Sequence record: OZ035782.1
Direction: 5' to 3' (one strand)
From: Felixounavirus LF110P2
DNA: 64,000 nt
Part shown: positions 1 through 64,000 of the stretch, in pieces
How the letters are laid out: the number at the start of each line of letters is the position of its first letter
Position numbering within the stretch: position 1 is the first letter of the stretch
Notes under the pieces: model-generated
Databases searched by the model: none
What the model was told of the DNA's origin: nothing
The model's input: the letters and a program-made list of their open reading frames with translations, nothing else
Program-made: the position numbers and the translations under genes

Positions 1-426
1 CATAGTTTCTCTGCTACCACTTCATCTTTTGATTATGGTACGAAGGGGACTAACAGTACGGGTGGTCACACTCACTCCGTAAGTGGTACAACAAGTGCTG
101 CTGGTAACCACGCTCACCACTTAGGTCTGCTATTGGTTAATGGTGGTGATGCTCAGTACGGTTATACAACTGTTAGCAATAACAAGACGAGAACTCTTGA
201 CTGGCTTGACAGAACTGATAACAAGTTCCCTAACACTAACACAACTGGTAACCATACACACACATGGTCTGGTACTACAAGTAACACTGGTGCTCACACC
301 CACTCTGTAGGTATTGGTGCTCACACCCATACAGTTAGTGGTAACACTGGTGGTACAGGTTCTGGTTCATCATTTAGTGTTACTAACCAGTTCTACAAGT
401 TAATGGCTTGGGTGAGAACTGCTTAA
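1..426 (+). CDS. tail fibre protein, C-terminal fragment (5' end outside window) with His-x-His repeats
   Basis: Frame 1 is open from nt 1 to stop at 424-426; repeated GxHTHS/AHTHT motifs resemble metal-binding HxH repeats of phage long-tail-fibre tips. Confidence 0.45.
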
Positions 427-505
427 TCCCTTGTTGACTGATTGTTAAGATGGTGTTAATATTCTTTATGGGTATTCTCACCATCTTGGCTGATGAGGTG
501 ATTAA

Positions 506-703
506 ATGCCTACAATCCTAGCAATTCTTCTAAAAAATCTAGGTAGCTTCTTCTGGAAACTCATTTTATCCCTTCTAAGTGAATACATGATTGAGAAAGT
601 GTTCTTTAAGCTTGCAAGATACCTTGCGAGTAAAACAGACACACCTATTGATGATGAGTTCGTAGATAACTTAGAAAAAGCTTTTAAGGGGGAGAATAAA
701 TGA
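506..703 (+). CDS. hypothetical small membrane protein
   Basis: 65-aa ORF with hydrophobic N-terminal segment; overlaps next ORF by 4 nt. Confidence 0.4.
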   Translation: MPTILAILLKNLGSFFWKLILSLLSEYMIEKVFFKLARYLASKTDTPIDDEFVDNLEKAFKGENK

Positions 704-1071
704 AGTGGCTAGAGGAAGCTTTTAAAAATAATATTGGTGCAATTGTAGTTGGTATTTTTAGTGTTATTGGGATGTATACCACGATGCAAGTTTCAAGTGG
801 TAAACAAGAAGTGTCTGTCACAACAAAGTTACAGCAGCTAGATAATTATTCCAAAAGTAACTATTCAGCTATTCGTGATTTACAGTCTGACATGAGACTG
901 ATTCAGCTAGGGATGGAGAACCAGAAAGTTCAGTTAGAGAATGTTAAGGGTGAAAACGCAAAACTTACTAAGACTCTCGATAAATTCTCTGACAGTGTGA
1001 ACAATCTGGCTCAATCAGTATCAGCCTTGCAAGCTATTACTGAAAAGAACACAAAGAATACTGAAAGATAA
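700..1071 (+). CDS. hypothetical membrane protein with coiled-coil region
   Basis: 123-aa ORF, predicted N-terminal TM helix then Q/L-rich heptad-like region; holin or spanin role is speculative. Confidence 0.45.
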   Translation: MKWLEEAFKNNIGAIVVGIFSVIGMYTTMQVSSGKQEVSVTTKLQQLDNYSKSNYSAIRDLQSDMRLIQLGMENQKVQLENVKGENAKLTKTLDKFSDSVNNLAQSVSALQAITEKNTKNTER

Positions 1072-1075
1072 AATT

Positions 1076-1104
1076 TAAGGCTCCTTTTTACGGGAGCCTT
1101 TTTT
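1076..1104 (+). terminator. rho-independent terminator between convergent genes
   Basis: GGCTCC..GGGAGCC hairpin followed by TTTTTTGTTTT. Confidence 0.6.
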
Positions 1105-1107
1105 GTT

Positions 1108-2007
1108 TTACTTGCCTACTGACAAAGGTGCTTCAATCTTTCCTGCATGTTTGTAGTTGTTGATGCCACCAATAAAGTCACTTGCAGTAAGATGTTTTAA
1201 GTCACTTAAGGTGTTAAGTTGTACACCAATCTCAAAAGTAGGTGCATGGAACTCTTCATTGTTCATCAGTTCATAAACCTGCTTCATATGGTTCTGGTAA
1301 ATCTGAGTATCTCCAAAGACACCTATCAAGTATCGTGGAGTGTATCCAGTCATCTTACAAAGAACTTCCAGAATAAAACCATAAGATGCAATATTAAACG
1401 GGAGTCCTAAAAAGGTGTCTACTGAACGCTGATACCATTGCAAGTCAACTTCACCCTCATTAGTGATATAAATCTGAAACAGTACATGGCAAGGTGCTAA
1501 AGCCATCGAGTTAGCTGCAATATCTGCTGCATTCCAAGCATTAACAAGCATGTAACGGTCTGTGATATCACCTTTCATCTTCGTTACTAAGGTCTCTAAC
1601 TGGTCTACAACACAACCATTATGACCTTCAAAGTTTCTCCACTGAACCCCGTAGATTCTCCCACCTGCATCCTCTAACCAGTCTTGTTCAGAAGAATAGT
1701 TAGAGCTTAACCAGCGTTTAAAATCATCTGACCAGATAGTCCAGCGTTCCCCATCATTTTCACCCCAAGTTCGATAACGAAGTTCACCAAGTTTATTCTC
1801 ACCATTCAGGAACCATAAAGCTTCCCCAATAACTTGCCTTGTAAACACCTGTTTAGATGTTAATAGTGGGAAACCAGTACGCATATCAAAACGAAACTGT
1901 GGTGGAGCAAATGCAGAGATAACATCTCCAGTTCGTGTAGTACGCAGTTCACCAACGGATAAAACATGATTCAGGATATTTTTGTAACTCAAATCAGCTT
2001 GTGACAT
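1108..2007 (-). CDS. thyA: thymidylate synthase
   Basis: 299-aa ORF of thymidylate-synthase length, recognised as ThyA/Td-like by overall similarity; uninterrupted (no intron). Confidence 0.9.
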   Translation of the reverse strand: MSQADLSYKNILNHVLSVGELRTTRTGDVISAFAPPQFRFDMRTGFPLLTSKQVFTRQVIGEALWFLNGENKLGELRYRTWGENDGERWTIWSDDFKRWLSSNYSSEQDWLEDAGGRIYGVQWRNFEGHNGCVVDQLETLVTKMKGDITDRYMLVNAWNAADIAANSMALAPCHVLFQIYITNEGEVDLQWYQRSVDTFLGLPFNIASYGFILEVLCKMTGYTPRYLIGVFGDTQIYQNHMKQVYELMNNEEFHAPTFEIGVQLNTLSDLKHLTASDFIGGINNYKHAGKIEAPLSVGK

Positions 2008-2008
2008 A

Positions 2009-2554
2009 TCAAAAGTGCCCTTTTACTTGTGGAACATAAATCTCAAAGGTTGCTTTACCATCATCTGAGGGTCTTGACTGTACCTTTGCAAATACATGGC
2101 TATCATACAGTTTATCGAAGAAGTTTTCAAAAGGTAAATACACAGTGGCCTCTTCAGTAACTTTATGGAAAACTGTATGGAAAACTACACCAGCATACGG
2201 CAAAGCATTGACAAGAACACCTGCACCACCAATTACAAAGATATCTTCATCAATAGAGCTATCAAGGTACTTCAAAAATGCTCCAAAGGACTCTTTGCTG
2301 GCCTTAGCATACATTACATCTTCTTTACCAAAGTCTATACCAAAATATGGCACAGAGTTTGTTAAGATAAGGTTTTCACGTTCTGGTAAAGGCTTACTAC
2401 CCAGAGTCTTAAAAGTCTCATTACCCATCACTACTAAGTTATTTTTAGTGAGTCTCTTAAACTCTTGCATGTCCTGTTTATGTCGAGGCCACGGCATACC
2501 AGTTGGAGTACCAAACTCACCATTTTCACCACTTGCAAAGATTAATTTAATCAT
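2009..2554 (-). CDS. frd: dihydrofolate reductase
   Basis: 181-aa ORF immediately upstream of thyA, DHFR-like N-terminus (IFASGENGEFG...MGNETF). Confidence 0.8.
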   Translation of the reverse strand: MIKLIFASGENGEFGTPTGMPWPRHKQDMQEFKRLTKNNLVVMGNETFKTLGSKPLPERENLILTNSVPYFGIDFGKEDVMYAKASKESFGAFLKYLDSSIDEDIFVIGGAGVLVNALPYAGVVFHTVFHKVTEEATVYLPFENFFDKLYDSHVFAKVQSRPSDDGKATFEIYVPQVKGHF

Positions 2555-2811
2555 TTTGTAAATCCTTTCTTAATGAACCAGTTGATAACACTCTTCACAA
2601 CTTTACTACGATGGTAGATAAAATGTGGAGAGGGTTGGTATGAACCATAAGCCCAGAAAGCGATAATTTCATTACACCCTGTGCATCGGGTACTTTCTTC
2701 AGCAATATGACCGTTGACTATTTCACTTACCTCACCTTGTAAGTCTGTACACCCGCAATGTGGACAACGGATAGGTGTTCCATCAGACTCATAGCAGTGT
2801 TCAATTTTCAT
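2551..2811 (-). CDS. zinc-ribbon protein
   Basis: 86 aa with CPHCGC...CTGC Cys clusters. Confidence 0.4.
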   Translation of the reverse strand: MKIEHCYESDGTPIRCPHCGCTDLQGEVSEIVNGHIAEESTRCTGCNEIIAFWAYGSYQPSPHFIYHRSKVVKSVINWFIKKGFTK

Positions 2812-3327
2812 CTATTTAACCTCAAAAACTGGCTCAAGAACCAATATAAAGTCTACACAGTCATCTTCTTCATCCAGAATACCATCAAAGTTCTTAGGAA
2901 CGAAGTCGAAGAGGCTCATAACAAAACAGTCAGAAGTGACCCTGATAGTTCCTCCCATGTTCTCTACAGTTAACACTGTACGGCTTTCTTTTACCTCCCT
3001 CAGAAGATTACCCACAAAGTCATCTAAGAAGTACTTCATCAGTGACTTAAAGCCTTTAGGATAATCTGTACCAGAGTATGTTTCAATCTGAGGAACAAGC
3101 TTAACATTTATACTAGTCTTTGTTAAGAATGCACTAGAGAACATACTATCAGGTAACTTACAAACAGTCTTTCCAGTACCTTCATGTTCAATCTCAACAA
3201 AACCAGCTTCGTCGCCACATGTAACTATTTTAAAAGATGCTTCATTCTCATACTGTGAAGCCATAAACTTTTTAAGCATCTCTTTAAGGAAATCTGCATG
3301 AGCATCTTGTAAGTAGATATCAATCAT
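2812..3327 (-). CDS. hypothetical protein
   Basis: 171-aa ORF in operon context, no recognisable motif. Confidence 0.45.
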   Translation of the reverse strand: MIDIYLQDAHADFLKEMLKKFMASQYENEASFKIVTCGDEAGFVEIEHEGTGKTVCKLPDSMFSSAFLTKTSINVKLVPQIETYSGTDYPKGFKSLMKYFLDDFVGNLLREVKESRTVLTVENMGGTIRVTSDCFVMSLFDFVPKNFDGILDEEDDCVDFILVLEPVFEVK

Positions 3328-3340
3328 CGTTAATCACCTA

Positions 3341-3700
3341 TTATGGGAACAAGCACTTAATGTCGTCGTTTTTGAAAACAAAGCTTGTGTAGTTATGACC
3401 GTCAACATCCAGCCAAACAGCCTGAACATCTACACCATCAAGATTCTGGTAAAGCTCTTTGATGAAGTGGTCTTTCACAATCTGACTGCTAGTTGTTTCC
3501 AGCTTAATGTTCGAGATTGCTGAACCTACAGCCATATAGCCCATGACACGTTTCTTCTCAGTATGCTTAATCTTACCATCTTTGTAAGCCATAATGAGAT
3601 TGGAAAGAATCTTCACACCATAATACTTCTCAAGGTGAGTAGGTACACCATAAAAGCCTAATGCGAAGTTTTCAGAGTGGATAATGTTTTCACGTTTCAT
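3341..3700 (-). CDS. hypothetical protein
   Basis: 119-aa ORF. Confidence 0.45.
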   Translation of the reverse strand: MKRENIIHSENFALGFYGVPTHLEKYYGVKILSNLIMAYKDGKIKHTEKKRVMGYMAVGSAISNIKLETTSSQIVKDHFIKELYQNLDGVDVQAVWLDVDGHNYTSFVFKNDDIKCLFP

Positions 3701-3701
3701 A

Positions 3702-4031
3702 TTAATCTGCCAACCTTAAATTGAAATTAACACCAAATTTTTCACATACTTCCAACATATACTCAAGGGAGACGTTACCAGTGAGATGGATTATGTTGGA
3801 TACACGAGCCTGAGAGATACCACAAATTTTAGCAACTTGCTCTTGAGAAAGACCTCTGGATTTAATCTCTCTCTTAAAACGATGTGCAACGAAGTCTCTC
3901 ATTTCGTCTACATCCATTGGGCAAATATAACTTTCCATTTCAGCCTCTCTATCAGCCTCCCAATCATCTTGTGGGGCATAAGGGTCAAAAACCTCATTCA
4001 TCTTTCTTCTTCCGTTTACGTGAAGTGTCAA
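3702..4031 (-). CDS. HTH (XRE-like) DNA-binding protein
   Basis: C-terminal LSQEQVAKICGISQARVSNI helix-turn-helix signature. Confidence 0.5.
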   Translation of the reverse strand: MTLHVNGRRKMNEVFDPYAPQDDWEADREAEMESYICPMDVDEMRDFVAHRFKREIKSRGLSQEQVAKICGISQARVSNIIHLTGNVSLEYMLEVCEKFGVNFNLRLAD

Positions 4032-4206
4032 TCAACGAATCTATGTTTGTAGCCCTAACCTTTTCACGTCCATCGTTAAGATAATCATCAAGAGCCTTTT
4101 CAATCTGTGAATCATCTTGACAGATAACTGTAAAGACTGTAAAGCCATCTGTATCGTCAATTATCTTACCATAACCGCTTCTGGGATGTAACTTTTTAAG
4201 AGCCAT
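3994..4206 (-). CDS. hypothetical protein
   Basis: 70-aa ORF, basic C-terminus. Confidence 0.35.
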   Translation of the reverse strand: MALKKLHPRSGYGKIIDDTDGFTVFTVICQDDSQIEKALDDYLNDGREKVRATNIDSLIDTSRKRKKKDE

Positions 4207-4207
4207 A

Positions 4208-4591
4208 TCAAATACCTGTGCAGCTTCTGTTTTCTAAGAAATACTCAACACCGTACATAGCTTTTTGCATCAAATCTTCTTTAAACTGGATACGATGATT
4301 GAGCATATCCTGTACATCAATATTATCATGGTGTTTCTCTTTAATATTTGCAGATTGCAGGAAATACTCTGCAAGAACGCGATATTGATAGTCAGTCACC
4401 TTATCAGTCATCTCTGTCAAAGACTCTTCAGAGATTGGTTTTAGTAACTCACCATTAGCTAGAGCAACACCTTTTACAATCTGGCAAGTATCTTCTGGAA
4501 CACCTGACAAGTCCACATTTGGGAGTTCTGTTGCATTGACTGGTAAATTCATTGCCATAACCATTGCAGCAGCTAATAAAATCTTTTTCAT
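4208..4591 (-). CDS. secreted protein with signal peptide
   Basis: N-terminus MKKILLAAAMVMAMNLPVNA typical cleavable signal peptide. Confidence 0.45.
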   Translation of the reverse strand: MKKILLAAAMVMAMNLPVNATELPNVDLSGVPEDTCQIVKGVALANGELLKPISEESLTEMTDKVTDYQYRVLAEYFLQSANIKEKHHDNIDVQDMLNHRIQFKEDLMQKAMYGVEYFLENRSCTGI

Positions 4592-5001
4592 AATGACCTC
4601 AAAGTTATATTGAATTTTGTATTACATTGAGTATAAAAATAAGCTATAACACCTGACTTGTCAACAGATTTTATAGCTTATTTGGCAGATTTTTTATAAG
4701 GCTACTGCCATCCTTCCATACATTACCTAACCAAGCCTAACATCACACAACCAGACCGAGCCGCACCCCGCCTTTTTAAAAGACCCTCTTAAAGACCTTT
4801 TAAAAAGGTAAGTCTCATTTTAATGTAGCTGAGACTAACTACCCACACCTTACCAAACCGTACCTGACCTTACCATGCCACACCTTACAACACCAAACAT
4901 TACTTAAAAACCTTCTTAGAAGACTCTTAAGTGATGCTGGTGAGTACCCGTTGGTTTATGCTGCTCAGTATACTCACCAAATTTTCTATGTCAACAACTT
5001 T

Positions 5002-6105
5002 TTATTCGTAGTCTCGAATAACTAACCCGACAGGGAACTGTAGAGACCCCTTACGAGTCATCTTCTGGAACTGAACCGTTAAAGGCTTCCCGATAAACTC
5101 TTCAGGATGCTCAGCAAGATACTGTTTCTTCTCATGAGTAGTCTTCCATGAGACATCTACAAAGACGTTAGGAAGAGTCTCTACAACGAACTTGCCATGA
5201 CCACGCTTATCAGTCTTTACACCAGTCACTTTAAACTCTTCAGTGTGCATCTTCTTGTGCTTAATCAAGAAATATGAACGGTGACCACACTCGTAGAAAG
5301 ATTCTTCAGAGATTGAACGGTACATTGCACCTTCAAAATCAGCTTCAACCCATTTATCATGAGCTTCATCAAACTCTTCCCAAGAGTTAACACGACGAGA
5401 CTTGACAGGGACAACTCTACAGCCGTCTCTAAAGTCATTCAATGGTGAAGTCTCAATAATATCCCTACGCTCAGGCCACGTCTTAGTGCTGTCACAGATA
5501 TCATACCAGTAAAACTTGAGTAAATGTCGGTCAGGATTGTCTTCATTTTTAATCATAGAGACAATATCTTCTAAGTCCAACCCATGAGCATAGATTTCAC
5601 CATCAAATTCATCAACATCTTTATGGAGCCTCAACATTGCCATAATGTCAGGTATTAGCTCAGTAGGAATTTTATAAATAGTGTTCTCACGAGAATATGC
5701 TGTAAATACGCTGCCAATACTTAAGTGTCTTGAAATTCTACAACGGACACCATCAAGTTTTGGTTGAGCATCAGCAGGGAACTTCAGATACTTTGCATGA
5801 CTAACCTTTGCAGCATCATGAGCAAGCTGCACACCTACCTTCTCAGTATTCTGTGCAGACTCTTTTGTGTAAGCATAGCCTTTGCGGTCAACCTGCTTTT
5901 TATACTTAGCAGCAACTTCAAAGAGAGCTTGCTGTTCAGCGTTACGCTCATTCTTTTTACCGATGTTTTTAGGTTCTGCTGTATACTCTTCAAACATCAT
6001 CTTGCCATTTTCTTTACCGTAGGTTGTAATAACTTTGTCACCTACAGCAACGCATGACCAGACGTTGAAAGAGCCGTCTTTATTTTGTTTGTACAGTATT
6101 GTCAT
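5002..6105 (-). CDS. ATP-dependent DNA ligase
   Basis: KxDG adenylation motif (PKLDGVRC); start moved from track 6141 to Met at 6105, which abuts the upstream stop. Confidence 0.8.
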   Translation of the reverse strand: MTILYKQNKDGSFNVWSCVAVGDKVITTYGKENGKMMFEEYTAEPKNIGKKNERNAEQQALFEVAAKYKKQVDRKGYAYTKESAQNTEKVGVQLAHDAAKVSHAKYLKFPADAQPKLDGVRCRISRHLSIGSVFTAYSRENTIYKIPTELIPDIMAMLRLHKDVDEFDGEIYAHGLDLEDIVSMIKNEDNPDRHLLKFYWYDICDSTKTWPERRDIIETSPLNDFRDGCRVVPVKSRRVNSWEEFDEAHDKWVEADFEGAMYRSISEESFYECGHRSYFLIKHKKMHTEEFKVTGVKTDKRGHGKFVVETLPNVFVDVSWKTTHEKKQYLAEHPEEFIGKPLTVQFQKMTRKGSLQFPVGLVIRDYE

Positions 6106-6106
6106 T

Positions 6107-6298
6107 TTATTCCTCTGAGTGATACCAAGTATTGCAAGCATTACATGCGTAAAGCTCTAAGTCATTTTTGTCTGGTTTATGGAAACAGTTTGCTCCGCAG
6201 TGGCAACGAAACGGCTTTCCACCAACTGTCAGAATGAAGGATTGAACCTTTCCATCAGGAGTCCGTACAGCATTTTTATGCTTGTCTTCTTTATTCAT
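6107..6298 (-). CDS. zinc-finger protein
   Basis: 63 aa, CHCGANC...CNACN Cys/His clusters. Confidence 0.45.
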   Translation of the reverse strand: MNKEDKHKNAVRTPDGKVQSFILTVGGKPFRCHCGANCFHKPDKNDLELYACNACNTWYHSEE

Positions 6299-6454
6299 TT
6301 GTGCTATTGCCTTTGTCAGATTTCATATAGGACATGTTACTATACCTTTTAATAAAATGTACAACGCATTTTGGTGTATCCTTTGAGTCTTTGATGTGCA
6401 ATCTCTCGAAACTGTGTACTGTGAAGGTTGCATCTGTCATTGTTTGCTTAGGTT

Positions 6455-6760
6455 TCATTTTCTCTTACCACCAATCTCTACGTCAATAACTTGAACATCA
6501 CCAGCAACATCAAACTTATGAATGATGCTTTCCACAGTGTAAGTCCAACCCTCGATTCGAACCAACTCACCTTCTCGTGGGACGATTGGGTTACGTTGAG
6601 CTACGGTTGTAGTGGAGTGAACAACATCATAACAGTATATATAGTTCACTAGGACTTCCATCTTGAACACCTCACTCAATAACAGTAGTGTGTGATTGAC
6701 CATTTTTGCCATAGCTATAAGATGTTGTTGTTTGAGAGTTTGGACACCTGACAACAACAA
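6455..6760 (-). CDS. hypothetical protein (start uncertain)
   Basis: ORF overlaps the upstream lipoprotein gene; true start is probably an internal Met near 6658. Confidence 0.3.
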   Translation of the reverse strand: MLLSGVQTLKQQHLIAMAKMVNHTLLLLSEVFKMEVLVNYIYCYDVVHSTTTVAQRNPIVPREGELVRIEGWTYTVESIIHKFDVAGDVQVIDVEIGGKRK

Positions 6761-6932
6761 TGTCTCTGCTTATGGCATCACCATGTAACTTATAGACTTT
6801 GCAATCTTGCATCTCTGGTGGGAGGCTATAAGAAGCGTTTTTGTCCTCGTAAGAGGGATTACAGCCAGATAGAAAGATAACACTAAGCACAATTACTGCT
6901 TTCCACATAATACTTCTCCTATTACTGTTCAC
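6672..6932 (-). CDS. lipoprotein
   Basis: Signal sequence ending in lipobox FLSGC. Confidence 0.5.
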   Translation of the reverse strand: MNSNRRSIMWKAVIVLSVIFLSGCNPSYEDKNASYSLPPEMQDCKVYKLHGDAISRDIVVVRCPNSQTTTSYSYGKNGQSHTTVIE

Positions 6933-7094
6933 GATGTTCTACTTCTCTGTACGTTCGTCGATAGTTTATAATAAGCTGTGCTAACTCGTTGCTTTTAACA
7001 TCTGAACGTAGAAGTTGCCAATCAAAACCTTTACCGACTCTTCCATACAAACTAAAGAATTTTACTTTGCGTTTCATTTTGGTATCTCCAATAC

Positions 7095-7322
7095 TCAGAT
7101 GTCAATGCTAATACGTTCACCCTTAAGGACTCCTGTACGGTCCCTTGCAATCTTACCGTCAACAATAAGGATGTGTGCAGACCTTAAAGATTCGCCATTA
7201 AAAGCTTTTACGAACTTACAAGGCATTACCACAATAGACATCTCCTGAATCAACTCTGGAGTATAGCAATTGTCGTGAAGTTGCTGAATAACGTCTGCAA
7301 GTGTCATTTTTGATGTCTCCAA
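7095..7322 (-). CDS. hypothetical protein, paralog of 7510-7719
   Basis: 75 aa; shares ...GGKIAxDxTxxLKGERxxI with the neighbouring paralog. Confidence 0.45.
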   Translation of the reverse strand: METSKMTLADVIQQLHDNCYTPELIQEMSIVVMPCKFVKAFNGESLRSAHILIVDGKIARDRTGVLKGERISIDI

Positions 7323-7513
7323 TACTCAATGTCAATAAGTTCTTGTGCAATGCTTTTCAGATTACCTTTCAAGAAAACCTTCTCAGAACCTGAAAGAGAT
7401 GAATTGTCAATTAACCTGTTCATTCTCTCAAACAACTTCTGCTTACGGTTCTTGATAGTTTCCTTTGAAGCACCTTTCATCATCGCTGCATGGGTTCTTC
7501 CACGGTGACTCAT
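7304..7513 (-). CDS. hypothetical basic protein
   Basis: 69-aa ORF between the two paralogs. Confidence 0.4.
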   Translation of the reverse strand: MSHRGRTHAAMMKGASKETIKNRKQKLFERMNRLIDNSSLSGSEKVFLKGNLKSIAQELIDIEYWRHQK

Positions 7514-7719
7514 AGCAAATTCTCGATGTCTACACGTTCACCTTTTAAGTACCTTGTCTTATCTTTTGCGATTTTCCCTCCAGCAATAAAGATATCTGCT
7601 ATACGCAGAGCTTCAGGGTTTACTCTATAACCACTGCAAATAACAATAAGCATGTCTTCAATCTCTTTTTGAGAATAACCTGCACATTGCAACTGAACTT
7701 CAATCTCTGAAAGCGTCAT
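7510..7719 (-). CDS. hypothetical protein, paralog of 7095-7322
   Basis: 69 aa, tandem duplicate. Confidence 0.45.
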   Translation of the reverse strand: MTLSEIEVQLQCAGYSQKEIEDMLIVICSGYRVNPEALRIADIFIAGGKIAKDKTRYLKGERVDIENLL

Positions 7720-7780
7720 GTGACCTCCTATACAAGATACAGTATAAGGTACTCTTCCATGAGCACCTTGTCAATACTAA

Positions 7781-10480
7781 TTAGTGAACCTCAAGCCAGC
7801 TTTTACCAACCTTACCAGTACCTGTAACAAGTGTTTCTTTCTTAAGACCTAAGTTCTTAGAAGCTTGTCCATAATACCAGTCAGTAACCGCTTTCACCTC
7901 TGCCGTCATGCTTTCTGGACATTCCCAACTCGTCTCATCGTGATATGCGCAGAGTAAACGAGCACCAATAGCTGGTTTGCGACCATTCAACTTCATCAAG
8001 CCTTCGTCAATCATACGACGACAAGCAAGGTTAATCGCCTCATTTTGAATCTGAGCCTCTGAACCCATCAAAAGATAGTTCAATAATTTGTGTGGAGATT
8101 TACACCACAACCAAGCTCCAGCAACCTTTACAAAACCCCCTTTAGAGATTGCAGCAGTCTTACCAAACACCTCTTCAAGTGCCTTTTTAGTCGCTTTGTA
8201 GTCAGCTTCCAAGTCATCTAGCAGCTTCTTAATTTTAGGCAAACGAATAAAGTAAGTCTGTTTAGTCAGTGCACCTTCCTGAGTAGTTGCAGCCTTAATT
8301 GTCTTAGCAAACTTCTCATCACCTGCACCGAACAGCAGTGCATAGATACCATTCTTAGCTTTCTTACGACCCTTACTAATCTCATGAAGAAGACTCTCAT
8401 CCTGAGTAGCTCGACAAGTCAAGATATCCTGCTCATCATTCAAGCTAAAGTAAATGCTGTTCAGTGTATGAGCATCAGTCCCTGAATAGACAACGTACAG
8501 GTCATTCTCAGAGTCATAGCGAAGGTACTTATCAATCTCTGGGTTGAGGTACTCATCAAAATGTTTGCAGTAATAGCGTCCATCCTCTTGACGAATAAAC
8601 TCAATCTCTTCTTTACCTTGCGTTACCGCTTTGGTGAAGTCTTTATCACCCATAAAGTTACAAAGAAGAACTAGCTGAGCTGAGTTCATATCTACAGAGA
8701 CAACGTTAGTACCTTCCTCACAAATCCACACTGCCCTCATTGGTTCCCCATAGACAGCAGCACCAGACGGTACGTTTACAATACCATATTGTGTCATACG
8801 TCCAGTTGAAGTACCAAACACCATTGCACCAGCACTAAGGCGACCATCAGGACGAATCTGGTTCAACCAACCTTTTTCATCATCCTTTGAGTTCTCAATA
8901 GTTCTGCGTCGGTGCATCAAAGTATAGTACTTAGCAATCTTCTGTCCAAGTTCACCTTCAATCGTATCATAAGATGACTCAGTAAGCTTTGGTGAAGTAC
9001 GGATTAAGCAAGGCTCAAGCAAATCTGTGTATTTTTTCACAGACCAGTTATGCTCAATGTACTGGACACCTTCATGTTCAACATAGTTCAAACCACACCG
9101 CTCAACCATTTCCTGCCACTTAGGATGTTTTGTAATCATCTTTTTATTGTCTTTGAAACGACAAACTTTAACAGGGCGACCATCTGAGTCTTTCTTGTAG
9201 TTCCAGTCATCTGGAATCCAACCAACTGATTTCAAGTAGTCTTTAACAACTGCTACCTGAGTCATACGAGAAACTTCAAACTCAATTGGTGTATACGGTG
9301 CATCAATCAAACCTGTGTAGCGACTTGACTCAAGTTCAAAGTGGTTAACAACATGACTGTTATAGTACTTCACAGTTTTAACTGTTTTTACTGGCTTCCA
9401 GTCTTTGCATTTCTTACCAATCTTTGCGTTCAACTCATTGCAAATTGCACGAGCATCCTTCATTGCTACAAAACCTTCTTTGTACTCTTCACCAGTTACA
9501 GAGTTGGTTGGTGTATAGCAATTCCGCTTTTCAATGTTAAAAATCTTTGTAGTTGGCTTACCAAATGGCTTGATTTCATATGTCTGCATCTCACCGTTAC
9601 GTACCTGTTGACGATACTTTGTCTTAGGGTACTTGGTAATTCTCTTCAGTCCATCTGCATGACCAAATGCTTCAACATACTCATTCCAAGCTTTTGCAAA
9701 TTCTTCTCCAGTGACTTTACCTTTGGTCTTAATAGTTGGAGGAAGATGTGGTTCAACTTCTGAAGCAAGCTCATTAGTCAATTTGTCAAGTTCCTTTACA
9801 TGGAACTCCATAAGCTCTTTATCAGCTTTCCAACCATTTATAGCCTGTTGACTCATCCAGAAAGATGTTTCTTTAGCTCGCATGTAGGTTTCATAAGTGT
9901 CTATGCCACACTTCTTCAGCTTGAGATATTCATTATCCAGTGCACGTTTAGTTTTGGCGTTAATACGGATATCTTCCACAACACGAGTGAAGATTTCTGC
10001 ATTCCACACACCCCAATGTTCAATCTCTGGTTTACGTACACCAACACGCGCACCCCATGCAGCCAAGCCATGAGCACCTTTATAACCTTTTGGAGTTGGT
10101 CTATCCATCCACTGAACACGAGACTGGATAAGAGAATCCTGAAAGAAATTACTCCACGGCTTACACTTTGGATTATCAAAGTTCCATAAATCAGGTGCAA
10201 TGTGATTGAAAACCCACCAGTCATAACCGAGACCGTTATGGATGCAAAGACGTTTTGCCTTTAACGCAAACTCAATACCTTCGCGTAAGCCACCCTTAAT
10301 ATACTTGGTATACTTGTGACCGAGTATAGGCTCATCTGTAAAGACCCATACAGGCGGCTCTTCATCGTCAGATTTATAGTCTGCGAAAGCCATTACGTGC
10401 ACTTTAGTGAACTCAAGGAGTAAACCATCAGTTTCTGTATCACCAACTAAATGTAAGTTTTTAAAATCTACGTTTTCCAT
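7781..10480 (-). CDS. DNA polymerase, family A, with 3'-5' exonuclease domain
   Basis: Exo I motif VGDTETDGL; pol motif B RKKAKNGIYALLFG; motif C YHDE; start moved to Met at 10480 preceded by AGGGAG. Confidence 0.9.
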   Translation of the reverse strand: MENVDFKNLHLVGDTETDGLLLEFTKVHVMAFADYKSDDEEPPVWVFTDEPILGHKYTKYIKGGLREGIEFALKAKRLCIHNGLGYDWWVFNHIAPDLWNFDNPKCKPWSNFFQDSLIQSRVQWMDRPTPKGYKGAHGLAAWGARVGVRKPEIEHWGVWNAEIFTRVVEDIRINAKTKRALDNEYLKLKKCGIDTYETYMRAKETSFWMSQQAINGWKADKELMEFHVKELDKLTNELASEVEPHLPPTIKTKGKVTGEEFAKAWNEYVEAFGHADGLKRITKYPKTKYRQQVRNGEMQTYEIKPFGKPTTKIFNIEKRNCYTPTNSVTGEEYKEGFVAMKDARAICNELNAKIGKKCKDWKPVKTVKTVKYYNSHVVNHFELESSRYTGLIDAPYTPIEFEVSRMTQVAVVKDYLKSVGWIPDDWNYKKDSDGRPVKVCRFKDNKKMITKHPKWQEMVERCGLNYVEHEGVQYIEHNWSVKKYTDLLEPCLIRTSPKLTESSYDTIEGELGQKIAKYYTLMHRRRTIENSKDDEKGWLNQIRPDGRLSAGAMVFGTSTGRMTQYGIVNVPSGAAVYGEPMRAVWICEEGTNVVSVDMNSAQLVLLCNFMGDKDFTKAVTQGKEEIEFIRQEDGRYYCKHFDEYLNPEIDKYLRYDSENDLYVVYSGTDAHTLNSIYFSLNDEQDILTCRATQDESLLHEISKGRKKAKNGIYALLFGAGDEKFAKTIKAATTQEGALTKQTYFIRLPKIKKLLDDLEADYKATKKALEEVFGKTAAISKGGFVKVAGAWLWCKSPHKLLNYLLMGSEAQIQNEAINLACRRMIDEGLMKLNGRKPAIGARLLCAYHDETSWECPESMTAEVKAVTDWYYGQASKNLGLKKETLVTGTGKVGKSWLEVH

Positions 10481-10535
10481 TTTTACTCCCTCTAAAATCA
10501 TTAACCTCATACATTACTGCAAAAAATTATAAAAA

Positions 10536-10575
10536 GCAAGTTGACAATGCACTTGACAAGGTGTTAATCTTTGCG
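10536..10575 (+). promoter_or_regulatory. candidate sigma70-like promoter with doubled TTGACA
   Basis: TTGACAATGCACTTGACAAGGTG...TTAATC at the head of the rightward operon; same architecture at 56093. Confidence 0.4.
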
Positions 10576-10737
10576 AAGTGGGTTTTTACTTAAAAGGTTA
10601 CTTAACAGCTTAACTATACAGATACTTTAAAACTCTTAAAAGATTATTTAATAGCTTTTAAAAAGCTTTAAAGTATAACGTATAGAATACGTTAAGATAA
10701 AAGATTAAAACTTAATAGTTACTTAAAAGAGGCTTAC

Positions 10738-11160
10738 ATGCAGAAAATGTTTGTTCACCCAGACATAGCTGACTTTGTTAGAGCTTTGCAGAAGTTGGAA
10801 GAACTTGACATTGCTGCTCAACGGGAATATGCTCACCATCACAGGAGAATGGTTGATATACAACATGAAATAGAGTTGTCTGAAAACTATGAAGATGACT
10901 TAAAATGCTCTGTATTTGAGCATATGAAAGATGTTGCTACAGCAAGACGTAAAGCTAAAGACACAGTTGCTTTACTAGATTCTCTTAAAAAGAGGTTGCA
11001 AAGTGGTACAGACCTGTGTAATCTAGCGTCACTGATTAACGATGTTGAAACTTCTTGGGATAGGCACTATTATCCACGTTCTGAAAAGACACTTGACTTT
11101 TCTTCATCAGAAAACTTAAAATGTTCTAGAAAGAAACTTAACCAACTGAGAGAGAAATAA
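10738..11160 (+). CDS. hypothetical protein
   Basis: 140-aa ORF, first gene of rightward block. Confidence 0.5.
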   Translation: MQKMFVHPDIADFVRALQKLEELDIAAQREYAHHHRRMVDIQHEIELSENYEDDLKCSVFEHMKDVATARRKAKDTVALLDSLKKRLQSGTDLCNLASLINDVETSWDRHYYPRSEKTLDFSSSENLKCSRKKLNQLREK

Positions 11161-11161
11161 T

Positions 11162-11974
11162 ATGAATATCAATGTGGAACAGATGCTTGAAGAGAAAGGT
11201 GTTGATGAAGCATTCTTAATCAATGCCGTAGAAAGCATGGCTATGATTCTTCGTGGAAATAACTACACAGAACAGTTTATGCCTGCAAGCTACAACTTAC
11301 CTGAAGACAAGTCTGATAGTAGTGCTTTTGCAGAGCAGGTTAATATGATGCTGTGTGACAAAACGCTTGCTTTAGCATCTATCGTTGTAGGTGTCGATGC
11401 TCTTGCAGAGTTCATTTTTTATGAGATGCAGAAAAATGACTATATTGCCATGACATCTGAAGAAAAAGACTCGCTGCTGCTCTTAGATAATGATGAGCTA
11501 GTTGGCCTGTTAATTTCTTCAACGAGTGCTGTTATGGCTGCTCTTGAGAAGCGTATGAATGAGAAGTTGTCACGGTATGAAAAACTTGATTGGGGCGTAG
11601 AAGAATTAAACCCACGAATCAAAGAGATTATCCAGCAAACCAAAGCTTCTTTGGAAGAAGCTGTGAAAGATGATTATGTAGCTGGCATAGAACCACTACA
11701 GGTGAAAGTTGCATTGATGATGCCAGCTATCTCTACGATGATGAATATCGTTGCATTAATCCAGCTTTCACAGATGATGGGTACAACCATCGAGTTCATT
11801 GAGAGTATGACTGGTGGTGTCAGTATGCAAGCAATCAATGATGTTTTGGTGAGCATTGGAGCTTCAATCATTGAAGAGAAACTGCGCATTAACTTTGGTG
11901 ACGATTTTGTGAAGCAAATCGCAGCTATGGCTGAAAAAGAACACTCACAGATTACCACTGAACAACTGCACTGA
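11162..11974 (+). CDS. hypothetical protein
   Basis: 270-aa ORF. Confidence 0.5.
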   Translation: MNINVEQMLEEKGVDEAFLINAVESMAMILRGNNYTEQFMPASYNLPEDKSDSSAFAEQVNMMLCDKTLALASIVVGVDALAEFIFYEMQKNDYIAMTSEEKDSLLLLDNDELVGLLISSTSAVMAALEKRMNEKLSRYEKLDWGVEELNPRIKEIIQQTKASLEEAVKDDYVAGIEPLQVKVALMMPAISTMMNIVALIQLSQMMGTTIEFIESMTGGVSMQAINDVLVSIGASIIEEKLRINFGDDFVKQIAAMAEKEHSQITTEQLH

Positions 11975-11986
11975 GTTTTTATAAAT

Positions 11987-12012
11987 ATTACAAGCCTCCT
12001 TAGTTGGGGGCT
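11987..12012 (+). terminator. putative terminator hairpin
   Basis: AGCCTCC..GGGGGCT hairpin followed by TTTTTAG. Confidence 0.4.
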
Positions 12013-12035
12013 TTTTAGTAATTAAGGGAGATAGA

Positions 12036-12779
12036 ATGAGTAATATTATCGCATTTACTGGAAAGGCACGCTCTGGAAAAGACACCTCATGTTCTATTGT
12101 GAAGAACATCTTAGAGGATGAGTACGGCTACAATGTTGCTGTAATGGCCTTTGCAGACAACCTTAAAATGTCTGCATCAAAGATATTTGACCTGACTTGG
12201 AATGACCTGTATGGTGAAACTAAAGAGACTCCACAGGTATTTGACTTATCATATCCTGAACTGATGTTTAAAGTTACGGAAGCTATGGAGTTCACCTTCA
12301 GAGATGAACGTTACCATATGGACTTCAAGCTTATGTCAGAGTTAACCGGACGATTAATCATGGAGCTTAAGAAGGTTGCTAAACCTACCCTATTAACACG
12401 TCTGGGATTTAGTAAAAAGTATAAATTCTCATCAAGACAAATTCAACAGATTTGGGGTACTGAAGTTGTCCGTAAAGTAATGGGCGACAAGTTCTGGTCT
12501 AAAGACCTTGAAAAAAGAATGGTTAGATTCCATGAAATGTGCTCACTTAGAAATCAATATGGTTTTGTCTTAATCAGTGATTTAAGATTTGACTCTGAAG
12601 CTGAATGGCTGAGTAGATTTGCACACCAAACTATTGAAGTAAAAAGAGACAATGTGGACAAAGTTTCATCACATGTTTCAGAAAATGGGATTTCTACAAA
12701 ATATGAGCGTGACATTATTCATAATAATGGTACTCTTGCAGACCTTGAGAACAAGCTAAGAGCCATCATTAAAGTTTAA
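12036..12779 (+). CDS. deoxynucleoside monophosphate kinase
   Basis: N-terminal P-loop FTGKARSGKDT resembles T4 gp1 dNMP kinase (SGVKRSGKDT). Confidence 0.65.
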   Translation: MSNIIAFTGKARSGKDTSCSIVKNILEDEYGYNVAVMAFADNLKMSASKIFDLTWNDLYGETKETPQVFDLSYPELMFKVTEAMEFTFRDERYHMDFKLMSELTGRLIMELKKVAKPTLLTRLGFSKKYKFSSRQIQQIWGTEVVRKVMGDKFWSKDLEKRMVRFHEMCSLRNQYGFVLISDLRFDSEAEWLSRFAHQTIEVKRDNVDKVSSHVSENGISTKYERDIIHNNGTLADLENKLRAIIKV

Positions 12780-12787
12780 AAGAGAGA

Positions 12788-12988
12788 ATGAAGATGAGAG
12801 TAAAAGACAATTTTAAAGTTATTGACCACCGTTTAGTGGAACTCTCATCTCTTTCCAATGAGGTAATGATTGAACGTCTTAAGAGAGTTGAATCACGAAG
12901 GAAAGAGATTGCAGATGAAATTCATGAACTGGACAAGATTGAAAATGGATTGAAGGCAGAACTACAACGAAGAGGTGCTAATGTCTAA
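12788..12988 (+). CDS. hypothetical coiled-coil protein
   Basis: 66-aa ORF. Confidence 0.4.
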   Translation: MKMRVKDNFKVIDHRLVELSSLSNEVMIERLKRVESRRKEIADEIHELDKIENGLKAELQRRGANV

Positions 12989-14966
12989 AGGTCGTAAATT
13001 GAAAGAGGCTGGTCAGTTTGTTGGTCATTGCGCATGTCCACGTTGTGGTTCATCAGATGCTGGTTCAATCTATCATCATGACGATGATTCTTATTCAATG
13101 ACTTGCTTTAGTTGTAACAAAGGTTTCCCAGAGTGGGATTTTGATAAAGGACAAATTGTGAGCACTTATTCTACTGGTTCAGAAAATAAAAACCGTACTT
13201 TCCGTGGAATGGATTTAGACGATGTAAAAGAAAACCTAGAAGCAATGGACTTGAAAGATAGGAAGATTCCTGCAAAAGTCCTTGAACGCTTAGGTATCAA
13301 GGTTGACATTGACAGTGATGGTGAAATTGACGCGCATTTCTATCCAACTTACAAACGTAATGAAGATGGTAAGCTAGAGCACGTTGGCTACCGTGTTCGT
13401 CACCGTTACCCAGAAGACCATCCAAAAGAACACCTACGAGGTAAGTTAAAAGACTTTTCTGGTGGTGTTGGAGACATTAAAGGTGAACTGGCAATGTTCG
13501 GTTCATGGATTGCTCCAGAAGGTGGTAACCGTCTATTCATCTGGGAAGGTGAGATGGAATGTGCGACAGCAATCTATATGACTTCTCTTGCGATTAAGGA
13601 TAAATCTCGTCGTAAGAATTACTGTCACGTATCTGTTCCATCAGGTGCAAACATCAAGTCTATCAAAGATAACTATCAGTACATTACATCATTTGATGAG
13701 ATTTACTTGTGCTTTGATAACGATGAAGCAGGTGCTAAAGCCACTAAAGATGCTGCTGGTATCCTACCTATTGAGAAGGTTCGTTTATTCCAGTATCCAG
13801 AAGGCGTAAAAGACCTTAACGAGTGGTGGACAAAGTTCTATAAAGAGAAAGACACAGTTCTGGAAGGATTTAAGCAGCGTATCTACAATGCACCTCGTTA
13901 CTGTCCTGCTGGTATCAAGAACTTTGCAGATGGTTTTGAGGCAATGAAGAATCGTGGTCAGATTCCATTGATTCCTTTCCCAGAATCTTTCGGAGATTTG
14001 AACAGGCTGACTTATGGTGGTTACGGTTTAGGTGAGATTACAACTATTGCAGCACCATCTTCAGTAGGTAAGTCAGCTTACACTCGTGAGATGATTTATT
14101 CAGCTTGGAAAGAAACTGATTATAATATCGGTGTAATTCCTGTAGAAGATACCTATGAAGAGTTGATGGAGATGCTCTGTGCAATCCACCTGAGCAAGCA
14201 GATTTCTGAGATTCCTTATGACGAACGTGATTGGGATGAATTGAAGAAGGCACACGCAGAACTGTCTAAAGGTCGTCGTATCCACATCGTTGACCATCAA
14301 GGGGCAATTGACCAAGATAACTTGCTGGAGTTTGTTGACTATCTTGTTAACAGCTTAGACTGTAAGATTATTATTCTTGACCCTATTACGTTGGCTCTGT
14401 CACGTTCAGATACGGATGAAGAGGAAGTTTTATCTGAGCTATTGCGTCGTTGCAAACGCTACCAGTATGCACAGGTGAACGTCTGTCACGTTCGTAAGAG
14501 TGCAGGTGGTCAGAAGGCTAACTCTGAAGGTGGAGATATCTCTGAAGAGGATATTAAAGGTTCTGGTGCGTATTTCCAGATTTCTATGAACAACATTCTG
14601 TTAATGCGTAACAAGGTTGACCCAGACCCTGTTAAGAAAAACTTGACAAAAATCAAGTTAACTAAGTGTCGTCGTCATGGTAAGTCAACAGGTATTGCTG
14701 GTCATACTTGGTACAATCCAGATACAGGACGTCTTATCAAAGCTTCTGGATGTGGTGTTGATATTGATGGTGCAGCAGAAAATATTCGCCAGCAGTTTGG
14801 TATTGGTGAAGCTGAAGACCATTACGATGACTCTTTGCCACATTATGAGGACGAAGTGTTTGACCGTGAGACTGGTGAAGTCTATACTGAAGAGCAGCGT
14901 CAAAGCTCAACGATTCCACCTGTATTAAGTGAGGATGCAGATGACTGCCCGTTCGAAACTGAGTGA
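12975..14966 (+). CDS. bifunctional DNA primase-helicase (T7 gp4-like)
   Basis: N-terminal Cys4 zinc ribbon (CPRCG...CFSC), TOPRIM FDNDEAG, Walker A PSSVGKS and Walker B IIILDP. Confidence 0.85.
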   Translation: MLMSKGRKLKEAGQFVGHCACPRCGSSDAGSIYHHDDDSYSMTCFSCNKGFPEWDFDKGQIVSTYSTGSENKNRTFRGMDLDDVKENLEAMDLKDRKIPAKVLERLGIKVDIDSDGEIDAHFYPTYKRNEDGKLEHVGYRVRHRYPEDHPKEHLRGKLKDFSGGVGDIKGELAMFGSWIAPEGGNRLFIWEGEMECATAIYMTSLAIKDKSRRKNYCHVSVPSGANIKSIKDNYQYITSFDEIYLCFDNDEAGAKATKDAAGILPIEKVRLFQYPEGVKDLNEWWTKFYKEKDTVLEGFKQRIYNAPRYCPAGIKNFADGFEAMKNRGQIPLIPFPESFGDLNRLTYGGYGLGEITTIAAPSSVGKSAYTREMIYSAWKETDYNIGVIPVEDTYEELMEMLCAIHLSKQISEIPYDERDWDELKKAHAELSKGRRIHIVDHQGAIDQDNLLEFVDYLVNSLDCKIIILDPITLALSRSDTDEEEVLSELLRRCKRYQYAQVNVCHVRKSAGGQKANSEGGDISEEDIKGSGAYFQISMNNILLMRNKVDPDPVKKNLTKIKLTKCRRHGKSTGIAGHTWYNPDTGRLIKASGCGVDIDGAAENIRQQFGIGEAEDHYDDSLPHYEDEVFDRETGEVYTEEQRQSSTIPPVLSEDADDCPFETE

Positions 14967-15222
14967 TAGTTATAAAAGAGAGGGGTTCACACCATTCTTT
15001 GAAGAAAAAAGTTTAAATAAATTTCAGGAAGAGTGTTTGACAAAGATTGATAGGTTCTATAGAATGCTCCACATGAAATGCGATGGAGAAGTTGAAATAG
15101 AACAACAGTTCCATCAAAGTATGATTACAGTCATCATTACACTGCCTCAGCATAATATTGGTTGGCTGTTTATAATGAAAGAAAATGTGTTTGAATATCA
15201 AGTATATCGGAGAATATCATGA
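14929..15222 (+). CDS. hypothetical protein (start uncertain)
   Basis: 97-aa ORF overlapping the helicase 3' end. Confidence 0.3.
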   Translation: MRMQMTARSKLSDSYKREGFTPFFEEKSLNKFQEECLTKIDRFYRMLHMKCDGEVEIEQQFHQSMITVIITLPQHNIGWLFIMKENVFEYQVYRRIS

Positions 15223-15440
15223 AACACTCTAAAGCATTTGAAAAAGTTTTTGGGGATTCCTTAAAAGCCACTGCTGGAAAACCAGCAAAATACTATGAAG
15301 AAAAACGTGTAAGAACTGGAAAAACTGCACGTAAAGCAGCTTCTAAAGATAAGCACAACTTCCAGTAATTAGTATTTGACAATAGAGTATCAACAAATTA
15401 GAATTGGTACTCTTCATAAATTGAGATAGAGGTTTAAATA

Positions 15441-16298
15441 ATGTCTAAAGTTGTTAAAATGAAAGCTCCGGTAGAGAAGTACAACGGTACTGAACGTCAA
15501 ACTCTGCGTTACCTGCTGAAAGATGTCTGGTTTTATTACCTGAACACTTCACCACGTCCGGGAAAAGGTAAATCTATTGACAAGAAATTCCCAGGAAAAG
15601 ATTGTAACTACAGCGTATCAATTCTGGCAGAAGACGGTAACAAACTCTTTAAAGAGTTTACTAAGTCTAAGAAGAACCCAGAAGGTTGGGATAAAGTTAC
15701 TACTGAAGCAGTTGATGCAGATGACTTCGAAGAGAAGTTTGGCTGCAAACCACCATTTGAAGCAGACACTTACTACATCTTGAAAGTAAGTCGTGCAGCA
15801 GCTTATAAAGATGGTGCTGTATGGACAGCTAAACAGTCATTCCCTGTAATGCTGATTGAAGAAGTGAATGGTAAGCGTGTAGCTGTTAAGCAGCCGATGA
15901 AGAAAATTAAAGCTCAAGCATCTGATAAACACGAAGATGACAAGAACTATGATGTAATTCATCCAGATATTGCAGTTGGTAACGGTTCTTTTGGTAGTGT
16001 GATTCTCTCTACTCACTTCTACACTTTTGAGAACAATGTTCTGACAAAACCTATTCAGGAACAGTTTATCATTGATACCCTTGTACCTTACACTGGTGGT
16101 AACGGTGCTAATGGTGAACCTGAACTGGATGAAGATGAACTGGCTATGCTTGGTCTTGATGGTGTCGAAGATAACGGTGAAATCACTGAAGAAGACGCAA
16201 CAGACCATAAATCTTCGAATGATTCTGATGATGGTGATGATGAAGATTTGCCAGACCCAGATGACGAAGAAGATGAAGACTTCGATACAGAAGATTAA
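15441..16298 (+). CDS. putative single-stranded DNA-binding protein with acidic C-terminal tail
   Basis: C-terminus DEDLPDPDDEEDEDFDTED resembles acidic tails of phage SSBs (T7 gp2.5-like); location in replication module. Confidence 0.45.
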   Translation: MSKVVKMKAPVEKYNGTERQTLRYLLKDVWFYYLNTSPRPGKGKSIDKKFPGKDCNYSVSILAEDGNKLFKEFTKSKKNPEGWDKVTTEAVDADDFEEKFGCKPPFEADTYYILKVSRAAAYKDGAVWTAKQSFPVMLIEEVNGKRVAVKQPMKKIKAQASDKHEDDKNYDVIHPDIAVGNGSFGSVILSTHFYTFENNVLTKPIQEQFIIDTLVPYTGGNGANGEPELDEDELAMLGLDGVEDNGEITEEDATDHKSSNDSDDGDDEDLPDPDDEEDEDFDTED

Positions 16299-16307
16299 TC
16301 TCTAAAG

Positions 16308-16336
16308 TTACTTTAAAGCCCTGTACTCCGTATGGG
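16308..16336 (+). terminator. rho-independent terminator
   Basis: AAGCCC..GGGGCTT hairpin plus TTTTC. Confidence 0.5.
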
Positions 16337-16359
16337 GCTTTTTCATATGGAGAGCCATA

Positions 16360-17406
16360 ATGGAGAAGTACACATTAACAAAACTTCCCGATTCAGTTAC
16401 ACATGTCTTTATTGACTCTGACAGTATTGCCTATAAAGGTGCTTGTGTAGTTGAGAAAGCAAAATATAAATACGTCAATAAACTCACAGCAGAAGAATCT
16501 GAACCATTTGACAATGCGAAAGATGCTGCAAGATGGTTAGCAGACCAGAGAATCCTTGTGGAAGAACTTGGCCTGACATTTGATGAAGATGAATGGGAAA
16601 GACAGACTTGGAAAGAAGCTAAGAGTGAAAAAGAAGCTATCATGGCTACTCAACAGGTGCTTCAGGAATGGCTTAAGGTTGTTGGTAAAGAAAGAACTTG
16701 GGTAGGTTATTTAACAGAGAAAGGTGTGCATAAACATAAAGACATTAAAGGTCTTGAGCACCAATATCAAGGTAACCGTAAAGATGCTGTCACACCAACA
16801 CACTTAGTTGCTTGTCGTGAATACCTTTTATCCAGACCAGAGTTCAAGCTCTTAAAGGGGGGCTTCGAAGCCGATTCAATCGTAATTGCTAAAGCTGAAA
16901 AGATGGGTAAGAAGGCTGCTCTTATGAGTATTGATAAAGACCTTCGACAAGCTGAAGGAACTTATTGTATTGATATGACTTATGAAAAATCACCACTAAT
17001 CTTTATTGCTGATAATAATGTTGGTGATATCTGGGATTGTCCTATCAAATCAAAACCAAAAGCTGCAAAAACAGTTGGTGTAGGTTTTAAGTTCTTGTGC
17101 TATCAGGCTGTTGCTGGAGATAATGCAGACAACTACTTCGGACTTAAAGGTGCTGGTAAAGTAGCTGTGATGAATGCTTTAGATGGTAAAGAGACCTACA
17201 AAGAGTGTCTTGATGCTATCTATGAACTCTATGCTAAAAAAGACTCTTATACCTATGTGTCATGGGATGGACAGACTGTTACAAAGACACCGTTAGAGTT
17301 AATGGAACAGCATTTCTTCCTAGCTTATCAAGAGCGAAATAAATCAGATATTTTTTCATTTGAAAAGTATGGTTGGACTCCAAATGTTGACTCAGCAGAT
17401 ACTTAA
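16360..17406 (+). CDS. 5'-3' exonuclease / flap endonuclease (RNase H-like)
   Basis: FIDSDSIAYKGA N-terminal PIN-like motif and GFEADSIVIA...SIDKDLRQ matching the FEN family (EADD...DKDL). Confidence 0.7.
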   Translation: MEKYTLTKLPDSVTHVFIDSDSIAYKGACVVEKAKYKYVNKLTAEESEPFDNAKDAARWLADQRILVEELGLTFDEDEWERQTWKEAKSEKEAIMATQQVLQEWLKVVGKERTWVGYLTEKGVHKHKDIKGLEHQYQGNRKDAVTPTHLVACREYLLSRPEFKLLKGGFEADSIVIAKAEKMGKKAALMSIDKDLRQAEGTYCIDMTYEKSPLIFIADNNVGDIWDCPIKSKPKAAKTVGVGFKFLCYQAVAGDNADNYFGLKGAGKVAVMNALDGKETYKECLDAIYELYAKKDSYTYVSWDGQTVTKTPLELMEQHFFLAYQERNKSDIFSFEKYGWTPNVDSADT

Positions 17407-17884
17407 AGAATATCTACACTATGACCCCGAAACAGGGGTCTTTACGTGGATAAAGAAATCAGCTAACAGAACAGTTATAGGTTCCATTGCAGGTACACCA
17501 CATAAGCGAGGTTATATTAGGATAAAAATTAAAAGAAAACCCTATATGGCTCATGATTTAGCAATCCTGTACACAGACGGTTTCCTACCTAACAGAGTAG
17601 ACCATCGAAACGGTATTACTAATGATAATCGGAGATTAAATCTAAGGGTTTGCACACAAGCTGAAAACTCTTGGAATAGAAGAACACACTCCAACAACAC
17701 ATCTGGAGTTAAGGGTGTATCTTTCTATAAGGCTAACCAAAAATGGAAGGCCAGAGTTATGACACACGGAGTATCTCACTTTCTGGGGTATTTTGACAGT
17801 ATTGAAGATGCCAAAGATGCAGTCACAAAGAAAAGAGAAGAACTACATAAAGATTTTTCAAATCACGGAGAAGCTTATGAATGA
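17360..17884 (+). CDS. HNH homing endonuclease with AP2-like DNA-binding domain
   Basis: HNH core (DHRNGITNDNRRLNLRVCTQAEN) and AP2-type GVKGVSFYKANQKWKARV...HFLGYFDSIEDA; true start probably Met near 17384. Confidence 0.7.
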   Translation: MKSMVGLQMLTQQILKEYLHYDPETGVFTWIKKSANRTVIGSIAGTPHKRGYIRIKIKRKPYMAHDLAILYTDGFLPNRVDHRNGITNDNRRLNLRVCTQAENSWNRRTHSNNTSGVKGVSFYKANQKWKARVMTHGVSHFLGYFDSIEDAKDAVTKKREELHKDFSNHGEAYE

Positions 17885-18378
17885 AGATTAAAGGATTTGG
17901 CAATTGCCCCACCTACGGTCATTGGGTATCTTTATGTGGGGAAGTTGACCCCACTAAACATTTTGGCTTTGTCTATTTAGTACACTGTAAGAAGACTGGA
18001 CAATATTATATAGGAAAGAAACAGCTTAACAGTGTGACCAAAAGAAAAGTTGCTGGGAAGACTCGGAAGAAGGTAGTCACTAAGGAAAGTGATTGGATGA
18101 CTTACGAAACCTCTTCTGAGTATATTAAAAAAGATATTGAGAGCTTTGGAAAAGAATTTTTTGACTTTTACATTATTCAGACCTACTACACAAAAGGTGG
18201 CCTAGTCTATGGTGAAGCAAACCTTCAACATAAATTCGATGTAATGACAAAAAGGATTGACTCTAAGCTCAGACTCTTCTACAATGCCAATATTGCAGCA
18301 ATTAAGTTTATCACTAAAGAAACTTATGAAGATGCTGAAAAAAGAATCCATAAGGTAATGAAAGCAAATTGTGCTTGA
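17881..18378 (+). CDS. GIY-YIG domain protein (putative homing endonuclease)
   Basis: FGFVYLVHCKKTGQYYIGKK matches the GIY...YIG signature. Confidence 0.5.
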   Translation: MKIKGFGNCPTYGHWVSLCGEVDPTKHFGFVYLVHCKKTGQYYIGKKQLNSVTKRKVAGKTRKKVVTKESDWMTYETSSEYIKKDIESFGKEFFDFYIIQTYYTKGGLVYGEANLQHKFDVMTKRIDSKLRLFYNANIAAIKFITKETYEDAEKRIHKVMKANCA

Positions 18379-18384
18379 TAACTA

Positions 18385-18648
18385 TTGAGAGAGAATAAAA
18401 TGTTTAACAAAAGCAAAGCTGTGAGTCATGTAGCAAAAGTTGACAGCAAGATTGAAGAACTTGAGCGCATCCTTGCAAATGCCAGAGAGTCAATAATCAA
18501 AGAAGTTGAAGCTGTTGAATCTCAAATGCAGCACCTAATGCTTAAACGTCAAGAGCTACGTGAGCATCTAGAATATATTGAAACACGAGAGCTAAAAGTT
18601 AACAGATATTTTAAGGAGTCCGAATGTTTAACTCAAGAGAATCAGTAA
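18385..18648 (+). CDS. hypothetical coiled-coil protein
   Basis: 87-aa ORF. Confidence 0.4.
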   Translation: MRENKMFNKSKAVSHVAKVDSKIEELERILANARESIIKEVEAVESQMQHLMLKRQELREHLEYIETRELKVNRYFKESECLTQENQ

Positions 18649-19379
18649 AAAACTGGAACCTTCGTTGTGGAAACACTCAAAAGCAACCTTACAGTGATGA
18701 GTATTGGGAATCTTTAAAATCTCAATCTCTGTGTATGCTTGAAGAAGCAAAAGAGCTTGTAAAAGCAATTGAAGAGAAAGACCCCATTGAGACACTGGAT
18801 GCTCAGGCAGATTTGCAATATGTTCTTGACGGTTTGATTTACCTGTCACAACATGACCATAACGGTGCTATGAAAGCTGTTTGCCGTAATAATGACCTGA
18901 AGTACACAGATGACTATGAAGAAGCTTTAAAACGTCTTGCAGACATTGAAAAGCGTACTGGTCAAGAGTGTATTATCAGAATGTCAGTAGTTGATGGTAA
19001 AGAGTGGTATGCGATTGTTCGTACAGCCGATGGGAAGATTATGAAGCAATCAAATCTCCCTAAAGTACAGCTTGGTGAATACATTGTAGAGCTTGAAAGC
19101 CAAGAACTTTTTGTGGTAGTATCTGAGACATGCGTTATCTGCAAAGGTATTGTAGGTAGCTTAAAGGATTTGGGTGTAGATGGTTTTGTAGAAGTTAATC
19201 CAATTACCTCTAAAGCAGATAAAGACTTCTGTAAAGAGAACGGACTATGGATTGCAGATATTGTCTACTATGATGGTGAGCAGTTCCATGTAACCTCATA
19301 CCCGAAACTGAATTATGATGCTAATAACCTGAAGTGCTGGTTAAAAGGGGTTGGTTATAATGGATTCACAGAACATTAA
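18624..19379 (+). CDS. hypothetical protein, possibly MazG-like NTP pyrophosphohydrolase
   Basis: EEAKELVKAIEE...DAQADLQYVLDGL resembles the MazG EExxE...D motif; weak. Confidence 0.35.
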   Translation: MFNSRESVKNWNLRCGNTQKQPYSDEYWESLKSQSLCMLEEAKELVKAIEEKDPIETLDAQADLQYVLDGLIYLSQHDHNGAMKAVCRNNDLKYTDDYEEALKRLADIEKRTGQECIIRMSVVDGKEWYAIVRTADGKIMKQSNLPKVQLGEYIVELESQELFVVVSETCVICKGIVGSLKDLGVDGFVEVNPITSKADKDFCKENGLWIADIVYYDGEQFHVTSYPKLNYDANNLKCWLKGVGYNGFTEH

Positions 19380-19683
19380 TAAAGAGGGTGTGGCTCAAAA
19401 GAGCCACTTCTCAAACTACAATATTTCTATGACGGTGTTTATGAATGACCCGTTACTAGAAAAATATGGTGAGACTCCAGATACACTTCTGGACAATGAA
19501 CAAGTTTTAAAAGCAGTCCTATACAAATACGGGATTGATATTGAGAAAGAATATTCCTTTGAAATCTGCCAACACAGGAATACTTTCGGTAAAGTTGTGA
19601 TGGCTCCACTCTTTATGGGTGTAGAAAGGACTGACTATGGTTGGTTGTATCTAAAAAGAAACTTGGAGAAATACCGTGTCTAA
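19351..19683 (+). CDS. hypothetical protein
   Basis: 110-aa ORF. Confidence 0.4.
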   Translation: MVIMDSQNINKEGVAQKSHFSNYNISMTVFMNDPLLEKYGETPDTLLDNEQVLKAVLYKYGIDIEKEYSFEICQHRNTFGKVVMAPLFMGVERTDYGWLYLKRNLEKYRV

Positions 19684-20014
19684 AGCAAAAAAGCTATCTT
19701 ATGATGATATTGTCTCAGGTGCTAAGTTAGGCGTTGACAGCCTCGGACAAGATGTTAAGCACGGGGACATAGTTATGTACTGTGATGACCGAAGAGGTAG
19801 AAGTGCAATCTTGTTTGGAAGAATTGTTTGCAAGATGCGAGGCAATTACGTTGTTGCAGACATGGATGTGAACGTTACACAAAAACTTGAAACACTTATG
19901 GATGATAATACATCATCATGGTTCTCCCTGAATTGTATGCACACTTCTTCAGTCACAAAAGTAAGTGATAAGTTTTACGATATGTGGCAGAATGAGCAAA
20001 TTTTCAAGATTTAA
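19676..20014 (+). CDS. hypothetical protein
   Basis: 112-aa ORF. Confidence 0.4.
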   Translation: MSKAKKLSYDDIVSGAKLGVDSLGQDVKHGDIVMYCDDRRGRSAILFGRIVCKMRGNYVVADMDVNVTQKLETLMDDNTSSWFSLNCMHTSSVTKVSDKFYDMWQNEQIFKI

Positions 20015-20021
20015 ACTAGGG

Positions 20022-20043
20022 AGCCTCTTCGGAGGCTCTTTTC
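20022..20043 (+). terminator. rho-independent terminator
   Basis: GAGCCTC-TTCG-GAGGCTC hairpin plus TTTTC. Confidence 0.55.
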
Positions 20044-20060
20044 ATCTGTAGGATTCGAAA

Positions 20061-22295
20061 ATGATTAAGACAATTAAAAAATCAAATGGTACAGTAGTAA
20101 GCTTTGACCCAGAAAGACTGAATAAGTGGGCATCATGGGCAGATAAACGTGGAATTATCTGGTCAGAAGTCACTATGGAAGCTATGAAACGTGTCTATGA
20201 GGGTTGCACTACAAAAGAGATGCACCAAGCCATGATTGATGTTTGTGTTGATAAACAAACTCAAGAGTACTCAGATATGGCTGGACGACTGCTTTTGGGT
20301 ATTATCTACAAAGAAGCCTTTGGAGGCTTTACTAAGGTTCCTACGCTGATTACCTTCGTTAAAAATATGGAGAGAGCAGGACTTTGGGAGAAGATGGATT
20401 ACTCACAGGAAGAGCTTGAATACCTGCAAGGTTACATCGTGCACTCAAAAGATATCTCTTACGGTTATGCAGTCTTGAAACAGTTCAGAGACAAGTATGG
20501 TATCCGTGATATTAAAACGGGAAGACTTTTTGAGTCACCACAATTTATGTTTATGGGTATGGCTATGAAAGCCTTTGAGAAGCAACCAAAGCACCGTAGA
20601 CTGCAAGATGTTATCAAGCTGTACACTTACCTATCTGACCTGAAGATTAACGCTCCTACGCCTTATTTAAACGGTTTGAGGGCAACTAAATCAGGTTATG
20701 CGTCATGCTGCTTGATTAAGGCAAACGATACTGCTGAATCACTTGGTATTGCTGCAAAGGTTGCTTATGATATGACTACAAAGCAAGCTGGTATCGGTAT
20801 GCTGATGGAGACTCGCACTATTGGTGATGGTATCCGTCAAAACACTATCGAACACATGGGTAAACTGCCTTATTACAAGCTTGTACGTTCATCTGTAGAG
20901 GCAAACAAACAGAAGAGTCGTGGTGGTTCAGCTAATAACTTCTACACTGCTCTAGACCCGCAGATTGAAGATTTACTGCGTTTGAAGCACCCTACAACGG
21001 TTCCTTCTAAACGTATTAATGAGATGGACTACTCATTCGGCACAAACGATTATTTCTGGCAGTGTGTCCAGTATGATACAGATTGGTTGCTATTCTCTTA
21101 CAAAGATGCACCAAAACTCTATGACATGTTCTACACAGCATCTGCTGATGAGTTTGCTATGGCAGTTGGTCACGCAGTACATTCAGGAGTTAAGCACAGA
21201 CGAGTCAAGGCTCGTGAAATTGCTAAGCTGTTTATTCAACAGCGTTATGCTACAGGTCGTGTGTATCCATTCTTCACTAACAACGCAAACACACATACAC
21301 CATTTAAAGAACCATTGAAGATGTCAAATCTTTGTATGGAAATTGTGTTGCCAGTGTATGGTTTTGAGAAAGAGACAGACCTTTACAGAGACGATGCTGT
21401 GAAAGAGGATGGTGAGGTGGCTCTTTGCTTCCTAGCTAGTTTGGTTGCAGGGAGAATTTCAGAAGATGAATACGCTGACGTTGCTTATTATGCTCTTGCA
21501 ATGGTTGACTCCGTTATTGACCTTATGGATTATCCGTATCCGTCGATGCGTAACCATGTTCAGAAGCGTCGTTCTGTTGGGATTGGCCTTACAAATGTGG
21601 CTCATTACCTTGCGAAGAACTACGTGAACTACTCTTCACGAGCAGGTAAAACGAAACTTCATGAACTTGCAGAGATGCACTCTTACTATCTGCATGAAGC
21701 CTCGCTGAGACTTGCTAAAGAGCGTGGCGTTCCAGAGTACATGAAGTTCACTAAGTATCCTGAAGGCTGGGTTCCTCCAAAGACAGCTAACAAGAAGATT
21801 GATGAAAAGCATGATGCAAAACTACGATATGATTGGGATGACTTAGCACAACGTATCAAAGAAAATGGTGGAATCCGAAACTCTGTATTAGAAGCTTACA
21901 TGCCTAATGAGAGTTCTTCACTAGCAACTAATACGACAAATGGTTTGTACCCAATTCGTGACTTTATTTTAACTAAAAAGTCTGCAACTGGTAACGTACT
22001 GTTTATTGTTCCAGATTATGAAGAATTGAAGTATGTCTATGAAATTGCTTGGGATATCGACACCTTTGATATGATTGACTGTTATGCAATTGTTCAAAAG
22101 TTCACTGGTCAAGCTATCTCTTCAGACTTCTATGTTGACTATGCAAAGTCTAAGAAGGTATCATTGGCTCAAGCTTTGAAGTACATGATTTATGCCAACT
22201 CGGTAGGTATGAAAACCATGTACTACCTTAACAGTCGCATTGGTGTAGGTAAATCTGCACTGCAAGATGCTTATTGCGAGGGCTGTGGTGTTTAG
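20061..22295 (+). CDS. nrdA: ribonucleoside-diphosphate reductase alpha subunit (class Ia)
   Basis: 744 aa, N-terminal ATP-cone (IKKSNGTVVSFDPERL), C-terminal CEGC tail; followed by nrdB. Confidence 0.9.
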   Translation: MIKTIKKSNGTVVSFDPERLNKWASWADKRGIIWSEVTMEAMKRVYEGCTTKEMHQAMIDVCVDKQTQEYSDMAGRLLLGIIYKEAFGGFTKVPTLITFVKNMERAGLWEKMDYSQEELEYLQGYIVHSKDISYGYAVLKQFRDKYGIRDIKTGRLFESPQFMFMGMAMKAFEKQPKHRRLQDVIKLYTYLSDLKINAPTPYLNGLRATKSGYASCCLIKANDTAESLGIAAKVAYDMTTKQAGIGMLMETRTIGDGIRQNTIEHMGKLPYYKLVRSSVEANKQKSRGGSANNFYTALDPQIEDLLRLKHPTTVPSKRINEMDYSFGTNDYFWQCVQYDTDWLLFSYKDAPKLYDMFYTASADEFAMAVGHAVHSGVKHRRVKAREIAKLFIQQRYATGRVYPFFTNNANTHTPFKEPLKMSNLCMEIVLPVYGFEKETDLYRDDAVKEDGEVALCFLASLVAGRISEDEYADVAYYALAMVDSVIDLMDYPYPSMRNHVQKRRSVGIGLTNVAHYLAKNYVNYSSRAGKTKLHELAEMHSYYLHEASLRLAKERGVPEYMKFTKYPEGWVPPKTANKKIDEKHDAKLRYDWDDLAQRIKENGGIRNSVLEAYMPNESSSLATNTTNGLYPIRDFILTKKSATGNVLFIVPDYEELKYVYEIAWDIDTFDMIDCYAIVQKFTGQAISSDFYVDYAKSKKVSLAQALKYMIYANSVGMKTMYYLNSRIGVGKSALQDAYCEGCGV

Positions 22296-22350
22296 TTTTA
22301 ACAACTATGAGGGTCGTAAAAGACCCTCTAAAAATAACTTTGGAGAGACC

Positions 22351-22608
22351 ATGAAAGATTTAATAGAAAAACATGAGCGACCTATATACTTGCTCCACAA
22401 GCCTCGGAAAACGATGTACTATGTGAGTAGCACAGATATGATGATAAAACAAAAGGATGACTCATGGGTTGCTGGTATCTCTTACATCTCTACAGCAGAT
22501 GGTAAAACCTACGCAAGACCTTATGAGATGTTCAACAAAGAAAATTGGGAAGTTTTAGACAGAAAACAAGCCTTAGAAATGATAAAGAAAGGAGAAATCA
22601 CGCTATGA
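22351..22608 (+). CDS. hypothetical protein
   Basis: ORF between nrdA and nrdB; start moved to ATG 22351 after GGAGAG. Confidence 0.4.
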   Translation: MKDLIEKHERPIYLLHKPRKTMYYVSSTDMMIKQKDDSWVAGISYISTADGKTYARPYEMFNKENWEVLDRKQALEMIKKGEITL

Positions 22609-23678
22609 TTAACCAGCACCCAATCTTTTTAGGTGGTGAGAGAAAAACTTTTGACTCACTTAATAAACACTACCCAAAAATCTTTGAGCTTTATAAACAA
22701 CAAAAAGCACAAGATTGGTCAGAAGATGAGTTCCCTTTTGAACAATCACGTCTTGATTTTGAGAGTGTTCCAGCATCAATGTCAGGTGTAATGCTTGAGA
22801 TTCTTAAGTGGCAGTGGGAAGCAGATACTCAAGTTGCTAAGAGTTTGGCATTTGCCTTTGCACCATTTATCTCTGATGACATCTATGCAACTGCAATTAT
22901 GAAGCAGTCTGAGATTGAAAACCTACATGCTCTTACTTACTCAGAGATTGTAAGGCAATGTATTAAAAACCCTGAAACAATCTTAGATGAGATTAACCAG
23001 AATGTTGCTGTACAAGACCGATTAAAAACTGTGAATCGTGTTCTTGAAGAATTACTGGATGAAGGTATAAACTATCGCCTGAGTTATGTGCGCGACTCAC
23101 TTCTGGACAAAGACCCTTTACACTTCCATAAAGTGATTCTAAAAGGTCTATTTGCAGTGACTGCACTTGAAGGTATATCTTTTATGGCATCCTTTGCATG
23201 TACCTTTGCACTTGATGCTCAAGATAAATTTCAGGGTATTGCTCAAGCTGTCCAGAAAATTATGCTTGATGAAATCCTTCACACTAAAATTGATATTGAA
23301 GTTTTAAAAGAAACTTTAAGAGATGATGAGTGGCAGAAAGCTTTTCAACAAATTCTTCCAGAGATTAAAGTAATCTTAGATGAAGTAGTTGAAAGTGAAG
23401 AGAAATGGTCGTATTATATCTTCTCCGAAGGACGTGCTGTAGTTGGCTTAAATACAAAGCTTCTTCATGAGTGGGTTTACTATAATGCTGCCCCACTGTA
23501 TGATATGTTTGGCATTCCCAGAGATTTTGTAGCTCCTAAAGAACCACCTTTGAAGTACATGATTAAGAAGATGGAAATTGATAAAGAGCAGAATGCTAAT
23601 CAGGAGCAACAGAACGGTGCGTACCTATTGAATACTGTTGTAGATGATTTGAATAGTGGATTTTTAGAGGTTCCTTAA
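22605..23678 (+). CDS. nrdB: ribonucleoside-diphosphate reductase beta subunit
   Basis: R2-like ferritin motifs (DEILHT); start moved to ATG 22605 after GGAGAA. Confidence 0.8.
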   Translation: MINQHPIFLGGERKTFDSLNKHYPKIFELYKQQKAQDWSEDEFPFEQSRLDFESVPASMSGVMLEILKWQWEADTQVAKSLAFAFAPFISDDIYATAIMKQSEIENLHALTYSEIVRQCIKNPETILDEINQNVAVQDRLKTVNRVLEELLDEGINYRLSYVRDSLLDKDPLHFHKVILKGLFAVTALEGISFMASFACTFALDAQDKFQGIAQAVQKIMLDEILHTKIDIEVLKETLRDDEWQKAFQQILPEIKVILDEVVESEEKWSYYIFSEGRAVVGLNTKLLHEWVYYNAAPLYDMFGIPRDFVAPKEPPLKYMIKKMEIDKEQNANQEQQNGAYLLNTVVDDLNSGFLEVP

Positions 23679-23920
23679 TGACTTATGTAATTTACTCCAA
23701 AACTGGATGCCCTCAGTGCGAGACTGCAAAGAATTTTGCAAAAGCTCGTGGTATTGACCATGTTGTGAGAATGTTAGGGCAGGACTATGAACTATCAGAC
23801 CTGATTGATATTGCACAGATGCCAGTTCGTCAGATGCCATTCATCATGAAAACTGATGGGCAAAACCTAAAACCTGTTGGTACGCTACAGAATTTTATGG
23901 CAGAGGTGAATAATGCTTAA
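23678..23920 (+). CDS. nrdH: glutaredoxin-like protein (NrdH-type)
   Basis: 80 aa with CPQC redox motif, adjacent to nrdB. Confidence 0.7.
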   Translation: MTYVIYSKTGCPQCETAKNFAKARGIDHVVRMLGQDYELSDLIDIAQMPVRQMPFIMKTDGQNLKPVGTLQNFMAEVNNA

Positions 23921-24119
23921 ACGCATTTGGGAAGGTTTTGTTGTTGATGCACCAGCTATTGTGATTGGTATGCTTATTGTTAACCTATTTACTGACTTTG
24001 AACAAGGTTCATTGTTTGGAGCCATGTTACTATGGGTTATCTTCGAAATATTAGAGATACAGTTAGGTATCACTGAAAAACTAAGAGAACTCTTTGCGAA
24101 GTTTTCTAAAAAGATTTAA
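23913..24119 (+). CDS. hypothetical small membrane protein
   Basis: 68 aa, hydrophobic. Confidence 0.4.
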   Translation: MLKRIWEGFVVDAPAIVIGMLIVNLFTDFEQGSLFGAMLLWVIFEILEIQLGITEKLRELFAKFSKKI

Positions 24120-24123
24120 AATG

Positions 24124-24147
24124 AAAGGGTCTCTTCGGAGACCTTTT
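24124..24147 (+). terminator. rho-independent terminator
   Basis: GGTCTC-TTCG-GAGACC hairpin plus TTTTT. Confidence 0.55.
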
Positions 24148-24167
24148 TAGCATGTAAAGGGGCAATA

Positions 24168-26312
24168 ATGAACAAAGTACAGATTATTAAAAAGAATGGC
24201 TCACTTGAAGAACCTGATATCAAAAAAGTTTTAGCAGCAGTCACAAAGTCAGCTAACAGAGTTGGTTATAAAGAGCTTCCACCAGATGTTACTCAAGCTC
24301 TTGAGTCAGCATTTATGAGGATTCTGGTAAAGTCCACTAAGCAGAATAATTTGCTAATTTCGGTAAATGATATTCACAGTATTGTTGAGGGTGCTTTGGC
24401 AGAAGTCAATCACGAGATTTATGAGTCTTACTCAACATATAGAAATTACCGTAAAGAGGTTGCTCAAAATTGGGATGAACTCTACCAGAAGACCAAAGAT
24501 ACACTCTTCTTAGGCGACCGAGAAAACGCTAATTTTGACAGCAGTTTAATTTCTACAAAAGGCTCAATTATTCGTGGTTACCTGACTAAAGAAATCTTTA
24601 AACAGTACCATTTAACACCAGAGGAACTTGAAGCCATTGAAAAAGGATTTATCTATATCCATGATTTAAGAGACCTAATTTTTGGTGGTATCAACTGTTG
24701 CCTGTTTGACATTGGTAAAGTCCTGAAAGGTGGCTTTGAAATGTCTGGCATCGAATATTGTGAACCGAAGTCTGTGCTGTCAGCCTTACAGGTTATTGGT
24801 GATGTAGTTCTTTCAGCAACTGCACAGCAATTTGGTGGCTTTACTTTAGCAGAGATTGATAAGGTACTTGTACCGTATGCTAAGAAGTCTCTACGCTATC
24901 ATGCTGAGAAAGCAGCATCTTATGGTATTCCTAAAGAACATTACCATAATTATGTCATGGAGCAGCTACAGATTGAATTAACTCAAGGTTTTCAGTCACT
25001 TGAAATGAAACTGAACACTGTACCTTGCAGCCGTGGTGATTTCGCATTCACAACTTTAACATTCGGGTTACTTGACTCAGATATGTCTAATGAAGACAAC
25101 CGACTACAATACATGATTGCAAGTACTCTCCTAGATGTTCGTATGAATGGACAAGGTAAGAGCAAGAAGCCTGTTGTATTCCCTAAACTGGTTTATATTC
25201 ATGACCAGAAGAGACACGATGAGAATATCTGTCAAGGTCAACTGTACAGTAAAGCTATTGAGTGTTGCTCTAAAGCGATGTATCCAGATTTCTTAAGCGT
25301 ATCTGGTCATGGTGCTGTAGCAGAAGCTTTTGAGCGTTCTGGCAAGGTAATTTCACCGATGGGTTGCAGAGCTTTCTTATCCCCATATCTTAACGAGAAT
25401 GGAGAAGAGTTCTACGTTGGACGTGCTAACATTGGTGCTGTATCTTTGAACTTGCCAATGATTTACCAGTATTCTAAAGAGAATGGTTTAGATTTCTGGA
25501 AAGAGCTTGATAAGTACCTAGAGATGATTCGCAGCTTCCACAAGAAACGCTACGAAATGATTGCTAATATGCCAGCAAGTTCTAACCCTCTTGCATTCAC
25601 ACAAGGTGGTCTGTACAAAGGGACTAAGAAACCTACTGACAAGGTTGGTTGGGATATCGTGAAGTCCTTCACAGCTTCTTTTGGGGTTACTGCTCTTGAT
25701 GAGCTGTCTGTTCTTGCTGAAGGTAAACGACTTCATGAAGTTGGAAGCTATAGTTTTGCATACGATGTTCTGGCATACATTAACATGAAAACTGAAGAGT
25801 TTAAGAACGAAGATGGCTTCTTGTATGCGGTATATGGCACTCCAGCAGAATCACTTTGTGGAACTCAGTTAAAACAGTTCAGAGATATGTTTGGCGTTAT
25901 TAAAGGTGTCTCTGACAAGGAATATTTTACAAACAGTTTCCATATGAATGTTGCAGCAGATATCTCACCATTTGAGAAGCAGGACTTAGAAGAGCCATTC
26001 TTCCATATCTGTAGAGGCGGCAGAATCCAGTATGTGAGGGTAGCTAACCCAGAAAACTTACCAGCACTTAAAAGTTGTATTACAAGAGGGATGTTGAAGG
26101 GTTTTTATCAAGGACTTAACTTTGACTTAGCAATCTGTGAACATTGTGGTAACAGACCAAAGGCTGATGTTGAAGAATGTGAGGTTTGTCATTCACACGA
26201 TATCTCTGTGATTAACAGGGTGTGCGGGTACTTGTCATTCACAAAAATTAAAGGTCAGTCTCGAATGAATGACGCTAAGATGGCAGAAATTAAGGATAGG
26301 GTTTCTATGTAG
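24168..26312 (+). CDS. nrdD: anaerobic ribonucleoside-triphosphate reductase
   Basis: N-terminal ATP-cone, C-terminal zinc ribbon CEHCG...CEVC and glycyl-radical motif RVCGYLS. Confidence 0.85.
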   Translation: MNKVQIIKKNGSLEEPDIKKVLAAVTKSANRVGYKELPPDVTQALESAFMRILVKSTKQNNLLISVNDIHSIVEGALAEVNHEIYESYSTYRNYRKEVAQNWDELYQKTKDTLFLGDRENANFDSSLISTKGSIIRGYLTKEIFKQYHLTPEELEAIEKGFIYIHDLRDLIFGGINCCLFDIGKVLKGGFEMSGIEYCEPKSVLSALQVIGDVVLSATAQQFGGFTLAEIDKVLVPYAKKSLRYHAEKAASYGIPKEHYHNYVMEQLQIELTQGFQSLEMKLNTVPCSRGDFAFTTLTFGLLDSDMSNEDNRLQYMIASTLLDVRMNGQGKSKKPVVFPKLVYIHDQKRHDENICQGQLYSKAIECCSKAMYPDFLSVSGHGAVAEAFERSGKVISPMGCRAFLSPYLNENGEEFYVGRANIGAVSLNLPMIYQYSKENGLDFWKELDKYLEMIRSFHKKRYEMIANMPASSNPLAFTQGGLYKGTKKPTDKVGWDIVKSFTASFGVTALDELSVLAEGKRLHEVGSYSFAYDVLAYINMKTEEFKNEDGFLYAVYGTPAESLCGTQLKQFRDMFGVIKGVSDKEYFTNSFHMNVAADISPFEKQDLEEPFFHICRGGRIQYVRVANPENLPALKSCITRGMLKGFYQGLNFDLAICEHCGNRPKADVEECEVCHSHDISVINRVCGYLSFTKIKGQSRMNDAKMAEIKDRVSM

Positions 26313-26319
26313 AATACAA

Positions 26320-26898
26320 ATGAATTACGAACTAATATATAATGCAATTATTAAAAAGGCACATTCTGAAAGGGGTGTGCCTCTCACATACTACAAATGT
26401 CAAGGTAAGGGTTATGAAAGACACCATATCATACCAGTATGTCTAGGTGGCGATAAAATTAGTGGAGATAACATTGCTTTACTTACACCTAGAGAGCATT
26501 ATATAGCTCATAAATTACTGGTTAAGATGTATCCAAACAATCATAAGTTATGGTTTGCATGGAGCAGGTTAGCTCATGATGGCCTAGATAGGAAAATATC
26601 ATCCAGAGACTATGAAAAGGTAAGGGCTTTAAACTCGAAAGCTCTATCGATTGTGAATAAAGGTAGGGTTTTCACTGAAGAGCATCGAAGACGATTAGGA
26701 GAAGCTCAAATAGGTAATACAAAGTCAAAAGGTTGTAAAAGGTCTATGGAAACAAGGAAGAAGATGTCAGAAGCCGGAAAAAAGCCAAAGAAAAAGAAAA
26801 CTTGCCCGCATTGTGGCATGACTGGTGGTGCTGGTAACATGACTCGATATCATTTTGACAATTGTAAGAAAAAAAAAATAACCTTATGTAAAACTTGA
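26320..26898 (+). CDS. HNH homing endonuclease
   Basis: HNH core ERHHIIPVCLGGDKISGDNIALLTPREHYIAH; inserted between nrdD and nrdG; start moved to ATG 26320. Confidence 0.75.
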   Translation: MNYELIYNAIIKKAHSERGVPLTYYKCQGKGYERHHIIPVCLGGDKISGDNIALLTPREHYIAHKLLVKMYPNNHKLWFAWSRLAHDGLDRKISSRDYEKVRALNSKALSIVNKGRVFTEEHRRRLGEAQIGNTKSKGCKRSMETRKKMSEAGKKPKKKKTCPHCGMTGGAGNMTRYHFDNCKKKKITLCKT

Positions 26899-26902
26899 CA
26901 AG

Positions 26903-27289
26903 GTGGTGTGGGTCTTGATAGGCTTACATCACCTTTTTATTTGGAGTTACATTATGGACTTGTGGCTTTATGTAGCAGTTTGTGGGATTGTATGTCTGAT
27001 AATCTTATTTATTCTTGGAATAATGCGATTTAGAGACATCATACAGTCAGATTTTTTGCCTGAGTTTGCCATGATGGTTGGAGTTATTGCACTTTGTGTC
27101 TTGGCGGTGTTCTATTCATACAAAACTGTGATATGGATGAAGTCAAACAATTGTGTAAAAACTCATCAACATCGTGAGGTTACTTATTTTGTGAGTGTAC
27201 TTAGTGGGAACACCACTGTACTTGTCCCACAAACTTCTGTAGAGTATCTTTACACATGTGATAATGGTAAAACTATATGGTGGAATTAA
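26903..27289 (+). CDS. hypothetical membrane protein
   Basis: 128 aa, hydrophobic helices. Confidence 0.4.
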   Translation: MVWVLIGLHHLFIWSYIMDLWLYVAVCGIVCLIILFILGIMRFRDIIQSDFLPEFAMMVGVIALCVLAVFYSYKTVIWMKSNNCVKTHQHREVTYFVSVLSGNTTVLVPQTSVEYLYTCDNGKTIWWN

Positions 27290-27492
27290 CAATGGCAACA
27301 CTCTTAAAGGTATTGACACCCACACTACACATAGTAATCTTCTTCTTTGGGGTTAGTGTTATGGTATGGGGTTTTTCAGACCCACAATGGAGTTTATCAT
27401 ATCATGGACAAATGGATTTATGGTCATGCTTCAAACCATTTTTAGGGTTAGCTATAGCATTCAGTGCATTACCAACTAGGGTGAAATTATGA
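27277..27492 (+). CDS. hypothetical small membrane protein
   Basis: 71 aa, hydrophobic. Confidence 0.35.
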   Translation: MVELTMATLLKVLTPTLHIVIFFFGVSVMVWGFSDPQWSLSYHGQMDLWSCFKPFLGLAIAFSALPTRVKL

Positions 27493-27884
27493 TTAAGTTG
27501 AGCAAAAAACAGTTAGAGTGGATTAAAGATTACGCCTCAGAGTGTGGCTCTTGCGAAAAGAATCACGTAAGATATTCAACATTCCATACAACCTTCGCAT
27601 TGTACATAGGTGACAACGTTCTAAGTGATTCCGTAGAAGATGGTGTAGCGTTGCCTAATGAATTGCTTGACAAATTAGCTGTAGTCACTGGAACTTGGTC
27701 TGAAGAAGACGGTCATGAATTATCTGATGATGTTGTCTTCTACAGTATTGAAAATATTATGAATCCAGAGTACATTATGCTAATGACTTGTGCACAAGAC
27801 TGTGTACCATTACAAAACTTCATCAAAGAGCACTGTGAAGAGTTTATTACTAAACAGGTTCCTTGTCAGGTAGTGTTTGAATAA
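27489..27884 (+). CDS. hypothetical protein
   Basis: 131-aa ORF. Confidence 0.4.
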   Translation: MIKLSKKQLEWIKDYASECGSCEKNHVRYSTFHTTFALYIGDNVLSDSVEDGVALPNELLDKLAVVTGTWSEEDGHELSDDVVFYSIENIMNPEYIMLMTCAQDCVPLQNFIKEHCEEFITKQVPCQVVFE

Positions 27885-27919
27885 GTAAAAGGCTTAAATA
27901 ATATTGGTGAGGTAACTAG

Positions 27920-28405
27920 ATGAATTACATGGAGATTAGACCATTTGACACAGCTAATGGTGAAGGGGTTCGTGTAAGTCTCTTCGTAGCTGGCTGTAAA
28001 CATCACTGTGAAGGTTGCTTTAACAGGGAGTCTTGGAAGTTTAATGCTGGTAAAGTATTTACTTATGCAAACCTTTATGGCATTCTAAGACTTTTGGAAG
28101 ATGACTCTTTAAGTGGGCTGTCTATCCTCGGTGGAGAACCATTGGATGACCGTAACATTGGAGAAGTCACTAAGATTTGTCAGAAGGTTAAATCAATCTA
28201 TCCAGAGAAATCTATCTGGCTCTGGACAGGTTTTCAGTTACATGAAAAAATTCACCTTGATGTGATGAAATATGTTGACGTGGTGATTGATGGTAAGTAT
28301 GATTCATCTAAACCAACAGTTAAACCATATCGTGGTTCTGATAACCAAAACCTCTGGAGAAAAGAGTATGGGTGGCAAGGTGATTGTCAGTGGAGAGCAG
28401 AGTGA
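27920..28405 (+). CDS. nrdG: anaerobic RNR activating protein (radical SAM)
   Basis: CKHHCEGC = Cx3Cx2C radical-SAM cluster motif near N-terminus. Confidence 0.8.
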   Translation: MNYMEIRPFDTANGEGVRVSLFVAGCKHHCEGCFNRESWKFNAGKVFTYANLYGILRLLEDDSLSGLSILGGEPLDDRNIGEVTKICQKVKSIYPEKSIWLWTGFQLHEKIHLDVMKYVDVVIDGKYDSSKPTVKPYRGSDNQNLWRKEYGWQGDCQWRAE

Positions 28406-28485
28406 TTATTCTGGCAAATGGACTAAGGTATAACTCCAATTGGTATCACTGAAGAAGAACTTCATAAGTTCTGTATTAAACTTTA

Positions 28486-28770
28486 ATGAGAGAGAGACTA
28501 AAAATGGGAATTTTAGGTAATATGAAAGCTGGATTCTTGAAGGCACTGGAAAAAGCAGCAGCAATTGTTTCTATGACTGGAAAGCAGGTCGGTGTAGATG
28601 CTTCAGTGGTTGCACAGGTTCTTGCAAGCCAAATTGAACAGCAGCCTTACATCTACGTAGGCCGTGGTAAAGGTGGTAAGAAACAAGCCCACCGTCCGTC
28701 TGGTGCAGCAGCTATTAAACGAGCAGCTAAGAAAGCTCGTAACCGTAAACGTAATAAGAAGGCTAAATAA
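28486..28770 (+). CDS. hypothetical protein with basic C-terminus
   Basis: 94 aa, C-terminal KRAAKKARNRKRNKKAK. Confidence 0.4.
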   Translation: MRERLKMGILGNMKAGFLKALEKAAAIVSMTGKQVGVDASVVAQVLASQIEQQPYIYVGRGKGGKKQAHRPSGAAAIKRAAKKARNRKRNKKAK

Positions 28771-28772
28771 TC

Positions 28773-29093
28773 ATGAGCAAAGTTTATAACACTCGCAAAT
28801 TACAGATTTTCGTACTGTGCCAGTTTATGGCTAAAGAATACAACTTCTACTATTGTGGTACAGGTTTTATTAGTGATGATGATGGCTCATACCTCCCATT
28901 TAAAGAAGCTGTAAAGCTCTTTAATGAAGAGAAAAGCTCTAAGAAAGATATTGAAAAGGTTAAGCTAACCTACAGCAAGAAAGATAAGAAGATTATCTGC
29001 CTAGATAACTTTGTGAAAGTTACTGGAGAAGCAAAAGAGTTTATGGATGAGAGTGAGATTTCATTCACAAGCATCTTGAAAGTAGCTCAGTAA
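28773..29093 (+). CDS. hypothetical protein
   Basis: 106-aa ORF. Confidence 0.4.
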   Translation: MSKVYNTRKLQIFVLCQFMAKEYNFYYCGTGFISDDDGSYLPFKEAVKLFNEEKSSKKDIEKVKLTYSKKDKKIICLDNFVKVTGEAKEFMDESEISFTSILKVAQ

Positions 29094-29105
29094 ACAGATA
29101 CTATA

Positions 29106-29133
29106 AGGGGACTGTAAAGGTTCCCTTTTTATT
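29106..29133 (+). terminator. putative terminator
   Basis: GGGGAC..GTTCCC hairpin plus TTTTTATTTT. Confidence 0.45.
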
Positions 29134-29144
29134 TTGGAGATGAT

Positions 29145-29660
29145 ATGTATCTGTCAAACCTGAAACGTTCGGTTGCAATGTCAGTTCTAAGACTCAGCTT
29201 TGATGAGCGTCAAGAATTTATAGACTCCCACAAATATGACCCTTCAAATTCTAATCACATGGTTCTTTGGAATCGTGATAACTTCCGTGAAAGAGCACTT
29301 GTCCGTTATTACCCACACTACACAATAGATAACCTGTATGAATGGTGTGTTGTTAAGAACACCATTGCAACACTGAACAATCTTTGCAGGTATACGGGTA
29401 AGCAAACATTTACACTAGGCCACCACAAACCTGTTACAAAGGGTGGTGAGCATCACTGTGCAAACTGGTTTATCCAGACTAAACTTGATAACCAGAAGCA
29501 AGGAGATAACCTTCTAAGCACACCTAAGATGACCTATGAAGAGCAAGAGAAATATATCAAAAACAATATGCCAGATGTGCTTGACAACAACTATACAGAT
29601 TTGGCAATATCTCTCTTGTTGAAGTTCGAGACAGTTTATAGGGCAACTTATAATGGCTAA
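29145..29660 (+). CDS. HNH endonuclease
   Basis: GHHKPVTKGGEHHCANWFIQTKLDNQKQGDN HNH-type signature. Confidence 0.55.
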   Translation: MYLSNLKRSVAMSVLRLSFDERQEFIDSHKYDPSNSNHMVLWNRDNFRERALVRYYPHYTIDNLYEWCVVKNTIATLNNLCRYTGKQTFTLGHHKPVTKGGEHHCANWFIQTKLDNQKQGDNLLSTPKMTYEEQEKYIKNNMPDVLDNNYTDLAISLLLKFETVYRATYNG

Positions 29661-29931
29661 AGAGAAGTGGGAGATTTTACCATTAGTCAGTGAAGGTGGT
29701 AATGGTTGTGAGATGTACATGATACGTGGTCATGTTCCAGAACCAATTGCACTTGAGATGGTAAACAACTTTACAGATGGCTCTTACAAAGACTTAGGAG
29801 AGCCAACTATAAAGCAGCAATGGGTAAAGCCTGTACCAGACAGCACAGGTAACTGTAGTGTACTTTATCACGTTGTAGACCCTGCAAAATGCAAATCTGC
29901 AATGGCAGTAACAAACGTAACTTTTGATTGA
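29653..29931 (+). CDS. hypothetical protein
   Basis: 92-aa ORF. Confidence 0.35.
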   Translation: MAKEKWEILPLVSEGGNGCEMYMIRGHVPEPIALEMVNNFTDGSYKDLGEPTIKQQWVKPVPDSTGNCSVLYHVVDPAKCKSAMAVTNVTFD

Positions 29932-29942
29932 GAGAGAAAACT

Positions 29943-30824
29943 ATGAAAACATCTATCCGTGTTACAGTTCATTCACCAACTAAAGGGACTCATGAAGAAG
30001 AGTTTAACATCGTCCAATTCCCTTCTGGTGAGATTGGTGGACACTTTTCGCCAGAGTTTGTTGATTTTACTGCTTATGCAGCATCATCTATCAACAATGT
30101 GATTATGATTGTAAAAGGTTATGATAAAGATACATTGTTTGCTGTGGCACTTGCTAAAGAGGCGGTGGATAACTTAGTACCTCATAAGTTTGCTATGAAG
30201 ACCATTATCTTTTACTATTTGCCAAATGCACGTTATGACCGTCACATGTTTAAAGGTGATGCAGCAGCTTTGAAAGTGTTTGCACAACAGGTTAATGCAA
30301 TGGGTTTTGATGCAGTCTGTGCAGTTGACCCTCACAGCTATGTACCAGATAACCTGTTTAACTGCTTCCAGAGTATTCCTCAAAAGGAAATTGCAGTCCA
30401 CTATGCAAATGACCCACTGATTGATTACTTAGTAGCCCCAGATGCAGGTGCTGCTAAGAAGATTGCAGAGACTGCTAAAGAGGTGGATAAACCATACATC
30501 ACAATGTCTAAAGTGCGTAACCTTAAGACTGGTGAAATTACTGGTATGCGAATCCTTGATGATGTTGATTTGACAGATAAAACCGTCATGATTCTGGATG
30601 ATATCTGTGATGGTGGTCGAACCTTCATAGAAGCAGCGAAACATCTTCGTGAAGCAGGTGCAAAACGTGTGGAACTTTATGTAACACATGGTATCTTCTC
30701 TAAAGATGTTGAAAACCTTCTTGACAATGGTATCGACCATATTTACACTACAAACTCTTTAGGCGAAGCTAAAGACCGTGGCTTAACACATTACAGTCAA
30801 GTTACTGTAGCAAACCTTGATTGA
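29943..30824 (+). CDS. prs: ribose-phosphate pyrophosphokinase (PRPP synthetase)
   Basis: PRPP-binding motif VMILDDICDGGRT; directly upstream of NAMPT; start moved to Met 29943. Confidence 0.65.
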   Translation: MKTSIRVTVHSPTKGTHEEEFNIVQFPSGEIGGHFSPEFVDFTAYAASSINNVIMIVKGYDKDTLFAVALAKEAVDNLVPHKFAMKTIIFYYLPNARYDRHMFKGDAAALKVFAQQVNAMGFDAVCAVDPHSYVPDNLFNCFQSIPQKEIAVHYANDPLIDYLVAPDAGAAKKIAETAKEVDKPYITMSKVRNLKTGEITGMRILDDVDLTDKTVMILDDICDGGRTFIEAAKHLREAGAKRVELYVTHGIFSKDVENLLDNGIDHIYTTNSLGEAKDRGLTHYSQVTVANLD

Positions 30825-30832
30825 AAGTTTAT

Positions 30833-30854
30833 AGGGGCTTAAAAGCCCCATTTT
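30833..30854 (+). terminator. putative terminator/attenuator hairpin
   Basis: GGGGCTT-AAA-AGCCCC followed by ATTTTG. Confidence 0.4.
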
Positions 30855-30869
30855 GAGAGAGATTAAAAG

Positions 30870-32651
30870 ATGACTAAATCACTTTATGCAGTACCAGCAG
30901 GTTTAAACGCAGATGCTTACAAATCTGGTCATGTTTACCAGTACCCTAGTGCAACAGAGTACTTGATGTTCAACCTGACACCACGTAGTGACAAATGGTT
31001 TAACAGCCCCTTAGCAATTGATGGTGTAGTAGCTTTTGGTATTCAACGTTTCGTTAAAGATTACTTGATAGACCACTGGAACGCCACTTTCTTTGAACGT
31101 GATAAAAAAGAAGCCATTGATGAAATCTTAGAAGTCATGAATGGTGTTCTGGGTAAAGATGCTATCGGTCGAGAGCATTGGGAAGCACTTCACGACTTAG
31201 GTTATCTACCAGTTGAAGTATACGCTGTAGAAGAAGGCACAGTTGTTCCAATGCGTGTCCCGATGATTGTCTTTCAGAACACTGTTTCAGGTTTTCATTG
31301 GGTAGCGGGGTATCTGGAAGATGCTTTCTCTGCTGAAATTTGGAAGGCTTGCACCATTGCAACTATTGCATTGCATTACAAACGCATCTGTAAGAAGTGG
31401 GCTGACCTTACTTGTGACAATGACTTACATTTACCTTATCAGTGCCATGATTTTGCTATGCGTGGTATGTCCGGCTTTACTGATGACGCATTTAACGCTG
31501 TAGGTCACTTAACCAGCTTTAAAGGAACTGATAGCTTCCCTGCTGTGTATACGGCTAAACGAATCTATGGACAGTCCTACCCAATCTCTGATATTGGTAG
31601 CTCTGTACCAGCCACTGAGCACTCTGTAATGTGTGCAAACATTGCTTGGAAAGGTGGCAATGAGTTGATTGAAGAAGAAAGACGCTTTAAAGGTGAGTTA
31701 CAAACCTTCCGTCGTTTCTTAACAGAAACTTACCCAACTGGTATTGCAAGTGTTGTTTCAGATACTTATAACTTCTGGAGAACTGTGTCAGAAATCTTAC
31801 CAGCACTCCGTAAAGAAATTATGGAACGTGATGGTAAACTGGTAATTCGTCCTGACTCTGGAGACCCTGTACATATTGTCACAGGTTATAAAGCAATCCA
31901 CTTAGAGTGTGCTAAAAAGGCTTATTATGAGCACCTAAGCAAGCTGGAAGCTAGTGACACAATGCTGAATGCTGTTCTGAACATGAAGCTTGAAAACATC
32001 AACTATGGTATTGCTGGATGGCTACTGTCAGAAGGCTACGAAATGGTTGTTGACAGAGAAGACTTTGAAGCTGCTGATACGGTGCTGTTGAAGAATGCTT
32101 ATATGGTTGGCTCTGCAAACGTTGTAACACGTCCTGTAGCGGAGATTGATGGAGCTATTAAGACACTGTACAACATCTTTGGGGGAACTATTAACTCTAA
32201 AGGGTTTAAGGTACTGGATGAGCACATCGGCCTTATCTATGGTGACTCTATCACACTGGAACGTGCAAACGAAATCCTGAAGCGTCTGTATGAAATGGGT
32301 TTTGCAAGCTCTAACGTAGTGTTTGGTGTAGGCTCTTACACTTACCAGTACATGACTCGTGACACCTTTGCATTTGCTGTCAAAGCAACTCTTGCAAGCA
32401 TTGGTGGTAAAGAGATTATGCTTGCAAAAGACCCTAAAACAGATAGTGGTGTTAAGAAATCTGCCTTTGGTGGTGTAGCACCTATGTGGGATGGTGATAA
32501 GCTGAAAGCTGTAGATGGCTATGGGTTCCAGAGTTTTGCAGATGTACTTGACCACCCAGCTTGTGCCTTACGTTTAGTCTTTAGTGACTCTGAGCAGTTC
32601 GGTTACACAACTCTTGGTGATATTCGAAATAATATTGACAAGCAGCTTTAA
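30870..32651 (+). CDS. nadV: nicotinamide phosphoribosyltransferase
   Basis: Conserved NAMPT blocks DAYKSGH, HDFAMRG, FKGTDS, VPATEHS, VVSDTYNFW, IRPDSGDP. Confidence 0.85.
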   Translation: MTKSLYAVPAGLNADAYKSGHVYQYPSATEYLMFNLTPRSDKWFNSPLAIDGVVAFGIQRFVKDYLIDHWNATFFERDKKEAIDEILEVMNGVLGKDAIGREHWEALHDLGYLPVEVYAVEEGTVVPMRVPMIVFQNTVSGFHWVAGYLEDAFSAEIWKACTIATIALHYKRICKKWADLTCDNDLHLPYQCHDFAMRGMSGFTDDAFNAVGHLTSFKGTDSFPAVYTAKRIYGQSYPISDIGSSVPATEHSVMCANIAWKGGNELIEEERRFKGELQTFRRFLTETYPTGIASVVSDTYNFWRTVSEILPALRKEIMERDGKLVIRPDSGDPVHIVTGYKAIHLECAKKAYYEHLSKLEASDTMLNAVLNMKLENINYGIAGWLLSEGYEMVVDREDFEAADTVLLKNAYMVGSANVVTRPVAEIDGAIKTLYNIFGGTINSKGFKVLDEHIGLIYGDSITLERANEILKRLYEMGFASSNVVFGVGSYTYQYMTRDTFAFAVKATLASIGGKEIMLAKDPKTDSGVKKSAFGGVAPMWDGDKLKAVDGYGFQSFADVLDHPACALRLVFSDSEQFGYTTLGDIRNNIDKQL

Positions 32652-32665
32652 AAGTATATGATAAG

Positions 32666-32690
32666 AGGCTCCTACGGGAGCCTTTTTAAT
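32666..32690 (+). terminator. rho-independent terminator
   Basis: GGCTCC-TACG-GGAGCC hairpin plus TTTTTAATTT. Confidence 0.55.
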
Positions 32691-32704
32691 TTCTGGAGAA
32701 GACT

Positions 32705-33040
32705 ATGAAAATCAAAGAAATGAACATCAACATTGTCTTAGAAGAACGTTGGGAGAACATCAAGAAGCCTGAAGATGGCCATAAGTTTCTTAACAAAATT
32801 TTAGTAGCAGCTAAAGAAGAACTAACTGGCAAGGTCGCAGCAGCAATTACAATAAAGGTCTGTGTAAAAGGTCTTCCAGATAATCACCAATTTGCACTTG
32901 ACGAGTTTAAAGAAAGCTTCTACAATCCAAACAAACAGATGCTTGAAAGTAACTTTGCAGTGTCTACAAGTATCGTCCATGACAGAAGCTTTATCCTTTA
33001 CAAGAATATGAGAGGTGAGTCATGCAAGCATATTGGATAG
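32705..33040 (+). CDS. hypothetical protein
   Basis: 111-aa ORF. Confidence 0.4.
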   Translation: MKIKEMNINIVLEERWENIKKPEDGHKFLNKILVAAKEELTGKVAAAITIKVCVKGLPDNHQFALDEFKESFYNPNKQMLESNFAVSTSIVHDRSFILYKNMRGESCKHIG

Positions 33041-33226
33041 AAATTTTACTGTCACTTGGTAGTGTAGCAGTATTTGTCTACCTCCTTTGTAAGTACTTTG
33101 CAGAGCACAAAAAATGTGACTACTGTAATGGAGAGGGGTGCATAAGGGCAGGTTGTTGCCCTATGTGTGGTGGTTCTGGTAAAATGTTTAATAAGTAATT
33201 TAACAGTAAACTAAGAGGAAAGTATT

Positions 33227-35593
33227 ATGCGCATGGTAAATGACCACGCAGAAGTGATTAAGAGTTCAACTTCTTTGGAGACATCTCAAGCACAGATTAC
33301 AATGACACCTGAAATGTTCAGTCTTCTGAGTTCTGGTGTATATACCTTTAAAGAAAGGGCAGTGATTCGTGAACTGTCATGTAACGCAGTAGATGCTCAG
33401 AAAGAAGCTGGAAAAGAGAATATTCCGTTCCATGTGCATTTACCTACTCGTTTTGAACCTTACTTTGAAGTCCGTGATTTTGGCACTGGATTGACTCATG
33501 ATAAAGTTATGAGTTTGTACCTAAACTACGGGGCTTCTACGAAGAATGACTCTAATGACTACATTGGTGCAATGGGTATCGGCTCAAAATCTCCATTTGC
33601 AATTGCTCAGTCATTCACAGTGTCTAGCTATGTTGACGGTGTTGTTAATAAGTACTCTGTTTATCTTGAGAATGGTATCCCTCAAGTAACTAAGCTAACC
33701 ACTAACCCAACAAAAGAACCTAATGGTTTAGCTGTACGTGTAGCAGTTGCTGACCACCGTATTTCAAAGTTCTTTGAAGAGGCTGGTAATGTATACTCAT
33801 ACTTTGCTGTAAAACCAGAGAGTAATGTGGAGTATAATGATATATTAGCAGATATGGATGTGATTGCTCGTGAAGAAGGTGTCTATGATGCCATGACTCA
33901 TAAGCATAGCTGGCGTTCAAGCAGCAATAGAACAGAGTTTAACGTGGTTATGGGTAATATTGCCTACCCAGTTAATATGGAGGCATTACTTGGTGATGAT
34001 TTCTTCAAAGTCTTGCCAGAATTTTTCCGTAGGAGCGTAGACCTTGTAAACATCTACATGCCTATTGGCTCAGTTGCTATTGCAGCTTCTCGTGAAGCAT
34101 TGCAGATGAATGACACGACAAAAAATGTTATCATCGAGGCTACTAAAAAGATAACTGAAGCAATTACAAAGGATGTTATCAAGAAAGTTAACAGTCAACC
34201 TACACTCATGGATGCTGCACAGGCTTATGCTGAGTTACGTTTGAACTCACGAGAGATGTTTAATGCTGTGTGTCCAAAGCTAGAGTGGGGAGGCGTTAAG
34301 CTTGATTCTCTGGAAGAAGAATTGCTAAACATTCGTCGTGGAATTATCTACGCAGAAGACGGCTCAGTCATCTATGAACGTGATGGTAAGGGTAATATTA
34401 AGGTTGACAGGAACGGAAACAATATCCCTAAAGTAGATTATCTTTATGACCCAGTTGCTTATGTTAAGTTTAACTCTTTAGAAAGTAAGATTCGTGCAAC
34501 AGCACTTTCCTACACTCAAGAGGCAAGTATGTTCAATATCTTTGGCGCAATGCGTAAAAGCCAAATTGAACAGTTTTTGTTTGTTATAAACGACCGTCGC
34601 AATAAAAATGGTACTGAGAAGACTGTAGGACGCAATCAGATTCTGCGTGGTGCATGTCGAGACTATGCCAGTGAGTCTAGTCTGTTTCACAGATATAATG
34701 GCATTGTGTTTGTATTCTCGACTGAAAAAGAGTTAGATGATTTAATCAATCTACACAAACTTGATAAAAGCTTGTTAAAGATTGTGAAAATGTCTGATAA
34801 GGAGCACCATTACCAGCGTAAAGAAGCTGTAAGGGGTGTTGTAAAACTCTGGAAAGCTGTTCCAGCAGAAGGTGTAGCTTCCTATAAAGAGGTTTCAGAG
34901 GACTTTGATACAATTGAAGAGCCTCAGCTTTACATTAAGGCAGTTGGCGACACAGTTGATGGCGAATGTTTTTGCTCATCTCCAGAAGATGTAGCCAAGT
35001 CAGTTGCTAATGTTACAGGGAAGACAGTCTATGTTTTCCGAAAAGCAAATTGGAAAAAGATACCAGAAGACTGGATTGAAGTAGATGAGAAACTCTTGAA
35101 CGACAGCTTAACTGATGTTCATTGGATTAATCATAACAGATATATGACACGCATCTACATGAATGGTGTTCTTGACCTGACAAGCAGTTGGATTATTGCC
35201 AGAAACTTTACGTTCAATAACAGGAAGATTTCTCGTGGCTATTGCTATTCACGGGATACAAACAAAACTATCTTCCTAGAAGGAAATGAAGATGCTGTAG
35301 AGGCAATGTTTGGTAAAATCCAATACGTTGCTGCACCATTTGCATACACTTATACTATTAGTGTATTAAAAACTTTGAAAGACTGTCTTGACAATGATAC
35401 AAAGCTTTACAAGAAAATTAAGAAAGCTGGTGACCGTATGGTCATTAAGGTGACAAACTACCTTTCAAAAAGAAAACAAGAAAACTTCTTGCTTTCTCAT
35501 TTGGATTGGAATAAAGTGTCACCCATCGAAGTGAGTAAGTTCTTAGGCTTTGATGTAAAATGTGTTCCAGAAGGGACTACAATTTACGATTAA
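33227..35593 (+). CDS. rIIA: rIIA-like protein
   Basis: N-terminal block FSLLSSGVYTFKERAVIRELSCNAVDAQ parallels T4 rIIA ([28 protein letters not shown]); 788 aa. Confidence 0.75.
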   Translation: MRMVNDHAEVIKSSTSLETSQAQITMTPEMFSLLSSGVYTFKERAVIRELSCNAVDAQKEAGKENIPFHVHLPTRFEPYFEVRDFGTGLTHDKVMSLYLNYGASTKNDSNDYIGAMGIGSKSPFAIAQSFTVSSYVDGVVNKYSVYLENGIPQVTKLTTNPTKEPNGLAVRVAVADHRISKFFEEAGNVYSYFAVKPESNVEYNDILADMDVIAREEGVYDAMTHKHSWRSSSNRTEFNVVMGNIAYPVNMEALLGDDFFKVLPEFFRRSVDLVNIYMPIGSVAIAASREALQMNDTTKNVIIEATKKITEAITKDVIKKVNSQPTLMDAAQAYAELRLNSREMFNAVCPKLEWGGVKLDSLEEELLNIRRGIIYAEDGSVIYERDGKGNIKVDRNGNNIPKVDYLYDPVAYVKFNSLESKIRATALSYTQEASMFNIFGAMRKSQIEQFLFVINDRRNKNGTEKTVGRNQILRGACRDYASESSLFHRYNGIVFVFSTEKELDDLINLHKLDKSLLKIVKMSDKEHHYQRKEAVRGVVKLWKAVPAEGVASYKEVSEDFDTIEEPQLYIKAVGDTVDGECFCSSPEDVAKSVANVTGKTVYVFRKANWKKIPEDWIEVDEKLLNDSLTDVHWINHNRYMTRIYMNGVLDLTSSWIIARNFTFNNRKISRGYCYSRDTNKTIFLEGNEDAVEAMFGKIQYVAAPFAYTYTISVLKTLKDCLDNDTKLYKKIKKAGDRMVIKVTNYLSKRKQENFLLSHLDWNKVSPIEVSKFLGFDVKCVPEGTTIYD

Positions 35594-35672
35594 AGTGTTT
35601 GACAAGGGGCTTCAAAGCCCCTTAAAATGGCATCACAAAATGATTTATTAACTAACAAGAGAGAGTAATAAG

Positions 35673-36782
35673 ATGACTACTAAAACTAAAGCACAGATTG
35701 ACGCAGAAATTTACAAACTGGTTAAAGAGGGCAAGCTGACTAAAACCGCTATTGCACAGAAATTTAACACCTCAACCCGTTCAGTCGGTCGTGCTGTAGA
35801 GCGTCATGAAGCAACCTTAAAAGGGAATAAGAAGGTGACTTCTACACCAGCTACGAAGACTTTGAAGCAAGTTGCTAAGACCTTTAAAAAGAAAGCTGAC
35901 AAACCAGTTGAAAAGGTTGTTAAAGATGCTGTACAGAAAGCTCCAGTAAATAAACTGCATGAAGCTATGCAGAAAGATGACAAGATTGAGTACATGATTA
36001 CTGGTGACTCTGTAATTATGACTTACGGTTCAGAGTCTGAAATTGTTGAATCTACTCATCCGAACTATCAAGAGATTGTAGTTCATGTTGTGAAAGGTGA
36101 GTTTAAGAAAGCCTTTGAACTGATGAACATTCGTAAGTCTATCGAAAACTTCACTCAGGGTGCTATCACAATCAAAGGCGACAAACTATTCTACGGTGCT
36201 GTTGAGATGCGTTCTACTCTGGTTGACCGTATTCTTCACATGATGAAGACTGGAGATAAAGGTTTCGAACGCCTTGTGATGTTCTTCGAAAAACTGATGG
36301 AAAACCCATCTAAAGATTCCGTAGAACAACTTTGGGGCTTCGTATCTCACCTTGATGTTGAAATTGATGAAGAAGGCTACATCATTGGTTGGAAGAAAGT
36401 ATCTACTCGTGAAGGCAAGCTGGTTGACTCCCACACCTACAGAGTACCTAATGATTTGGGTAACATTGTAGAAATGCCACGTTGGATGGTTGATAATAAC
36501 CGTAACGTGACTTGCTCTCAAGGTCTTCATGTTGGTGCTTGGGATTATGTTCGTTGTTTCTCAGGTGATACAATTCTGAAGGTTCGTGTCCATCCACGAG
36601 ACGTTGTATCCGTACCAACTGATTACAACGATATGAAGATGCGCTCGTCTCGTTATGAAGTTGCAGCAATCGTTGATAATCAACGTAAAGTGCTGAAAGC
36701 ATGGGATGGCAAGACTGAAGCTTTACATGTCATCGTTGGTACTGCTGGAGAACTTATCTCCCAACGTAAACGTGAAATCTAA
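35673..36782 (+). CDS. rIIB: rIIB-like protein
   Basis: 369-aa ORF immediately after rIIA, the conserved gene pair. Confidence 0.55.
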   Translation: MTTKTKAQIDAEIYKLVKEGKLTKTAIAQKFNTSTRSVGRAVERHEATLKGNKKVTSTPATKTLKQVAKTFKKKADKPVEKVVKDAVQKAPVNKLHEAMQKDDKIEYMITGDSVIMTYGSESEIVESTHPNYQEIVVHVVKGEFKKAFELMNIRKSIENFTQGAITIKGDKLFYGAVEMRSTLVDRILHMMKTGDKGFERLVMFFEKLMENPSKDSVEQLWGFVSHLDVEIDEEGYIIGWKKVSTREGKLVDSHTYRVPNDLGNIVEMPRWMVDNNRNVTCSQGLHVGAWDYVRCFSGDTILKVRVHPRDVVSVPTDYNDMKMRSSRYEVAAIVDNQRKVLKAWDGKTEALHVIVGTAGELISQRKREI

Positions 36783-36800
36783 TAAGTAATTTCTTAAAAG

Positions 36801-36824
36801 GCTGCTTCGGCGGCCTTTTTTATT
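36801..36824 (+). terminator. rho-independent terminator
   Basis: GGCTGC-TTCG-GCGGCC hairpin plus TTTTTTATTT. Confidence 0.6.
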
Positions 36825-36882
36825 TGTATTTTGTGCAGAGTGCTGTATAATTGTTGTCACGATAAACTAAACAGGAGAACCA

Positions 36883-37431
36883 ATGAAGAAATTGATTCTA
36901 GGTTTGTGCTTAATGTTTACAGCACACTTATCTTATGCAGTTGACTGCCCAGAGCTATCAATTAGCCAAAAAGTAAACATGTTAAAAGCTTACCAGTATG
37001 GTGAGAATAACATGGGTAAAGGTTGGGGTATCACTCTAGCTGCTATAGCCTTACAAGAGTCAGAGTTAGGTCTGAAGGTAGAGAATAAAAAGACACATGA
37101 TTATGGTATTTTCCAGAATCACTTGAAGACTGTTGTAAAGCGTAACAAAATTAGTCCTAATGTGGCTAAAAAGAAACTCTTAAGAGACTTTGACTATGCT
37201 GCAAAGGAAACGCACAAAGAACTTGAATTTTGGACAAAGGTGCATGGTCAGCCAAAGTCAAAGAAAACTTTACAAAAAGTTTTAGCATCATATAATGCTG
37301 GGTATTCGTACAGAATCCCTAAAGCTAAAAAATATTCTCAAGATGTCTATAACAACATGAAAGTTATCGCTCAATGTGAATTTGCAACAAACATTTCTAA
37401 GGTAAATCATGAAAAAATTAAGAAAGTCTGA
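36883..37431 (+). CDS. secreted protein, possibly lytic-transglycosylase-like
   Basis: Signal peptide MKKLILGLCLMFTAHLSYA; AIALQESELG resembles an SLT catalytic-Glu region; weak. Confidence 0.4.
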   Translation: MKKLILGLCLMFTAHLSYAVDCPELSISQKVNMLKAYQYGENNMGKGWGITLAAIALQESELGLKVENKKTHDYGIFQNHLKTVVKRNKISPNVAKKKLLRDFDYAAKETHKELEFWTKVHGQPKSKKTLQKVLASYNAGYSYRIPKAKKYSQDVYNNMKVIAQCEFATNISKVNHEKIKKV

Positions 37432-38104
37432 TGAAGTACTGTGTCATGCTTATGACTTACATCCTCATGAGTTAGGTCTTGATTCCTGTGTATGGACTCC
37501 AGAACAGTGTAGGGATTTTGAAGACACTGCAAGAGAAGTTGTATGTTCACTTGAAGAGTTTCACACATCAGAGCCAATTGTGAATGTTGTAGATAAAGAG
37601 ACTGGACAAACTATAGGGGTAAGTCGTGATAGTTTAGTCATAGTCAATAAAGACCTTGTAGAAAAAGGTAACCTCATCTTAGCAGATATTGATGGTGTTC
37701 TTACAAATTTTAATCACGAAGATTGCTCAACGGAATTGACTGATGGGTCATTCTCACAGTACACTAATCTTCTTGACTCTGTAAGAGCAAAACCAACGTA
37801 TGTTTTTAGTATTATTGATGCAATTGCTAATCATGCTGCCATTGGACTCTTGACAGCGAGAGGTGAATCTCAGAGAATACCTACTGAGATGTTTTTAAGG
37901 CATAACATAGAGCATGACTACATGCTTTTTATGCGTGGTTTTGGAACTAACTCTATAAGTGCAGAAAGTTTGAAAGTGAGGATGATTCAGTCTTGCATCC
38001 TGCCTTACTTTAATATAGTATGTTTTATAGAAGACACAGAGAAGAATGTGCAGAAGGTGAACAGAATCCTTCCACACATTAAAACCATGTTAGTTAAACA
38101 TTGA
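37409..38104 (+). CDS. hypothetical protein, possible HAD-like hydrolase
   Basis: LADIDGVLTN resembles HAD motif I (DxDGxL); weak. Confidence 0.35.
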   Translation: MKKLRKSDEVLCHAYDLHPHELGLDSCVWTPEQCRDFEDTAREVVCSLEEFHTSEPIVNVVDKETGQTIGVSRDSLVIVNKDLVEKGNLILADIDGVLTNFNHEDCSTELTDGSFSQYTNLLDSVRAKPTYVFSIIDAIANHAAIGLLTARGESQRIPTEMFLRHNIEHDYMLFMRGFGTNSISAESLKVRMIQSCILPYFNIVCFIEDTEKNVQKVNRILPHIKTMLVKH

Positions 38105-38114
38105 GAGAAAACTT

Positions 38115-38579
38115 ATGAACAATATCATTACGGTAGCACTGGACGATACGGTAAACAAATCCGCAGTAGTTCGTAAAATGATTCAAGGTAACTTTGAAGG
38201 TAAAATTTTTCGTGCTGTTAATGTAAAAGCTGATGGCAGCATTCGTGAATATCGTGCATTGTTGAACGTTAAGAAGCACGTAAAAGGTGTTGGTTCAACG
38301 ACTGCACACAAAGAAAACCTGATGACTATCTATGATATGGGTAAGGCTTCAGAGTTAGGTGCTGAAGGTATCGTTAAAGAAGGTGCTCCGTATCGCTCTT
38401 TCAATCTGGAAACTACTCTTATGCTTTCCTTTACAAGTGGTTCCAAAACAATCACTTATCTCTTTACTGATGCTGCAACGGTATCTGCTATTAAGGATAG
38501 CACTGTCAAAGCTGGCGTAGTTGCTGCTGCAAAAGCTTCTTCGATGGCTGCGAATATCCTTGCTAAAGTCCTCGGTTAA
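38115..38579 (+). CDS. hypothetical protein
   Basis: 154-aa ORF. Confidence 0.45.
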   Translation: MNNIITVALDDTVNKSAVVRKMIQGNFEGKIFRAVNVKADGSIREYRALLNVKKHVKGVGSTTAHKENLMTIYDMGKASELGAEGIVKEGAPYRSFNLETTLMLSFTSGSKTITYLFTDAATVSAIKDSTVKAGVVAAAKASSMAANILAKVLG

Positions 38580-38589
38580 GGTTAAGATA

Positions 38590-38614
38590 CAGGCTCCTTC
38601 GGGAGCCTTTTTCA
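38590..38614 (+). terminator. rho-independent terminator
   Basis: GGCTCC-TTCG-GGAGCC hairpin plus TTTTTCATTT. Confidence 0.6.
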
Positions 38615-38631
38615 TTTCAGGAGATTGTTAA

Positions 38632-38979
38632 ATGACATTTAAAGAGTTCTGTCAAGCTACTTTCATAATTGTTTTCTTAGTTGGGGCGGGTGTCTGGGGA
38701 GGGTACTCTTACAGAGACTACCAAGTTGCTGAAACTGAGCTAAACAATCAAAAGCTCATAAGTGTTGCTAAAGATGCTTATCAGGAAGGATTAGTTACAC
38801 TGAGCGCCAATTACAAAAATGATTTGAAAGATGTGCTTGCTAAGAATAAGCACACAAAAGAGGTACTAACATATGAAAAAACTAAGCCAGAGTTTTATAA
38901 TGTTTGTGTTACTGATAATTATGTCAGGGTGTTCAACGAACAAAGTGAACAGTACATTCAAAAACTCCCAAGTAAGTGA
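38632..38979 (+). CDS. i-spanin-like protein (Rz-like)
   Basis: N-terminal TM helix (FIIVFLVGAGVWGG) then charged helical periplasmic domain; overlaps a lipoprotein gene in another frame. Confidence 0.5.
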   Translation: MTFKEFCQATFIIVFLVGAGVWGGYSYRDYQVAETELNNQKLISVAKDAYQEGLVTLSANYKNDLKDVLAKNKHTKEVLTYEKTKPEFYNVCVTDNYVRVFNEQSEQYIQKLPSK

Positions 38980-39142
38980 GAGTGATAAGTACACTCAAGA
39001 AGAATCACGGTATATCATCAAAGGCAACACAGGCAGTGATGTAGCAGCAGCACTTGAGTTCTACCGTGACGGCTTTTACCAGTGTACAATTAAAGCTAAT
39101 AACCTTATTGACATGATTTTATTAGGGAATAAGCAGCAATGA
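38873..39142 (+). CDS. o-spanin-like lipoprotein (Rz1-like)
   Basis: Signal peptide with lipobox IIMSGC; starts inside the 3' end of the preceding gene in a different frame. Confidence 0.5.
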   Translation: MKKLSQSFIMFVLLIIMSGCSTNKVNSTFKNSQVSESDKYTQEESRYIIKGNTGSDVAAALEFYRDGFYQCTIKANNLIDMILLGNKQQ

Positions 39143-47836: not shown

Positions 47837-48385
47837 TTAAATCAGTGTTTCCAGAACTGTTTTTAGGGATGACTTAGTTGTCTGATAAAAATGAGTGAAT
47901 CCGTTGTTATTATCGAATATCTGCATCATGATATCATCTCCCTTGATTGGATACACTCGGATATCATAGTGAAACCCATTAAAGACACAAGAACCACTAC
48001 AGAATGCACTAAAGTCAGCCACTGAGATATACTCTTCATGTCCTGTGATTTTTATACAAACACCTTTACTCGGTCTCTTAGGATTGATATCTTCCATCAC
48101 AGACATACTCTGTCCACCAAGAGATACCATAGTGACCACTTTACGGTTCTTCTGTCTAAAGTACATCTTAACTTTCTGCAAAGTGTCTTCATAGAACGGA
48201 TAAGACCTTTCTACAAAGATTCCTTCAAGTGGCTCTTTACCATTTTCAACTTCTCGGTTATGCCGTACTGCAAAGATAATTTGTTCGAACCAGTCAAGAT
48301 TTTCTTCGGAGAGTGCTTCCCGAACATTCTTCCAGTCAAGGACTAGATAGTTACCTTCAACATCTTTTAAGTTATCTTTTTCCAT
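47837..48385 (-). CDS. hypothetical protein
   Basis: Track ORF 47837-48460; start moved to internal Met at 48385 to avoid 62-nt overlap with upstream gene. Confidence 0.45.
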   Translation of the reverse strand: MEKDNLKDVEGNYLVLDWKNVREALSEENLDWFEQIIFAVRHNREVENGKEPLEGIFVERSYPFYEDTLQKVKMYFRQKNRKVVTMVSLGGQSMSVMEDINPKRPSKGVCIKITGHEEYISVADFSAFCSGSCVFNGFHYDIRVYPIKGDDIMMQIFDNNNGFTHFYQTTKSSLKTVLETLI

Positions 48386-48398
48386 ATCTATCACACCA

Positions 48399-48863
48399 TT
48401 ATCGTAAAACTTGATATTCTGGTACTGCGAATTTATTACTATTGTTCTTGATGAGGTCATCCTCTGAAACTAAAAATGTAATACCACATAAGTGTCTGTA
48501 ACGACTATCATACTCGAATATCTTAAACAGATATTTACCATCATGATAAACCTGTTGCACTTCACCTTCTGCAACAATCTCGCCTGTAATAAAATTTTTT
48601 AGTTTATACACATTACCAACTTTAGGTACTGTTTTCACTTCAGGCTCTTTTAGTACTACACCTATTTTTGTATCTCCGAGTAAATGAGAACTCTCAAAAG
48701 CTACGTGTTTCATATAGGCTTCTGAGCATTCCCAAATAAAACAATGTACAAGAACCTTAGCAGCATGTCTTGAGCAGTTCAACTTATCACAAATTTCTGT
48801 GTACATCTCATCTTTAGTAGAATTGTCAAGCATTGCTCTTTGAACGACTTCTTTAATTTTCAT
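48399..48863 (-). CDS. hypothetical protein
   Basis: 154-aa ORF. Confidence 0.45.
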   Translation of the reverse strand: MKIKEVVQRAMLDNSTKDEMYTEICDKLNCSRHAAKVLVHCFIWECSEAYMKHVAFESSHLLGDTKIGVVLKEPEVKTVPKVGNVYKLKNFITGEIVAEGEVQQVYHDGKYLFKIFEYDSRYRHLCGITFLVSEDDLIKNNSNKFAVPEYQVLR

Positions 48864-49275
48864 AAGCTCTCCGAATAACCCTATTAAACATTTCTAAAGT
48901 CAGCTTTCCAGATTCTAAATGTGGCATAATGAGCTTTAAAGCTTCTTCAACATCATGCACAACATCTATTATACCTTCTTCATAGGATTCTACGAGGATA
49001 TCTTTTACACCGATATAGCCTTCATTGATAAGGATTTGCATATCAAAATCTTTTGATTGCTTGTTTAACTTACCTCTCCAATACCCATCAGCATTAAAAG
49101 ATATCACTTCACACTCTTTAAAGTCCATATCATCTGCATTGAATGGAGTAATTATTGTACATTGGATTGGGTACTCTACACCAGTGGTGTCAACATCAAA
49201 AACCTTCACAGAAGTGTGTGGTTTCTTTGTTTTAGAGCAGTAAACTGTCAATCTTTTACCAATAAGCTCTTTCAT
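48853..49275 (-). CDS. hypothetical protein
   Basis: 140-aa ORF. Confidence 0.45.
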   Translation of the reverse strand: MKELIGKRLTVYCSKTKKPHTSVKVFDVDTTGVEYPIQCTIITPFNADDMDFKECEVISFNADGYWRGKLNKQSKDFDMQILINEGYIGVKDILVESYEEGIIDVVHDVEEALKLIMPHLESGKLTLEMFNRVIRRAYEN

Positions 49276-49327
49276 TTCGCTACCTTCTAAGTTTCTACAA
49301 AGGGGCTATCAAGTAACCCCTAAGTTA

Positions 49328-49552
49328 TTACTCAGACTTTTCAGTCTTCTTATCGGATTTCTTACTAGTCTTCTTCTCAGCTTTCTGCTCAGGTTCCTTC
49401 TCAGAAGTTGCCTTGATAACCATATCAAGAAGCTCTGATAAGTCACTCTTCAGCAAAGTAACAGGCTGCTCATTGTAGAAGTTTTTGTCAAGATAAACTT
49501 TGAACTCTTCTATAGAAGGAAATCCAAAAATTGGTACAGGTGTCTTAATCAT
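49328..49552 (-). CDS. hypothetical protein with Lys-rich C-terminus
   Basis: 74 aa, C-terminal KAEKKTSKKSDKKTEKSE. Confidence 0.4.
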   Translation of the reverse strand: MIKTPVPIFGFPSIEEFKVYLDKNFYNEQPVTLLKSDLSELLDMVIKATSEKEPEQKAEKKTSKKSDKKTEKSE

Positions 49553-49628
49553 TACTTAGTCTCTCCATAGGCATCTTTTAAGATTGCCTTGTTAATCATT
49601 TCAGCGATTGCAAAACGAACACATACAG

Positions 49629-50132
49629 CTATAATTGTAGGTTGCATTCTTTACTTACCTCTTCAAGTTTAACTTCAGAGTCCTTAAGTCGTTTCTTATG
49701 AACTCTGAACCTCATTAGTGAGATGATGATACCAGCTAAAGGAACAGCATACAAGTACCAAACATCATGTACCTTTGCAGTAATCTGTGTAATGGTCAAG
49801 TCTTGAGCTATGCAGCTAATTGCTGATACTGTCAGTAACATTGCTAAGAAGAACGCCAGTACCATAACAATACTTAGGCAGCCTCTAGCATGGTGTTCAT
49901 GCTTAATACACTTATTCTTTTCGTCAACAACCCTGTTGTAGTCGTTTGTAAAGTCTCTGTAGAAAGCTTTCAAGTATTCTTGAGTGTAGCCTTCAAAGCA
50001 ACCTGTACCGTACCAATAATCACCACCAAAATGTGCTATGATACCAGTATCCCCATTTGGTTTGGTTACTCTTAGTGAAGTATGATGACCAGTCTTCTGG
50101 TAATCTATTTTGTATCTTTCTTCGTAAATCAT
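49629..50132 (-). CDS. hypothetical membrane protein
   Basis: TM helix (LSIVMVLAFFLAMLLTVSAI); start moved to Met at 50132. Confidence 0.45.
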   Translation of the reverse strand: MIYEERYKIDYQKTGHHTSLRVTKPNGDTGIIAHFGGDYWYGTGCFEGYTQEYLKAFYRDFTNDYNRVVDEKNKCIKHEHHARGCLSIVMVLAFFLAMLLTVSAISCIAQDLTITQITAKVHDVWYLYAVPLAGIIISLMRFRVHKKRLKDSEVKLEEVSKECNLQL

Positions 50133-50347
50133 TTTCCAACCCCTCTCAATCGTTTGTTCCACTCAAGGTCAACAAGTCTTTGCAGGACTTTCCCTCTAGG
50201 TGTTACACCTTTTAAATCTGCATCGTAACAACGGTAAAAGTCACCTTCAGCGTGTTTACCATAGCATTTTCTGATATTCTGGCTTCTGCGATACTGCTCT
50301 AACAGGGATAGTTTGTAGTAATCTTCAACTGTAGTTAACTTTTTCAT
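50129..50347 (-). CDS. hypothetical protein
   Basis: 72-aa ORF. Confidence 0.4.
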   Translation of the reverse strand: MKKLTTVEDYYKLSLLEQYRRSQNIRKCYGKHAEGDFYRCYDADLKGVTPRGKVLQRLVDLEWNKRLRGVGK

Positions 50348-50889
50348 TCTTTCACCATAGCATTTCTGAACTGGCGTTGTGTTTCTCTTGTAATTTCGTT
50401 TGGAGTAAACCCTGCTTTTAGCATATCTCTGAAAAGAACTTCTAAATGGTTCCTCTCAATGATGTAAATAGCATTCTGAGTAGCTGTTTTACGCTCCTTC
50501 AGGTCACTACTAAGCTCTTCGCACTTACTGGTAAGCTCTGTGTCAACTTTCTTATAGACTGGCATAACATGTGCGTAGCAACCTTTATTAGTCTCCATGA
50601 AAAATTTAAAAGATTCTTCAGAGTCCTTTAGAGCAATCCCTATAAAGTTTTTGTAAGCACCTGTGAAAGATAAGGAATCAATCTCAGCAGTTGAGTATAC
50701 AGTCCCTGCACACAGTCTTGCAGAAGTACTGAATGTGTGGTTTGGTGTTGTGTCAAAGTCTAAGTTCTTCAGCGGTCGGAAATAAACTGTACCATTGTGC
50801 GAGATGTGTGTTACAATAGCCTCAACACTCTTTGAAGGATTCTGTTTAACATACAAAATAATTTTATCGTGTTCTTTCACTTTAGCCAT
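50344..50889 (-). CDS. hypothetical protein
   Basis: 181-aa ORF. Confidence 0.45.
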   Translation of the reverse strand: MAKVKEHDKIILYVKQNPSKSVEAIVTHISHNGTVYFRPLKNLDFDTTPNHTFSTSARLCAGTVYSTAEIDSLSFTGAYKNFIGIALKDSEESFKFFMETNKGCYAHVMPVYKKVDTELTSKCEELSSDLKERKTATQNAIYIIERNHLEVLFRDMLKAGFTPNEITRETQRQFRNAMVKE

Positions 50890-50961
50890 ATCTATTCTCC
50901 AGAAACTAAAAAGGGAACTACCTCTCGATAGCTCCCATCATAGTCAATATTGTATACTCGG

Positions 50962-51543
50962 TCAAGAGTATTTTTTAGGCAGCAATGCACTACGCTTGTT
51001 ACTCTCTTCACTCAATAGTGCAATGAAGTCATCACTTTTACCTTTCCACGGGCTGAATGAAGGGATATGTTCACGGATAGCCTCGATAACCGTCTTAAGT
51101 GCCGTGTTCTTCATCCACCAATCAGAATCTGCTGATGCCACCACGTAGTATCCACCGTCATCAGTTAAAATTGGCTCTGAAATACATGGTGAAATCAAAG
51201 TGGTGATAATTGAACCATTGTTCATGTAGTATGTGCGTTTCATAACCTTTTCAAGAAGCTTGTGAAGGTCGCCAAACAGTGTTACAAGTTCTTTGTGGTC
51301 AATATCTTTTTCGAGGTTTGCTCGATACTTCAATAGTGCAGCATCAACCTCTCTGTCATTGAACTTGAAATATTGAACCTCTTCAACAAGGCAAACACTG
51401 ATATTGTTAACATTCATAGTCAACTTGCAAACTTTTGCAGGAGAGTTGATACTTGGTTGAAAAAGTGCAATACACCCTTCAATGTTTCCAAAATGTTGGA
51501 CTAGTGTTACTTGTGGAGTGATATTCTGTTGCTCTTCGGACAT
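50962..51543 (-). CDS. hypothetical protein
   Basis: 193-aa ORF. Confidence 0.45.
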   Translation of the reverse strand: MSEEQQNITPQVTLVQHFGNIEGCIALFQPSINSPAKVCKLTMNVNNISVCLVEEVQYFKFNDREVDAALLKYRANLEKDIDHKELVTLFGDLHKLLEKVMKRTYYMNNGSIITTLISPCISEPILTDDGGYYVVASADSDWWMKNTALKTVIEAIREHIPSFSPWKGKSDDFIALLSEESNKRSALLPKKYS

Positions 51544-51887
51544 TACAGTTTCCTCATTAAATACTTTTTAAGTTGTGTGTTAGGTTTCTCAAAAACTTCT
51601 ATAGAAGATATCTTAACAGCTTCACCACGCATACCAGTATGTTTGAATATGTAGTACTCTAACATCCCTATGTACTTTGCTGGTAAGTCATGCTTGACAT
51701 ACACCGTTACAGAATCTTCAAATTCGACAACCTTTGTACCATCTTTGTAGTTAAACTCTTTAGGATGGTCGTAGTTGTCTATGTCATACATTAAAAAGAG
51801 TCTTTTACGTTGTAGGTCAAGCTTATTTGTTAAAGACTCTTTGATATCTGAGAAGTTTTTGTAAACTGTGACATGGAGCTTACTCAT
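51543..51887 (-). CDS. hypothetical protein
   Basis: 114-aa ORF. Confidence 0.45.
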   Translation of the reverse strand: MSKLHVTVYKNFSDIKESLTNKLDLQRKRLFLMYDIDNYDHPKEFNYKDGTKVVEFEDSVTVYVKHDLPAKYIGMLEYYIFKHTGMRGEAVKISSIEVFEKPNTQLKKYLMRKL

Positions 51888-52173
51888 CGTTAAACTCTCT
51901 GACGAAGAAATAGTTGACTTTATTATTACCTACCATAAGGTCAAAGCAGGTATTCTCAAAAGGTTTGTTGTAGGCATCATATGAAACGTATGGGTCAGAT
52001 ACTTGCTTAGTACTTAACTTCTTACTTGATGGGTTTAAGAGGCCACCATACAGCTTCTTGATAGCCTCTTCTACAACAGACCAGATAATTTCGTCAGTAA
52101 TTTCTTCGTACAGGTCAAGTTCACGCTCTAGTGAGAAGTCACAAATAGGGAAAACAACCTGTACTTTACTCAT
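51880..52173 (-). CDS. hypothetical protein
   Basis: 97-aa ORF. Confidence 0.45.
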   Translation of the reverse strand: MSKVQVVFPICDFSLERELDLYEEITDEIIWSVVEEAIKKLYGGLLNPSSKKLSTKQVSDPYVSYDAYNKPFENTCFDLMVGNNKVNYFFVREFNDE

Positions 52174-52580
52174 TAACGAATAACCTGTGAGACTTGAATT
52201 GCTTCAGTTACTGACAAGTCACCTACTTTCTCTTCTTTGATAAAAGTGAAGGTGAGTTCAACAGGTTCTTGCTCTTCTTGCTCTTCTTGCTCAACTGGAA
52301 CACCATTAAGCTCATCAAAGATTGATTGAGTTGTCCAGTCTTCTCCACCATCTGGATAGTGGATTACGTAGAGAGGGAACTCTGTGTTAAACCAACCAAA
52401 TACAGGGCAGCCATCTTCATCATCTCGCACCCGATGAAGGGTGCTTCCAGACCCTGTAAAACGAAGGAATAAATCTCCGTTGCACTTGAATATTACTGCG
52501 TCGGCAAAACCGATGTCTTCTCGACCATCATGACCAAATGTGTCAACCTTTACTTGAATATCTCTAACATCTTTATTCAT
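52173..52580 (-). CDS. hypothetical protein
   Basis: 135-aa ORF. Confidence 0.45.
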   Translation of the reverse strand: MNKDVRDIQVKVDTFGHDGREDIGFADAVIFKCNGDLFLRFTGSGSTLHRVRDDEDGCPVFGWFNTEFPLYVIHYPDGGEDWTTQSIFDELNGVPVEQEEQEEQEPVELTFTFIKEEKVGDLSVTEAIQVSQVIR

Positions 52581-52971
52581 AAAAACCTCTCTCTGCTTGT
52601 TCGATTTTTGCTCTTAAGGTTTCGCAATGCTGTAGATGGTAGTTAGCTTCTTGTTCATGTGTTGCTAACTGCCTTTCCAGAACAGATTTATAGTAACCTG
52701 CAAGTTGCTCTTTTGTCAATGGGTGCTCTGAAATAATATCAAGTCCACTTTCACCAAGAGGGTTGAATTGTCCATGTTCGTTGACATTGTAAGTCTCAAA
52801 CTTGAACAGGCCATTGTTCACAGACTCAATAGGTGACAACTCAACAAGCTCTACAGTAAACCGTGTATATACCTTGTCACCTCTTGAAACCACATTGTTC
52901 CCGACAATGCGTACAAGCGAGCCATTACGAGTGTACTTAAAAGTTCCAAAGTCACTAGCCCAAAGTTTCAT
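52573..52971 (-). CDS. hypothetical protein
   Basis: 132-aa ORF. Confidence 0.45.
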   Translation of the reverse strand: MKLWASDFGTFKYTRNGSLVRIVGNNVVSRGDKVYTRFTVELVELSPIESVNNGLFKFETYNVNEHGQFNPLGESGLDIISEHPLTKEQLAGYYKSVLERQLATHEQEANYHLQHCETLRAKIEQAERGFYE

Positions 52972-52987
52972 AGTTTTCTCCTTAGAA

Positions 52988-53011
52988 AATAAAAAAGGCT
53001 CCCGAAGGAGC
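52988..53011 (-). terminator. rho-independent terminator (minus strand)
   Basis: On minus strand GGCTCC-TTCG-GGAGCC followed by TTTTTTATTTT, just after the endolysin gene. Confidence 0.55.
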
Positions 53012-53022
53012 CTATGAAGATA

Positions 53023-53487
53023 TTACTTTGGGTATAAACTGTCAAGATAAATATCAGCTTCCATTCTACGTCTGTTTTTCAGTCCGTTTGAAGTGACTTT
53101 CTTACCTTTGACTGTAACCTTGTTCCACCACTGCATAGCTTCTGCACAACCTACCTTATCACCATCGTTGTGGCGCTTGATAAATGTGGAGTCCTGCATA
53201 GCTGTGATACCAATGTTGTATGTTTCACTTACAAGTGCGTCAAACTCATTCTGAGAAGTTGGAACCTTGACGGCTTTGTTCACTGCTGCAACGAACTTTT
53301 CAACATCTGCGAGAAGATACTGTTCAGCTTGTTCAGCGGTAATCTTCATACCCATCTTAACAGGTTTACCAGCAATACGGATTGTCCCATACCCAATTGT
53401 GGGGATTCCAGCAGAATCTTCGTAAGCCTCTAGCTTAAGACCTTCAAAGAACTTAATAGCGTCTAAACCTTTTCTTGAGAGTTGCAT
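53023..53487 (-). CDS. endolysin, GH24 lysozyme
   Basis: N-terminal KFFEGLKLEAYEDSAGIPTIGYG (EG...Y.D..G..TIGYG catalytic region) typical of T4 e / lambda R-type lysozymes. Confidence 0.8.
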   Translation of the reverse strand: MQLSRKGLDAIKFFEGLKLEAYEDSAGIPTIGYGTIRIAGKPVKMGMKITAEQAEQYLLADVEKFVAAVNKAVKVPTSQNEFDALVSETYNIGITAMQDSTFIKRHNDGDKVGCAEAMQWWNKVTVKGKKVTSNGLKNRRRMEADIYLDSLYPK

Positions 53488-54620
53488 TATGCCTCCCCTG
53501 CTGGATTAACTGTAACTGTTGCTGCATTAGATGTTACAGAGCCACCTGCGCCAGTAACTACACAGGTGTAGCTTCCTGCATCAGCAGCGGTTGCTCCTTC
53601 TTTGGTGTAGGTTGCAGTAGTTGCATCGAGGATGTCTTCCTCATCTTTCTTCCACTGATAACCTGTTGCACCTGTTGCCACAACATTCAACGTTAAGGTC
53701 TCACCTTCATTGATTTCTTGATTGGTTGGCTGTTGAGTGATGACAGGAAGTGCATTCACAGTAACTGTTGCAGGGCTAGAAGTAACAGAACCACCTGCAC
53801 CTGTTACAACGCAAGTGTATGAACCTGCATCTGCTGGCAGAGCACCAGACTTACTATAGGTTGCATCTGTAGCCGAAGGAATGTCAGAGCCATCTTTCTT
53901 CCACTGATAACCTGTTGCACCTGTTGCAGTCACTTCCAAGTTGATGTTTCCACCCTCATTGATGGTCTGGCTAGAAGGTTGTTGTGTAATCACAGGTAGT
54001 GCGTTCACAGTCACTGTTGCTGCATCTGAGGTAACACTTGTTCCACCCTCTCCAGATACAACACAAGTGTATGAACCAGCGTCAGAAGGTGCTACTGACT
54101 GTTTTGTGTAAGTTGCAGAATTGGCACTAGGGATGTCCTCACCATCCTTCTTCCACTGATATCCAGTGGCGTTAGTTGCTAGAATGTTTAGAGTAAGTGT
54201 GCCACCCTCATTGACTGTTTGACCTGTTGGTTGCTGAGTAATTGCTGGTGGCTTAATAGCATCCTTCAACTTAGCATTCAACATTGAGAACGGCTTAACT
54301 CTTGCCAACCATTCACAGTAAATTGTGTCAACATCTTTACCATTGATGATTGCATACTGCAAATCCATGAAGAAATCAGCAGTTCTCATCTGTGCACCAA
54401 CACTGTAAAGCAATTCATCACTAAATGGAACTTTGTAGTCTGGTTTGTAGTCAAACTTCTCAACTTCTGCAATATCAGCTTCAGGCCAATATGAACTATA
54501 GGTAAGTGGTAAAATAGCCTCTTGATATGTTCTAAAATCATATCTCTTACCAGCCTTTACATTTGCAATGAAACCCTTCACAAACTCTTTGAAGTCTGGG
54601 TAAGTCTTTGCTTTAATCAT
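53487..54620 (-). CDS. protein with three tandem Ig-like repeats
   Basis: Three ~85-aa repeats (ITQQP..QT.NEGG...L.V.ATGATGYQWKKDG.DI.....ATY.K......DAGSYTCVV.G.GGS.TS..ATVTVNA); N-terminal domain paralogous to the next gene. Confidence 0.6.
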   Translation of the reverse strand: MIKAKTYPDFKEFVKGFIANVKAGKRYDFRTYQEAILPLTYSSYWPEADIAEVEKFDYKPDYKVPFSDELLYSVGAQMRTADFFMDLQYAIINGKDVDTIYCEWLARVKPFSMLNAKLKDAIKPPAITQQPTGQTVNEGGTLTLNILATNATGYQWKKDGEDIPSANSATYTKQSVAPSDAGSYTCVVSGEGGTSVTSDAATVTVNALPVITQQPSSQTINEGGNINLEVTATGATGYQWKKDGSDIPSATDATYSKSGALPADAGSYTCVVTGAGGSVTSSPATVTVNALPVITQQPTNQEINEGETLTLNVVATGATGYQWKKDEEDILDATTATYTKEGATAADAGSYTCVVTGAGGSVTSNAATVTVNPAGEA

Positions 54621-54988
54621 TTCTTTTTAGCCTCTAAATGTGCGTTTAGTCTAAAATAACCTTTGTGATGCGGAGATACATCACCAACAACAATACCTTT
54701 GACCTTATAACCTTTACCAATTACATACTGGATATCCATAAGGAATCTTCCAAGACCAACAATATGGAACATTGGATATAATAGATTCTCAGAATCTGGA
54801 ATATTGATTTCAGGTTTGTAGGTGCGTTGTTCGCTTGTTGGTGTAATATCTTCTTCAGGCCATTTACTGAGTCTCCATGTCAAAGGTGTTGGGATAACAT
54901 CATTAAGGTTGTACCTTTCACCATTTTGCACGGAATTGATATAGGATTGTAGGAAGCAATAAAAGTCTTTTGCACTCTTAGCCTTCAT
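54617..54988 (-). CDS. hypothetical protein, paralog of the N-terminal domain of the Ig-repeat protein
   Basis: MKAKSAKDFYCFLQSYINSVQNGERY vs MIKAKTYPDFKEFVKGFIANVKAGKRY. Confidence 0.5.
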   Translation of the reverse strand: MKAKSAKDFYCFLQSYINSVQNGERYNLNDVIPTPLTWRLSKWPEEDITPTSEQRTYKPEINIPDSENLLYPMFHIVGLGRFLMDIQYVIGKGYKVKGIVVGDVSPHHKGYFRLNAHLEAKKK

Positions 54989-55035
54989 TAAATATCCTTA
55001 TAAATAGTTAAAGGGGCATCAGCCCCTATTCACAC

Positions 55036-55626
55036 TTAAGCTTTGGTCTTAAGTAGGTTCTTAAGTTTTTTAAGATTCATACTCTCATCAAACTTAAAAC
55101 CAAATCCATTGACATAATCAATGAACTCGGATTTCTTACTAAGTGACAATGCGTAACTCATATCAAAGTTCTTACTTGTTTCTGCGTCTGGACTAGAGTT
55201 CACATCAAATGAAATTTCTGTAGGTTCTTGCTTACTTTTTCTCATATTATCAACCAACAAACATGTATAGTTTGCTGGATAGAAGTTTACACTACCATCA
55301 ACGTAGCTGTACTTATTATTATGGATAAGGTTTGAAAATACCTTAAGGAATGTTTCTGAGTCGTGGCAAACAAGTTTGAATTGGCTGCTCTCTCCAAGCG
55401 CAACTAATGAGTACGGACTTTCACTATCAAAGTCATAATTTGGATTCGATGCCGTTACTGTTACACGCATCAAGTTATTAGCAATGGTCTTCTGTTTAAA
55501 AGAATTTTGAACATAGTGAAGACCTCTATCACACTGATTGACTAGCTCTTTAAGTAGGTCATTTGCATATGGTGAATTAATTGATACAGAGCCATCACTA
55601 TTGTAATTAAAACTTACTGTTAACAT
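55036..55626 (-). CDS. hypothetical protein
   Basis: 196-aa ORF. Confidence 0.45.
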   Translation of the reverse strand: MLTVSFNYNSDGSVSINSPYANDLLKELVNQCDRGLHYVQNSFKQKTIANNLMRVTVTASNPNYDFDSESPYSLVALGESSQFKLVCHDSETFLKVFSNLIHNNKYSYVDGSVNFYPANYTCLLVDNMRKSKQEPTEISFDVNSSPDAETSKNFDMSYALSLSKKSEFIDYVNGFGFKFDESMNLKKLKNLLKTKA

Positions 55627-55853
55627 TTTTCAGTTCTCCTGCGATTTATAATTTTGCTGCAATAGAGAAACGAAGTAAACTCACTGGAAGAAACCATTAA
55701 GTGTTGTTCACTAGATTGAGCCATTGCCCTGAAATACATTCCAGTCAAAGCATCATAGTGACTATTCTTTCCAATTGAGGTTATATAGCCATGACTCTTT
55801 GCAGTTTGATATAAATCTATAATATCTGCGATTTCTAATTGGGAACTACACAT
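55620..55853 (-). CDS. hypothetical protein
   Basis: 77-aa ORF. Confidence 0.4.
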   Translation of the reverse strand: MCSSQLEIADIIDLYQTAKSHGYITSIGKNSHYDALTGMYFRAMAQSSEQHLMVSSSEFTSFLYCSKIINRRRTEKC

Positions 55854-56092
55854 AGATAATCCTCTTGTCTTCTGTAATTTTGAAAGAACAGGTACAGACC
55901 AATTTCAGAGGATGAATAGTAGATTAACTCTACCCTTTTTGATTCCTTACAGTGATTGGTATTCTTACCTTTCTTCGGTTTATTTGATTTTCTCATTAAG
56001 TCTCCTTTGTAGAACAAGGCAGACCTACAGCTTTAAGTAAGATGGTACAGTAATCCATACAACAAGTCAAGAACTATTGCAAGTTAAAAAAG

Positions 56093-56135
56093 TTGTTGAC
56101 AAAGTACTTGACAAGGTGTAGGCTTATAAATACTT
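56093..56135 (+). promoter_or_regulatory. candidate sigma70-like promoter with doubled TTGACA
   Basis: TTGACAAAGTACTTGACAAGGTGTAGGCTTATAAAT; near-identical architecture to 10536. Confidence 0.4.
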
Positions 56136-56245
56136 AGAAGATAACTTAAAAGGTTCCTCTAAAAAGGCTATTTAAACAGATATCTTTCTGGATATCTATC
56201 TTTTATCTTAAAAGCCTTTTAAGAGGTCTTATAAGAGGCATACCA

Positions 56246-56617
56246 ATGAAAAACAGAACAAACAAAGGCCAGTTTAAAAAAGGCCAGTCTGGAAACCCAT
56301 CTGGAAGACCAAAAGGCTCACGTAACAAAAGTTCACTCGTAAAAGCTCAACTGACCATTGATAATTCTGCTGAGTTTGCTGCAAAGTTGTTTGAAGCGAT
56401 TGTTACAAGGGACGCTGCTAAGCTTGCAGAGTTCGGTTTGACGACTGACGATGTAAACCTGAAGTCGATGATGGAAGCTGGTAAAACTATCATGACCCAC
56501 TCAGCAGGTGAGATGAAAGCGATTGCAGCAGACACTAAGAAGACCCCTGATAATGGTGGTCAACCTCAGACAGATAACAAACCAACGTTCTCTGCTGTAG
56601 CGACTCTCAAAAAATAA
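56246..56617 (+). CDS. hypothetical protein with Gly-rich basic N-terminus
   Basis: N-terminus KGQFKKGQSGNPSGRPKGSRNK, a motif common in phage proteins; function unknown. Confidence 0.5.
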   Translation: MKNRTNKGQFKKGQSGNPSGRPKGSRNKSSLVKAQLTIDNSAEFAAKLFEAIVTRDAAKLAEFGLTTDDVNLKSMMEAGKTIMTHSAGEMKAIAADTKKTPDNGGQPQTDNKPTFSAVATLKK

Positions 56618-56699
56618 TTTTAAAAGGTGTTGACAGACTCTACAAAGTTACTCTAAAGTCTGTCACATCAACAAACAAAATGAGAGAAGAGAGTAAAAT

Positions 56700-58115
56700 A
56701 TGAGCGAATTATTTAAACATGCGCACCTTCATGCAGGTCGAACTGAAAATGGTGCTGTAAACCATACTTCATCAATGTCTGCTCTTGTAGACTTTTACAA
56801 AGCTGCTGGTTCGAGCCGTAGCAATGTAGAAATCTTACCAGACCTGTTCTACAAAGCTTTGCGTGAGGATGTTGATGTTGCAGTTCGTATTTTGCTTCAC
56901 ATGCGAGATGTACGAGAAGGTATGGGTGAGCGTAAAGCCTTCAGAACTGTTTTGCTTCAAGCAATTGAAGATAAAGTTTTAGAGCCTACACAGGTTCTTC
57001 GCATTATGGATAAGATTGCAGAACTTGGTCGTTTTGATGACTTCAAAGTCTTCGTAGGTACTCGTTTCGAGACAGATGCCTTCAAACATTTAGAAGCAGC
57101 ATTACTAGACCCTGCAACAGCAGGTTTGGCAGCTAAGTGGTTACCACGAGTCAAACCACGTCATAAGCAGTTTGTAAAACGTTTCTGCAAGTTTGCCAAC
57201 TTGAGTGAGAAAGAGTACCGCACACTGTTGTCTGCACTATCTGATACAGTTGAGCAAAAAATCTCTGCTAATGAGTTTGGTAAGATTGACTACAGTAAGA
57301 TTCCTTCACTTGCTGCTGCACGTTACCAAAAACTGTTTAACCGTAAAGATGGAGAACGCTACAAAGCTTACATCGAGTCCTTATCAAAGGGTGAGACTAA
57401 GATTAATGCTGGTGCTGTTTACCCATACGATGTAATTAAATCTGTTAAGCATGGTAATGCAGATGTTGCTAATGAGCAGTGGAAAGCACTACCAAACTGG
57501 ATGGCAGAGGGTGAAAACATCTTGTGTATGTCTGATGTTTCAAGCTCAATGTCTTGGGTGAATTTTGGTTCAATTACTGCTCTTGATATTGGTGTTTCAC
57601 TTGCATTGTATGTAGCAGAACGTAATACAGGTTGCTTTAAGAATGAGTTGATGGTTTATTCAACAAACCCTCACTTCATCGAACTGAGTGGTGATTTACG
57701 AAACCGTCATCGTCAGGTGATGCGACACGTTGAATATGGCTCAACTAACTTACAAGCTGCTTTTGACCGTATTCTTGAGACAGGTAAAAGAAACAACTTG
57801 ACTCAGAAAGATATGCCAAGTAAGCTTATCATCTTCTCCGATATGGAGTTCAATCAGGTTGATGGAGCTAACGGTCGTACAAACTTTGAAGCAATTCAGA
57901 GTAAGTACAAAAAAGCTGGATACGAAATGCCACAACTGGTATTCTGGTACTTAGCAAACCGTAATGGCACTTGCGAAGTGTCTGTTAAGGATAACGGTGT
58001 AGCAATGGTATCAGGGTTCTCTCCAGCCACTTTAAAAGCTCTGCTTGGTGGTGAGAAGTTTGACCCAATCAGTGTAATGCTCAAAGCAGTAATGATTGAC
58101 CGTTATATCTGGTAA
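56700..58115 (+). CDS. vWA-domain protein (MIDAS motif); possible Ro60/TROVE-like protein
   Basis: C-terminal vWA signature: DVSSSMSW (DxSxS), GSTNLQAAFDRIL, IIFSDMEF; N-terminal 270 aa unassigned; Ro60-like call is inference from domain order and the adjacent tRNA-like RNAs. Confidence 0.5.
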   Translation: MSELFKHAHLHAGRTENGAVNHTSSMSALVDFYKAAGSSRSNVEILPDLFYKALREDVDVAVRILLHMRDVREGMGERKAFRTVLLQAIEDKVLEPTQVLRIMDKIAELGRFDDFKVFVGTRFETDAFKHLEAALLDPATAGLAAKWLPRVKPRHKQFVKRFCKFANLSEKEYRTLLSALSDTVEQKISANEFGKIDYSKIPSLAAARYQKLFNRKDGERYKAYIESLSKGETKINAGAVYPYDVIKSVKHGNADVANEQWKALPNWMAEGENILCMSDVSSSMSWVNFGSITALDIGVSLALYVAERNTGCFKNELMVYSTNPHFIELSGDLRNRHRQVMRHVEYGSTNLQAAFDRILETGKRNNLTQKDMPSKLIIFSDMEFNQVDGANGRTNFEAIQSKYKKAGYEMPQLVFWYLANRNGTCEVSVKDNGVAMVSGFSPATLKALLGGEKFDPISVMLKAVMIDRYIW

Positions 58116-58130
58116 AAAGTTTTAAAAAGG

Positions 58131-58165
58131 GTATTGACAATGTGTTTAATACCCTTTAATATGTT
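58131..58165 (+). promoter_or_regulatory. candidate sigma70 promoter upstream of the tRNA array
   Basis: TTGACA (58134-58139), 17-nt spacer, TAATAT; -35 sits inside a GGGTATT..AATACCC hairpin. Confidence 0.45.
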
Positions 58166-58280
58166 CTACATAGAAGCGAAATGAGAGCTTTTCTAAGATA
58201 CTGAAAAATATTTTAAAAAAGTTCTTGACAACCACTAAAAAATAATGTTAAAGTGGTTACATAGAGTTTGAAAAGTTTAT

Positions 58281-58357
58281 CTCTGTTTAGCTCAGCTTGG
58301 TAGAGCGTTCCGTTTGGGGCGGTAAGGCCGGAGGTTCAAGTCCTCCAACAGAGACCA
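58281..58357 (+). tRNA. tRNA-Pro (anticodon UGG)
   Basis: Cloverleaf by eye: acceptor CTCTGTT/AACAGAG, D-arm GCTC..GAGC, loop TTTGGGG, T-arm GGAGGTTCAAGTCCTCC, CCA encoded; one mismatch in anticodon stem. Confidence 0.6.
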
Positions 58358-58364
58358 AATTAAT

Positions 58365-58442
58365 GTTCCAGTAGACAAAATGGTATAGTCATCACTCTTT
58401 CAAAGTGGATATTTGAGGGTTCAAATCCCTTCTGGAACGCCA
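58365..58442 (+). tRNA. tRNA-Glu (anticodon UUC)
   Basis: Acceptor GTTCCAG/CTGGAAC, loop CTTTCAA, T-loop GGTTCAAATCC, CCA encoded. Confidence 0.6.
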
Positions 58443-58448
58443 GTTTTG

Positions 58449-58522
58449 ACAGAAGACCAATTACAGCAAACTTAATCTTATTCATCTGAAGGTAAATCGG
58501 ACAAAGAAGAGATTTGGTCTGG
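58449..58522 (+). ncRNA. conserved stem-closed element, copy A (candidate small RNA)
   Basis: ACAGAAGACCAATTACAGCAAA...TTGGTCTGG; 7-bp closing stem AGACCAA/TTGGTCT. Confidence 0.4.
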
Positions 58523-58533
58523 TCATTAAGAAT

Positions 58534-58610
58534 TGCGGGTATAGAGAAAGGGCGTCTCACATGTCTCATTAGCATGGTATCGGCAGGTTCGACTCCTGCA
58601 CCCGCCTCCA
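58534..58610 (+). tRNA. tRNA with CAU anticodon (Met/fMet/Ile2 unresolved)
   Basis: T-arm GCAGGTTCGACTCCTGC, 3' acceptor ACCCGCC + T + CCA; position 1:72 unpaired (U:C); loop CTCATTA. Confidence 0.5.
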
Positions 58611-58615
58611 AATTT

Positions 58616-58680
58616 ACAGAAGACCGTTTACAGCAATATTTATTAAATTTTTAGCGGAAAAATTGAAAGATACGGTCTGG
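58616..58680 (+). ncRNA. conserved stem-closed element, copy B
   Basis: ACAGAAGACCGTTTACAGCAA...ACGGTCTGG; closing stem AGACCGT/ACGGTCT (compensatory change relative to copy A). Confidence 0.4.
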
Positions 58681-58693
58681 TAATACTAAACAT

Positions 58694-58770
58694 GGTTAGG
58701 AAGCACATAAGGTATGTGCGGTCGCCTGTTAAGCGAATGGCACAGGGTTCGAATCCCTGACTAACCGCCA
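58694..58770 (+). tRNA. tRNA-Asn (anticodon GUU)
   Basis: D-arm GCAC..GTGC, loop CTGTTAA, T-arm CAGGGTTCGAATCCCTG, CCA encoded. Confidence 0.6.
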
Positions 58771-58839
58771 AATTTAGGAGAGAAGCGATTGCTCACCGAT
58801 TTGTAAGGTGCAAGTCCTTAGCCTGAATAGAAATTAAAT

Positions 58840-58927
58840 GTGTCGTTATCCCGTAGATGGTAGCGGTGGGGACTGTAAATCCCTTGTCATTGAGACTCGG
58901 TAGGTTCGACTCCTACACGGCACACCA
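58840..58927 (+). tRNA. tRNA-Tyr (anticodon GUA), long variable arm
   Basis: Anticodon stem-loop GGGGA-CTGTAAA-TCCCT, long variable arm, T-arm GTAGGTTCGACTCCTAC, CCA encoded; 88 nt. Confidence 0.6.
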
Positions 58928-58932
58928 ATAAA

Positions 58933-59010
58933 GGTTATGTAGTTTAATTTGGTTAAAATACTCCCCTGTCACGGGAGATGATGAGGGTTCAAATCCCTTC
59001 GTAACCGCCA
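58933..59010 (+). tRNA. tRNA-Asp (anticodon GUC)
   Basis: Acceptor GGTTATG/CGTAACC, anticodon stem-loop CTCCC-CTGTCAC-GGGAG, T-loop GGTTCAAATCC, CCA. Confidence 0.65.
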
Positions 59011-59071
59011 ATTTTGAGAGGGCTATTTAGCCCCTCCCTTAAAGGGTTCTTACGAGTATCCTTTAAAGGAG

Positions 59072-59148
59072 CAGAAGACCAAATACAGCAAGAATGTATG
59101 ATATTTTCAAGCCAATTCAATTTTGAAAAAATTTAAAACTTGGTCTGG
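59072..59148 (+). ncRNA. conserved stem-closed element, copy C
   Basis: GCAGAAGACCAAATACAGCAAG...TTGGTCTGG; closing stem AGACCAA/TTGGTCT. Confidence 0.4.
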
Positions 59149-59161
59149 CTCAAAAAATTTA

Positions 59162-59293
59162 CAGAAGACCGTTTACAGCAAAACTTAAACAATCTATTTC
59201 TCCGGTAAAGAAAAGGCGAAGGTTCGATTCCTTCACTCGGCAGATGTCGAGTTGGTGTAATGGTAGCACTTAAGATGATAAACAACGGTCTGG
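59162..59293 (+). ncRNA. conserved stem-closed element, copy D, enclosing a circularly permuted tRNA-like domain (YrlA/Y-RNA-like candidate)
   Basis: Closing stem AGACCGT (59166-59172)/ACGGTCT (59285-59291); inside, in order: T-arm GAAGG-TTCGATT-CCTTC (59218-59234), ACTCGGC (59235-59241), loop AGAT, GTCGAGT (59246-59252, pairs with ACTCGGC), D-arm GTGT-AATGGTA-GCAC (59255-59269). Confidence 0.45.
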
Positions 59294-59298
59294 TAATT

Positions 59299-59434
59299 AT
59301 CTTTGTAGATAAGTTATTAAGCTTACCTGTGAGTATGCGACCACAAAGGGTGAAAGGGTAAATTCTAGATTTAAACCCAAAAAGGCACATCGCTACAGAC
59401 CTTAAGCAAGTCTGGGTAGCTTATCTACAAAGAT
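59299..59434 (+). ncRNA. structured element closed by a perfect 15-bp inverted repeat (candidate small RNA)
   Basis: ATCTTTGTAGATAAG (59299-59313) pairs with CTTATCTACAAAGAT (59420-59434); encloses 106 nt with internal hairpins. Confidence 0.35.
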
Positions 59435-59442
59435 AATTTAAT

Positions 59443-59518
59443 GGAAGTGTAGCAGAATGGTGATGCGGCAGACTTTTAATCTGACAGGCGATGGGTTCGA
59501 ATCCCTCCACTTCTACCA
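59443..59518 (+). tRNA. tRNA-Lys (anticodon UUU)
   Basis: Acceptor GGAAGTG/CACTTCT, loop CTTTTAA, T-loop GGTTCGAATCC, CCA encoded. Confidence 0.6.
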
Positions 59519-59523
59519 AAAAT

Positions 59524-59600
59524 GGTTCAGTCGCAGATAAGGTAATGCAAGGGTCTCATAAACCCTATGAATGTGGGTTCGATTCCCATCTGAACCTCCA
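59524..59600 (+). tRNA. tRNA with CAU anticodon (Met/fMet/Ile2 unresolved)
   Basis: Acceptor GGTTCAG/CTGAACC, anticodon stem-loop AGGGT-CTCATAA-ACCCT, T-loop GGTTCGATTCC, CCA. Confidence 0.65.
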
Positions 59601-59601
59601 A

Positions 59602-59677
59602 GCTGGTATAGTTAAGAAGGTTATAACACTCCCCTGATAAGGGAACATCGGTGGTTCGATTCCACCTACCAGTACCA
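59602..59677 (+). tRNA. tRNA-Ile (anticodon GAU)
   Basis: D-arm GTTA..TAAC, loop CTGATAA, T-arm GGTGGTTCGATTCCACC, CCA. Confidence 0.65.
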
Positions 59678-59692
59678 ATCTCAATAAAGTTG

Positions 59693-59721
59693 TTGACACT
59701 GAGATGTGACTACTTTATAGT
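59693..59721 (+). promoter_or_regulatory. candidate internal sigma70 promoter within the tRNA array
   Basis: TTGACA (59693-59698), 17-nt spacer, TATAGT (59716-59721). Confidence 0.5.
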
Positions 59722-60014
59722 AACTAAAATACTTCATAATATGTATAATTCAAACACCAATACATGAGCGTTAGACGTAACACAATGTGGGGAAATTTGT
59801 TGTACATATTCTGAATAGTTTTCGTTGCGTAGCGTCTATTTTGCAAATTTAAAATAAATGCAAACGACAATGTTTTTCTGGCAGTAGCTTGATAGGCTAA
59901 ACACCAGTGAGGTCTTCCAATCCCTCATCAAAGAATTTGGCGTACTCGCCCACGGTATGATTAATAAGGTGGGCATCTTTAAGGGCTTTCTAAGAGAGTC
60001 TTTAAAGATTAATG

Positions 60015-60091
60015 CACCCTTAGTTCAATTGGATAGAGCAACGGTCTTCTAAATCGTTAGTTACAGGTTCGAATCCTGTAGGGTGTGCCAA
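60015..60091 (+). tRNA. tRNA-Arg (anticodon UCU)
   Basis: D-arm GTTC-AATTGGATA-GAGC, anticodon stem-loop ACGGT-CTTCTAA-ATCGT, T-arm ACAGGTTCGAATCCTGT, CCA. Confidence 0.65.
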
Positions 60092-60232
60092 TTAGTTAGC
60101 AGATTACTTAGACGACCTAAGCGGGTCTTCCTGTAGGGAGGTTGTCTGTATCTCATGTTTTCCAGAACATGTAAATAATCTGAGAAGGGGCTTTACAGTG
60201 TTGAGATAATACGGTAAGCTTCGAATTGTAGT

Positions 60233-60315
60233 GTGGGACGATGTTAAGACTCTAAGGCATGAGCAACGGCCTCCAAAACCGTTTCAAAGGGGTTCAACTC
60301 CTCCGTCCCATGCCA
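60233..60315 (+). tRNA. tRNA-like gene, Trp-type anticodon CCA, non-canonical (7 extra nt between acceptor and D-arm)
   Basis: 3' part canonical (loop CTCCAAA, 5-nt variable, T-loop TTCAACT, acceptor GTCCCAT+G+CCA), but the pairing 5' strand GTGGGAC lies 7 nt further upstream than a standard cloverleaf allows. Confidence 0.4.
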
Positions 60316-60328
60316 AAGTCTTATTAGG

Positions 60329-60416
60329 GGTAGGTAGCGGCTAATGGCAGCCAAACAGTCTTGAAAACTGTTGCCACTGTAGAGATACGGTGAGGGTTCG
60401 ACTCCTTTACTTACCG
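60329..60416 (+). tRNA. tRNA-Ser (anticodon UGA), long variable arm, CCA not encoded
   Basis: Anticodon stem-loop AACAGT-CTTGAAA-ACTGTT (like E. coli tRNA-Ser UGA), long variable arm, T-loop TTCGACT, acceptor GGTAGGT/ACTTACC + G, then CCT. Confidence 0.55.
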
Positions 60417-60673
60417 CCTAATAAGATTTAAAGCCAAGCTTCATTCGGATGTTGCTTTGGTATACCGCGTGTATTGTTGTACGCACTGATAAAGCACCTA
60501 GTAGGTGTCACGGAGAAGAGATAATATCAAGCTCTCCAAAGGTTCTAGTCACCGGATTAAACAAGACTATGCAAAGACCTTTTTAGGTCTTTTTAGAGGG
60601 CTTCTAAGGTTATTACAGCTTGTTGTGGAACCTTGTTGCTTAGGTTCTTAGAAGTTCTCTAAAAAGATTTAAT

Positions 60674-60751
60674 GGGAGATTGATGGTAATTGGTAAACCT
60701 ATCTCGCTTAGAACGAGATGTTTGAGGGTTCGAATCCCTTGTCTCCTACCA
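60674..60751 (+). tRNA. tRNA with Leu-type anticodon UAG, short variable arm
   Basis: Anticodon stem-loop ATCTCG-CTTAGAA-CGAGAT, T-arm GAGGGTTCGAATCCCTT, acceptor GGGAGAT/GTCTCCT, A73, CCA; variable region only 4 nt. Confidence 0.5.
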
Positions 60752-60758
60752 AATTAAT

Positions 60759-60834
60759 GCAGGTGTAGCAAAATGGTTATGCGGCTGACTCTTAATCAGT
60801 AAGACGATGGGTTCAATTCCCTCCACCTGTACCA
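60759..60834 (+). tRNA. tRNA-Lys (anticodon CUU)
   Basis: Paralog of tRNA-Lys(UUU) at 59443; loop CTCTTAA; T-loop GGTTCAATTCC; CCA. Confidence 0.6.
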
Positions 60835-60840
60835 AAAAAT

Positions 60841-60916
60841 GGGGTCATAGTTTATATGGTTAAAATTCGAGTTTTGCAAACTTGGGAACTGAGTTCAATT
60901 CTCAGTGACTCCACCA
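60841..60916 (+). tRNA. tRNA-Ala (anticodon UGC)
   Basis: Acceptor GGGGTCA/TGACTCC with G3:U70 wobble (Ala identity element); loop TTTGCAA; T-arm CTGAGTTCAATTCTCAG; CCA. Confidence 0.7.
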
Positions 60917-60922
60917 ATTAGT

Positions 60923-60997
60923 GCATCCATAGTTTAAACGGGAAAATTACAGTCTTCCAAACTGAGGTTGAGGGTTCGATTCCCTCTGGATGCTCCA
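60923..60997 (+). tRNA. tRNA-Gly (anticodon UCC)
   Basis: Acceptor GCATCCA/TGGATGC perfect; loop CTTCCAA; T-arm GAGGGTTCGATTCCCTC; CCA. Confidence 0.65.
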
Positions 60998-61003
60998 AAT
61001 AAT

Positions 61004-61079
61004 GCTCCTATCGTATAATTGGCTATTACGGTTGCCTTGTAAGCAACTTATCAGGGTTCGAATCCTTGTGGGAGCACCA
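61004..61079 (+). tRNA. tRNA-Thr (anticodon UGU)
   Basis: Anticodon stem-loop GTTGC-CTTGTAA-GCAAC perfect; T-loop GGTTCGAATCC; CCA. Confidence 0.7.
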
Positions 61080-61175
61080 ATTCAGAGGTCAAGTGAAAGA
61101 CCGCTTTGAGTCAACTGAAGACCGTAACAAATTCCACGGAGTTGAGTTAGCGGCACAACTTCAGACCTCTTTCAC

Positions 61176-61250
61176 ACTCGCTTAGTTTATATGGTAAAAC
61201 ACCACCCTTACAAGATGAAGAAAAAGGTTCAAGTCCTTTAGTGAGTACCA
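61176..61250 (+). tRNA. tRNA-like gene, Val-type anticodon UAC, weak anticodon stem (possible pseudo-tRNA)
   Basis: Good acceptor (ACTCGCT/AGTGAGT), D-arm GTTT..AAAC, T-arm AAAGGTTCAAGTCCTTT and CCA, but anticodon stem around CTTACAA pairs at only 3 of 5 positions. Confidence 0.4.
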
Positions 61251-61251
61251 T

Positions 61252-61329
61252 GTTCCAGTATCCCAATTGGCAGAGGATGCAAGCTCAAACCTTGTATTAG
61301 TGACGGTTCGAATCCGTCTTGGAACACCA
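61252..61329 (+). tRNA. tRNA with Leu-type anticodon CAA, short variable arm
   Basis: Leu-like D-loop (CCCAATTGGCAGAGG), anticodon stem-loop GCAAG-CTCAAAC-CTTGT, T-arm GACGGTTCGAATCCGTC, A73, CCA; variable region about 6 nt. Confidence 0.5.
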
Positions 61330-61334
61330 ATTTT

Positions 61335-61410
61335 GCAGGATTAGTTCAAATGGATAGAGCAACAGTCTACGAAACTGTTAATAGGGGTTCGAATCCCTTA
61401 TCCTGCGCCA
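61335..61410 (+). tRNA. tRNA-Arg (anticodon ACG)
   Basis: Acceptor GCAGGAT/ATCCTGC perfect; anticodon stem-loop ACAGT-CTACGAA-ACTGT perfect; T-loop GGTTCGAATCC; CCA. Confidence 0.75.
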
Positions 61411-61428
61411 GATAAGCAAGAGGAATTT

Positions 61429-61671
61429 ATGCAAACATTAATCGTCGTTGAACATGAAAATCCCAATAGTATTGAGTTTGTAAGGGTTCCCACTATAGAT
61501 ACCCACATTTTCTTAAAAGTCGGATGGGAATGCGACCCAATAAAAGTAGAAAGATTTATTGGTCATTGCTTTGGTGGAAGACAACTTAAAAGTGTCAATT
61601 TTGAGACAATGTTACCAGAAAGCTCAGAAACAAGTAATAATGCTTACCTCCTTACGAGGGTTAGACAATGA
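61429..61671 (+). CDS. hypothetical protein embedded in the tRNA array
   Basis: 80-aa ORF with ATG start directly after tRNA-Arg(ACG). Confidence 0.4.
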   Translation: MQTLIVVEHENPNSIEFVRVPTIDTHIFLKVGWECDPIKVERFIGHCFGGRQLKSVNFETMLPESSETSNNAYLLTRVRQ

Positions 61672-62225
61672 GATACTTAAAATATGCTTCATGGATTTTC
61701 TTAGCTTTGCTAGAACCACTTGCAGCAATACTAGCAGTTATCTTAGCACCTTTCGTAGTTCCATTCTACAGTGAGAAGAAAGGACATCTACCTTTCGGAT
61801 TTAGATGGATGGAAACTTATGACAACCCAATTGATGGTGATGAAGGTCACGTTAAAAGATGGGCTAATATTAGATGGATTGGTAAGCTTGGTGTCTATAT
61901 GCAGAGAGTCGGTTGGCTCTGGAGAAACAAAGCTTATAACTTCTCTTACCATGTGTTAGGAAGAGATGTAAAAGATGTTACTAAGTGGAAAGGTAATATC
62001 AACGTAAGTTCTAACCCTGAAGATAATCAGACAGGTTATCTCCTAATGTGGAACAGTAATTCTTGGGGATTATTCGCTTTTATCCCATCAATTAAAGTCT
62101 TTGGTAAACAGTTTTACTGGAGAATTTATGTTGGATGGAAACTTAAAAGTGTTGTCCCAGAAGAAAGAGCATTCTCAAGGGAAAGAGTTATGTTGGCATT
62201 CTTTATTCATCCACTGAGAAAGTAA
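61668..62225 (+). CDS. hypothetical protein (Trp-rich) embedded in the tRNA array
   Basis: 185-aa ORF with hydrophobic N-terminus; ATG 61668 overlaps the previous stop. Confidence 0.45.
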   Translation: MRYLKYASWIFLALLEPLAAILAVILAPFVVPFYSEKKGHLPFGFRWMETYDNPIDGDEGHVKRWANIRWIGKLGVYMQRVGWLWRNKAYNFSYHVLGRDVKDVTKWKGNINVSSNPEDNQTGYLLMWNSNSWGLFAFIPSIKVFGKQFYWRIYVGWKLKSVVPEERAFSRERVMLAFFIHPLRK

Positions 62226-62233
62226 AGATTTAA

Positions 62234-62309
62234 AGGGGATTAGTTTACAAGGTTAAAACCTCGGTCTTTGAAATCGAAGAAGTTGGTTCAATTCCAACAT
62301 CCCCCGCCA
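62234..62309 (+). tRNA. tRNA-Gln (anticodon UUG)
   Basis: D-arm GTTT..AAAC; anticodon stem-loop TCGGT-CTTTGAA-ATCGA; T-arm GTTGGTTCAATTCCAAC; CCA; coordinates anchored to flanking ORF stop/start. Confidence 0.6.
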
Positions 62310-62311
62310 AT

Positions 62312-62390
62312 GCTCCATTACTCCAATTGGCAGAGAGGCCAGACTTAAAATCTGTGTTATGTATCGGTTCGAATCCGATATGGAGTACCA
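62312..62390 (+). tRNA. tRNA with Leu-type anticodon UAA, short variable arm
   Basis: Leu-like D-loop (CCAATTGGCAGAGAGG); loop CTTAAAA; T-arm ATCGGTTCGAATCCGAT; A73; CCA; variable region about 7 nt. Confidence 0.5.
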
Positions 62391-62395
62391 AATTT

Positions 62396-62471
62396 AGCGG
62401 TATAGCATAACTGGCAATGCAGCAGTCTCTGAAGCTGTCTTATTAAGGTTCAAATCCTTATGCCGCTGCCA
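62396..62471 (+). tRNA. tRNA-Gln (anticodon CUG)
   Basis: Anticodon stem-loop GCAGT-CTCTGAA-GCTGT; T-arm TAAGGTTCAAATCCTTA; CCA. Confidence 0.6.
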
Positions 62472-62502
62472 CTTCTAAGGGTTCTTACGAGAGTCCTTAA
62501 AT

Positions 62503-62578
62503 GTGGCCTTATCATAAATGGTAATGACCCATGCTGTGAACATGGTCTATACGGGTTCAAATCCCGTAGGTCACCCCA
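62503..62578 (+). tRNA. tRNA-His (anticodon GUG)
   Basis: Anticodon stem-loop CCATG-CTGTGAA-CATGG perfect; T-arm ACGGGTTCAAATCCCGT; discriminator C73 + CCA; no encoded G-1 (preceding base is T). Confidence 0.65.
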
Positions 62579-62584
62579 ATTTAT

Positions 62585-62660
62585 AGTCCAAGTAGCTTAT
62601 ATGGTTAAAGCGCGTGTCTGAAAAACATGAGAAGAGGGTTCAAATCCCACTGGACTACCA
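62585..62660 (+). tRNA. tRNA-Phe (anticodon GAA)
   Basis: D-arm GCTT..AAGC; anticodon stem-loop CGTGT-CTGAAAA-ACATG; T-loop GGTTCAAATCC; CCA; one acceptor mismatch. Confidence 0.55.
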
Positions 62661-62676
62661 ATTTCAAAGGTGCTTA

Positions 62677-64000: not shown

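Follow-up and report, generated by a model that had tools for sequence, protein, structure and literature searches.

The tRNA array of a Felixounavirus genome raises the question of what the four stem-closed elements interspersed among its tRNA genes are, and which protein might bind them. We analysed a window of 64,000 nucleotides (sequence record OZ035782.1), which by megablast is 100% identical to phage LF110P2 and is matched with at least 80% query cover in 233 further phage records, comprising phages of Escherichia, Salmonella, Shigella, Citrobacter and others. From position 58281 on, the + strand of this window carries 26 tRNAs according to ARAGORN and 24 according to Rfam. The elements, called A to D here, lie on the same strand within the first part of the array, with A between tRNA-Glu and tRNA-Met and B between tRNA-Met and tRNA-Asn. 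The stop codon of the ORF at 56700-58115, also on this strand, precedes element A by 334 nt, and the elements span about 330-1180 nt downstream of it. The reading that we favour, to which we assign a probability of roughly 70%, is that A-D are Y-RNA-like small non-coding RNAs and that this ORF encodes their most likely partner, a Ro60-like protein. The features concerned are the following:

56700-58115, + strand: gene for a 471-aa Ro60-like protein, the proposed partner of the RNAs
58134-58162 and 58225-58254, + strand: two sigma-70-like promoters from a consensus scan (consensus match only)
58449-58522, + strand: element A, short member; stem 58454-58460 / 58514-58520 (AGACCAA/UUGGUCU), motif UUACAGCAA at 58461-58469, 3' GG
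58616-58680, + strand: element B, short member; stem 58621-58627 / 58672-58678 (AGACCGU/ACGGUCU), motif at 58628-58636, inner hairpin AAUUUUU-AGCGG-AAAAAUU
59071-59148, + strand: element C, short member; stem 59076-59082 / 59140-59146 (AGACCAA/UUGGUCU), motif AUACAGCAA at 59083-59091
59161-59293, + strand: element D, long YrlA-like member; stem 59166-59172 / 59285-59291, motif at 59173-59181

Four elements with a common closing stem

All four elements share a 7-bp closing stem, an adjacent motif of the UUACAGCAA type and a 3' G. In each of them the 5' stem strand directly precedes (U/A)UACAGCAA, and its exact complement followed by GG is found 35-103 nt downstream. The sequence CAGAAGACCNNWTACAGCAA has exactly four matches in the window (58450, 58617, 59072 and 59162), no fifth match appears when three mismatches are allowed, and a repeat search of the window recovered the same four-copy family. 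With four exact matches against a shuffle mean of 0.14, and with the stems present, the four copies described in the initial annotation are real, and the sequence family can be regarded as established. The closing stems had also been read correctly (AGACCAA/TTGGTCT in A and C, AGACCGT/ACGGTCT in B and D), as had the coordinates of A and B, but C and D had been made to start one base too late, the proper register being 59071 and 59161. With this correction, the 5' end of C begins GCAGA and not ACAGA, and its motif is AUACAGCAA.

The interiors are variable and only D contains a tRNA-like domain, in agreement with what had been described. Their GC contents are 0.32 in A, 0.17 in B, 0.21 in C and 0.40 in D, compared with 0.39 for the window; A-C are AT-rich and contain no T loop. 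RNAfold closes all four with the 7-bp stem, and the single-sequence z values are modest, ranging from -1.0 to -2.4, the value for B. The TTACAGC at 60613 had been listed as a recurrence of the motif, a claim that we could not uphold: the site reads TTACAGCTT and sits within a different long hairpin. We rejected it as a fifth member for lack of conservation, since close relatives have TTACGGC, TTAGTCGC or unalignable sequence at this point; the occurrence is coincidental.

Searched against Rfam 15 at gathering and permissive E thresholds, the elements match no family and the tRNAs alone pass; the elements' scores are at chance level (Dicty_Class_I, about 20 bits, E 4-5). The ACAGAAGACC/GGUCUGG flanks prompted the idea of small self-cleaving ribozymes, and the hairpin, hammerhead, HDV-like and twister classes were discarded, with no Rfam match and with the conserved cores absent. 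Further spacers of the array are likewise strongly structured but lack a CAGCAA-type motif, and in some relatives HNH endonuclease genes are inserted in the same region.

The two promoter-like sites upstream of the array, TTGACA-17-TAATAT and TTGACA-18-TAAAGT, which would serve the first unit of tRNAs and elements, score 10/12 each in the consensus scan, and the number of promoter-like sites in the region equals the shuffle level. TTTACA/TTGACA sequences at the 5' ends of the elements, considered as promoters of their own, gave one weak site (58613, 9/12) and were dropped. A search for Felixounavirus transcriptomes in the searchable literature found nothing relevant.

Stem covariation and linkage to the Ro60-like gene in other phages

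The initial annotation had taken the AA/UU to GU/AC difference between the stems as a sign of selection. The double change does keep pairing, but by itself it is weak evidence because A and C, and likewise B and D, look like duplicate pairs; within this genome, the difference is probably a single duplication-linked event. The strong evidence of covariation lies in other phages, not in this genome.

The elements are nearly invariant over their first 21 nt (5') and last 11-12 nt (3') in about 40 Felix-like loci, while the interiors drift, gaining substitutions and indels. The same holds for element A taken alone, whose 12 distinct orthologous sequences have invariant ends and a variable interior, and the ends of A-C are as conserved as those of D. 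Element positions are constant among the Felix-like loci examined, and one-sided stem changes retain pairing through G.U (AGGCCAA/TTGGTCT, AGACCGA/TTGGTCT). Escherichia phage JohannRWettstein (Bas63) carries all four elements, and its motif variants UUGCAGCAA and AUUCAGCAA recur in distant phages.

These distant phages were sampled as 75 viral loci (L044-L118) encoding a homologue 39-48% identical to the window protein. Instances were found with a descriptor consisting of a 7-nt stretch flush with NNNCAGCAA and a complement 10-235 nt downstream, and it is this descriptor, controlled by strand, offset and shuffles, and not R-scape, that underlies the pair statistics. A covariance model (R1) of trimmed 40-nt constructs missed the real elements and gave only chance-level matches in the window, because the constructs could not bridge the long interiors; MAFFT, applied to full-length short members, mis-aligned the 3' strands because the interior lengths differ.

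The descriptor matched 99 times on the gene strand and 26 times on the opposite strand, compared with 6-21 times (about 10) in block shuffles, so that the opposite-strand count also exceeds the shuffle level. Matches occurred in 59 of the 75 loci, the other 16 having none, and 73 of the 99 lay within 1 kb of the gene. Two features not demanded by the descriptor accompany them: a G follows the stem in 84/99 (binomial p 8e-36 against 0.25), and the stem starts with AG in 60/99. An exact 6-nt complement lies downstream of 28.5% of motif matches; for control 6-mers from 8-20 nt upstream the figure is 8.7% (p 2e-13). In the window, the descriptor returns A-D and three other matches (two on the + strand in the first 16 kb, one on the - strand), which we read as chance, the shuffle mean being 1.0.

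In the loci sampled, the RNA family comprises at least 164 distinct instances. The distant stems differ nearly everywhere (GGTTCC/GGAACC, GGATGC/GCATCC, GTGTTG/CAACAC, GGATTG/CAATCC, GAGCAG/CTGCTC and others), and CAGCAA beside the stem remains invariant while the stem sequence changes. Elements that share one position behind the stop codon show the change in compensated steps, GGTTCC, GGTTCT, GGTTTC, GATTCC, GGTTAT and GGCTTC each occurring with the matching 3' strand. Double changes are found at all 7 stem pairs, although these pair counts are descriptive and form no independent test because the instances were chosen by complementarity. With many distinct stem sequences beside an invariant CAGCAA in distant phages, the closing stem has the backing that the claim of a selected RNA structure called for, and its covariation is established.

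In the 75 loci, motifs resembling TTACAGCAA are concentrated on the gene strand immediately downstream or upstream of the Ro60-like gene, and many of these loci show the order gene, short element, long element. In many of them the nearest 4 kb contain no tRNA gene, so the elements keep company with the gene and not with the tRNA array. The reverse comparison, which started from exact matches to AAGGNNNNTTACAGCAAA in viral contigs, found the gene in the retrieved stretch at 11/46 closed sites and at 1/75 unclosed sites (Fisher p 9e-5), counts that are underestimates because many retrieved stretches are short; several family-like sites in viral contigs lack a Ro60-like gene within the DNA retrieved, which is often short. 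We consider the linkage between gene and elements established as well.

This linkage could also arise if the elements were cis sites on longer transcripts, serving as operators or sponges for the tRNA operon or for the Ro60-like gene. Many phages have the elements right against the stop codon of that gene, and in three loci (L045, L065 and L110) motif-bearing mini-hairpins stand directly before its Shine-Dalgarno sequence, an arrangement that fits autoregulation by the same RNA-binding protein. In the window, however, the elements are 330-1180 nt downstream of the gene and lie behind two separate promoter-like sites, and an elaborate cargo such as the whole tRNA-like body of D would be superfluous in a simple operator. 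We therefore consider this explanation improbable for the family, while a purely cis-regulatory role is possible for some copies and would still imply the same protein-RNA recognition.

Less probable again is that the elements punctuate tRNA precursors, as spacer hairpins that guide RNase E, III or P or protect 3' ends with no dedicated protein. Their place between tRNAs in one transcription unit agrees with such a role, tRNA excision would automatically free them, and other spacers of the array are strongly structured too. Those spacers lack the motif, however, and the loci in which stem and CAGCAA lie beside the gene with no tRNA gene within 4 kb contradict a role in tRNA processing. It also counts against punctuation that the invariant single-stranded CAGCAA with its 3' G is, to our knowledge, no host RNase signal.

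The predicted Ro60-like protein and the tRNA-like body of element D

Structural modelling indicates that the gene at 56700-58115 encodes a Ro60-fold RNA-binding protein, the resemblance being at the level of the fold only. Pfam yields only DUF2828 and DUF7788 (E up to 0.01), the Pfam TROVE model has no sequence match to the window protein, and PDB sequence searches with the single protein and with a profile gave no match, Ro60 included. An AlphaFold2 model built from 36 homologues reached a pLDDT of 88, and its 12 best Foldseek matches are all Ro60/TROVE structures, aligned over the whole length; on this ground we count the Ro60 fold among the established results. The predicted layout is an N-terminal ring of helical repeats followed by a C-terminal vWA domain with a DxSxS MIDAS motif, whose residues D279, S281 and S283 never vary across the family alignment. 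The family has 2543 matches among the candidates scored, and a search of the searchable literature for DUF2828 returned nothing relevant.

The window protein is the orthologue of Bas63 gp130, with 97.9% identity. In the PhageMaP preprint (2024, PMC11482910), Bas63 gp130 was described as Ro60-like, encoded directly upstream of the tRNA array and able to counter the Ppl defence system, and 'some tRNA genes', none of them named, were guessed to be Y RNAs. In contrast to that guess, the elements described here are not annotated tRNAs but unannotated spacers, and in Bas63 they lie partly under the doubtful minus-strand CDSs bas63_0137 and bas63_0138.

Element D is, by its sequence, a complete cloverleaf in circularly permuted form, opened between the D arm and the anticodon arm. 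Its parts are, in order:

59197-59213, + strand: V/anticodon-like hairpin, 5 bp with a 7-nt loop
59218-59234, + strand: canonical T arm, GAAGG-UUCGAUU-CCUUC
59235-59252, + strand: acceptor-like 7-bp stem capped by the loop AGAU
59255-59269, + strand: D arm GUGU-AAUGGUA-GCAC, preceded by UG

When the two halves are re-joined in silico, ARAGORN calls a tRNA, tRNA-Thr(GGT); the native sequence receives no call, and part of it scores 22 bits against the Rfam tRNA model, whose cut-off is 29. The GenBank record of REP5 labels the orthologous stretch a 131-nt 'tRNA-Thr GGT'. Among 15 distinct orthologous sequences of D, no change is seen in the T and D arms, and the acceptor-like stem occurs in three mutually compensated versions (ACTCGGC/GTCGAGT, ACACG/CGTGT and ACCCTTC/GAAGGGT). 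RNAalifold recovers the closing stem, the T and D arms and the acceptor-like stem, the last of these with compensatory changes. The 'anticodon' loop varies in sequence (CCGGUAA, CUGGUAA, CUAUGAA, AGGGUAU) and in length, having 6 nt in several Felix-like loci examined (CGGUAA) and 7 nt elsewhere, and the Mordin version of D re-orders to a different 'anticodon'. D encodes no CCA, unlike the tRNA genes read in the array, and it has neither a contiguous cloverleaf nor a conserved 7-nt anticodon loop with its anticodon. In other phages, some members of the family carry only an anticodon stem-loop mimic, and exact E. coli tRNA-Lys(UUU) or (CUU)-type anticodon stem-loops are found inside members.

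In the permuted tRNA genes of Cyanidioschyzon merolae and the split tRNAs of Nanoarchaeum, the 3' half of the cloverleaf is encoded upstream of the 5' half, and these cases mature to decoding tRNAs through a bulge-helix-bulge motif and a splicing endonuclease. D shares the 3'-half-first order and differs in its closed acceptor loop and in an anticodon loop that is not conserved, and we know of no such tRNA-splicing machinery in the host. D might nevertheless be a working permuted or split tRNA-Thr(GGU), matured by cleavage of the acceptor loop, with A-C as decayed copies. The ARAGORN call on the re-ordered cloverleaf and the one GenBank annotation speak for this, as does the resemblance of the acceptor-like stem to that of M. 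smegmatis YrlA, which is cleaved by RNase P (PMC4201824). We find it very improbable in view of the variable loop, the missing CCA, the uncalled and sub-threshold native sequence, and the ends of A-C, which are kept as well as those of D. With an 'anticodon' loop of 6 or 7 nt and of variable sequence, D is therefore a tRNA mimic and not a decoding tRNA.

The least probable explanation holds the elements to be DNA-level repeats, that is, mobile inverted-repeat elements or sites for recombination, homing endonucleases or DNA-binding proteins: terminal inverted repeats, several copies per genome and the HNH endonuclease genes of some relatives would fit, but the elements keep one orientation, co-directional with the gene (99 vs 26), and constant positions among the Felix-like loci examined, their stems vary freely beside an asymmetric CAGCAA fixed on one strand, and pairing is retained through G.U, which is relevant only in RNA.

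A probable divergent Y RNA system

Y RNAs of the YrlA and YrlB types accompany the Ro60 protein Rsr in Salmonella Typhimurium (rsr-yrlB-yrlA), M. smegmatis and mycobacteriophages (PMC4201824), and the structural features of YrlA have been published (bioRxiv 10.1101/312249; PMC4201824). The elements resemble this system in several respects. They lie on the same strand as a gene for a Ro60-fold protein and within about 1 kb of it, and the 59 positive distant loci likewise have them near the gene. Their 5' and 3' ends pair, here into a 7-bp stem, and a short conserved motif, CAGCAA, stands on the 5' side. D is accompanied by shorter members with no tRNA domain, and D only has the YrlA module order of V, T, capped acceptor and D arm, a loop-capped permuted tRNA body whose T and D arms do not vary while its acceptor stem does, which places its YrlA-like anatomy among the established results. 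The order gene, short element, long element in distant phages resembles, in our reading, the order of names in rsr-yrlB-yrlA.

There are differences as well. The motif here is (U)UNCAGCAA, which directly adjoins a 7-bp stem and is accompanied by a 3' G, and not GNCGAAN0-1G, which is absent from the 5' parts of A-D; D has GGCGAAG solely at the V/T junction, where its relatives have GGAGAAG or GAGAGAAG. CAGCAA appears single-stranded beside the helix, whereas the known Ro60-binding motif lies in a bulged helix. The protein belongs to the DUF2828/DUF7788 clade and has no Pfam TROVE match, and the four paralogues are embedded in a tRNA array. The Ro60 of Thermus phage phiLo with its Yrl1 and Yrl2 (PMC12135203) also differs from the present case, being TROVE by sequence, with a CGAA motif and no tRNA array; RNA binding was shown for the phiLo protein, and for the window protein it would be expected from co-occurrence and analogy. 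From these comparisons, A-D would form a Y RNA-like system that falls outside the YrlA family as defined. The 2014 survey of Chen et al. (PMC4201824) examined only genomes with TROVE-annotated proteins, and this phage branch was missed because the survey was so confined. We are dealing with a large and apparently undescribed family of small phage RNAs with no Rfam match.

Because the family usually adjoins a Ro60-like gene, its members are most likely phage equivalents of Y RNAs, and by analogy the best reading is a divergent Y RNA family bound by a divergent Ro60. The original idea of a protein-binding RNA family thus gains support from gene co-occurrence and from the likeness to Y RNAs. We infer that discrete transcripts are formed, that the protein binds them and that a downstream function follows. 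Our model suggests that the recognition module would consist of the 7-bp end stem, starting with A-U and G-C, the motif and the 3' G. In the sequences, (U)U(A/U/G)CAGCAA, almost without variation and single-stranded, comes straight after the 5' strand and the G comes after the 3' strand, and this module, by analogy the site of protein binding, would be the counterpart of the Ro60-binding 5'-strand sequences GGUCCGA in animals and GNCGAAN0-1G in bacteria. The interior would be the effector part, with A-C as short AU-rich hairpins of the YrlB type and D as a YrlA-type member carrying the permuted tRNA body as cargo. The elements are probably transcribed with the tRNAs from the promoter-like sites at 58134-58254 and probably released as a by-product of the excision of neighbouring tRNAs by host enzymes. 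The RNPs so formed may gate the Ro60-like ring or tether the Ro60-like protein to host RNA-handling factors. A bolder extension, which we rate as rather unlikely, is that stem and CAGCAA form a general handle by which a widespread phage Ro60-like protein displays pieces of tRNA, from the entire permuted body in D to the tRNA-Lys-type anticodon stem-loops of other phages, as decoys or sensors against tRNA-targeting and other RNA-directed host defences, so that these RNAs would be the missing half of the anti-defence activity of Bas63 gp130.

Ro60 and Y RNA make up a conserved system of RNA surveillance, and what it does in bacteria and phages is still poorly understood. If our reading is true, a large phage branch would be added to it, in which both partners have diverged past sequence recognition, and the DUF2828/DUF7788 family with its thousands of members would be paired with an RNA family. 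It would provide concrete RNA candidates for a protein, Bas63 gp130, that has been implicated in defence evasion, and it would account for the conserved 'spacers', and for a 131-nt 'tRNA-Thr' annotated in error, among the Felix O1-like records examined. A tRNA-derived cargo inside a tRNA array also bears on the proposed origin of YrlA-type RNAs from tandem tRNA transcripts.

Structured sequences among the tRNAs of the window

Besides the stem-closed elements A-D, the tRNA array of the window contains further structured or tRNA-related stretches:

59293-59440, + strand, predicted 148-nt RNA directly 3' of element D, the long, tRNA-like member
59824-60013, + strand, tmRNA-matching stretch
about 59861-59893, + strand, tag-like ORF inside the tmRNA-matching stretch
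60235-60309, + strand, tRNA-like sequence
60579-60676, + strand, strongly structured tRNA spacer (fold z -6.4)
61080-61175, + strand, strongly structured tRNA spacer (fold z -3.7)

The predicted 148-nt RNA has a closing stem of ~24 bp (inverted repeat I2) around three inner hairpins, with a fold z-score of -6.3. Nothing in Rfam matches this RNA, and CAGCAA, the invariant core of the family motif, is absent from it. The initial annotation had suggested that the element motif recurs as TTACAGC at 60613-60625, inside the first spacer, but this sequence is not kept in relatives.

The stretch at 59824-60013 matches the Rfam tmRNA model below threshold (15.9 bits, E 2.6e-4), covering model positions 56-294 only. 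Within it, GCAAACGACAAUGUUUUUCUGGCAGUAGCUUGA translates as ANDNVFLAVA*, closely resembling the E. coli tmRNA tag region. As ARAGORN found no tRNA-like domain here, the stretch may represent a fragment derived from a tmRNA or a mimic of one. The sequence at 60235-60309 combines an acceptor stem and T arm with the anticodon region CCUCCAAAA, which contains CCA; neither ARAGORN nor the Rfam tRNA model calls a tRNA, and the tRNA-Sec model scores 23 bits. Since Trp is the sole amino acid without a called tRNA in the array, this sequence may be an aberrant tRNA-Trp.

In public records, the elements of Bas63 (L239, 2830-3104) are overlapped by the small minus-strand 'hypothetical protein' CDSs bas63_0137 and bas63_0138, and element D of REP5 (L037, 2200-2330) is entered as a tRNA-Thr of 131 nt; in each case the annotation is probably wrong.

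Possible regulation of the Ro60-like gene

Miniature hairpins combining the stem with CAGCAA lie upstream of the Ro60-like gene start in three distant viral loci:

L045 3954-3986, abutting the Shine-Dalgarno sequence on its 5' side
L065 3932-3981, abutting the Shine-Dalgarno sequence on its 5' side
L110 3906-3944, about 55 nt 5' of the gene start

Each looks like an autoregulatory operator mimicking the RNA partner. In the window, at 56625-56668, the promoter-like site of this gene (TTGACA-18-TAAAGT) lies within an inverted repeat, TGACAGACT...AGTCTGTCA, which may be an operator.

Interiors of family members in other phages

Overall, a T-loop is present in 26 of the 164 distinct elements. Long members of other phages enclose tRNA-like bodies of differing layouts:

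L051 317-438
L080 3789-3897
L084 3459-3594
L093 3734-3833, whose body appears to keep the normal order of D arm, anticodon arm and T arm

Some short members contain in their interior a stem-loop identical to the anticodon arm of E. coli tRNA-Lys, UUGACUUUUAAUCAA, or a near variant:

L044 7799-7858, tRNA-Lys-type
L065 3801-3859, tRNA-Lys-type
L084 3754-3817, tRNA-Lys-type
L204, near variant UAGACUUUUAAUCUA
L230 3327-3382, CUU version

Several anticodon nucleases target tRNA-Lys, which suggests a decoy role for the short members carrying this stem-loop.

Follow-up and report, generated by a model that had tools for sequence, protein, structure and literature searches.

Y RNAs and Ro60 have long been puzzling. 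In bacteria, YrlA is laid out as a 5′ strand, a variable (V) arm, a T arm, an acceptor-like hairpin (AS), a D arm and a 3′ strand (Chen et al. 2014, PMC4201824). Rsr binds it, and it is encoded on the strand of the Ro60 gene, no more than 4 kb away; the YrlA of M. smegmatis is cleaved by RNase P (PMC4201824). Yrn1 of Deinococcus radiodurans, which contains a T-arm-like element, tethers the Rsr ring to PNPase (RYPER) (PMC4201824). Among phages, the Ro60 of Thermus phage phiLo binds two adjacent Y-like RNAs, Yrl1 and Yrl2 (PMC12135203). For phage Bas63, a 2024 preprint reports that gp130 counters the ppl defence system and that the phenotype is complemented by the gene alone, which is no demonstration that RNAs are needed; "some tRNA genes" near the gp130 gene were guessed there to be Y RNAs. 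Beyond this one speculative sentence, literature searches on DUF2828, Ro-like proteins, Ro60 in an anti-phage context and Bas63 turned up no description of the RNAs treated here.

We analysed a stretch of 64,000 nucleotides of Felixounavirus LF110P2 (OZ035782.1), referred to as the window. Within the tRNA cluster of this Felix O1-type phage, positions 59166–59291 are presumed to give rise to a non-coding RNA of about 126 nt. The initial annotation, made from the letters alone, had proposed here a circularly permuted tRNA-like domain enclosed by a stem and had taken it for a candidate YrlA-like Y RNA.

Structure of the element

The 7-bp closing stem was confirmed to the base, and the T arm, the acceptor-like hairpin with its 4-nt loop and one G-U pair, and the D arm are each found where they had been placed (Table 1). 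Folding with RNAfold, which the initial annotation had suggested as a check, gave a minimum free energy structure containing every helix it had listed, in the order V-T-AS-D inside the closing stem. The anticodon arm is missing and its place is filled by the helix that leads to the RNA ends. The hairpin at the V position is an addition to that list; a short helix, CUUA/UAAG, is also predicted where the anticodon stem would be. The window copy is unexceptional in folding energy (z = -1.49; 14 of 200 shuffled sequences fold as well or better). Thermodynamic stability alone is not significant, and the case for a real signal comes from comparison.

The nucleotides engaged in the tertiary interactions of tRNA (U8, A14, G18 G19, A21 and the T-loop UUCRA) can be read in the element, the D loop being AAUGGUA and the T loop UUCGAUU. 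The Levitt pair 15:48 would be the non-standard A15:C48. As had been expected, the element is not a standard tRNA: ARAGORN makes no call, and the Rfam tRNA model RF00005, which describes a cloverleaf with anticodon arm and free acceptor ends at >29 bits, matches only partially, with 22 bits at 59185–59235. Nor is there an intact canonical tRNA at this position in any of the relatives examined. Over the V and T segment, identity to the variable arm and T arm of the tRNA-Ser encoded by the phage is 72% (repeat D10). Comparison of the whole element with the 26 predicted tRNAs of the phage, among which tRNA-Trp is absent, revealed no close match, and the idea that the element derives from one of them was therefore rejected.

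Table 1. Features of the Ro60-like gene and tRNA-cluster region, in window coordinates.
Feature	Position	Strand	Evidence or remark
Ro60-like protein gene, 471 aa, DUF2828 + DUF7788 vWA, DVSSSM MIDAS motif	56700..58115	+	Pfam, AF2, Foldseek
Two sigma-70-like promoter matches	58134-58162, 58225-58254	+	between Ro60-like gene and first tRNA
Short module 1: stem AGACCAA/TTGGTCT, box TTACAGCAA, small hairpin	58454..58520	+	between tRNA-Glu and tRNA-Met; repeat family D4/D7; R1 27.2 bits, R2 31.6 bits; RNAfold
Short module 2: stem AGACCGT/ACGGTCT, box TTACAGCAA	58621..58678	+	between tRNA-Met and tRNA-Asn; repeat family; R1 33.7 bits, R2 32.4 bits; predicted fold
Short module 3: stem AGACCAA/TTGGTCT, box ATACAGCAA	59076..59146	+	directly 5′ of tRNA-like module; repeat family; R2 28.6 bits, E 0.058
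Module 4, YrlA-like RNA with circularly permuted tRNA-like domain	59166..59291	+	RNAfold; R1 132.9 bits, R2 96.6 bits
Closing stem 5′ strand AGACCGT	59166..59172	+	pairs with 59285-59291
Conserved box TTACAGCAA, presumed protein-binding element	59173..59181	+	family consensus UUWCAGCAA
V hairpin TTTCT-CCGGTAA-AGAAA, class II tRNA variable-arm position	59197..59213	+	RNAfold
T arm GAAGG-TTCGATT-CCTTC	59218..59234	+	sequence, RNAfold, covariation
Acceptor-like hairpin ACTCGGC-AGAT-GTCGAGT, 4-nt loop, without CCA	59235..59252	+	sequence, RNAfold, covariation
D arm GTGT-AATGGTA-GCAC; U8-like TG 59253-59254 ahead	59255..59269	+	sequence, RNAfold, covariation
Closing stem 3′ strand ACGGTCT, then conserved G	59285..59291	+	pairs with 59166-59172

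Four modules in the tRNA cluster

The element is one of four tandem modules, of which the other three had not been described in the initial annotation. The closing stem and the box UUWCAGCAA are common to all four, and the tRNA-like insert is confined to 59166–59291. Each module occupies a spacer between tRNAs, 8–16 nt from the tRNA ends. The two promoter-like sites each match the consensus at 10 of 12 positions. Since the region-wide number of matches in the consensus scan is no higher than in shuffled sequence, their assignment as promoters is one of position, and by that measure they are the probable start of a transcription unit for tRNAs and Y-like RNAs. Together with the flanking tRNAs, the sites at 58134 and 58225 make processing of the RNAs plausible.

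A family of related RNAs

Covariance model R1 was seeded with five Ounavirinae sequences, the window copy included, and distant members were realigned by Infernal. The seed was restricted in this way because the MAFFT alignments of distant members (A3 and A4) misplaced the 3′ strand and the AS/D region. The window copy, itself part of the seed, scores E = 2.7e-27 with R1 and 1.6e-15 with R2. Full-length matches to the two models also occur in unrelated phage contigs, down to E = 1e-10. R1 gave 41 matches at E≤1, every one on the gene strand. With R2, 81 matches at E≤0.1 were obtained, spread over some 80 loci where a distant relative of the 56700–58115 protein is encoded, again all on the gene strand (81/81), and within the 64-kb window this model matches the four modules only. 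At the loci with 39–48% protein identity there are 68 matches in 45 of 75 loci, half of them no more than 170 nt from the gene (the median) and 51 of the 68 at ≤500 nt; the remaining 30 loci have no match at E≤0.1, and while some of these contigs are truncated, the RNA may be absent or too divergent there. In many contigs the module starts 27–35 nt past the stop codon of the Ro60-like gene. Strong gene-adjacent matches were found, for instance, in Enterococcus phage Porthos (77 bits), Klebsiella phi1_175008 (70 bits) and Mycobacterium phage Archie (55 bits), and Listeria phages are also among those with matches. Archie has three modules after the gene and no tRNA gene within 4 kb.

The helices show compensatory change. 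Over 41 sequences, in alignments fitted to the model, standard pairs fill 97% of the pair cells, and changes on both sides are seen in 21 of 23 pairs; none of 500 shuffled controls reaches the observed values, and slid controls are about 42% paired. In the closing stem, 97.9% of the cells are paired and both-side changes occur in six of seven pairs, the second pair being G-C in all 41 sequences. The T arm is paired in 100% of cells with four of its five pairs covarying, the acceptor-like stem shows both-side changes in all seven pairs, and the D arm is paired in 97.6%. Within Ounavirinae the acceptor-like stem covaries as CUCGGC/GUCGAG, CACGU/GCGUG and CCCUUC/GAAGGG. G-U pairs are present when the helices of the family are read as the + strand. 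The last six columns of the box read C in 77/77, A in 68/78, G in 78/78, C in 77/78, A in 79/79 and A in 75/79 of the 81 matches, a conservation that is inflated by the model's selection of matches.

In descriptor searches, the arrangement T arm, hairpin, D arm was met 26 times in 85 loci and once in shuffled sequence. A loose descriptor of stem and box returned 336 matches against 119 in shuffles, and because of this high background a strict form was adopted, with 94 matches on the same strand, 19 on the opposite strand and 13 in shuffled sequence. In the search of loci the exact 5′ motif is confined to Ounavirinae. Element 59166–59291 itself is conserved in 245 of 252 matching phage records (≥80% coverage), where it is mostly unannotated. 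The RNAs form a large and apparently undescribed family, found invariably beside a distant phage relative of the Ro60 protein.

The neighbouring protein gene

The element lies 1.05 kb downstream of gene 56700–58115, on the same strand. By synteny, this is the same gene as bas63_0130, the gene of Bas63 gp130. Its product matches Pfam DUF7788 (1.7e-43) and DUF2828 (1.5e-29) and is assigned to PHROG 850, 'RNA-binding protein'; NCBIfam holds no family for it. It has no match to Pfam TROVE (PF05731) or vWA_Ro60 (PF25045), whereas canonical phage Ro60 matches both. Fold comparison was needed, since searches of the PDB with phmmer or with a 24-sequence profile of the protein found noise and no Ro60. 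The AF2 model (pLDDT 89, pTM 0.89) was compared with the PDB by Foldseek, and the best 12 matches are all Ro60/TROVE proteins, full length, with E from 1e-8 to 3e-5 and TM up to 0.62. The structures matched at full length include 9kop, 2i91, 1yvr, 9nfa and 2nvo, the closest being the Ro60 of phiLo (9kop). The HEAT-repeat ring and C-terminal vWA domain with MIDAS that mark the Ro60 family are thus seen in the model, the Foldseek matches and the motif; the residues D279-V-S281-x-S283-M are invariant in the family and align with DVSGSM of canonical phage Ro60. Alignment with canonical phage Ro60 by hhalign (probability 52%, E 1.5e-4, 237 columns) covers the C-terminal half only, and identity to Ro60 is 11–16%.

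The suggestion of a Ro60 partner for the RNA therefore held for the fold and failed for sequence, in which no TROVE/Rsr orthologue is recognised. The protein is confidently predicted to have the Ro60 fold and is not detectably Ro60 by sequence. As it is only a structural relative, RNA binding in the manner of Ro60 is an extrapolation. The gene of Listeria phage LMTA-34 has an RtcB-type ligase encoded 1.3 kb away, an echo of the rsr-yrlBA-rtcBA operon.

Proposed mechanism and alternative explanations

In our judgment the observations are probably best explained by a set of four Y-RNA-like RNAs that would be produced from the tRNA operon and act with the Ro60-like protein. Each module consists of a constant part and a variable insert. 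The constant part is the closing stem of 7 bp, with A-U, G-C and R-Y pairs at its base, followed on the 5′ side by single-stranded UUWCAGCAA; the insert of 59166–59291 is made up of a variable arm, a T arm, a closed acceptor stem and a D arm. The RNAs would be co-transcribed with the tRNAs and freed by host enzymes that trim the flanking tRNAs. Through the box the constant part may then bind the ring protein encoded at 56700–58115, a step for which the genomic linkage argues. The tRNA-like part would give the particle a stable tRNA fold that could be recognised by tRNA-binding factors such as modification enzymes, RNase P, exoribonucleases (for example PNPase) or tRNA-targeting defence nucleases. 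During infection the particle would thereby take part in the surveillance or repair of RNA and in countering host defence. By analogy, an RNA-protein particle for RNA quality control or for countering host defence is the most likely product of the locus.

Alternatively, the modules could be cis-acting processing or punctuation elements of the tRNA operon, independent of the Ro60-like protein, that guide cuts by RNase P, RNase E or RNase Z or stabilise the precursor. Their location in inter-tRNA spacers, 8–16 nt from the tRNA ends, is what such elements would show, and tRNA-like folds are substrates of RNase P, by which M. smegmatis YrlA is cut (PMC4201824). However, the modules follow the protein gene and not the tRNAs, as in Archie, where three modules stand with no tRNA gene nearby, and in the many contigs where the module comes shortly after the stop codon of the gene; a nearly invariant single-stranded box of 9 nt is also unexpected for a mere processing hairpin. 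We regard this explanation as unlikely. A decayed remnant without function, in which the 3′ half of one tandem tRNA gene is fused to the 5′ half of the next, is very unlikely and already disfavoured. The element does lie in a tRNA array, and in several members (Moogle, L054 6563, L077 6843 and 9527, L045) the acceptor-like loop reads N-CCA plus a short spacer, like the junction of tandem copies of the same tRNA; such a junction is probably where the tRNA-like domain originated. Decay is nevertheless contradicted by the retention of the element in 245 of 252 matching records, by compensatory substitutions in the acceptor-like stem while the T and D arms stay fixed, by the recurrence of layout, box and closing stem next to members of this gene family whether the phage host is Gram-negative, a Firmicute or an actinobacterium, and by the dissimilarity of the element from all 26 tRNAs of the phage.

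A true tRNA gene in circularly permuted or split form, yielding a working tRNA once its transcript has been rearranged, would account for the tRNA-like T arm, D arm, U8, G18-G19 and 7-bp acceptor stem, and a tRNA-Trp is missing from the predicted set. Yet an anticodon loop is absent, a helix to the RNA ends standing in its place, the 4-nt acceptor loop of the window copy has neither CCA nor discriminator, and the same ends recur in three sibling modules without a tRNA part. To our knowledge no maturation pathway for permuted tRNAs exists in bacteria or phages, which further disfavours a working tRNA, and we hold it to be highly improbable. Equally improbable is an element acting at the level of DNA, either a small mobile element with terminal inverted repeats or the site of a phage DNA-binding protein. 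The modules do occur in several copies, end in short inverted termini and are spread over intergenic spacers, but their strand bias is absolute (81/81 on the gene strand), the box is present on one side only, the G-U pairs work only in + strand RNA, stem sequences vary freely between copies while pairing is kept, and the internal tRNA-like helices covary. On this evidence the tRNA remnant, the working permuted tRNA and the DNA-level repeat were rejected.

Wider significance

The set of Y-RNA-like modules may belong to something larger. We give roughly even chances to the joint proposition that there is an undescribed class of phage Y-like RNAs with dedicated DUF2828-type partners and interchangeable inserts, forming a ribonucleoprotein for defence or repair. 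The class would be defined by the closing stem and UUWCAGCAA, with the window element as its first pinned-down member. Its partner proteins would extend over more than 700 sequenced phages, among them Felix O1-like and KVP40-like phages and phages of Campylobacter, Listeria, Staphylococcus, Enterococcus and Mycobacterium, and its effector inserts would comprise the tRNA mimic, a form with T and D arms only, and at least two other conserved types. The phage particle would neutralise host defence, ppl for example, or repair RNA damaged by defence nucleases. If this is true, the box might identify RNA partners of the DUF2828 proteins of plants and other eukaryotes, since such proteins occur there as well.

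Coordinates, a structure and a candidate binding motif are now given for the presumed RNA partners of a second, widespread Ro60-like family. Members of the family are found in genetically tractable pairs of phage and host (Felix O1 and Bas63 on E. coli or Salmonella, for example) and also in phages of Listeria and Staphylococcus that serve in biocontrol. Because Bas63 gp130 has a defence-related phenotype, the Ro-Y RNA particle and the role of the tRNA mimic are directly testable by way of the four modules. Annotation is corrected too: many records leave the RNAs unannotated or as 'tRNA-OTHER', and spurious minus-strand ORFs, such as bas63_0137, overlie them.

Comparison with known systems

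Like tmRNA and viral tRNA-like structures (TLS), the element has a T arm and an acceptor-like stem serving outside translation proper. It differs from them in having neither a free acceptor end nor an mRNA part, and is matched by none of the tmRNA and TLS models in Rfam. In the permuted tRNA genes of Cyanidioschyzon merolae the 3′ half likewise stands ahead of the 5′ half. In that eukaryote, however, the anticodon arm is kept and a normal tRNA is made through a circular intermediate, whereas the window element has no anticodon loop. The RYPER complex of Yrn1 offers a working model of function for the Felix RNA, although the tRNA-like part differs in orientation and content, and a PNPase role would be analogy only. 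With phiLo the locus shares a phage Ro60-fold protein and at least two adjacent small stem-bulge-stem RNAs, the binding being shown for phiLo and presumed here. The phiLo RNAs differ in carrying a CGAA motif, the phiLo protein is recognisably TROVE, and the text on these RNAs does not use the term 'tRNA-like' (PMC12135203).

Rfam 15 gave no Y RNA match in the window at E≤10. At gathering thresholds it yields only tRNA and tmRNA, also at YrlA-type candidates beside canonical Ro60 genes; being blind to these, it cannot decide membership among Y RNAs, and the lack of an Rfam Y RNA hit, which the initial annotation had named as grounds for refutation, is uninformative even at YrlA-type loci. The element can be compared directly with the YrlA of Salmonella Typhimurium, M. 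smegmatis and mycobacteriophage ET08. The order V-T-AS-D is identical, a stem joining the ends replaces the anticodon arm in the tRNA-like domain, the gene of a Ro60-fold protein (by prediction in the Felix case) is found in the same orientation a few hundred bases away, and shorter siblings without a tRNA part accompany the Felix RNA as YrlB accompanies YrlA. Moreover, a model built solely from Felix-like copies recognises the T-AS-D core of YrlA-type RNAs that adjoin actinophage genes for canonical Ro60, as in Streptomyces phage Stigma (27.7 bits) and in mycobacteriophage ScottMcG.

Other features differ. The 5′ element of the Felix family is UUWCAGCAA after a 7-bp stem, whereas that of YrlA is GNCGAAN0-1G, the presumed Rsr contact; the 5′ region of the window copy reads AGACCGUUUACAGCAA. 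A GGCGAAG string does occur at 59216–59222, but this is the V/T junction and is not kept in relatives (Moogle GAGAGAAGG, L030 CGGGCAGGG). Unlike in YrlA, the closing helix is conserved as such in its two strands, and the presumed partner belongs to DUF2828/DUF7788 instead of TROVE/vWA_Ro60. The RNA also sits inside a phage tRNA array, and the phage is enterobacterial; among phages of that group tblastn with canonical Ro60 found none. The YrlA-like reading is thus supported for architecture and context, and the YrlA family proper is excluded because the presumed protein-binding motif and the presumed partner protein both differ. Judged by sequence, the Felix RNA family is a parallel to YrlA and not a member of it.

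Results

A putative permuted tRNA-like RNA in the tRNA array

Window 58100-59450 matches Felixounavirus LF110P2 at 100% identity, and Felix O1 together with many E. coli and Salmonella relatives at 97-99%. ARAGORN predicts 26 tRNA genes at 58281-63585, on the + strand throughout, and the putative YrlA-like RNA (the element, module 4 in the table) lies in a 432-nt gap from tRNA-Asp (end 59010) to tRNA-Lys (start 59443). The closing stem, T arm, acceptor-like hairpin and D arm proposed in the initial annotation are all present by sequence, and all are recovered in the RNAfold minimum-free-energy structure, which also contains an extra hairpin and, at the anticodon-stem position, a short helix. 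The folding energy is unexceptional (z = -1.49), and therefore stability alone proves nothing. The view that no standard tRNA can be drawn here agrees with the absence of an ARAGORN call and with an Rfam tRNA model match that is only partial (22 bits). None of the 26 tRNAs of this phage is similar to the element.

The element occurs in 252 phage records, in 245 of them at a coverage of at least 80%, and is almost never annotated. Its synteny with the DUF5681 gene, the DUF2828 gene and the tRNAs is kept in Mooglevirus and Suspvirus. Among close relatives the T and D arms are invariant, and compensatory changes have remodelled the acceptor-like stem. An intact canonical tRNA at this position in homologous phages, which the initial annotation had named as one observation that would count against a Y-like RNA, was found in none of the close relatives compared.

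The 5′ motif CAGAAGACCnnnTACAGCAA is present in four copies, each with nnnGGTCTGG downstream (repeat search, families D4 and D7). Each of the four modules has a 7-bp closing stem and the box TACAGCAA 3′ of its 5′ strand. By folding, the tRNA-like insert is confined to module 4, and modules 1-3 enclose small hairpins. Since the modules fill the spacers or gap between tRNAs, normal tRNA trimming would free them.

Some records label the element tRNA-Thr or tRNA-OTHER. An 85-aa ORF on the - strand (59133-59390) runs across modules 3-4 and the downstream structure; in several records its counterparts are annotated as hypothetical proteins (bas63_0137 and bas63_0138), and the corresponding stretch of fetched locus L095 is 3230-3504. 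In the Bas63 record, bas63_0137 overlies the RNA on the minus strand. These minus-strand ORFs and tRNA labels are probably annotation artefacts on RNA genes.

Positions of the modules, of the parts of the element and of related elements in fetched loci (L-numbers, locus coordinates)
Feature	Position	Strand	Remark	Basis
Module 1	58454-58520		spacer tRNA-Glu/tRNA-Met	repeat search
Module 2	58621-58678		spacer tRNA-Met/tRNA-Asn	repeat search
Module 3	59076-59146		Asp-Lys gap, together with module 4	repeat search
Module 4	59166-59291	+	Asp-Lys gap	repeat search
Closing stem	59166-59172/59285-59291	+	AGACCGT/ACGGTCT	pairing read from sequence
T arm	59218-59234	+		sequence, RNAfold
Acceptor-like hairpin	59235-59252	+	4-nt loop, one G-U pair	sequence, RNAfold
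D arm	59255-59269	+		sequence, RNAfold
Extra hairpin, beyond the initial annotation	59197-59213	+		RNAfold minimum-free-energy structure
Acceptor-like stem, window			5′ ACUCGGC, 3′ GUCGAGU	
Acceptor-like stem, SUSP2, ESh22, Sf13			5′ ACACGU, 3′ GCGUGU	
Acceptor-like stem, Moogle			5′ ACCCUUC, 3′ GAAGGGU	
Beside gene, Enterococcus phage Porthos	3348-3467		77 bits	R2
Beside gene, Klebsiella phage phi1_175008	5842-5958		70 bits	R2
Beside gene, Mycobacterium phage Archie	5509-5630		55 bits	R2
Beside gene, Listeria phage LMTA-34, Aeromonas phage Aeh1	several		weaker	R2
Discriminator-CCA loop members	L001 3055-3110; L054 6563-6618; L077 6843-6901, 9527-9582; L045 6422-6544			
Other recurrent inserts for the tRNA-like domain	L011 4276-4370; L012 3133-3232; L016 149-280; L020 1265-1373; L030 4734-4828			
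Further modules with other recurrent inserts	L065 4766-4866; L081 4324-4424			

The presumed partner protein

ORF 56700-58115 (471 aa) is assigned to Pfam DUF2828 and DUF7788 and to PHROG 850 'RNA-binding protein'. PDB searches with its sequence and with a 24-member profile both fail to find Ro60. The AlphaFold2 model from the 24-member alignment is confident (pLDDT 89, pTM 0.89), and the 12 PDB entries that Foldseek ranks highest for it are without exception Ro60/TROVE proteins, aligned full length. The Foldseek matches include Ro60 of Thermus phage phiLo (9kop, E 1.3e-8), Xenopus (2i91, TM 0.62) and human (9nfa), and Deinococcus Rsr (2nvo); generic vWA domains rank below after a large score gap. 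Compared profile to profile with canonical phage Ro60 (four proteins), the ORF product scores E 1.5e-4 across 237 columns, with the invariant DVSxSM MIDAS motif aligned. Canonical Ro60 (TROVE + vWA_Ro60) occurs in 357 phage records, nearly all of actinophages and none of enterobacterial phages. The DUF2828 family occurs in 709, from phages of Escherichia, Salmonella, Vibrio, Aeromonas, Campylobacter, Listeria, Staphylococcus, Enterococcus, Bacillus and Mycobacterium. The fold match, the weak sequence likeness and the separate phage ranges identify the product, as modelled, as a distant structural relative of Ro60 and not an orthologue.

Directly 5′ of this gene lies a DUF5681 gene (56246-56617, +; PHROG 4114, unknown function). 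The pair is kept in Moogle, SUSP2, ESh22, Sf13 and Bas63, and the DUF5681 gene may be part of the same module.

Distant phages

Eighty viral contigs with relatives of the Ro60-like protein were fetched, 75 of them at 39-48% identity. A descriptor of T arm, hairpin and D arm in that order gave 26 matches versus 1 in shuffles. Several of the 26 are close to the DUF2828-family gene and on its strand, and at these no tRNA is predicted. The flanks of all gene-near matches pair as a closing stem of varying sequence, with UU[UAG]C[AC]GCA[AGU] after its 5′ strand. A strict stem-box descriptor matches 94 times on the same strand, 19 times on the opposite strand and 13 times in shuffles, and lies at most 1.5 kb from the gene in 47 of the 75 loci.

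Covariance model R1, with a seed of five Ounavirinae sequences only and four helices specified by hand, found 41 matches at E<=1 in the window and the 75 distant loci, all full length and on the gene strand (best 62 bits, E 1e-10). In the R1-fitted alignment (for R1 and R2 alike, alignments are fitted to the model and matches model-selected), 97% of pair cells hold standard pairs and 21 of 23 pairs change on both sides; these pairing values are reached by 0 of 500 shuffles, and pairing falls to ~42% when partners are slid by 1-3 columns. R2, built from the R1 matches, gives 81 matches at E<=0.1, every one on the gene strand. Its only matches across the 64-kb window are the four modules; the distant loci yield 68 matches in 45 of 75, at a median of 170 nt from the gene (51 within 500 nt). 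Strand bias and positional clustering are independent of this fitting and selection. A high-scoring copy with the tRNA-like insert is present in 18 loci. Annotated phages remote from Felix O1 also have strong R2 matches next to the gene (Porthos, phi1_175008 and Archie in the table), and no tRNA gene lies within 4 kb of the Archie match. The box hardly varies among the 81 matches (U 78/80, W, C 77/77, A 68/78, G 78/78, C 77/78, A 79/79, A 75/79), and the second closing-stem pair is G-C in almost all.

In Listeria phage LMTA-34 (L090, 3959-8019), an RtcB-type 'tRNA splicing ligase' gene follows 1.3 kb downstream of the DUF2828 'RNA-binding protein' gene, with a phosphohydrolase gene between them; three box modules lie just upstream of the DUF2828 gene.

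Inserts and possible origin of the permuted domain

Beside the form with T arm, acceptor-like hairpin and D arm (T-AS-D), two further recurrent insert types and many short hairpin-only forms occur. One alternative class contains CCUUUCUGGAGGGGAAAGCAAAAACUCGCC and a second GGUGAGUUUCGAUUUCUCACC; T and D arms without the acceptor hairpin are found at L019 1532 and L034 4790. Such replacement of the tRNA-like domain suggests that effector modules are interchangeable on a constant, putatively protein-binding stem-box scaffold.

The acceptor-hairpin loop consists of N-CCA (discriminator-CCA) plus 3-5 nt in Moogle, L054, L077 (two copies) and L045, matching the sequence expected where two tandem copies of one tRNA gene join. 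This resemblance suggests that the permuted domain arose from such a junction; in the window copy the loop is AGAU and N-CCA is lost. By analogy, processing of the N-CCA members by RNase P or the CCA enzyme is possible, and RNase P processing of M. smegmatis YrlA has been reported (PMC4201824).

Neighbouring structures

Directly 3′ of the element, 59295-59438 (+) forms in RNAfold a 22-24-bp long-range stem whose interior of ~100 nt holds several hairpins (-48.3 kcal/mol, z = -6.27). Compensatory changes (TTTGTAG/CTACAAA to TTTGCAG/CTGCAAA) preserve this long stem in Moogle, SUSP2 and Sf13. The region has no Rfam match, its Bas63 counterpart is overlaid by minus-strand ORF bas63_0138, and it probably encodes a further structured RNA that has escaped annotation. 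Two adjoining hairpins (-22.9 kcal/mol, z = -3.0) lie at 59018-59072 (+), in the stretch from tRNA-Asp to module 3. At ~60231-60312 (+), a tRNA-like sequence has a GCCA end, a long acceptor-like stem, T arm GGGGUUCAACUCCUC and anticodon-region loop CCUCCAAAA (CCA = Trp). ARAGORN makes no call there, the score with the Rfam tRNA-Sec model is only 23 bits, and Trp is the one common specificity absent from the 26 predicted tRNAs; the sequence may represent either a tRNA-Trp of atypical form or a further tRNA mimic. At 59824-60013 (+), just 5′ of tRNA-Arg and downstream of the region's best promoter-like site (59693-59721, 11/12), the tmRNA and permuted tmRNA models match weakly and below threshold (15.9 and 20.3 bits, respectively).

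Discussion

An RNA structure with a tRNA-like domain is conserved and covarying, a near-invariant box stands beside the conserved helix base, and in very distant phages both are strictly linked in strand and position to the gene of a Ro60-fold protein. In YrlA RNAs the end strands enclose a variable-arm (V), a T, an AS and a D stem-loop; these RNAs carry a GNCGAAN0-1G motif near the 5′ end and lie on the same strand as Ro60 within 4 kb (Chen et al. 2014, PMC4201824). The window element contains GGCGAAG at 59216-59222, at the V/T junction, and it is not conserved. The surroundings of canonical Ro60 genes in four phages served as control loci. In these loci the gene strand carries T-AS-D elements whose 5′ motif is a different one; for instance, Streptomyces phage Stigma has three, unannotated, with GGGUCGGAU before each. 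The canonical Ro60 genes of Stigma and Gordonia phage Boopy lie within tRNA arrays. With R1, one control element is matched in its T-AS-D core (27.7 bits) and the ScottMcG upstream element at full length (15.3 bits); with R2, three control elements are matched (27-35 bits). Since the models match the core while the 5′ motif differs, the architecture is common and the constant, presumed protein-binding part is not. The YrlA-like designation of the initial annotation is therefore right in kind: the V-T-AS-D architecture stands, and in place of YrlA membership the element is assigned to a family parallel to YrlA, which has a motif of its own and whose presumed partner protein is divergent. On the control loci Rfam 15 reports tRNA and tmRNA only and no Y RNA, and hence the lack of an Rfam Y RNA match for the window element is uninformative. 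The search of Chen et al. 2014 covered only genomes annotated with a TROVE protein (PMC4201824), which placed Felix-like phages outside it.

The PhageMaP preprint describes gp130 of Bas63, a Felixounavirus, as structurally resembling Ro60, with smaller plaques upon gp130 deletion on a host with the ppl defence gene; its authors speculate that Y RNAs might be among the tRNA genes nearby, and its text on Bas63 identifies no RNA. We find bas63_0130 to be the orthologue of ORF 56700-58115. The literature searched, incomplete in coverage, holds no description of the box-containing family.

The RNAs would be co-transcribed with the tRNAs from promoter-like sites 58134 and 58225 and freed by tRNA-processing enzymes. 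The stem-box module would bind the Ro60-like protein, and the tRNA-like module may engage tRNA-recognising factors or protect the RNA, as proposed for YrlA (PMC4201824). The resulting particle could act in RNA surveillance, in repair or in counter-defence; the RtcB-type ligase link in the Listeria phage and the gp130 ppl phenotype fit such a role without proving it. The function of a Ro-Y RNA particle is thereby made testable in model phages. The Ro60 of Thermus phage phiLo binds two adjoining Y-like RNAs and host PNPase (PMC12135203). The order of the DUF2828 and RtcB-type ligase genes in Listeria phage LMTA-34 recalls the Salmonella rsr-yrlBA-rtcBA RNA repair operon.

Follow-up and report, generated by a model that had tools for sequence, protein, structure and literature searches.

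Bacterial and phage Y RNAs, among them YrlA and YrlB of Salmonella and Mycobacterium and Yrl1 and Yrl2 of the Thermus phage phiLo, are encoded within about 4 kb of a Ro60 gene and on the same strand, belong to a size class of about 100-150 nt, and are closed by a stem that joins their 5' and 3' ends (PMC4201824, PMC12135203). The YrlA type is defined by the order in which tRNA-like parts follow one another, namely T arm, acceptor stem-loop and D arm (PMC4201824). A bulged helix near the 5' end with the sequence GNCGAAN0-1G, or simply CGAA, is the canonical motif through which these RNAs bind Ro60. Non-tRNA RNAs of similar size are also found within phage tRNA clusters: species 1 (rnaC) and species 2 (rnaD) of phage T4 measure 119-139 nt and are co-transcribed with their neighbours. 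Finally, in the T7 early region and around the 16S and 23S rRNAs, sequences on either side of an RNA pair into duplexes of at least two turns, from which that RNA is excised out of its polycistronic precursor by RNase III, an enzyme that in E. coli needs roughly 20 bp or more of nearly uninterrupted duplex.

A Ro60-like protein has recently been linked to phage defence. According to a 2024 preprint, gp130 of phage Bas63 resembles Ro60 and counters the Ppl defence (PMC11482910). Because gp130 counters Ppl even when transferred by itself to T7 or to a plasmid, that activity needs no phage RNA (PMC11482910). The same preprint offers the guess that 'some tRNA genes are possibly Y RNAs'; the Ro60-likeness of gp130 is thus already on record there, while candidate RNAs and the sequence motif described below are absent from it (PMC11482910).

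Here we examine a 64,000-nucleotide stretch of Felixounavirus LF110P2 (OZ035782.1), referred to as the window, in which a long inverted repeat lies among tRNA genes. We report that this repeat is the closing helix of a conserved non-coding RNA that folds independently, is ~145 nt long and is encoded on the + strand. A gene for a Ro60-like protein 1.2 kb upstream and an adjacent RNA with the YrlA arm order point to Y RNAs as the known class that comes nearest, and not to the T4 species RNAs.

Inverted repeat and predicted fold

The first-pass annotation of this DNA had described a perfect 15-bp inverted repeat with internal hairpins, and had proposed that it forms a stable small RNA. The arms, ATCTTTGTAGATAAG (59299-59313) and CTTATCTACAAAGAT (59420-59434), are indeed exact reverse complements, and the repeat proves longer than claimed: its perfect portion extends to 19 bp (59295-59313 / 59420-59438), and with G·U pairs included the minimum-energy fold contains 24 consecutive pairs (59295-59318 / 59415-59438). 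No other perfect inverted repeat of at least 15 bp with arms no more than 200 nt apart occurs in the 64-kb window, and any such repeat arose in 4 of 200 first-order Markov randomisations (mean 0.02). The parts of the element, together with the tRNA that follows it, are listed here.

59295-59318, + strand: 5' strand of P1 (AAUUAUCUUUGUAGAUAAGUUAUU), from the 19-bp exact repeat, the 24-pair minimum-energy helix and covariation
59319-59325, + strand: J1/2, holding GCUUA (59321-59325), the candidate pseudoknot strand for the P4 loop
59326-59349, + strand: P2 hairpin, CCU-GUG / CAC-AA-AGG with loop AGUAUGCGAC (59332-59341), from the minimum-energy fold
59356-59378, + strand: P3 hairpin, GGGU (59356-59359) / ACCC (59375-59378), from the minimum-energy fold
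59396-59414, + strand: P4 hairpin, CAGAC (59396-59400) / GUCUG (59410-59414) with the 9-nt loop CUUAAGCAA (59401-59409)
59415-59438, + strand: 3' strand of P1, ending 4 nt 5' of tRNA-Lys
59443-59518, + strand: tRNA-Lys(UUU), identified by ARAGORN and Rfam

Secondary-structure prediction, one of the checks proposed in the first-pass annotation, returned the 24-pair helix, uninterrupted, around an interior of ~96 nt with the three hairpins P2, P3 and P4. The predicted energy is -43.6 kcal/mol, with z = -5.4 relative to dinucleotide-shuffled sequences; the corresponding z for the - strand is -3.7. A covariance model scores 145 bits on the + strand versus 37 bits on the - strand. Of the internal hairpins named at the outset, GGGU/ACCC stands as described; the 3' hairpin is CAGAC/GUCUG with loop CUUAAGCAA, and not CAGACC/GTCTGG. 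An Rfam scan, also proposed at that stage, was run with Rfam 15 and found nothing overlapping 59295-59438, either with gathering cut-offs or with E-values allowed up to 5.

Public annotations leave this stretch blank or fill it with spurious small ORFs on the opposite strand (Felix O1 ORF94, Bas63 bas63_0138). A coding reading was rejected, the ORFs being short and unconserved; the 85-aa minus-strand ORF is Felix O1 'ORF94', which spans the tRNA-like unit. In the literature searched, we found neither a description of the element nor transcript or small-RNA data for Felixounavirus.

Six sequence types with a common architecture

The element is identical in Salmonella phage Felix O1, and ~250 phage genomes carry a version of it, sited between a permuted tRNA-like unit and tRNA-Lys(UUU). 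In Felixounavirus, Mooglevirus and Suspvirus it falls into two sequence types (A and B); all relatives but one have a version at this site, and the stem stays paired. Beyond these three genera the tRNAs alone match at the DNA level, and a search of the phage collection with the element gave no match outside the Felix O1-like group. More distant relatives were therefore located by way of the neighbouring DUF2828 protein, and not by DNA similarity. Four distant phages, with protein identities of 54-63%, retain the order DUF5681, DUF2828, tRNA cluster, and each has a long-stem element whose stem differs in sequence, is similar in length, and ends 0-7 nt 5' of tRNA-Lys(UUU).

L083, type C: 6280-6421, covariance model 56.8 bits, E 5e-11
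L085, type D: 7495-7656
L084, type E: about 7247-7401, covariance model 18.5 bits, E 0.1
L086, type F: about 7015-7158

The stem sequences of types D, E and F are unrelated, yet they are of similar length and occupy the same site, and in all six types the stem ends 0-7 nt before tRNA-Lys(UUU). The single loss encountered is in Salmonella phage SP116, where a deletion running from the T arm of the upstream unit to the T arm of tRNA-Lys has removed the element along with tRNA-Lys(UUU); since SP116 lacks it, the element is dispensable for propagation. The window holds no second copy, and no match was found in E. coli genomes or plasmids.

Pairing in P1 and P4 is maintained across this variation. 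In an alignment of 22 different sequences, P1 (22 modelled pairs) is 99.6% paired and shows compensatory changes at 8 positions; for P4 (5 pairs) the figures are 100% and 2 positions. When the partners are slid by 1-3 columns as a control, 30-46% are paired. These counts come from few lineages, and the alignment behind them had been fitted to the model. It is on the + strand only that compensatory and G·U changes maintain the stem and the 3' hairpin, including in RNAalifold. Many pairs of type B are G·U, leaving the arms mismatched as DNA and on the opposite strand; the wobble pairs hold only in RNA read from the + strand, which marks the element as an RNA-level feature of that strand. P1 has 24 consecutive pairs in the window; elsewhere it measures 21-24 bp and is bulged in types D, E and F. 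Covariation confined to the + strand, the difference between 145 and 37 bits, and an architecture kept in distant relatives together support the original proposal of a structured small RNA with a long terminal stem.

The internal hairpins differ in how they vary. P2 is the weakest helix of the element. Judged by eye, types A, C and E share its loop motif GAGUA(U/G)GC, of which B and F have a variant form, and the stems beneath it differ, being GUG/CAC in A and GGGG/CCCC in C. The P3 loop holds a conserved 10-mer, AUUCUAGAUU (59362-59371), which has the palindromic core UCUAGA and is invariant across types A and B, while the stem AUUUCCU/AGGAAAU becomes GUCUCUU/AAGAGAC in type B through three compensatory pairs. 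In type C the P3 loop is a perfect palindrome, AUACUAGUAU; a palindromic P3 loop is missing from types D, E and F. Pairing of the P3 loop with the anticodon arm of tRNA-Lys was considered and rejected, as it would involve merely 5-6 nt and is inconsistent across types. In P4 the loop is constant over stems that change with type (CAGAC, CAGACC, CAAACC, CAGUC, AAAGUC, CUGUUC, AGAGAC), following the pattern C[UC]U[AU]AGCAA, with CCUAUGCAA in type F.

The P4 loop likely pairs with the GCUUA that follows the 5' strand of P1, which would form a pseudoknot. Outside P1, the sole Watson-Crick complement of at least 5 nt to the P4 loop lies at nt 22-28, right after the P1 5' strand, in types A-E, and the two strands change together (GCUUA with UAAGC, GCUAA with UUAGC, UUGCUUA with UAAGCAA, UUGCUU with AAGCAA). 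One candidate pair covaries between U-A and A-U in 7 of 7 representative sequences, and this one covarying pair constitutes the support, its covariation score being reached by 18 of 500 shuffles. Other local partners are possible for the candidate strand in types B and D, and in type F the complement to the P4 loop is at a different place.

Neighbouring RNAs and the Ro60-like gene

The element lies between a permuted tRNA-like unit and tRNA-Lys(UUU), as the first-pass annotation had placed it. Its tRNA cluster is downstream of a gene for a Ro60-like protein, which that annotation had missed. The relevant features upstream of it are as follows.

56700-58115, + strand: gene for a 471-aa Ro60-like protein, homologue of Bas63 gp130 (Pfam DUF2828 and DUF7788)
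58134-58254, + strand: two sigma-70-like promoters with TTGACA at 58134 and 58225, from a consensus scan only
58447-58525, 58614-58683 and 59069-59151, + strand: three 'stem + UACAGCAA' units, a repeat family set among tRNAs within 58447-59151
59159-59296, + strand: unit 4, the permuted tRNA-like unit, of YrlA-type topology in its predicted fold

The gene at 56700-58115 ends 1.18 kb upstream of the element on the same strand. Its product, labelled 'RNA-binding protein' in PHROG 850, has no Pfam TROVE match and is in that sense a DUF2828/DUF7788 look-alike. An AlphaFold2 prediction (pLDDT 88.9) models it as a Ro60/TROVE ring with a vWA domain, and the 11 best Foldseek matches in the PDB are all Ro60, TROVE or Rsr structures aligned over the full length (E 2e-8 to 3e-6, TM 0.47-0.65), including Deinococcus Rsr and the Ro60 of Thermus phage phiLo.

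Downstream of this gene, the two putative promoters would drive transcription of the genes from tRNA-Pro to tRNA-Ile; in the consensus scan, a strong promoter-like site is next met at 59693. In unit 4 an outer stem, an internal loop and a stem with UACAGCAA come first, followed by a variable hairpin and then by T arm, acceptor-like stem-loop and D arm. Its acceptor stem-loop covaries, with ACUCGGC/GUCGAGU in Felix versus ACACG/CGUGU in SUSP and Sf18. Together with the three shorter units it follows a common pattern, CAGAAGACC-NNN-UACAGCAA ... NNN-GGUCUGG, in which covariation is visible by eye both in the outer helices (UGAC/GUCA, UUAC/GUAA, GAGC/GCUC) and in the inner ones (ACCAAU/AUUUGGU, ACCGUU/AACGGU). 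ACAGCAA occurs four times on the + strand of the tRNA cluster and not at all on its - strand. Further along, a long hairpin (60583-60672) sits flush upstream of tRNA-Leu(UAG); it has a P1-like stem (UCUUUUUAGAG / CUCUAAAAAGA) and a small interior, and in L083 the core of the tRNA-Leu hairpin stem, UCUUUGUAGAU, is the same as that of P1. The loop of this hairpin, taken as 60575-60676, holds UUGCUUA, complementary to the P4 loop sequence UAAGCAA. The tRNA cluster is also a hot spot of homing-endonuclease insertions.

The UACAGCAA motif accompanies the protein family well beyond these phages. We collected 75 diverse IMG/VR loci that encode relatives of the protein at about 40% identity; in the flanks of these genes ACAGCAA occurs 100 times on the gene strand and 27 times on the other, with about 26 expected. 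The extended consensus reads as an AG-helix of 6-8 bp, 1-2 bases, UACAGCAA, a variable insert, and the helix 3' strand, whose final CU precedes a G. In a phage of 143 kb that otherwise has little in common with the window, a series of stem + UACAGCAA units comes after the DUF2828 gene, and three of these units have permuted tRNA-like domains. The motif is also found as a hairpin loop, at position 5620 of L087 and 4606 of L156, and in L084 the outer stem of the element itself resembles the 5' strand of that phage's YrlA-like unit, CAGCA included. Erwinia phage phiEa21-4, of the same subfamily (Ounavirinae) and its sole member examined that is without the protein gene, has neither the element nor any ACAGCAA in its tRNA cluster.

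P4 has several traits in common with this motif: an AG...CU frame, the motif placed directly 3' of the 5' strand of the helix, and a loop ending in AGCAA. It differs in that its loop, UU(A/U)AGCAA, is one base shorter than UUACAGCAA, in that its helix has 5-6 bp where the units have 7-8 bp, and in being embedded in a larger fold. P4 thus has the look of a stem + UACAGCAA module in minimal form. At the 75 distant loci, P4-type loops (UUAAGCAA and relatives) are unenriched near the protein gene, and only UACAGCAA is enriched.

Measured against the known systems, the element resembles Y RNAs in size, in lying 1.18 kb from a Ro60-like gene on the same strand (the protein being a DUF2828-type look-alike), in adjoining a second RNA that mimics tRNA through a T arm, an acceptor stem-loop and a D arm, and in its terminal stem, since P1 spans 22-24 bp with 8 compensatory positions around an interior of ~96 nt. 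It departs from them in signature: where Y RNAs carry GNCGAA/CGAA, what is conserved here is an AGCAA-type loop. CGAA does not occur in 59295-59438; GCCGAAG appears only in Sf18-type (type B) variants, inside P2/P3, and a nearby GGCGAAG was discarded as a Ro60 motif because it sits in the T stem of unit 4 and is unconserved in SUSP1. Neither ARAGORN nor the Rfam tRNA model finds a T arm or a D arm in the element. Because the CGAA motif is missing and there is no tRNA-like domain, we do not call it a true Y RNA; we regard it as Y-RNA-like in architecture and context, a candidate rather than a demonstrated Y RNA.

The analogy with the T4 small RNAs, raised in the first-pass annotation, holds for position in a tRNA cluster and fails for sequence and fold. 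T4 rnaC combines a T-arm with an acceptor-like closing stem, whereas the element has no T-arm; rnaD folds no better than shuffled sequence (z = -0.8); and neither has a 20-bp terminal stem. With no likeness in sequence or structure, homology to rnaC or rnaD was rejected. P1 is comparable to the RNase III stems in being a duplex of at least two turns around RNA that would be excised, but the element differs from them in enclosing a small RNA with conserved loops and a candidate pseudoknot, and in that its stem abuts a predicted RNase P site. Further readings of unit 4 and the element were discarded: a hammerhead or a kink-turn of the box C/D-like kind, whose core positions misfit by eye, and a two-piece tmRNA, since ARAGORN reports no tmRNA and types A and B have no conserved tag frame.

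Possible roles of the element

The explanation we prefer, tentatively, is that the element is a processed, folded RNA, probably a Y-RNA-like partner of the Ro60-like gp130 homologue, with its 3' end set by RNase P. It would be encoded on the + strand as part of a polycistronic tRNA transcript, with P1 clamping both ends, P2, P3 and P4 inside, and the P4 loop joined to GCUUA in a pseudoknot. By general tRNA biology, RNase P would cut at 59442/59443, the 5' end of tRNA-Lys, leaving the 3' end of the element 0-4 nt past P1. A second nuclease would free the 5' end from the upstream Y-like unit; this could be RNase III acting on the two-turn P1, a suggestion that follows from helix length only, or RNase E. 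This would yield a compact molecule whose termini are paired. In it, the Ro60-like protein would bind P4 through its AG...CU helix and AGCAA loop, while P1, P2 and P3 would present surfaces for a second factor or for dimerisation. Context and the resemblance of P4 to the gene-linked motif are what suggest the partner role, and this Y-RNA-like function is the least certain step of the scheme; the element is linked far more tightly to tRNA-Lys(UUU) than to the protein gene, which argues against it, as do the missing CGAA, the unenriched P4-type loops at the distant loci, the activity of gp130 by itself and the propagation of SP116.

Under the main rival, the element is a cis-acting processing and insulating module for tRNA-Lys(UUU) and its interior has no function in trans. 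P1 would then be an RNase III site at which the precursor is split, with the upstream Y-like RNAs on one side and the downstream tRNAs on the other, and would also control the access of RNase P to tRNA-Lys. Its 22-24 bp come close to the length that RNase III needs and abut the 5' end of the tRNA in six of six types, SP116 lost the element and tRNA-Lys together, and the simple hairpin flush upstream of tRNA-Leu(UAG) at 60583-60672 has a similar stem, with the UCUUUGUAGAU core in L083. That same bare hairpin, however, shows that a stem alone suffices for the role it plays; a 100-nt interior with conserved loops (AUUCUAGAUU, GAGUAKGC, UUWAGCAA), covarying helices and a pseudoknot would be superfluous for a processing hairpin; and most tRNAs of the cluster lie only 1-8 nt apart without any such structure. 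We consider the processing module possible but on the whole doubtful. In favour of a role in trans unrelated to gp130 are the conserved single-stranded loops, which are typical of interaction sites. As a decoy or sponge, the RNA might draw off some RNA-binding protein or nuclease of the host, such as a defence targeting tRNA-Lys, or it might pair or dimerise through its loops. The tRNA-Lys(UUU) of phages is known to counteract defences that target tRNAs (PMC11464382, PMC10264068). In addition, the palindromic core of the P3 loop is kept despite sequence change, as UCUAGA in types A and B and AUACUAGUAU in type C, and would permit loop-loop dimers, and the UUGCUUA in the loop of the 60575-60676 hairpin could pair with P4. 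Types D, E and F are nevertheless without the palindrome, no target was found, E. coli genomes and plasmids included, and such a role leaves unexplained both the co-occurrence with the Ro60-like gene and the likeness of P4 to the motif that travels with that gene; we judge it unlikely.

A function at the level of DNA is highly improbable and can be regarded as essentially excluded, whether the repeat is read as the terminal inverted repeats (TIRs) of a miniature inverted-repeat transposable element (MITE), as a palindrome bound by protein, or as a site of recombination or homing. A perfect 19-bp TIR around about 100 bp does have the shape of a MITE, and homing-endonuclease insertions are frequent in the cluster. 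There is, however, a single copy per genome and no second one in the window; no target-site duplication is present, the repeat just extending into AATT on both sides; no relative has a precise empty site, the sole loss being the T-arm to T-arm deletion that also took tRNA-Lys; and in type B and the distant types the arms are complementary only with G·U, that is, they are mismatched DNA.

A broader extension of the partner reading, improbable in its full form, would place the element within an unreported ribonucleoprotein system of Felix O1-like and many unrelated phages. This system would consist of a DUF2828-type Ro60 look-alike and partner RNAs recognised by 'AG-helix + (U)ACAGCAA/AGCAA', not by CGAA. 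The element would be a specialised member of it, in which P4 binds the protein, while the long P1 duplex and the pseudoknot, by which the P4 loop is masked, control that binding or bring in a second factor, for example RNase III.

Recognition of this stretch as a structured RNA removes spurious ORFs from the annotation of phages that are well used in therapy and typing, and adds an RNA family to them. It also supplies concrete candidate RNAs for gp130, namely the YrlA-like permuted tRNA, the three stem + UACAGCAA units and the element itself, along with a sequence motif found in company with the protein family in diverse phages. Which RNAs are used by a phage Ro60-like anti-defence protein thereby becomes a directly testable question. 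Even if the element is only a processing module, it would still be a clear example of a phage maturation layout for a defence-evasion tRNA; if the broader ribonucleoprotein system is real, it would tie a Ro60-like protein to the maturation or protection of the anti-defence tRNA-Lys(UUU).

A Ro60-like protein gene and a YrlA-like RNA unit

The + strand of the tRNA cluster and its 5' flank carries a protein gene and an RNA unit, each with a predicted resemblance to Ro60 proteins or their partner RNAs.

Ro60-like gene and YrlA-like unit
56700-58115, + strand: gene for a DUF2828 + DUF7788 protein of 471 aa, immediately 5' of the tRNA cluster
59159-59296, + strand: 'permuted tRNA' unit, the upstream neighbour of the element

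The 471-aa protein is predicted by structural modelling to form a Ro60/TROVE ring with a vWA domain, and all of the 11 top PDB matches to this model are Ro60-type proteins; a DxSxS metal-site motif lies at residues 279-283. Its orthologue in phage Bas63 is gp130, which is an anti-Ppl protein, Ppl being the defence that it counters (PMC11482910). In the 'permuted tRNA', a T arm is followed by a closed acceptor stem-loop and then a D arm, as in YrlA-type Y RNAs, and the anticodon stem is opened out to form a long stem. The counterpart of this unit in L084, a more distant phage, encodes CCA 3' of the acceptor 3' strand, and a 143-kb phage (L087) contains three consecutive permuted tRNA units in YrlA order.

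Further candidate RNAs in the window and in related clusters

Several other candidate RNAs accompany the tRNA genes.

Candidate RNAs of the tRNA clusters
About 59816-60013, + strand: non-coding stretch of ~200 nt, with a strong promoter-like site (59693) on its 5' side and tRNA-Arg on its 3' side
60235-60312, + strand: tRNA-like sequence that ARAGORN does not detect
60316-60328 and 60417-60429: 13-nt inverted repeat flanking tRNA-Ser(UGA) on both sides and lengthening its acceptor stem
60575-60676, + strand: ~26-bp hairpin (z = -6.2) directly abutting tRNA-Leu(UAG) on the upstream side
L080 22311-22487 (phiEa21-4), L084 5844-6023, L085 5647-5838 and L086 5800-5995: further RNAs closed by a long stem

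The hairpin next to tRNA-Leu(UAG) has a stem, GGUCUUUUUAGAG / CUCUAAAAAGAUU, similar to the terminal stem (P1) of the element, and its apical loop includes UUGCUUA, the complement of the loop UAAGCAA in the element's 3' hairpin (P4). In the more distant phage L083, a stem core, UCUUUGUAGAU, is common to P1 and the tRNA-Leu-type hairpin. The long-stem RNAs of the four other phages have arms of 13-27 nt spaced 134-151 nt apart; one example of their location in related clusters is between the Ro60-like gene and tRNA-Pro, and the phiEa21-4 RNA folds with z = -4.2.

The ~200-nt stretch may be a further structured RNA: it is conserved with Erwinia phage phiEa21-4 (L080, about 24088-24290; local alignment score 127 versus a shuffle maximum of 28) and gives weak tmRNA-family matches (RF00023, 15.9 bits, E 0.0023; permuted tmRNA, E 0.45). 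In the tRNA-like sequence, the acceptor stem is 7 bp long (UGGGACG/CGUCCCA), a T arm is present and the 3' CCA is encoded; the anticodon may be CCA (Trp), and the D region is long and aberrant. The sole Rfam match of this sequence is a weak one to tRNA-Sec (23 bits). The bracketing of tRNA-Ser(UGA) by an inverted repeat recurs in L083 and L085.

Natural deletions and insertions

In Salmonella phage SP116 (L033, about 5543-5640), a natural deletion fuses the T arms of the YrlA-like unit and tRNA-Lys(UUU), removing half of the former, the entire element and most of the latter; the Ro60-like gene is retained.

Insertions of homing-endonuclease-type ORFs are a source of variation in the tRNA cluster (L001 1739-2317; L004 1-241; L082 46630-49516). 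Felix O1 (L001) has ~500 additional bp separating tRNA-Lys from tRNA-Ile, in CRP22 (L004) an HNH gene replaces upstream tRNAs, and the annotation of Bas63 shows nrdD split by an endonuclease-containing insert.

Repeated units and a motif beside DUF2828 genes

Four units of the window, among them the 'permuted tRNA', follow a common pattern.

Units of the common pattern
58447-58525
58614-58683
59069-59151
59159-59296

In each of the four, an outer helix is combined with an internal loop (AGA/G), a helix of the form AGACC-NNN, and UACAGCAA. A relative of this pattern, AG-helix + UACAGCAA ... CU-G, occurs in L087 and among the loci L094-L168; across a diverse set of 75 phage contigs, it is enriched approximately four-fold on the gene strand adjoining DUF2828 genes. 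This relative is apparently a previously undescribed RNA motif linked to the DUF2828 protein family.
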